DNA from: Rozella allomycis CSF55
Taxonomy: Eukaryota
DNA: 32,909 bases
NCBI GenBank assembly: GCA_000442015.1
Contig: KE561144.1
Span: forward strand, 1-32,909
Reading direction: 5' to 3'
Shown here piece after piece: positions 1 through 32,909 of the stretch (position 1 is its first letter; each line of letters opens with the position of its first letter). The notes below the pieces were generated by a model that was given only the letters and a program-made list of their open reading frames with translations, was not told the DNA's origin and made no database searches. A program made the translations under genes and the position numbers.

Positions 1-805
1 CGCGGCGAGGTTTGAGTGGTTGTTGTGGATGTGGACAAGTGACATAAGTGTGACCAGCTGAGCGGCAATTCTTGCAAAAACAGTACTGAGATTTGCCAGG
101 AACGTACCAGAGAGGGCGATGACTGCAATGTTGGCTTGTGTGATTCTTGAGATGACAAATGTCACACCCACCGGGAGGTGGTGCGGGGATGGAATTATAA
201 GCTTGATCAGGCAGGTTCGGAGTCATGGATTTCTTGAACTTCAATTCAGCCTCTTGTGCTTCGTCTTTGAGTAAACGTAACAGGGTGGTTAAAGATTGCA
301 AGTGAGACGGTTGACCCTTGAAGTGATACACCAGGGGTTTGTAGTGTTCAGAGAGACTGGACAGAATTGTTTGGACAATGGAGTCGTCATCAAGATGGTC
401 ACCACTTCTTCTTAATTCGAGCAACAGCGATTCAAGTTTCTGGACAAAATCAGGCAAGGTTTCATGAGTGTCAAAAGTGAGCGCCAAAAATTTTCGGCGA
501 GCGTGGAGTTGCACAGCATGTCTAGTGGGAGCAAATTCATCAGCTAACAGTTGCTATGCTTCCCAGAGAGAGGTACAGCGTTCGATTTTTGGCTTGATGA
601 AGTCATTGACAGCGAGCTTGAGTTTGGCGAAAGCTTTCTTGTGGATAGGAATGGTTTCTTTGGTCAATGGATAGGGTGCGGATGTTAAGTAAGTGTCGAG
701 ATCCAATTCTTCAAGGATTGATCGGAAATCAAGTGCCCATGTGTGGTAATTGGTGGTCTCTCTCAGTTTCTTGATTCGCGTGGAAGAGGTTTCAGTATTG
801 CTCAT
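1..805 (-). mobile_element. Ty1/copia-type gag, 5' part of element, with in-frame premature stop; runs off the window edge
   Basis: The N-terminus KLRETTNYHTWALDFRSILEELDL is copia-gag-like. The frame continues past TAG at 554-556 (SLWEA*QLLADEFAP...FVQKLESLLLELRRSGDHLDDDSIVQTILSSLSEHYKPLV) to two CX2CX4HX4C knuckles, CDICHLKNHTSQHC (~125-166) and CKNCRSAGHTYVTC (~35-76). Confidence 0.88.
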
Positions 806-1295
806 AACACTAATGAATGGATGGATGGATGTCTTAAAAGATTAAAGTAAGATGGATTAATACCAATCGAATAGAGATTGAGGTAGAAACGAGTGTTTAT
901 TTACATTTTGTTGCTTCTTTTATCTTCTACTGTTTCCATGGATACNGATGACGTTTTTTCCTGGGTCGTCGCGGTTGTCCTTGAGGCGGGTTCATTGGAG
1001 GCGGTTCGGGCCGCCTATTATTTGCATTGCGGATGTTACGATGTTTCCACAAAATTTGGTGTATAGCTTTGAGCCATAAGTTCATAATATGGAGTATAGT
1101 TTTTTTAGCTTTATGAAAAGGGATGCCTAACATCGTGAGTCTTTGACGGAGAGCCTTGGTGATTATACCTTTGCCGGTTGGNTAACAATAAGTCCATAAT
1201 ATGGAGTATAGTTTTTTTCAGCTTTATGAGAGGGGATGCCTAAGATCGTGAGTCTTTGACGGAGAGCCTTGGTGATTATACCTTTGCCGGTTGGN

Positions 1296-1547
1296 AAATT
1301 GAGAGGGAAGCATGATTACACCATTGGATTTGGACAAGGCTGGGATCCTTTTGGTCATAAAACACCACCAAAAAAACTGCCTCTGGTTGTCATTGAAGGA
1401 AAACGAAATTGGGATGGGATGGACATTTGACAATGTGTAGCAGAGGCAGCAACCATTTTTCGAGCCAGAAAGGATGCGAAAAAAGCCAAGTGCAGAGTCT
1501 GGGGTGTCTTGACCAATGCCATCAATTGGATGTTTATTCACATTGAT
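1296..1547 (+). pseudogene. Fragment of a PD-(D/E)xK restriction-endonuclease-fold domain, Crinkler (CRN)-effector/HSDR_N-like, with an internal TGA
   Basis: Translation KLRGKHDYTIG...LPLVVIEGKRNWDGMDI*QCVAEAATIFRARK...VWGVLTNAINWMFIHID shows the G-x-x-DY, ExK, Q, GxLTN-x3-W-x-F pattern. TGA at 1428-1430. Bounded by n at 1295 and 1548. Absent from the ORF track. Confidence 0.7.
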
Positions 1548-1859
1548 NGATATGTGACAGAATTCTTTCTGAGATATGTTCTTGGACACAGTTGTTCATT
1601 GTAGGGAATATGGGTAGGTTACCTGGACATTCTATAACGTGTCCTTGGGTTTCATCAGGGTGGTAGCATCGTGGACATGGTGGTTTGTGCCGCTTTTTAG
1701 AATTTACGGGGAGGGCGTTGGAATAGTATTTAACTCAGAACGATGTTTCAATAGATGAGAGCGTATATACATTGTCCGTTTTTGGGTTAAGAAGTTTAAG
1801 AGTTACTTTATGGAGCGTGTCTTGAGGGTGTGCTACGAAATATCGTTCAAAGGCATCTT

Positions 1860-2047
1860 NNNNNNNNNNNNNNNNNNNNNNNNNNNNNNNNNNNNNNNNN
1901 NNNNNNNNNNNNNNNNNNNNNNNNNNNNNNNNNNNNNNNNNNNNNNNNNNNNNNNNNNNNNNNNNNNNNNNNNNNNNNNNNNNNNNNNNNNNNNNNNNNN
2001 NNNNNNNNNNNNNNNNNNNNNNNNNNNNNNNNNNNNNNNNNNNNNNN
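1860..2047. other. Assembly gap (N run)
   Basis: Run of n; ORF-track entries spanning it are uninformative. Confidence 1.
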
Positions 2048-3124
2048 TATCTGCTGTTTCGTTCCATTTTACACCCGAATGGGCCTTGACTTTGAACAAG
2101 TTCGTCGGAGCTTCACGTTTTAAAAGCAAATGCTGTAATAAATCTATTAATGTCTGATTGTTAAACTGTATTCTGTCGCNGTTTGTTCTCTATGTACTCG
2201 ATTGTACTGACGAACTCTTATTCATTTATCGCTTGATGTATCATGTCGTGGATCAATGTTTTCGTACATGCATCTCACCAGGATCTTAAGAATCTTGGAA
2301 TGTAGCCGACGATGTTGAAAATGAAGATAACTAATGATATAAATGAATGCTCCATTTCCACTGATTAAATCCGTACTACTATTTTTGCTAGTCATCATTC
2401 TTTTAGGTTCACTGAATGCGGTATTAATTATTATCAATCAAAGTTCGCAGTAAAAGATACCAAACTATGCATTGATAGAACCTATAGAGCTTCTACTTTA
2501 TCAATCTAACCAGCAGCAATCAGTAAAGATGAAATCTCAAGCATAACTGTCTGCTTTAACAATGGGACCAAAAGAAACGAACATCCTCGTCCAACTCTTG
2601 CTATCTCCATCTTTCCTTGTCCACTCTAATTTGCAGCCTTTTTGATTTTTAAGCAGCGGTTTTTGTTAATCAGAGTGATGCATGAGTTAATCCAAGAGCC
2701 ATTGCCGACATTGAGCGACAGATGTACCTCATCTTTTCATTTAAAAAGGCAATGTTCTATGATGTATTTGATAATTTATTACTGGGATATAATCTGGACT
2801 TCTTATATGCTCACTGATTTCTCTTGTCACCAATTGTCATGAAACAAATGGGCTACATGTTACCATTCATTCTATAATAGAATCCTAACTTTTTATGTAC
2901 ACAATACACCAAAATCCACATTTTCAGAAGACAAATAGCCAATAGCACCAAACCTCTAAAACTCATTCAATAAATCATGCCTTGTAATAGATCAAGGAAA
3001 ATTAACACGAAAAGAGTATTCGAGGGCTCAACAATCTTTACTCTTTTACCGCTTTCTACTAACATAACCAATAAACCACCTAATAGTCGCCGAAGTGTCT
3101 ATCAAAATATATTAATTAAGCGTN

Positions 3125-3314
3125 AGAGCAAGTTCGTCGGAGCTTGCCGTTTTAAAAGCATATGCTGTAATAACTCTATTAATGTCTGGTTGTTAAACTG
3201 TATTCTGTCTCGTTCAGTCCAGATAGTTTGGGTTTGTATGTAGCGTATTGTGGTAACAGCTTTTCGTGAGTCTGTGTATATATTAAGAGGCGCTGTCGTT
3301 GGTGTATGTGTAAG
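3125..3314 (-). mobile_element. Second, diverged copy of the LINE RNase H domain fragment
   Basis: Encodes PLNIYTDSRKAV...LIELLQHMLLKRQAPTNL (IYTDS RNase H motif). About 80 bp (3130-3209) is similar to 2098-2177 with several substitutions. Bounded by n at 3124 and 3315. Confidence 0.75.
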
Positions 3315-3549
3315 NGATCTCTAAAACCCACAACCCCAACAATGTTAAAATGACAAATTCAAAATTTTGCATGAAATTTCCAGGTACTCTTTTGCAGAGG
3401 CAAGACTTTCGGCAGTGACGTTCCAACGGAGCCNAACGGAGCCAAAGTAATTGCTAGTTGAAAACTAACATTTCCAACGTGCTGTTTGGAGCAATCTAAA
3501 CGGCAATTTTTGGCGACTCTTCTCGAGTCTACTTTTGTAAAAATGGCAA

Positions 3550-3894
3550 ATGAAGCATGTTAAATTAAGAGACCAGCCTGAAGTGCCAGTGTCGCATGAT
3601 TCCAGTTTGTTTAAACGGGTTTTGTTTGGTAGAGGGGAGATGGGGAATACTGGACTGATGCAGATTGCGCATTGCATTTTGAAGAGTGGGGATAGAGTGA
3701 CGGAACATGAGCATGCGGATATGATGGAATTTTTTTATGTTGTTGGTGGACGTGGGAAGATTTATGTTGATGGGAGGGAGAGTGTGTTGGAAAAGGATGA
3801 TATTGTGAGAATTGATGTAAAGGAAAAGCATTACATTGTGAATGATAGCCAGGATGATTTGGTGCTATTTTACTTTGGAGCTTTAGATAAATAA
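3550..3894 (+). CDS. Single-domain cupin (cupin_2-like), intronless, 114 aa
   Basis: Cupin metal motifs HEHADMMEFFYVVGGRG and KEKHYIVN; clean ATG...TAA ORF. Confidence 0.9.
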   Translation: MKHVKLRDQPEVPVSHDSSLFKRVLFGRGEMGNTGLMQIAHCILKSGDRVTEHEHADMMEFFYVVGGRGKIYVDGRESVLEKDDIVRIDVKEKHYIVNDSQDDLVLFYFGALDK

Positions 3895-3959
3895 CCCTTT
3901 TATAGAATGGAATAAAAGTATACAATATTTTATAAGTGACTTTGAGAACCCTGGTGGCA

Positions 3960-6900
3960 ATGTCAAAGGAAAATATTTTTCTACCCAATTCACCACTGTA
4001 TGGTCGCTTAAAAGTACGGCCGCTTATTCCACAAAGTCCTACTCTGAGAAAAACGCTTATGCAGGACTTTATGCCTGCTTCCGAGCCAGACGATTCTATG
4101 CAAGTTATGCTAGTTGAATGGATAAACCAAGAGATAGCAAACGACTATAAGTCGAGCACTAGATTAGAGTATTTGAGGCCTATTTTTAAGACAATTTATG
4201 AAAAGGAGCGAGGTGTTCTTGAAAACTTGAAAAGGGAAATTGACCAAGGAAGATTGAGTTTTAAAAAGGGGTTAGATTTTTCTAGTGATATTGGATTGCG
4301 AGTGAAGATTATAGAGTTTATGATGAATGTGGAGGGGTTGTGGTTGGCAATGGCGTGTGAGGTGATTGGAGGGAAACGGTATGATGAAAGAGCGATTGAG
4401 AATATGCAAGGAGTGAATAATTTGTTGAGTGTAAAGAAAATTTGTTGTGTGAATGTAGGGAGTATTATTTCATTATGGTCAAACTTCATTGGATATTTTG
4501 TTTAATATGTTGGCTATTTTGTATATTGTTGATGTTTTTAAAAGGGATAGAAAGAGTAAACCAACTTTATTTAGAAAGGTAAAATTATTTGAATGAAATT
4601 TTATAGAATGCTTATTTCAAAAGTGTGAATGAGATGATTATTTTTCTTGGACCCATGTATATGCATGGAGAGGGAGATTTAAGGCGTCATTTATTGCATA
4701 TTGGGATGGAATTTAAATATAGTCAAACTTTTATTGATGAATATGAAATGAAGATTAACAATTTGGCTGTTGATTTGAAGGATGGGATTAGGCTTGTCAA
4801 GTTGATTTCGTTATTTTTGAAGAAGCCAGAGTTGATAAATAAGGTACAGGATCCGAGTAGTAATTCTTCCAAAGAAAGAAACATTTTGATAGTTTTAAAG
4901 GAAATGGACAAAGTAAAGGATGTGAAGCCTAAAGATATTGTTATGGGACATAAAGAAAAGACACTATCGTTACTTTGGAGAATGTTTTATGAATATAAAT
5001 TTCCAGTTTTAGTTAATAAGAATGAGTTGATAACGGAAGTGAATAGAATAAGAAGGAATTTTTCAAAAGAAGAAATTCCAGAGAATAAAGTTGGATTATT
5101 TTTTCAATCTGAAGAATTGTCTTTATTGTTTGAATGGGTCAAAATTATTTGTGAAAAATCGGGAATTACAATTCACAATTTCACGAGTTCATTTTCTGAT
5201 CTTTCATGTTTTTGTTTGATTGTTTCTTTTTATTTATTAAATTTAGATAAAAATAAAATTAAATATCTTTGTTTGGAAAGAAAAAGACAAATTTTAGGAC
5301 AGCAGCCAACAAACAATGCATTTGTTAATGGAGGGTATTTTGCTGAATTTTCACCAGTAAGAAAAAAGACAAAAGGATTGGAAACGATCGTGAAAGAGAA
5401 TAATTTGAATTTGTTGATAAAAACATTAAAGAATTGTGATTCAATTATTTTAAATACAATAAATAAATTGCAAGAAGAAATGAATGAAAAAGTTGTGATT
5501 TCATTAATTTCATTTCTTTTTAATTTTCTTGTAAGACAAACAAACGCAGCGATTGTCATTCAAAACGCTTGGAGAAAACATTCAAATTTAAAACTTGAAA
5601 ATAAAATAGAAAAATGTTTTAATGAATTGAAAAGTTTAATAAAAATGAATTTATTGAAATGTAAAATGAAAAATGAATTGAAACTTGAAAAGGAAAAGAT
5701 TGAGAGAATAATTTCAATTCAGATCTTGATAAGAAAAAAGTTGATGACAGAAAAGAGAAAAAGTGAAATTAATAAAATTAATGCGATTAAAAGTTTGATA
5801 AAAATGAAATTGATTAAACAAAAGAAAATGAATTTATTGTCTTTTATTTGTACCACTCAATCTTTAATAAAGAAATCAATTCAATTAGAAAAGAAAAAGA
5901 AACAAATAAAAACAATAAATGAATTTAAAAGTTTAATTAAAAGATTTATTATTGTTAAAAGTCAAAGAAATACTCTACAATCAATTGTTTCTATTCAATG
6001 CTTAATTAAACGCAATTTACAACAAAGAAACAATCATAATTTAAAGAATAAAATCATTTCCTTTCAAAGTCAAATTAAAAGAGTTTTAATTAAATCTAAA
6101 ATTTCTTTGTTTGTTAATGCAATAAACGATCTACAGGGGCCAATAAAGATGCGCTTAGCCACACAAAGATTTACAGATTCTAAAAATAGAATTATTCAGA
6201 TTCAATCTTTAATTAGGAAAAATATTCATCTAAATGAAAAAAATATTCATCTTGAAAATGAATTAAAAAAGAAAAAAGTTTCAACAATCATCCAATCTTT
6301 TGTTAGAAGATCTATTGCATTACACAAAACAAAATCTTTAAAGAATAATTTAATAAATCTTCAAAGTCTTTTAAAAAGAAATATTGTATTTCTGAAATAT
6401 CAAAATGGAATTAAATCTATTGTTTTAATTCAAAATTTATCAAAGAGATTTTTAGTCTTGAATGAAACAAGAAATGAAAAAAGATTAATTCATCTTCAAT
6501 CTTTAATAAAAAGAAAATTACTAATTCATAAACATAAATTATTCTTTGAGAGTTTAACTACAATTCAATGTTTGATTAAGAGAAATTTGTCTGTTAAACT
6601 TGGACAACGCAAAGTTGAATCTATTTTAACAATTCAAGCGTTCGTTAGAAGAATTAATGTTCAAATACTCATTAAAAATCAAACTTTAATCTCCAAACAA
6701 AAGAGTCTTGATGAAAATGAGGCAGCATTAAAAATACAAAGATTATGGAAAGGATTTCAAGTGAGAAAATCTCTCAGTTCAAAACATGAAAATATCAAAA
6801 ACAATATTATAAAATTATCAAAAGATTCAAATGAAGAAATGAAATTGTGCAACAGAACTCAAAAGGCTCTCGATTTATTATCTTCAAGTCCAAGTCTTTC

Positions 6901-7363
6901 AGTTGTTCTCCAATCTTGTTTTCATTTAGAAGCAGCTACTCTTTGGTCATTTGACTGCGCTTTAAAATTACTAAACGCTAATGTTGTTTTAAAATTATAC
7001 AATCTCATCCAATCTTGCAATCGATCTCCCCCTCATCAAGAAATAATGTCACATTGCTTCAAAGTTATGCTCAACATCTCTAATCATCCAATCTTACTCT
7101 CTCAACTCTGCTCCCAAATAGCCTCTCTTTCTCCTCTCATTGACATTTGCCAAAACAATAAAGATAACCTCAACCTTTTAGAAAACGCTCTATTGTTGCT
7201 CTTCTCCATTTACAAATTTTATCCAAAAGAATCTCAAATTCTTTCATTAAAATTAACAAGAATAAAATCATTTATTGAAAAGGCTATGAAAAATGCTAAA
7301 AAATCAGAGTTTGCTCGGTACAGGAAACTTATCATTAAAATTAATTCAATTATCAATAAATAA
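3960..7363 (+). CDS. ASPM: Abnormal spindle/ASPM homologue (calponin-homology domains, IQ-like array, armadillo-like C-terminus)
   Basis: Motifs GEGDLRRHL, NLAVDLKDGIRL, DIVMGHKEKTLSLLW, NFTSSFSD, AALKIQRLWKGFQVRK, KLCNRTQKAL and LIQSCNRSPPH. Two 28-nt GT-AG introns (4431-4458, 4579-4606) join the ORF-track pieces in frame (TLFRK|NAYFKS). Confidence 0.92.
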
Positions 7364-7394
7364 AAATAATTACTTAAAATTTATTAATTAAGGT

Positions 7395-8789
7395 TTATTG
7401 CTTTATTCTTAGGAAAGCTGCCATTTTTTCACTTAAAAGAAATAGGGTAATAATACAAGCCCATCCTGCAGTAACATATAAATATACTCCATTTCCTATC
7501 ACTACCAATGTACTAGGGTACAATGAATAATAAAACGAAATCATAAATGTCCACAACACTGATCCAAGTAATCCACTTCTAAAATTGTTAACACAAGTTA
7601 TAACACACGATCTGAAAAATATATTATACCCCAGCATTATAACTAACAACACAATATTCCATGCTTCCCTAAAAATATATTTCCTCAACAATAGTGAGCT
7701 AATGGTTAGCATCAAATACCCATTCTTCATAATAATCACAGAAATTCTCGTATAATCAATCAACCCCTCTTCAAAATCTTCATTCTCTGCAGCAGTTAAA
7801 TACGTCGTCATCAACGAATACATCACTGTATATCCAATCAGACTCAACGACGAATACAGCAACGGGTTAATAACAGTAAATTCGTAACACCGTTCAGCTT
7901 CATTCACTCGGGGATCATCAGATGATTGCCAGTCAACACTGCATTTCAATACACTCACAAAGGCATACAACATCGGCACATACAGCATAGTAACTGGAAT
8001 CGTCAAATTTGGAACCCATGAGCTGTACTTTATCTTTTTTCCGCTTTTTATATACTTTCTATGCAATACACCAAATACTATGGTAAAAAACAACGACAGA
8101 CATGCCAACGCAAAAGCAATGCAGAATTGTAACGTTGAAAGAAAAGAAGTATTGATATTAGGCATACCAGTCTGCAGTGTGCTGCTCAAATACGAAATAA
8201 AAGTCTTTGGCTGGCTGTAATCCATGGCCAGAAAGTACTGGTTAGACCGCAACTCTCGTAACGGAAACGATACCATTTGTATGAACTCTACAATCAAAAT
8301 ACCAACCTGCAGCACATTCCACACGGAAAACTTTATATTGGTATAAACGGTCGCTTTGAATTTCGAATGACTGGATTCCTTTTGTAAATATGCGACAAGG
8401 CGCCATGCCACGAACACGTGGTTGCATATGTAAAAGAAGACGGCGCCTGTTACGATGCCGACTGGGTTGGTGCCCAAGTAGGCTACATTCTTTAAAATGA
8501 AGATGAATGATAAACAGTAGATGATGAAAAAAATGGCATACAGTCCTTTTTGTGTAGAGGAGTGTGGTGTTTGGAGAATCAAGGAAAATATTTCGTGCAT
8601 GTTTTTGACAATAGATTGTGCTTCGTTTTCTGATTTTAGTCGGGATTGTTCTCTTTCCTCTTCTGTCATTGTCTTGTTCTTGGCTTCTTTGTAAATGACG
8701 AATACTAGTATTCCAATAGTCAGTATGGACGGTAGCACAAGTATTACGTTTCGATCTTCTTCTGTCATGGATGAAATTAAAGAAACCAT
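7395..8789 (-). CDS. Uncharacterised multi-pass membrane protein (~464 aa, about 10 hydrophobic segments)
   Basis: Long intron-free ORF with first ATG at 8789 and repeated hydrophobic stretches. No family recognised with confidence. Confidence 0.75.
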   Translation of the reverse strand: MVSLISSMTEEDRNVILVLPSILTIGILVFVIYKEAKNKTMTEEEREQSRLKSENEAQSIVKNMHEIFSLILQTPHSSTQKGLYAIFFIIYCLSFIFILKNVAYLGTNPVGIVTGAVFFYICNHVFVAWRLVAYLQKESSHSKFKATVYTNIKFSVWNVLQVGILIVEFIQMVSFPLRELRSNQYFLAMDYSQPKTFISYLSSTLQTGMPNINTSFLSTLQFCIAFALACLSLFFTIVFGVLHRKYIKSGKKIKYSSWVPNLTIPVTMLYVPMLYAFVSVLKCSVDWQSSDDPRVNEAERCYEFTVINPLLYSSLSLIGYTVMYSLMTTYLTAAENEDFEEGLIDYTRISVIIMKNGYLMLTISSLLLRKYIFREAWNIVLLVIMLGYNIFFRSCVITCVNNFRSGLLGSVLWTFMISFYYSLYPSTLVVIGNGVYLYVTAGWACIITLFLLSEKMAAFLRIKQ

Positions 8790-8847
8790 TTTGTTAAATA
8801 ACAATAATCAATTGGGAAATCAAAACATTGGCTTCAAAACAATTTCT

Positions 8848-9929
8848 TTATTGACAAATTTCCGTTAGTATGAAATAGCAAAGATCCAAACACGACCTTG
8901 TGAAATTAATTGACCTTTATTACCAATAAGAGCTGTGGTTCTTATAAGACAAAACAATTGGTGGTATCAGTTTATAGCTAAGGCAATTTATATCCTTTAA
9001 GGAAAAGCATTAGCATTTTACAGATAAAACATAATCCCTTGGCGATAATTCGCAGTCTCGGTCTTGTAACTTGTGGTCATCATATTCGTCCATTTCTTTG
9101 GAGAACCATTGGAAAAATCTGTTTTTCGGATGCCTCTTAATTGCGGATATCTTTTTTGGTGAATGATTATTCGACGTCAGTGGTCCTATTTTGTAGGCCT
9201 CTTATTTCGAGAAATTTAGCTTACTATCGGATCCATGTAGTGATAAATATTGTACAAACGAAATTTAAGACCACTTTCGATACATTCTTTTCTGGTTATT
9301 AAACAAGGCGCAAGAGGAGATCCCGTACAAAAGATATTCTTTACATTAAAATCTAAAAGGTCGTTGAATTCCATACATTCTTTAAAAATATTTTACTAGT
9401 GCACAAGTCATAGGATATAATAGATCCTAGAGAGTGGGCAAATATGTGGACATTCTCTTTAGAGCATGGAAATTGACGTGAAAAACACTCATAAACGCCG
9501 TTCAATTGTTTAGATACGATTTCAAGGATAACTTTTTGGTATACAGGGCTGGAGTAGTATATTATATCCGCGAAATTTTCCATTTGAAATAGTCTAGCTC
9601 GTTCCATTCCTGGAAGGGCGGTCTCCTTCATTTTTCTAATATCATCAATGGTATTTCAATACTTCAGCGTTGATGGGAGCGAATGCAGTCGCGAGTGCCA
9701 CTCTGAAATGCTATTAAATATCTACAGTACCAATCGGAACAAGTGACAGTAGATCGTAATCTATTCCTTTAACCTCCTCGGCAGCTTCTTTTATTTTCGC
9801 TTTCAACGTAGAAACTAAAGAAAAAATGTCTATTTCCTTTCTACCTCGATCTAGAAAATCTATTTGACATCCTATGCCGTGAATTATGAATATTAAATGA
9901 TGGTTTTTCGATACATTTGAATCGACCAT
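8848..9929 (-). CDS. DDHD-domain phospholipase A1 (PA-PLA1/DDL1/SEC23IP family), multi-exon
   Basis: HLIFIIHGIG, nucleophile elbow AHSLG, FCTGSPL, YNIYHYMDPI|AYKI, RDYVL and HSSYW|SCLDLCYFIL*, joined by 26-30 nt introns. Confidence 0.88.
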
Positions 9930-9982
9930 GCTTTCAAAATAAGCTTTAAAAAGTATTTTTTATTTTTATCTGATGCTGGGGT

Positions 9983-10895
9983 TTATTGATACTTTATATT
10001 CGCCGGATTGGCCGGGTTAACGTTGACTGGATTTGTAGTTTGGCTCTCTGTTTTAGTGTGAGCGGTAGCTAAATGGTATTTTAGCCCGTTTGGATTCTTA
10101 TATCTTTTTCCACAGCCTGCATATGGACAATGGTAAGGCTTTTCGTCAACTTTACCTTTTAAATAAAGAAGATAACGTTACCACCACAATGACCATTAAT
10201 CATATGATACTTCAAACCATTAGCATTTTTATACCTTTTCAGACATCCATTAACCTATATTAAAAACATTATAAAAAATACTTTGCATGCATATGGTTTT
10301 TCACTGTACATATCTTCCTCGTCGACTACCTCGACAACATCATCATTACCAAATGTGGAATATTCTTGCATGGTAAGCGACTCTGAAGAGTAAGAGTATC
10401 TATTCAGAGGTTGATCACCATATATCCCTAGGGCAGCCATGAGTAATGAAAGTTCCGAAGAATTTGAATTCTGTGGAACTCTGGGTAATGAACGTGTTCT
10501 TCTTAGAACAGTATTGTCAAAAGCGGAGATATCATTAGCCGAATCTTTGCAGGGTTCAATATCAAGCATAATATGTTTCTTCTTTCTATTTTTTTCAGGT
10601 TGAGATGTCTGCAGTCTATTATATGGACTGTTTCCAGAAGATTTAGAATCATTGGAAGATTCTTTGGGAACTTCATCTTCTTCAATCCTCACATGTGACT
10701 CTTCATAGTGCTTCAGTAAATCATGAAAGCTAGGAAGAGACTGTCCACAGCAAACAAAGTTGTTACAGAATGTTTCCTCCATCTTTGGACTAAAAACTTC
10801 AGCATCGTCAAAACTAAAATATACTTAGAGTTCATATTTTACCTTGGAACTGGAGAAGTAGGATTCAGAAGATAATGAAGGCTAGGTGCATGCAT
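9983..10895 (-). CDS. SFP1: Sfp1-like split C2H2 zinc-finger transcription factor
   Basis: FCNNFVCCGQSLPSFHDLLKHYEESH plus KPYACK|VNGCLKRYKNANGLKYH and KPYHCPYAGCGKRYKNPNGLKYH, which are hallmark Sfp1 motifs. Three short introns. Confidence 0.85.
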
Positions 10896-11299
10896 CAAGA
10901 GTATGTGGCTTAGTCAAAAACCCATGTTTTCTTGTGATTTTTTCTTTTTCATCTATTTTTAAATTAATTTTTTATGCGTCTATATCCCTGTATATTACTA
11001 TTTAACAGTCGCTAAAAATATGATTGTTCGTTATCTTTACATTTGACATAAGATTTTTGAACCTTTTATGTGCCAATTGATTCACCCAAATTGAGATTCT
11101 GGGTATTAAAATTAAGATTCTATTATAATATTTAAAACCAAAAGCTCACAATAAAGAGTGAATGTAATTACTTCTGCGAATAAAATTTGAGATGGCGATT
11201 TTATTTAACATTGGTCATTGAAGGTAACTTACCTCTTACGTAACTTTTTCAAGCCAAAACGACCTGCTGTCTTTTTATGAAATTTCATTTTGGACGATA

Positions 11300-11840
11300 A
11301 TGCTTGTCCTTGCAGAATTTAAATGTGACAGGGAAATATCTATCATAAAAGATCTTGTTGAAAATGAATTATCTGAACCCTACACTATATTTACTTATCG
11401 TTATTTCACTAACACATTCCCTTCTCTGACATTTTTTGTAAATATTTTAGTCGATCAAGATTTAGTGCAAAGATGATGAAAAATATGTTGGGGTAATCGT
11501 TTGCAAAATAGATTTCCACAAAGAGGAACATCTGAGAGGCTACATAGGAATGGTGATTATGCATTTTGTTATCCACCTAGGTTGCCGTGGACGAAAAATA
11601 TCGAAAGCAAGGAATAGGCACCAAGTTAGTGACTAGGGCAGTTGAAATGATGAAAATGAAAGGTGCAAAAGAAGTACATTGTGTTTTGTCGTCAAATAGG
11701 TCGTTTTAGAAACAGAAGCTGACAATTTGGCAGCGATATCATTTTATGAAAGGTTGGGCTTTATAAAAGAAAAGGTTTTGAAAATGTATTACTTAAATGG
11801 GTCTGATGCTTACAGATTAAAGCTTTTGCTTACCGAATAA
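11300..11840 (+). CDS. NAA30: NatC catalytic subunit, N-alpha-acetyltransferase 30 (Mak3); start codon uncertain
   Basis: [42 protein letters not shown] and [13 protein letters not shown], with three short introns. Missed by the ORF track. Confidence 0.9.
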
Positions 11841-11893
11841 TAAACATCATCGCTCGGATTGTTGCAGTATTTGTTTATTTTTTTGTCGTTACT

Positions 11894-12418
11894 ATGTCCA
11901 TTAGAATAGATGTAGGGTTTGATTTTCGCAACAAAGATGTTCATAAAGTCGAGAAAAATGTAAAATTCGAAGAATTGGCGGACTTTGGGCCTGTCAGGAT
12001 TGATGCATTTGAAGCAGAAAAGATTCCACCAGGAGAACTTTTGGGGAAAAACCACCCAACTTGTATAAAATATAAACGAGGAATAAAACATGATTATACC
12101 TCGATTAAATATAGAACAGAAAACGGCCAGATTGATTGGGATAAGGTATTGAGAGATGATATTGATATTTTCATCGAAAAGTTCGAGAATATGTGTGATG
12201 ACATCTATAATGCTTTGGTCGAACAAATAACATGTAAAATTTACAAAGATTACGTAATGCAAACATTTCAAATAGTGGAATCCTTAGAGTCAATTCGTGA
12301 ACATACTCATTATGCAGATAGCGAAATTGGAAACACGCCTTTAACAGAGACACTACAAAAATTAAAGGATTTATTGGACTCATCGAAACTGCCTCCTGAG
12401 GATGATTCCGAGCTTTAA
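11894..12418 (+). CDS. Hypothetical protein, 174 aa, intronless
   Basis: Complete ATG-TAA ORF filling the space between NAA30 and the ELM2-SANT gene, with protein-like composition. No motif recognised. Confidence 0.7.
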   Translation: MSIRIDVGFDFRNKDVHKVEKNVKFEELADFGPVRIDAFEAEKIPPGELLGKNHPTCIKYKRGIKHDYTSIKYRTENGQIDWDKVLRDDIDIFIEKFENMCDDIYNALVEQITCKIYKDYVMQTFQIVESLESIREHTHYADSEIGNTPLTETLQKLKDLLDSSKLPPEDDSEL

Positions 12419-13049
12419 AATTTTGTATGCATTTTTGGACGAGATGATTTGTAAATCTCATAGTAATTAGATTTCTTCCAATGATAATAAAACTTGACTA
12501 TGTCTGTTATCTTCTTTGACGGTAGCTAAGTAACTAATATTTATGAGATATTACATCATTTTTAAACAAATCAAACCTTTTTCCATATATTTCAATACAT
12601 TTTTGGAACTTTTTTTGATCTGAAATGGACCAATCATCTTTAAAGCAAATACTAACAACATTACACCCTTTAGCGCTTAGACAAGGATTTATAATTGAAT
12701 ATACATGTCTAGGATTGTAGTCAAAAATATGAAGTAAACTCAAACATAAGTCTAAACAATCGCCGTTAAAATTCTTCTCCCCGACAATGCAAAAAATATC
12801 TGATACAAATTGATCGAGAATTAATCAAAGTTATTAATTACCATAATCCAGAGAAGATATTTTATACTTAACAGGATCCCAAACTTTAGTGCATTCAATA
12901 GTTCCATCTACTTTCAGTATCGCGGTCACATTTTCATTTTTGCTGTTACAATTAGGAATATGAAGATGACTTTCATGAGATATTTTTTGAGGGATACGAG
13001 CTTGGTATTCTTCACCAATTCGAACATTCTTTCTGGGACAATCTATCAT
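12415..13049 (-). CDS. Small ELM2-SANT domain protein (MIER/RERE/CoREST-like HDAC co-repressor module)
   Basis: VRIGEEYQARIP (ELM2 start) and WSISDQKKFQKCIEIYGKRF...LPSKKITDIVKFYYHWKK (SANT). Short introns. Confidence 0.85.
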
Positions 13050-13119
13050 CCAGTAAAAGAAAAACTCAATTGCGAAATTTCTGTGCAGACAAGAAGTATT
13101 TTTATTGTCTCCTGTTAAT

Positions 13120-13708
13120 TCAATAGTAATCATCTCCAGTAAAAATATAGCTATATGCCGTCACAGAGCCATAAATTAAAATTCCGCCTGCAACAGATAG
13201 TCCAAGTTCTAAGATTTCAGGTATCTAACTTATGCTATCCAAAACACAACTTACAACTTGTGCGCGATACAAAACTATCGGAAATGCTTTATTATAAACA
13301 ATGGATTGTGTTACCAATGCCGCTAACAACAAATATTGACGAGACAAAGTAGCCAAAGTCAAGACCTGTGCTGGGAAATAGATTAGAATTATTTTACTTA
13401 TTTGAGAGTATGCCTCGATCTTGAGATAATCTATTTGCCACAAACGTTGGAATGGAGGCCATAACATAAAACAATACTGGAATACACTCAATTATCATAG
13501 TTACTAATTATTAGGGGAAACCAATTACTAAACATGATAGAAACTTGCTTATTACTTTGGATTTGGGAGAGCACATGCCAAGACTATAAGCAAAATGCCG
13601 ATGGAAAGGAGAAGAGTGTTTAAAAAGAATATGATCCTTTTAAATATTGAATAAGATATAATACTCTAATATACAAGCCTAAGTTGGTCTCTTACGCTTT
13701 TTGCCCAT
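13120..13708 (-). CDS. VPS55: Vps55/LEPROT family endosomal sorting membrane protein; 8 exons including a probable 1-nt exon
   Basis: Spliced product MGKKQIIFFLNTLLLSIGILLIVLACALPNPNNWFPLIIILFYVMASIP...DFGYFVSSIFVVSGIAFPIVLYRAQVI...VAGGILIYGSVTAYSYIFTGDDYY*. Introns are 27-30 nt. Confidence 0.9.
13665..13665 (-). other. Putative 1-nt microexon (A) of VPS55
   Basis: The minus strand reads ...tattAG|A|GTatta..., flanked by a 30-nt intron (13666-13695) and a 28-nt intron (13637-13664). It restores the frame C+A+G = Gln. Confidence 0.62.
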
Positions 13709-13819
13709 TACTTTGCGGATATGTGGCTTAAAGAATTTGTGGATTCAAATGTGTAATTTGGAACAACTACGGTAGATACTAGATTAAAATTTTTGCAATA
13801 TTTATTAATTAATTTAAAG

Positions 13820-14369
13820 CTACTGTATATTTATTAACACTGTGGAAATAAATTCTTCCTCGCTCATCACAATAAGGTTGGTTGTATCATACAATAATCG
13901 GGCGAGTACCAAGGGATCAATCTGTGCCATGTTTCCACATATGAAACGCTTTATTTCATTAACCCATTGTTGGTGTAATTTACCACCGCCAGCTGCGTAA
14001 AGTTGGTAAAGGCAAGACAAGTGGTATTCTAATTCTTGATTATCATTGGAAAAAAGCGTTACTTTTGATCGAAAGAAAAGTTTTAAGTGTTGTGTAAAGG
14101 GTGAAATGATCTAATTCTTCAGGCAGCCCTTTTATGATATTTTCAATGAAAAATTTCCCCACAGAAGTCATATTTCTACAAAAACGTCTATAATAATTAA
14201 ATTACTTGGAGTGCATTCCCATTATATCAATAGCATTCTGTGGCGAGTTCTCGCATAATATTTTGTATATAATTGATTCAACATTAAAGTTTGACAATTT
14301 GAAGTTATTCAGATTAAATTCTGATGTATGTCCGGAGCCTTTTGCATTTTTAAATACATCTTCTAGCAT
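13820..14369 (-). CDS. Hypothetical protein (~165 aa, 3 exons)
   Basis: Open frame MLEDVFKNAKGSGH... is maintained across two GT-AG introns of 28-30 nt to TAG at 13820, followed by AATAAA. No family recognised. Confidence 0.65.
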
Positions 14370-14442
14370 GTGGGCTTAGTTAGCAATAAAAATCATTCTG
14401 TCAAATCCAAACAAATAATGCTCTTCTAATGCTTAACTAATA

Positions 14443-16141
14443 TTAATGTTTATTTAAATTTAATGCATCATAATAAGCCTGTGCCTTGCAATCCTAAAAA
14501 GGCCTCTTAATATAATTACTGAAAACCAAGAGTGGTGTAGTGCCTCATCTACTGATAACCTATCAATTGGATTTGTTTGAAGCAATGAGTTTATTAAATT
14601 CATGGCTGTATAACTTAAATAAATTAAATACCATCAGAACTGACTTTCAACCATACCGGGTCGTAAAATGAAACTGTTCCTCTCAATATATGGCGATACA
14701 AAAGTATTTCATCTTCTTCGCCGAATGGAAGCTGGCCTTTATGTTTAATATATTTTGCATATACCGGAAAGCCTATAAAAAGTGACAACAACTATTACAT
14801 GCTATACAATAATACACCGAGAGACCAACAATCTACCTTATTTGAGTAGGACTTTTTATTGGATCCTAGATTCATTATAATCTATTCTTCCAATATGCAA
14901 TGGAGTACTTCAGGAGGTAAATAGTTAGGAGTGCCACATACAGTTACTAGATGGTCGTTGATGAATACTTTCGCTAATCCAAAATCTACTAGTAAAACCT
15001 TGGAAAACTCTCCGGTTTGTAAAAGAATATTTTCAGGCTTTATATCTCGGTGCACAATTCCTATTGAATGCAAATACTACGATAAACTGTGATAAATACC
15101 ATACTTGAACTGCCTTTAAAATTTGATAGAAAAAACACTTCGCTTCTAGCTCTTGTAATGCTTTATTGCGTATTATGTGGTCGAATAGTTCACCGCCATT
15201 TACACTGAAATCAATGAAGTTCAAAAACTTACTGCTGTATAAAATAATATATGTGATTATCCTGCTCTAGAAAATCGTATATTTTGATAATATTTGCCTG
15301 TCTTCATTGGAAAAAATCATTTTACATGATTTATTGCTTGCAAAATCTGTATCTCATCTAAAGCTTTCTGTTTCTGGATATTCTTAGCCGTTAAGCTTGA
15401 TTCCGAAATTCGTTTTACCGCAACATAGTTCCCATGTATCAAATCATATCCGATAAAGACTGTTGCGAATGTTCCACTGCAATCCTTCATATTGAGCATT
15501 ATTACCTTCCTATAGCATAGTTGCCAATTAAATATCTTTCCAAAAAGAGCTAAGAAGGGAATGCATGTTTTTTACCTCCTCTTCAATGGGTGTTGAGTTG
15601 CTGACAAAAATAAAGGCTAAGAAAGGTATCACAAAATATTACNATCCTTCATATTGAGCATTATTACCTTCCTATAGCATAATTGCCAATTAAATATCTT
15701 TCCAAAAAGAGCTAAGAATGGGAATGCATGTTTTTTACCTCCTCTTCAATGGGTATTGAGTTGCTGACAAAAATAAAGGCTAAGAAAGGTATCACAAAAT
15801 ATTACTGTTGCAATCTAGCACATTCTTCTTATTTTCACATAATGAAATTTCATCCTTATGATTAATGACTAACTTTTCTGACGCCTTGATTCTTATTCCA
15901 TTGATGTATACTCCATTTAGGCTCCCGCAGTCAATTAAAGATGCATTTTTGGGAAATCCTGGTATTCTTTCGATCTTACAATGTAGCTTTGAAACGGAAT
16001 AATGTTGAATAACAATATCACACTGTTGAGATCTTCCGATGCAGTAGGTATCAAGTCCTTCTTCAAGGCCTATATTGAAGTCAAAGGAAACTTACATATT
16101 TTTCTAGCAGGACTGGAAATAAAGAGCAAGTAGCCCCACAT
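14443..16141 (-). CDS. FHA domain + Ser/Thr kinase (CHK2/Cds1/Mek1/Dun1 family); start approximate
   Basis: FHA motifs [14 protein letters not shown][11 protein letters not shown]; kinase motifs G-x-[37 protein letters not shown] and DCWSLGV. Many tiny introns. Contains an artefactual duplication around n at 15643. Confidence 0.88.
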
Positions 16142-16215
16142 ACCAGGCAAAAGTTTATGTGGCTCATGCGAGGATTCCTAGACATTGGAGATCACGAATT
16201 TTACAAATTTCTGAG

Positions 16216-17314
16216 ATGCAATATCGATTAGTCATAAAAACTATACTTTCCAAGGTTTTCAATATTTTGAATTAAAAAAGGCACAAGAAGAAGGACAAGG
16301 AGCAACTGTGAGACGTAGCATAGGCGGTCGAGAGGTGTCTTATTTTGATCCGTTTCTTCTGTTAGATGCATTCGAAGTTCAAAAGCCAGGTAATTAATGA
16401 AATATAATTTTGAAAATAGCCGGTTTTCCCGATCATCCTCACCGGTAAAACTCTCGCCACAATTTAAACAAGTGGTTTCGAAACCGTAACATATATGACA
16501 GAAGGAAAATTTCAACATGAAGACTTTTGTGGTCATCGAGGTGAAATAAGAAGTGGGTATTCAAATATCATCTCTATTTAATATTTTAGAGATTTACAGT
16601 GGATGACGGCAGGTAGAGGAATTGTACATGCTGAAATGCCTTCAGGATATGGAGTCAACAAAGGACTTCAACGTAAAAAAGCATAAGCATTTAAGTTTCT
16701 ATAGTGTGGGTTAATTTAAGTGAGACAAATAAACTAGTGGAACCGTCTTATCAAGAGCTACTGGACAAAGATATTCCGAAGATTAATATCAATGATAATA
16801 AGGTGCAAATAAAAGTGATCGCTGGTAGATTGTTTAAATTTTCATCAACAGGGGAATCTCATGGCACTGTTTCTCCCGTCAGAACAAGGACTCCAACAAT
16901 TTATTTGGATTTCACAATGAAAGAAAACGCATTTGTTGAACAAGTAAAAAGGTCATTTTTTTAAAAAAGAAAATACCTAATGAATATAATGTCTTCGTCT
17001 ACATTCTTACCGGGGAAGGCTATTTCAATAAAGCACCTGGTAGCACCAATCAAACACTTATATTTAACCAAGAAGGTATGAGCAAAAAGATCAAGTTTGT
17101 AGGGGACTTTATTAAAGTAGAAACCAAAGATTCACAATTGAGGTTTGTACTAATTGCTGGAATGCCTTTAGGTGAACCGGTAGCTAGACAAGGCCCATTT
17201 GTAATGAATACAAAAGAGGAGCTTCAAAAGGCATTCGAAGATTATTTTTCTTTTAAGAATGGGTTTGAAAAGGCCAAAAACTGGGAAAGTCAAATTTCGC
17301 GCAATTCAGATTGA
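16216..17314 (+). CDS. PIR: Pirin (iron-binding bicupin)
   Basis: EGQGATVRRSIG, DPFLLLD, FPDHPHR|GFETVTY, LQWMTAGRGIVHAEMP, LQ|LWVNL and EPVARQGPFVMNT. Multiple ~26-33 nt introns. Confidence 0.95.
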
Positions 17315-17383
17315 TATATCGTTTAAATAAATACTTCTGCAACGTATCGATAATTTAACAAAATTTAATCATAGCAGGTGTTT

Positions 17384-18271
17384 TTATTTATCGTAAATTT
17401 CATGCATTAGTTTATCGACGTATTGAAAATTTTCTAATTCTAATTGATATCTTTCTTGTTCGAGCAAACTCAGGCTCTCAGTGAGCATATCTTTCTCGCT
17501 TAGACAATGAATCAACCTCATTTTATATGCGAAATACTTTTGTTTTGTTGATAGCGTTTTAAGTTCATCATCTGTTTCTACATCAATTATCTTTGTTTCC
17601 GGGACTATTTGTGGTGCAATTATATTAACTTGGATCATATCTTCATCGCTACTTGCATATTCCTCAACCTTTTGTTGCAATCGTTTCTTCCCGTGCTTAT
17701 TATCTGGTCTTTTACCAATCTCACCGTCATACTGAAGATCCTTTGTCAGTTTTGTAAAAAACCTTGACCCTAAATAGTCCGCATACTTAACTCCGGTAGC
17801 GACAACTTCATGAAGAGAATGCTTTTGCTCGGGTTCTTGGACCTTGACTTCAGATATATCGACCCCAAGATGTTGTTTTTGATGTTTTGATAAAGCATCT
17901 GCCCGAGAAAATGTTCTTCTGCATCCTTGATATTTACATACATATGGCTTTTCTCCGGTATGTCCTATAATCAAGGCGAATTCTTATTTACCCCTTATAT
18001 GAGCTATAAGAGTCGACCTAGTGTTTTGAGGAGCTCCTTTGCGGGGGCAATCAGCCCATTCGCAGGTATAAACATCTTTTTTCAATCCCACGTGGCTATT
18101 TGATACGTGGGAAACAAGCTCTGATAGATACAAAAATGAACTGGAACAGCCTTCCCATTTGCAAGAATATATAGCCGCTGTTTCTTCTGAAGAATTATAC
18201 GCTTGTCCTTCATTTAAATTAGCAGAAACGTTTAATGGATTAATTGTCAAAACGATGTTATCCTCATCCAT
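17384..18271 (-). CDS. GLI-like triple C2H2 zinc-finger protein with coiled-coil C-terminus (Iec1/INO80-associated-like)
   Basis: CKWEGC...H..NSH, CEWADCPRKG...LIAHIR|GHTGEKPYVCKYQGCRRTFSRADALSKHQKQH. One short intron near 17965-17991. Confidence 0.85.
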
Positions 18272-18518
18272 CGTAAAATTGTGGCTTGACCTGTTGGAAT
18301 AGAAGAGGAATTGATTTTTATGGCGTGCTTGTAAAACAACTGTATAAACTGTATTCAATATTAAACCTGGAATTTATCCGATTTTGAGGTTATTTATTTC
18401 TTTGGCGATTAATTAACTAACATCCAAGACTAAAATGCTATTTGCACTCACGGTGAACCTCATAAAATCAAATTGTAAAGTGAATATTCATTGTTGACAT
18501 TGTTTACAATTTTGGCGC

Positions 18519-21500
18519 ATGCAATTGCCTGAACCAAAAGAAGTGCTATCACGCCGTACATCTGCGGTGGGTTCTAAGCGTCCAAGCCTTGACCGTAGGA
18601 TGTCATTTATTAACACTCCTATTCGCCCAGGCAATACCCGCCGAGGTTCTTTGACGCCATCAGCAATCATGAATTCTATACCGCGTCCAATTTCATCTAG
18701 ACGCGAGTCTGTATATTCAACAACGACAGGAAAATCTCGTACGTCCTCTATGGATATTAAGGAAAATAGAGACAGCCATTTCGCCCCTCCATCAATGAAT
18801 GGTGAGGATAAGATCATGGAAGATGTCGAGGAGAGCAATACGGAATTATCGCCAACTGAAATTATTAAAAAAGCTATTCAGGAAGCTTCTTTGAAAGGAA
18901 ATGAGTTGCAGATATTGGATTCTAAAATTGATGCGGTATAGATCTTAATAAGATGGGAGTAGATGATCGAAGAAGTAAATAGTTTGCTTAAAGCTAGAAT
19001 GGATAACTCAATGCCTCTTGATACTAACAAGTTTAAGTTGCCCATTTTACAGAATGGAAAGTAACATTTGATAGTCTCGGAAATTAGTTTGTTGACTTTA
19101 ATTCAATACAAAGACAAGAGACAAGAATATTTAAATCTTCTGAGCTCCGTTTCTTTCACAGTGAAAAGCCCTGAGCTAACTCAAACGATTCTTGAAGAGG
19201 TGAAAATTTGTAAAGTAATAAATTAGCTGGAGCAAGTATGGAATATTGACATAAATATAAATTCTGAAAAGATGGTTGAAATTCTCTCTAGTTTTTACTA
19301 TTCTCGAGCAATGGAGTTGGCTGAGACGTCAAAACTGCTGTTGTCTAGATGGTCTAGATATAATAAGAGTTCAAAGACAGTTACGCAGCTTTATAATGTA
19401 TTCAGTATGGCCCAAGAAGAGATAACACATGAATATTCGGAGATGGTGACCCGATATGAGCGAATGCAACAAATAATAGAGTGGAGAGAGTTTCAAAGCA
19501 ACCAAACAGAGATGAAAGGAGTGGTGAAAGATGTGGTTATGTATTCGCTTAATGTGGGAGAAGAAGAAGACTGGAGTGCAGAAGACATTGGCATAATGAT
19601 AAGATGGATGACTGGATGGGTAAACGGGAAAAAGAAAATGACGTATTTGAAGAATTTTGCATGCAATGTAGCTGATCATCCGAGAGATCAATTGATTAAA
19701 GAATATTGTAAATTGAGCTGTACATTGAGTCCAGAAGTGAATAGTGATGAGAATGAGATTTTTGGCAGTAACATGAGAAGAAATAATGTTCCAATGAAAA
19801 AGACATGTTTGAGTGATTTCATTGACGAATTTCAAGAATATGCAACTGAATTTAAGTTAGAATCTGACATAGAATTTGAGGATGGGCATACACTGGAATA
19901 TGAAACAAGAAAGTATGCAATGAGTGAATTCAAGAAGCACTTAAAGCAAATGGGCGTGGATTTGAATAAGAGGAAGTATGTTAATAATAAGAAATTGAAG
20001 CAACTTGGATTTGACTCTGATGATGAAAAGAGTGATGATGATGAAGAAAAGAGGAATGTCGAGTATTTCCCATTGATTTGCAAGTCAGAATGGTTGAAAG
20101 ATCCTAGTTTGGTCCCCAAGTTGAGCGTAAATGAAGAAGAGAGAATTGTGAGACTAAAGAAACTAAGCTTGATAGACTTTGAGCTGAATAATCAATTGGA
20201 TCTATTAAAGAGCACAAATTTTGAAGAATTTGAGGAAAAGATGGTAATGAGACTGTATAAATATTTTTTAGCAAGGACATTTAAAAATATTCATGGAAGA
20301 GAATGGATTTAAATTTAATAAGAAAAACTTGGAAGAAAAGCAAAAGACGGAAATTGTTAATTTAGGAGATATTAGAACTGCATCGGAATCTATTAATGGA
20401 AGAAGAAATTTAGCTTTCCAAAAGCAAAATGAAGATGAATTAAAAGATATTGATCAAGTAAATTAAACTTGATTGGATAAAAAGATCCCATTGAGTGAAA
20501 TATTTAATGAAAATGATATCCAGTCCTTTATGCAACTGAGATTTGTAAAACTGAGAAAGGAAAGGGAAAAATTACTGTTCTATTTGAATTTCATGAGATC
20601 TATTGAAAAAAGAATTTGCTTGGATGTAAAAATTCAAAGGTTTATTAAGAAGGTTTCCCATGCGAGAGAAATGACTCGAGTCAAGTTTTCAAATTCAAAT
20701 GAAACAAATGTGAAGATCAATTTAAGTGGATTATTTCCAAATGCTCAAAAGAGAGAGTTACCAAGATTGGATGAATTAGAAATAAATAAGTCCATGAGTG
20801 TAGATTCTATTGAAGAACATGAAGATTATCGCTTTAAAGAAAATGATTTTGTAGAGGTCAGGTAGTTTATATTTCTATGAATTCTTTAAGAGATAAAAAG
20901 GGTAGAAAGATTTTGTATGACGTGGCCTTTGATGATCTACAAAAGATTGAAAATGAAATGCTAATTTTGATAACTTTCTATTTAAAAGAAAGAGATGACG
21001 AAGATGACGACATTGTTCAGATTAAGAAAAATTCAATGAAAAAGAGTAAACGTTTTACAAAAAAGACAAAAGGGAATAACGACGTTGCCTATTTAGATAG
21101 AAAATATGATAGAATTCAAGCATTAATAGACATGTACTCTATTCAAAATAAGATTCAATTGGAGAAAATAAATGTAAGAAATCTTAGATGTGAATGTAAT
21201 TATAGTTTATGTTAACAATGATGGATGTTTATGAGCATTCAATAAACCTTACTGATAAAGAAGAAATTGGCCAATTCATTTTGAACATAATGGTTGAGCC
21301 ATTAAATATTGATTATAAAGCTAAATACTTTTGTTCAAATATGATAATTCAAACCAAAGTGATGAAACTGAAACAGTCTTTCATTGAAAGTTTAATGTTT
21401 ACTCTTTCAGAAGATCAAAGACAATGGAGATATCAGCATGATTCTAAAGCTTTAATAAAATCGATGAAAAATGTTACTTCTGATTCTGTAATGTCTCTAG

Positions 21501-24500
21501 TTGGCGCTGGTTTGCCAAGAGTTATTGGTAATTCATTAATCTAGTTATTTCATTCTAGAAGCCTTTATTCCTTTGATGAAGCATTCTGATATAAATATTT
21601 CAATTGATATTTTAGAAATTGTAGAGCATGTTGGTGATATTGTCAATACATGCAAATTGCTAAACAAGAATGTGACGCAATTAATTGAATACATGAACAC
21701 AGTTAACAAAAACTTTAATCATAATCATCTTTTAATTGAATGGATTGTTTATAAATACGTTTTTGATTATTGGAATAATGAAATCAAAAATCTCTCATTT
21801 GATCAAGTTAAAGAAGTCAAAAAGGCAAAAGGATTCGAGTCTAAAAGTCACCACAGTCAGAATTCCGCAAGTAACACTCACGGACATTTACAATCACATT
21901 CCTCTTATACTAGTAATAGCAATAACCACGGTCACTTGCAATCCCACTCTTCTTATTTGTCAAGTCATTCAAATATAAGTTCTTCACAAACAAATGCTTC
22001 TTCAAACAGAGTATTGATAGGTCTAGAATTGAACAATGTCTTTGAAAATCCGTTTGTTGCAGATATTGTGTTAACGAATAAGTATGGAGAAGAGTATGAA
22101 ATGAAGCAAGATGATCTATTTGACGTAGAAAAGAATTTGTATCATAGATTTAATGATCCATCATTTCAGGAGCAAGCCAAGGACACTTTGTTGGAATTGC
22201 TAAAGATATTAATTCAACGATGGAAATTGATAGTCTCATTTCACAGTACAGAGACATTTAAAACCCTTATTTTGAAACAAGAAAAGCAAATGGGGTTTTC
22301 AAAAGATTCTATGCTTGTTAGAGGATATGAAAGTTTGCCACTTGGAAGAAACAACTATGATTCGGACTATTTAATCAAAATGTATAAAATGATGGAAGGT
22401 GAAGAGGAGGAAGATGAAAATAAAATGACATTTCTGTTTCATGAACCTTGTATTCCATTCAGGAAATTAGCAATCAATGATTTTGATGATTCGTTATTGA
22501 GTCTCAAATTCAGAAATTTCGACGATCTTGTTGAATCAATTAATGACCCTTTGCATTTAAAAATTTTAACGAGAGCAATTAAATTACAATTAATGGAAAG
22601 ATCCATTTGCTTCCTGAAATTAATTAGCAACAGTTTACTACTTATTAATCAAGATTTCATTCATGACTTTTTTAAAGAGAATTTCAACAATCAATTGGAA
22701 CTGAAAAGACTTGGATTTAATTCAATAGAAGAAATGAACAACTTTGATCTTTTGCATGATTATCCCATTCCAGAATATAAAGATTGTACTTTTACTGCAA
22801 TTCAAAAAAAGAATTTATTAAGAAAGCAAATTGTTTATCATTTTTCAAAGAATTATTATCAATACATTGAACTGAAATACACTCCAGAGAAAGCATTCCG
22901 TAGTATGATTCCGCTGAAATTAGAGTTGATGGATTGGTTCCACCAAAATATGCAAGAAACTATTATTGAAGCGTCGGATAGAATTCAGTTGTCTTTTCTA
23001 TTATTTATTCTAAATTCTCTGTCAAAGGAAACTATTCTGGGAAAGTCTGTCTTCAAATTAGAAAATTACAATAATAAAAAGGAGCAAAATGATGATTTAA
23101 ATTTAGAAATTAAATTAGAAATTGCTTCAAACATTTTGACTCAACAGGTAACTTGCAATATATTATTGTTTACTTTTGGTAGTTGACGGAAAAGATGAAG
23201 AAATTTTCCAGTTGTGGGAATTACCGAATGAATTCAATGTCCTTTCTGTTCCATTCAATGATGTTATTGTGCCTTTCAGAGAATTTAAATTGTTTAATCG
23301 CTCCAAATACGAAAAAATGTTTAAAGTTTATTCGTTTATAAATGATTTATTGAACATTGTAATGTTCTTTACGAGACTGATGAATTCTTTCAAGAAGACT
23401 ACCATTCAATCTAGAGCAGGTATTAAAATTATTGGTATGTGAAAGGTTTGGAAGCAAGGGATTATGATTCAGTGGTTGGTTTCATGACTGGATTGAAAAG
23501 GGACTTGAATAGTCTTGGAAATCCATTAAGCTATGAAAAACTATTTTCGTTTCTTAAACTTAAATATGAATTATTGTTTCTCAAACTAAGAGGTGTATTT
23601 GATAGAGTTCATGAACATTTTAAACAAAATAACGTAACTAGAAAGAACTATTAGAAATTAGAACTTTCATGGCGCCAGATTACTTTTGCGCAAGTTGAAT
23701 CACTTTGATCAAAAATATTACAATAATTTTTCATTTTTGAATAATGAATTATATTTTAACCCTATAAATGTTAATTCAGACTTTATTAAGAGTGATGCCA
23801 TTCTTTACCTTTTAACGAATGAAGACAAGAGATTCCTTTACACCAAAACATCTGAAGTAATTCCCTTTAATTTTTGATACAAAAGTTTGATTATTCGCTT
23901 GATCAATTCAATTCTGTTGGAATTTCAACAGACAACCCCATTGACACTTTGAAAAACCAAATGGACTATTTGACAGCAAACGTTAAATTGGTCCACTTGA
24001 GAAAAGAATTCTTTAGATTGTATCATTTGCAAAATCCTCTTCTAGGCGATTCCAAAGCACATTTGAATTTGTACACGTCCAAAATATTGATACCTGCAAT
24101 TGCAACTTATCAAAGATATGGAAGCAAAGGAAATGCATCGGAAACATATTTATTAAGAAATGATTGGCTGAATGATCCACCCTCAACTCAACATTATTTT
24201 AACAGAGTCGCCCAGATTCAATTTGATCGATGCCAAGCAATGGTTCTGCAAGATGAGATTTCTTGTCAGTACACAGTGTTCTTTCACAATTACGTTCAAA
24301 AATTGTATGAAAATCTGCAACAAGAGTTATCTGGGCGCCTATTCAAATTACAATNGTTATCTGGGCGCTTATTCAAATTACAATCAATTGTGCAAATTAA
24401 TCCTTTGTCTTTTGATTCAACAAGTGGATACGCATTATCGGAAAACGATGCTCAAGCGAAAAATTCAATAATTAATAAATTTATTCAGCAAATTAAAACC

Positions 24501-26221
24501 GCTGAACAAGCTGTCTTGCCGCTAGACAAAAGCAATAACCCCGATGTGTATTCTGTGTCAAAGCCATTGTTGAATCAAGCGGTAAATAAATTAAAGTTTT
24601 ATAAAAGTTATTTAATCTTGGGGCATCTTTAAGCAAATGGCAACAATTTAAAGTCAAGGAGAGAAGCACTTATTCCTTGGCATTGTTTCAGAGATTAATG
24701 GCAATGCTTGAAAGTAAAGATGAACAAATCAATATGCTTGAAAACACAATAAGGAATATTTGGAATGATTTCGACAGAAAAGTTAGAGTTGCTGGAGCTT
24801 ATGAAACTGCAGACATTCATATTGATTTGTCGACTGCCAACAACGAGTTAACCGAAATTAAAAAGCAAAGAAAAATTGACGTAAATTTTGTATTTCATTT
24901 TAAAAGGAAAAAAGAATCAAAGAAGAATTAATTGAAGAATATTCTGATCTGGTTAAAGAATTGCTAATGCAAGTTCAAGTGTTGGAGAACAGATTCAATG
25001 AATACAGGGAAAATTTATTTCATGAAACAATGATAATAATGTCTGATGCGAAAAAAGAACAAATGAGGGTACTTTGCTGCCTCGTGTTTAATAAATTTAG
25101 GTTCTTGCAGATGGAACAATTGACACAACAAAAATGGCCAAAAAGAAGGCCAAAGAACAGTTAGAAGCTGAAACCAAATTTCAGGACCTTTTGGAAGATA
25201 ACAATGAATTAAGATTAACAGTAAATACTCCTCCTTTGGATTAATAAGATTTCAAAGATGAGAACAATGCACGCGATAAAGGACATGGCTGTTAGAAATG
25301 TTTACGAAAGAAAAATTAATAAACTTTCTAAAGATTTGAAATTAACCGAAGAGAAATTGTGGGAATGTTATAGAGACTCAGAAGCGAGAGAAAGAATACT
25401 AAAACGACAATTAAATAAAGCTCAAAAGGTAGTCACTTTGTTTCTAATATATTTAGTCTTGCGTTTTTGCTGAATCTGAAGTTGAAGAATTAAGAAAAAG
25501 ATTAAAAGATGAACATCGTGAAAAACAAACATTGACGAGGACCAAAATCACAGATGACGCCAAAATCAAGCAATTAAGCGAAAGAATTAAGAACTTGGAA
25601 AAATATGACGGTATCTATTTTAGATTCTATTTACTTAAAGGAATCGACGTTGATAATCTATTGATTCAAATTATGGAAAAGGATAAGCAATTAGATTCTT
25701 ACAGGATAGAAACAATGAGAAAGAAAGCTTACGAAAAAGCACAAGTAATTCATCAATATATTCTTAATTTCAGGAATCTAGGAATAAAATGCTAAGTAGC
25801 TCTTCAAAAAGCATGTTGTTTGCTGCTNATGCTTAGTAGCTCTTCAAAAAGCATGCTGTTTGCTGCTGCGTTAGGACACCTTCAAACTTTGGAATTCAAA
25901 TCAAATTCTAACATCGTCTCAAGCTCAGAGCAGGATCAAGAACAACAAAACAATCAATCTAAAGGTCTTCGTTTCGCTACAACTGCTGGTAACATTAAAT
26001 TTTGATTTTTAAAAGAATTCATCGCGCCTAGAGTCAAAACTACTTTCAGTGCTTCAACCGCTGCGACAAGACCTACAACTTCAAGTAGGCCAAGCTCTCT
26101 GGCTAAAAGTAAAAGAAAAGACTATCTATCCATTCTGCTTGAAAAGCCGACAGTCACTGCAACTAAATCTGAAAATATCGACGCGAAAGCCAAAATTAGA
26201 CCATTTACAGCCGCTAAATAA
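18519..26221 (+). CDS. Very large multi-exon coiled-coil protein, CCDC162/DUF4549-like
   Basis: Successive same-strand ORFs are separated by ~27-35 nt GT-AG introns. Segments YYSRAMELAETSKLLLSRWSRY...EYSEMVTRYERM, LRFVKLR...LNFMRSIEKRI and ILYDVAFDDLQKIENEML resemble CCDC162/DUF4549 as I recall it. Ends ...IRPFTAAK*. Confidence 0.7.
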
Positions 26222-26373
26222 ATTTCATTTTTGTCCTTAATTGGTAATCGAGTTTGCTCTTTCTCTGGTTGTTTATTTATTGATTGTTTATTTAACAATC
26301 ATACTTCCTTTTATGGCAAGTCAATCAATACCTCTGATATAAATACGGATAAACAAACAAATCATTCCATTAA

Positions 26374-27145
26374 ATGAAACGATCACTCTTCATACACTGT
26401 GTTTTCCTCGCATCCGCCTTCACTCTAACTATTCCTGAAGTATTACTTGGTCTTGTAAATGCAGCTAGATCTTTAAATGGACTCTCTCCTCTATGTTTAG
26501 ACAAGTACTTTATCTTATAGACAGGTAATAATAGTACACTCAACACCATGGCACAACTTCACACTCAAGATCAGGCCAAGACAAACATTCTCTCCCATAC
26601 TGGATCAGATGGTTCAACTATTGCGGCCAGAGCATCCAGGCAAAACTTAAAATTCATTTCCCTTGGTGAAAATGTCGCTCAAGGGTTTCCTACACCCCAA
26701 TCTGGTAAGCCGGTACAATGGGAATAAAGCAGTTTTCGACGGGTGGATGAATTCACCTGGACATAGAGCAAATATACTTAACCGAGATTATAATTCCATG
26801 GGTGTTGGTTTTGTTGGCTCATTTTGGACGCAGGATTTTGCACAGATTCCAAACTTTTCTTGCAGGCCAACATCATCATTGTCTAATCCGATTACAAACA
26901 CGACCCCTACTCCAAAAGCCTCAAATGTTACAGCAACAATTCCTTCATCAACTGCAACACCAGTGTCCAATGGCCAAAATTTAGTGAATCAACTGATGAG
27001 TACCCAAAAACAAGAATTAAGCATTGATGATAGCTCTTCAACCAAAACTTCTTTCGTGCCTATTAAAAGATCCAGAACTATCACTCGAATTCCAACAGTG
27101 TTGCCTGATGGGAGAAGAGCTGTTCTAATAATAAGACGCGGTTAA
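26374..27145 (+). CDS. Secreted CAP/SCP (YkwD-like) protein with Ser/Thr-rich tail
   Basis: Signal peptide MKRSLFIHCVFLASAFT, then LVNAAR, SHTGSDGS, GENVAQG, WMNSPGHRANILN and FWTQDF. Two introns of ~30 and 25 nt. Confidence 0.9.
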
Positions 27146-27189
27146 ATGATTAAATTTAATAAATATTTTATGATAAACTTTAAATATCT

Positions 27190-27616
27190 TTATTGAGCTT
27201 GAACCTCAGGCATGGTAGTCTCAATGACATTTTCTGCAGGCACTTGTGGGGCGGCTTCTTTTGCTTCTATTGCCATTTCAATAGCTTCATTTTTCTCTTC
27301 TTGAACTGGGTCATTTGAATGAGTTAGCAAATACGATCCCAGAAATTGGCATCTATTTTTCAAATATAATGTAAATTATTACGGATTTAAGGGTCTCTCT
27401 TTTACAAGAATTTTCATACCTTCCGCTAGTATTGGCACAACAGTTTGATCTAAATATGAACGAATAGGCAACGCTTGAAGATTTTGGCGATTGAGCTTGA
27501 GAATTGCATCGCGATCCAACTCGGTGTTCTATGAATAAAGTATAACTATTTTTTACTTCAGGTTGAGATATGTCAGTTGTGGACTGTTGAAGAGTTGACA
27601 TGTCCTGTTCTGTCAT
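27190..27616 (-). CDS. DPY30: Dpy-30/Sdc1 motif protein (COMPASS subunit)
   Basis: [42 protein letters not shown] with two short introns. The correct frame is absent from the ORF track. Confidence 0.88.
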
Positions 27617-27648
27617 TTTCAAATTTACGCCGAAATTTCCTTGCGAGG

Positions 27649-28731
27649 ATGAATCCTTTCCCCAAGATAGCTCTTGATGAGACTGAAAAAACTCGCGATC
27701 AAAAAGATATTATTAAACAATTCATAGAGAAAAATGCATGTGAAAGGATCGTTATTGTAACAGTAAGTATTTTAGGTGCGATTGATAGAGTGGAGGAACA
27801 ACGGTGCCTCTAGAGAAAAATATGGTGCGGTACCTGGACAATTTTTCTGCTGGTACACGAGGCGCTGTCTCAACTGAATATCCTTTTTGTTTTTTTCTAA
27901 AATATTAGACAGGTTCTCCTTAATTGGTTACATGGTTCCTTCGACACGATTATGCTGTTATATTCATGCATAGACATTACAGCCTTCAACCTTTCAGTCG
28001 ACACTTCACACATGCAACGAATTGCTTCTTAGATTTGTTGGATATTGAAGACCGTGATGAAGATATTAAAAGTAGAGTTGAATTCAATCCTATATATAGT
28101 CAAAAATCAATATGAAAGTCTGAAAAATATTTTAAAAGAATATCAAAGAGTAATGGACTATGTAATTAAGCAAAGGTTAAAGAAAGTGGAAAATTGTTAA
28201 TGGTGACCTATTCAACTGTTTTCGATTATCTAAGCATGCTGCGGCTTATAGCCGAATTTTTAGTCCCATATGATGCTCAGGCAATGTTTTACTTGGCGGC
28301 AGCTGTATCTGATTACTACATGCCGTTTGAAGACCTTCCACAGCATAAAATTCAGTCATCAAAAAACGGTCTTGAATTAAAGTTAACTTGTGTGCCCAAA
28401 ATTATAAAAGAAGTAGCTTCATTGTGCAAGAATTCTTACATTGTCACGTTCAAGGTAACTAAATCATTCAAGTATTTTGGAGCTAGAAACAGATCCGAGC
28501 CTACTCGATTCCAAGAGCGAAGAAGCGTTATCAAATTATGGACATCAAGCAGTCATTGGAAATATTTTAAGTCAAAGGAAAATGTCTGTAAATATTTATA
28601 GAAGAGATTATGACACCGTTAATATAACATTAGATGATTCTAAATTAGAGCAAAATACCGAGATTGAACAGCTAATTGTAGAAAAATTAATAGAATTTCA
28701 TACTAAATGGATTAATAGAAGTATTATTTAA
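27649..28731 (+). CDS. PPCS: Phosphopantothenate--cysteine ligase (Cab2/PPCS)
   Basis: [67 protein letters not shown] and TFK|LETD. Confidence 0.95.
27878..27931 (+). other. U12-type (minor spliceosome) AT-AC intron in PPCS, 54 nt
   Basis: 5' site ATATCCTTT, branch-point TTCTCCTTAAT at 27914-27924 and 3' TAC. Splicing gives GA|A = Glu, preserving STE-WFL. Retention hits TAG at 27906. Confidence 0.9.
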
Positions 28732-28789
28732 AATAAACAATACCCGTTTGCTTATTAAGTTATTAGTCTGAAAATTCGCGTATTATCTT

Positions 28790-29128
28790 ATGTCGTTACG
28801 GGTGAACCAACAGCTTTTACGCCAAAAACAGCAGTCTCAGCAAGAAGAGGAAATAGAAAAAACTCAGAGACTCATAAAGTCACTTTTTCCTCCCATCGAT
28901 CGGGATTACAATTGGGCAGTTGCATGGCATGACCCGATATCTCAAAGTATGCAAAGGATTTTCAATAATGAAAATTTTGATGTGCCTATCAATGAAGACT
29001 TTAATTACAAGTCTAGATTTCCGCCGTCGTTTCAACTCGAGCGAGAACTAACATTACGAAGGCTAAAGGAGGAGGAAGAAAACAAAAAGCAAGCATCATC
29101 AGTCTATAAAATGTATAGAATTGAAAGT
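28790..29128 (+). CDS. Hypothetical protein, 3' end lost at the junction n at 29129
   Basis: Open frame from ATG to the n junction. No motif recognised. Confidence 0.6.
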
Positions 29129-29130
29129 NG

Positions 29131-29541
29131 TTAGTCGGGATACTAATATTCACGTCTGTTAGGGGGTTACTGTTGCAATTAATTAAGGTAACATTGAATT
29201 ACTAAAACCAGTAGTTTTTCCGATCATACTCAAACCAAGAGCGCTCAGGAATAATGGTTCTATTTTCAGCACAAATAATGGGAATGTATTTTCTTTCTTC
29301 GGTTATCATGCTTCGCATGAATTTGCCTGCAGAATACAGGACGATCATAGTTGACGTTCTCTCGGACATAAAGTTTGACTTTTACCACAGATGGTTTGAC
29401 GTTATATTTCTGATATCAGCTGTGACGTCTGTAATTATAATATATGTGAATCAAAGCAAGTCAACAATAATCAAATAAAGCTAATTTAATGGAATTGCAT
29501 TTATTTCTTATCAATTAAGTATTAATGACGTCAATTGCTTA
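29131..29541 (+). repeat. Near-identical inverted copy of the GPR89 3' end (matches 32458-32868); probable misplaced allelic contig
   Basis: 411-bp reverse-complement match with a few substitutions (e.g. ISAVTS vs ISALTS), lying between single n's at 29129 and 29542. Confidence 0.85.
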
Positions 29542-29848
29542 NCTACATTCTCAACAAAGCCAATGTTGTAACTTGTATAGGCTCATTATGAATAAAGAAT
29601 AGAAATTATAATCCGAGTATTAATATGATCTTTCTTTAATTTACCATCCAAATTTAGTGAGATAAACTAAACTAGGGAGGTTCGTCGCACTTCGCAGTCG
29701 TGGAAGCCTAATTCAATCAAATTCTCAAGAATATTTTCGGGAAGTTCAAAGTTGATTAAATTTAAAAGCATTAAATATTAATTATTGCAATTTAATTTTC
29801 CCAATGTGACTAAAACGTGACAGTGTTCCTACCTTGCCACAGTCAGGG

Positions 29849-31056
29849 ATGTTTCTTTTGTTCTTGCTTTTTGTATTGAAACTAGTAATCACTAATCCAC
29901 CTCCTCCATTGGGAAGGTTCCCGCTGGACCACCCATACATAGTAAGTTGCATTAATTACAATTTTGAGAATCGGGCACCTAAAGTTTGGTTAATGAAAAA
30001 TTGTAAAACAAGCATGACAGATTATGATGTCATAGATGAACTTCAAGTTACGTCGTAAAAATACATTATTGATCCTATTGAAAGTGCCCACAATAAATTC
30101 TACATTGTGGAAAACAAGATTACTGGAGACTTGGTAAGTATTTTTTGAAAAAGTGAAAGTTCATCAGGAAAGATCTAAATTTCTTGCATGAGAAGTTGAT
30201 GCCTTTGCAAATTCGAGATCGAGGTGCACAATTCGCTCATGAAATTTATTTATCATTAAACGTTCAACATAAATACATACTTCAAAGTAAGGAGTGTGGT
30301 TATCACGGAGAATTCGTGTCGGTAAGTCACATATATTGACTAAATGAGCTTTATATACCGTATATTAAAGGCACTGACTTATTTGATGCTCTATTTTCAA
30401 AGCATCGAATACTGAAAGACACGGAGAAGCTAGCTGCCTTGGTATCGATAAATATTTTGAACGCACTCTCTTATTTAGAAAAGGAATCGATTGCTCATAG
30501 GGATATTAAGCCTGAAAATATCATGGTAGACTTTGATGGAAACATGTTTCTAAGTAAGAATAGAGCTAAATATTAATGCAGTCGACTTTGGTCTTTCTGA
30601 AAGCATGTTAAATACCAGATGCATTAATCCTTCTGGAACCCAAGGATTTCTATCTCCAGAATGCTTTAACAGAGATTTATATTGCAGAGAGTCATTATCG
30701 AAGGTAATACTTTGGTGTGGTGTGGTAAGAATAGTCCGATATTTGGTCACTTGGTTGTGACGTTATTAAATATTCTAACTCGTCAAAACCCCTTTGAAAG
30801 ATGGAGACTCTTGAGTGATAAATTTGATGCCAGTGTATTCAATGATGCAGAAACTTTAATAGACTCGGTGTCTACAATGATTTCAACTGGCATGAAGGAT
30901 CTATTAATGCAAATGCTTACCATGGATTGTGATAAGCGACCTAGAGCAGATGATTTATTAAACGTAAAGGTTTAATTCAACCGTCTTTAGCATCCAATAT
31001 TGAAATCATATGAGGAATACAACAAACCCGAAGTTATCAAAGAATTGATATTTTAA
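29849..31056 (+). CDS. Divergent Ser/Thr protein kinase with N-terminal signal-peptide-like segment; apparent +1 frameshift at 30755-30756
   Basis: [48 protein letters not shown][extra T]VTLL and KRPRADDLLN|HP. Tiny introns. Confidence 0.8.
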
Positions 31057-31068
31057 AAGAATAAATTT

Positions 31069-32384
31069 TTATTCAAAGAGTTCATTGGTATTTAGAAGGG
31101 CATTGATTGTGCGCTTTGGCAAACCTTTAATGACATCTTTGGTAGAATCTGAAACCAATTCCTTTTTCAATTGGGTTGGATTAAGATCTTGAATGGCCAA
31201 GTAAAGGGCAATTACACCAGCAACATGGGGAGTAGCCATGGAAGTACCCGAGATGACATTCACAGCGTCAGTATCACCAATCCATGCAGATGCAATGTCG
31301 ACTCCAGGTGCATGAATATTTACACATTCACCNGATCAGTAGCACCAACAGTGATAGCATATTGACTTGCGGCAGGGCTTGTATTACATGCGTCTTGATT
31401 TTCATTTCCAGCAGCTACAGCGAAATGGACTCCTTTCTTAACAGCTACATCAACAGCACGGTCTAGTGAAGGTGATCTTCCTCCACCCAATGACATGGAA
31501 GCCACTGATTTTGCCTTGGGATTTTTCAAGTGTTCTTTAACAACCCATTCAATTCCTCCAACAACTCCTGACATTGATCCAGAGCCGCCTGAGCTTAAAA
31601 CTTTAACTGCAATCAAGTTCACATTTTTTGCTACACCAAAGTCTTTTCCTCCAATAGTGCCCGCACAATGAGTTCCATGACCATTACCATCAAAGTCTCC
31701 TTCCCAGCTAATGAAAGATGTTCCCCATTTTGCACGACCTTCAAATTGACTGTGTTCAACATAAATTCCTGTATCAATGACATAGACATCAATCCCATTG
31801 CCAGCAGAGACTGGGTATGAGTAGTTTCCATATGCTTCTGGAATTGGGCGAGAAGAAACTCTGGAAATACCCCATCTAACTTGATAAACATTTTAACTAA
31901 TTACGGTGCATTTTCTTGTACACTTGGACGTTGACGGGGAAAGAATGAGTCCTTTTCTTGTACAATTTCTTCTTCCAAATATCTGACTGCCAATCTTTCA
32001 CGGTTGCTTGATTTCATATGTTTAGGAATATACATTCCAACCGTTACAACCTATTACAGTATTATTTGACTTTATTACTTGGTCATGTTCAATATATTCA
32101 ATCGCATCATTATGACGCAACTTTTCCAGCACTTGGTCGTTAAATGTTCCAGCATATCCCTTTAGTTTGTCTGTATTATAAACATGGGTAATAGTTGATT
32201 CAGGATGATCTTCAAGAACGCTTTGAATCCATTTGTGATGTTCTTCAACAGCAGCGGTGGACACATCATCATGCTTTAAAGAGACAATGTACCTGCCCGG
32301 AATGATTTGAGAACCAGGGTGAAATATAATGTCATGGCGAGCTAATGCCAAAACGGCCAATGCAAGGAAAACGATGCACTTCAT
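31069..32384 (-). CDS. Subtilisin-like serine protease (S8A, proteinase B/proteinase K-like) with signal peptide and I9 propeptide
   Basis: Triad motifs [15 protein letters not shown] and [16 protein letters not shown] oxyanion motif; propeptide [10 protein letters not shown]...YIEHDQ. A short segment is missing at n 31333. Confidence 0.95.
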
Positions 32385-32520
32385 CAGAGGTAATATGACA
32401 AGGGTCTTTGATTAGCTAAGCCCTTTTATTGTCACCATCAGTAAAATTCAGAAATGATAAGCAATTGACGTCATTAATACTTAATTGATAAGAAATAAAT
32501 GCAATTCTATCAAATTAGCT

Positions 32521-32909
32521 TTATTTGATTATTGTTGACTTGCTCTGATTCACATATATTATAATTACAGACGTCAAAGCAGATATCAGAAATATAACGT
32601 CAAACCATCTGTGGTAAAAGTCAAACTTTATGTCCGAGAGAACGTCAACTATAATCGTCCTGTATTCTGCAGGCAAATTCATGCGAAGCATGATAACCGA
32701 AGAAAGAAAATACATTCCCATTATTTGTGCTGAAAATAGAACCATTATTCCTGAGCGCTCTTGGTTTGAGTATGATCGGAAAAACTACTGGTTTTAGTAA
32801 TTCAATGTTACCTTAATTAATTGCAACAGTAACCCCCTAACAGATGTGAATATAAGTATCCCGACTAAGGCGAAGGATATTTGTTGAGACCAAAATTGAA
32901 CGTCGAAAT
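32521..32909 (-). CDS. GPR89: Golgi pH regulator GPR89/GPHR, 3' end (continues beyond window)
   Basis: DVQFWSQQISFALVGILIFTSVRGLL, AQIMGMYFLSSVIMLRMNLPAEYRTII and FYHRWFDVIFLISA. Confidence 0.93.

Follow-up and report, generated by a model that had tools for sequence, protein, structure and literature searches.

A probable U12-type AT-AC intron in the phosphopantothenoylcysteine synthetase gene of Rozella allomycis

Results

A 54-nt segment at positions 27878–27931, within the gene for phosphopantothenoylcysteine synthetase (PPCS), an enzyme of coenzyme A synthesis, in the parasitic fungus Rozella allomycis, is very probably a genuine U12-type intron with AT-AC ends, of the class that is removed by the minor spliceosome. 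A genuine intron of this type implies a working minor spliceosome in Rozella, and we infer from this single intron that a functional one may persist in the organism. All positions refer to the window, the whole stretch of R. allomycis CSF55 DNA that was analysed (32,909 nt).

The PPCS gene and its introns

The homologue-guided model of the PPCS gene comprises six exons, whose joined 921-nt coding sequence has no internal stop and gives a product of 306 aa. The five introns measure 26, 54, 28, 26 and 28 nt in order; four of them are GT-AG and the second is AT-AC. The gene and the signals discussed below are as follows.

27649..28731, + strand: PPCS gene, from ATG to TAA, model built from the sequence
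27649-27762, 27789-27877, 27932-28071, 28100-28149, 28176-28454 and 28483-28731, + strand: PPCS exons of the homologue-guided model
27763..27788, + strand: U2-type mini-intron 1, GT-AG, 26 nt; its removal restores a 13-residue motif
27878..27931, + strand: probable AT-AC intron, 54 nt, with U12-type signals, phase 2, splitting the GA/A codon of an invariant Glu
27878..27886, + strand: predicted 5' splice site ATATCCTTT, a perfect 9/9 match to the U12-type consensus RTATCCTT(T)
27906..27908, + strand: in-frame TAG met on intron retention, in ORF 27789..27908
27917..27924, + strand: predicted branch-point box TCCTTAAT, an 8/8 match to TCCTTRAY
27930..27931, + strand: 3' terminal AC, read from the sequence, with the AT at 27878-27879
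28072..28099, + strand: U2-type mini-intron 3, GT-AG, 28 nt, from the gene model and alignment
28150..28175, + strand: U2-type mini-intron 4, GT-AG, 26 nt, from the gene model and alignment
28455..28482, + strand: U2-type mini-intron 5, GT-AG, 28 nt; its removal restores the motif SFKLETDPS

An earlier note on this DNA had named the gene as PPCS, and this identification is confirmed by a match of Pfam DFP (PF04127) to exon 5 (E 6.5e-07, 29.8 bits against a cut-off of 22) and by the alignment to homologues: PPCS proteins of fungi and animals align to the spliced 306-aa model over its full length. Exon 5 is 98% identical to a public R. allomycis CSF55 record annotated as "Phosphopantothenoylcysteine synthetase". 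The G+C content of the window, 28–40%, agrees with the 34% given for Rozella (PMC8042348). In a motif check the spliced model was found to carry all the invariant motifs, namely SGGT.V.LE, NFS.G.RG, LAAAVSD, HKIQS and FKLET. Seventeen residues that are invariant in an alignment of 12 PPCS sequences (alignment A1) are encoded upstream of the AT-AC intron, including those of SGGT.V.LE and NFS.G.RG, and the exons upstream of it are therefore part of a functional PPCS and not a separate ORF.

Signals of the AT-AC intron

U12-type introns have the 5' splice site consensus RTATCCTT(T), and their terminal dinucleotides fall into two classes, AT-AC and GT-AG, of which the PPCS intron shows the first. 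Between the branch-point box and exon 3 there are just 7 nt, TGGTTAC, with no polypyrimidine tract and no 3' AG. The candidate branch-point A, at 27922 or 27923, lies 9–10 nt ahead of exon 3, which is at the lower end of the spacing usual for U12-type introns, about 10–15 nt. The sequence of the segment, with its two boxes and the TGGTTAC that follows the second, is exactly as the earlier note had described it. After removal, the exon junction reads ...TCAACTGA joined to ATGGTTCC..., and the junction can be slid by 2 nt, an AT-AT intron at 27880–27933 giving an identical mRNA. Minor introns show a bias against phase 0 according to the text of a recent survey (PMC10639083), a bias that the phase 2 of the PPCS intron fits.

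We compared the occurrence of these signals with chance expectation. Taken alone, each of the two boxes is found in the 32.9-kb window at chance level, RTATCCTT at 3 sites (2.87 expected) and TCCTTRAY at 7 sites (6.54 expected). At neither of the two further RTATCCTT sites, 8990 (+) and 32880 (-), was a branch box found in the 200 nt nearby. The composite signal ATATCCTT-N10-40-TCCTTRAY-N4-12-AC occurs once in the window, at 27878–27931, and in none of 100 dinucleotide-preserving shuffles of the same window. This one occurrence coincides exactly with the break in the PPCS reading frame.

Boxes of this kind might also be found in a genome whose minor snRNAs have been lost, where the major spliceosome would take out the U12-like segment as an AT-AC intron of the U2 type, or where its removal would be inefficient. 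We consider this very improbable. It is favoured by the relationship of Rozella to Microsporidia, a sister lineage without minor snRNAs in the text of the survey concerned (PMC2396436). The Rfam search of the window, with gathering thresholds and with E up to 1, found the major U4 snRNA and no minor snRNA, a result that says little beyond these 33 kb. U2-type AT-AC introns carry 5' splice sites of the major type (ATAAGT-like) and polypyrimidine tracts, and would not carry ATATCCTT together with TCCTTAAT; moreover, the exactness of both boxes would be left unexplained without pairing to U11, U12 and U6atac. The U4 snRNA gene itself, at 3386–3527 (+), is full-length (Rfam RF00015, 71.9 bits, E 2.6e-14, model positions 1–138 of 138).

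Reading frame, homologues and the public gene model

When the intron is retained, the frame reads GAA TAT CCT ... TAT TAG and is stopped at 27906–27908, although 54 nt is a multiple of three; the N-terminal read-through ORF is 39 aa long. The earlier statement that retention terminates translation at 27906 is thus borne out, the TAG there being the end of ORF 27789..27908. In order to examine the junction, the PPCS model was aligned with 28 protein matches, 24 of which span the AT-AC site. The junction is gapless against 23 of these 24 homologues, and every one of the 24 shows Glu where the codon is split, in the column that is invariant (E65) in alignment A1.

None of the 28 protein matches is a full-length Rozella PPCS. 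The public R. allomycis PPCS record (P0001) has 210 aa, and its first residues, MHRHYSL, lie 11 residues past the AT-AC junction. A start downstream of the AT-AC intron is the outcome expected from a gene finder that accepts only GT-AG introns. P0001 also departs from the homologue-guided model at two later mini-introns, which it leaves in or splices wrongly. The two models differ within 28072–28482, around mini-introns 3, 4 and 5; ten other residues replace residues of exon 4 in P0001, and another 10-residue stretch is missing from it. Recognition of the AT-AC intron thus corrects a truncated public model, from which the N-terminal nucleotide-binding half of PPCS is missing. The public gene model lacks the intron, which would therefore be overlooked in a survey based on annotation. 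More generally, minor introns in compact genomes can escape gene finders that accept only GT-AG introns, and surveys that are tied to annotation or that drop very short introns can miss them as well.

The late start of the public model would also be seen if this PPCS copy were broken, as a pseudogene or through an assembly artefact, with the 54 nt as an unspliced insertion and the real product being the 210-aa C-terminal protein, or none. The assembly does contain single Ns, some of them with duplicated sequence alongside. We nevertheless give this reading a very low probability. Two correctly spaced U12 boxes, together with the exact restoration of an invariant codon, would not be expected of a random 54-nt insertion; the other PPCS exons and mini-introns are all intact; the gene contains no N, those closest to it being at 25828 and 29129; and a 210-aa product would miss the invariant N-terminal motifs.

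Alternative boundaries for the segment were enumerated as pairs of donors and acceptors of ten dinucleotide classes that keep the frame without a stop, giving 92 combinations. The only frame-keeping GT-AG pairs around the site are 27830–27973 and 27830–27982, and there are four frame-keeping GC-AG pairs, from 27806 or 27827 to 27973 or 27982. All six were rejected: they are 144–177 nt long, and each would cost the protein 30 or more conserved residues, the invariant DNFSxGxRG (DNFSAGTRG here) among them. The earlier remark that no GT-AG alternative could be found that preserves the frame thus needs a qualification, as two such pairs exist, and is right in substance, both of them deleting at least 30 conserved residues. 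The weakest of the readings considered, an AT-AC mini-intron of 30 nt at 27902–27931 that starts with ATATTAGA, shares the 3' end and adds eight residues (YPFCFFLK), keeps the frame without a stop and matches the local 26–30 nt length class, but it is exceedingly improbable, as its 5' end departs from the U12 consensus and from the local GTA... donors alike, none of the 24 site-spanning homologues has an insertion at that point, and the perfect ATATCCTTT 24 nt upstream of 27902 would be a coincidence. Removal of 27878–27931 is the only way to a homologue-like PPCS protein.

Miniature introns and intron length

A heuristic scan of the whole window collected GTA...NAG segments between open frames that they connect, each frame of 30 codons or more, and used the acceptor giving the shortest segment. 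It returned 205 candidates, whose lengths peak at 26, 27, 28 and 29 nt (11, 9, 12 and 5 candidates, respectively) over a flat background of 1–4 candidates per length bin outside the peak. Together with the four mini-introns of PPCS, this peak agrees with the earlier description of a genome with miniature U2-type introns. Across surveyed fungi, R. allomycis among them, the text of a comparative study gives median intron lengths of 29–197 bp (PMC8042348). Two other genes of the window were seen to be split by many mini-introns of 26–32 nt: one, at 3936–7363 (+), codes for an ASPM-like protein that has a CH domain and IQ repeats, and the other, at 19227–25795 (+), is a long gene of many exons that matches DUF4549 weakly.

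With 54 nt against a mode of 26–29 nt, the AT-AC intron is about twice the local U2 size, as had been noted before. The further suggestion that the minor spliceosome has a different minimal length is speculation: it rests on one intron, and shorter minor introns have been published, those of Blastocystis having a median of 39 bp (PMC10639083). The contrast between 54 nt and about 27 nt nevertheless leads to a testable idea on the length limits of the two spliceosomes, with one intron so far.

Conservation of the intron position

PPCS loci were retrieved from metagenome contigs, and the best 80 of 523 tblastn-confirmed matches were surveyed for an intron at the position of the AT-AC intron. None of these 80 loci has one, in a set that favours long uninterrupted, intron-poor or cDNA-like matches and so speaks only weakly against a shared position. 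Motif spacing showed 68 of the 80 to be uninterrupted, and six more were found to be so on reading by eye. The remaining six were flagged by the spacing test and consist of four read-through motif variants and two loci (L058 and L074) with a six-residue in-frame insertion.

Two protein records point in the other direction. In a sponge isoform (P0006), a 14-residue gap opens exactly after the Glu, as it would at an exon boundary, and a record from Rhizophagus clarus (P0009) is truncated 4 residues downstream of the junction. Rhizophagus is described as a genus rich in minor introns (PMC10639083). We take the gap and the truncation as hints, and only as hints, that the intron position might be shared.

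Discussion

The established U12 pathway is the basis for the mechanism that we propose for the PPCS intron. The U11/U12 di-snRNP would bind at once to ATATCCTTT at the 5' splice site and to the branch box, TCCTTAAT, after which U4atac/U6atac.U5 would join. The A at 27922 or 27923 would then attack the 5' splice site, and the exons would be ligated as ...ACTGA/ATGG..., rebuilding the codon of the invariant Glu and, with it, the N-terminal nucleotide-binding half of PPCS. Splicing of the RNA at the boundaries of 27878–27931 is presumed here from the DNA, as is the presence in Rozella of the four minor snRNAs and their proteins. A metatranscriptome run under the same species label yielded no contig on 27500–28800, a result that is neutral as to expression. 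An unspliced transcript would stop at the TAG after 10 extra codons, and we therefore propose that PPCS output depends on minor splicing. The stronger statement of the earlier note, that the intron gates an essential gene of CoA biosynthesis, is speculation that goes beyond the evidence from one intron.

Minor splicing in a rozellid is phylogenetically plausible because minor snRNAs have been found in other early-diverging fungi. The snRNA survey reports them from Zygomycota and from Chytridiomycota, with Allomyces macrogynus among the latter, but from neither Ascomycota nor Microsporidia (PMC2396436). Many non-dikaryan fungi were reported to have minor introns by Larue & Roy 2023 (PMC10639083), whose counts of U12-type introns include Rhizophagus irregularis (n = 205), Basidiobolus meristosporus (n = 249), Rhizopus oryzae (about 4) and Phycomyces (about 20). 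That study left out introns of less than 30 bp, and a label in a supplementary figure is the one place where its available text names R. allomycis (PMC10639083). The PPCS intron resembles the U12 introns of early-diverging fungi in being AT-AC, in not being phase 0 and in belonging to a non-dikaryan lineage. Rozella differs from those fungi in its placement in Rozellomycota, sister to the Microsporidia, which according to the survey text have no minor snRNAs (PMC2396436). Our search, which covered the full texts of papers, found no text on minor introns or minor snRNAs in Rozella or Rozellomycota and nothing that ties PPCS to minor introns.

Two further systems with very short introns offer a comparison. 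Blastocystis sp. subtype 1 is reported to have 253 minor introns, 77% of them AT-AC, with a median of 39 bp (PMC10639083). Rozella is like Blastocystis, in which minor introns are mostly AT-AC, in its compact genome and very short introns; unlike the single 54-nt case in Rozella, the minor introns of Blastocystis number in the hundreds and are shorter, so that 54 nt is not a general lower limit for minor splicing (PMC10639083). In Microsporidia, the text of an intron study describes most introns as about 23–30 nt, together with a few "long" ones of about 76 nt, in which the branch points are extended and splicing works better (PMC6349667). There too, a reduced genome has a rare intron that is two to three times longer than the miniature majority. 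However, the long microsporidian introns are described as GT-AG with extended U2-type branch points (PMC6349667), whereas the Rozella intron is AT-AC with U12 boxes.

The PPCS intron provides sequence-level evidence that minor splicing has been kept in Rozellomycota, unlike in the sister Microsporidia, where minor snRNAs are reported to be missing, and it would thereby narrow the timing of the loss of the minor machinery during reductive evolution. A wider proposal, which we regard as possible but doubtful, is that Rozella, flagellated and sister to Microsporidia, has retained the entire minor spliceosome to serve a few introns missed by annotation, and that its U12 introns stop shrinking at about twice the U2 size of about 27 nt, perhaps for the reason that the U11/U12 di-snRNP has to bridge the distance between the 5' splice site and the branch point in one step. 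If this were true, the loss of minor splicing would fall on the stem lineage of Microsporidia, later than its divergence from Rozella, and Rozella would be a natural system in which one could measure how small the geometry of the minor spliceosome can become.

Other features of the window

Several features of the surrounding sequence concern the assembly. Short tandem duplications, at 24305–24424 and 25745–25874, lie on both sides of single Ns (24355 and 25828) and look like unmerged contig overlaps. An inverted repeat of 411 nt (29131–29541 and 32458–32868, 98% complementary) encloses 2,916 nt with two genes, one kinase-like and one for a subtilisin that has I9 and S8 domains. Its first arm is flanked by single Ns, at 29129 and 29542, and the repeat may reflect either a true inverted duplication or an error of the assembly. 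At the start of the window, a gag fragment of a copia-type LTR retrotransposon (PF14223) is found at 2–553 (-), and a gap of 188 Ns (1860–2047) lies beside it.

The nearest neighbour of PPCS is a Dpy-30-motif gene on the opposite strand, at 27190–27616 (-), which has mini-introns of its own (Pfam PF05186, E 4.3e-09). Its ATG (27616–27614) is 32 nt from the PPCS ATG (27649), and the two genes form a very tight divergent pair.
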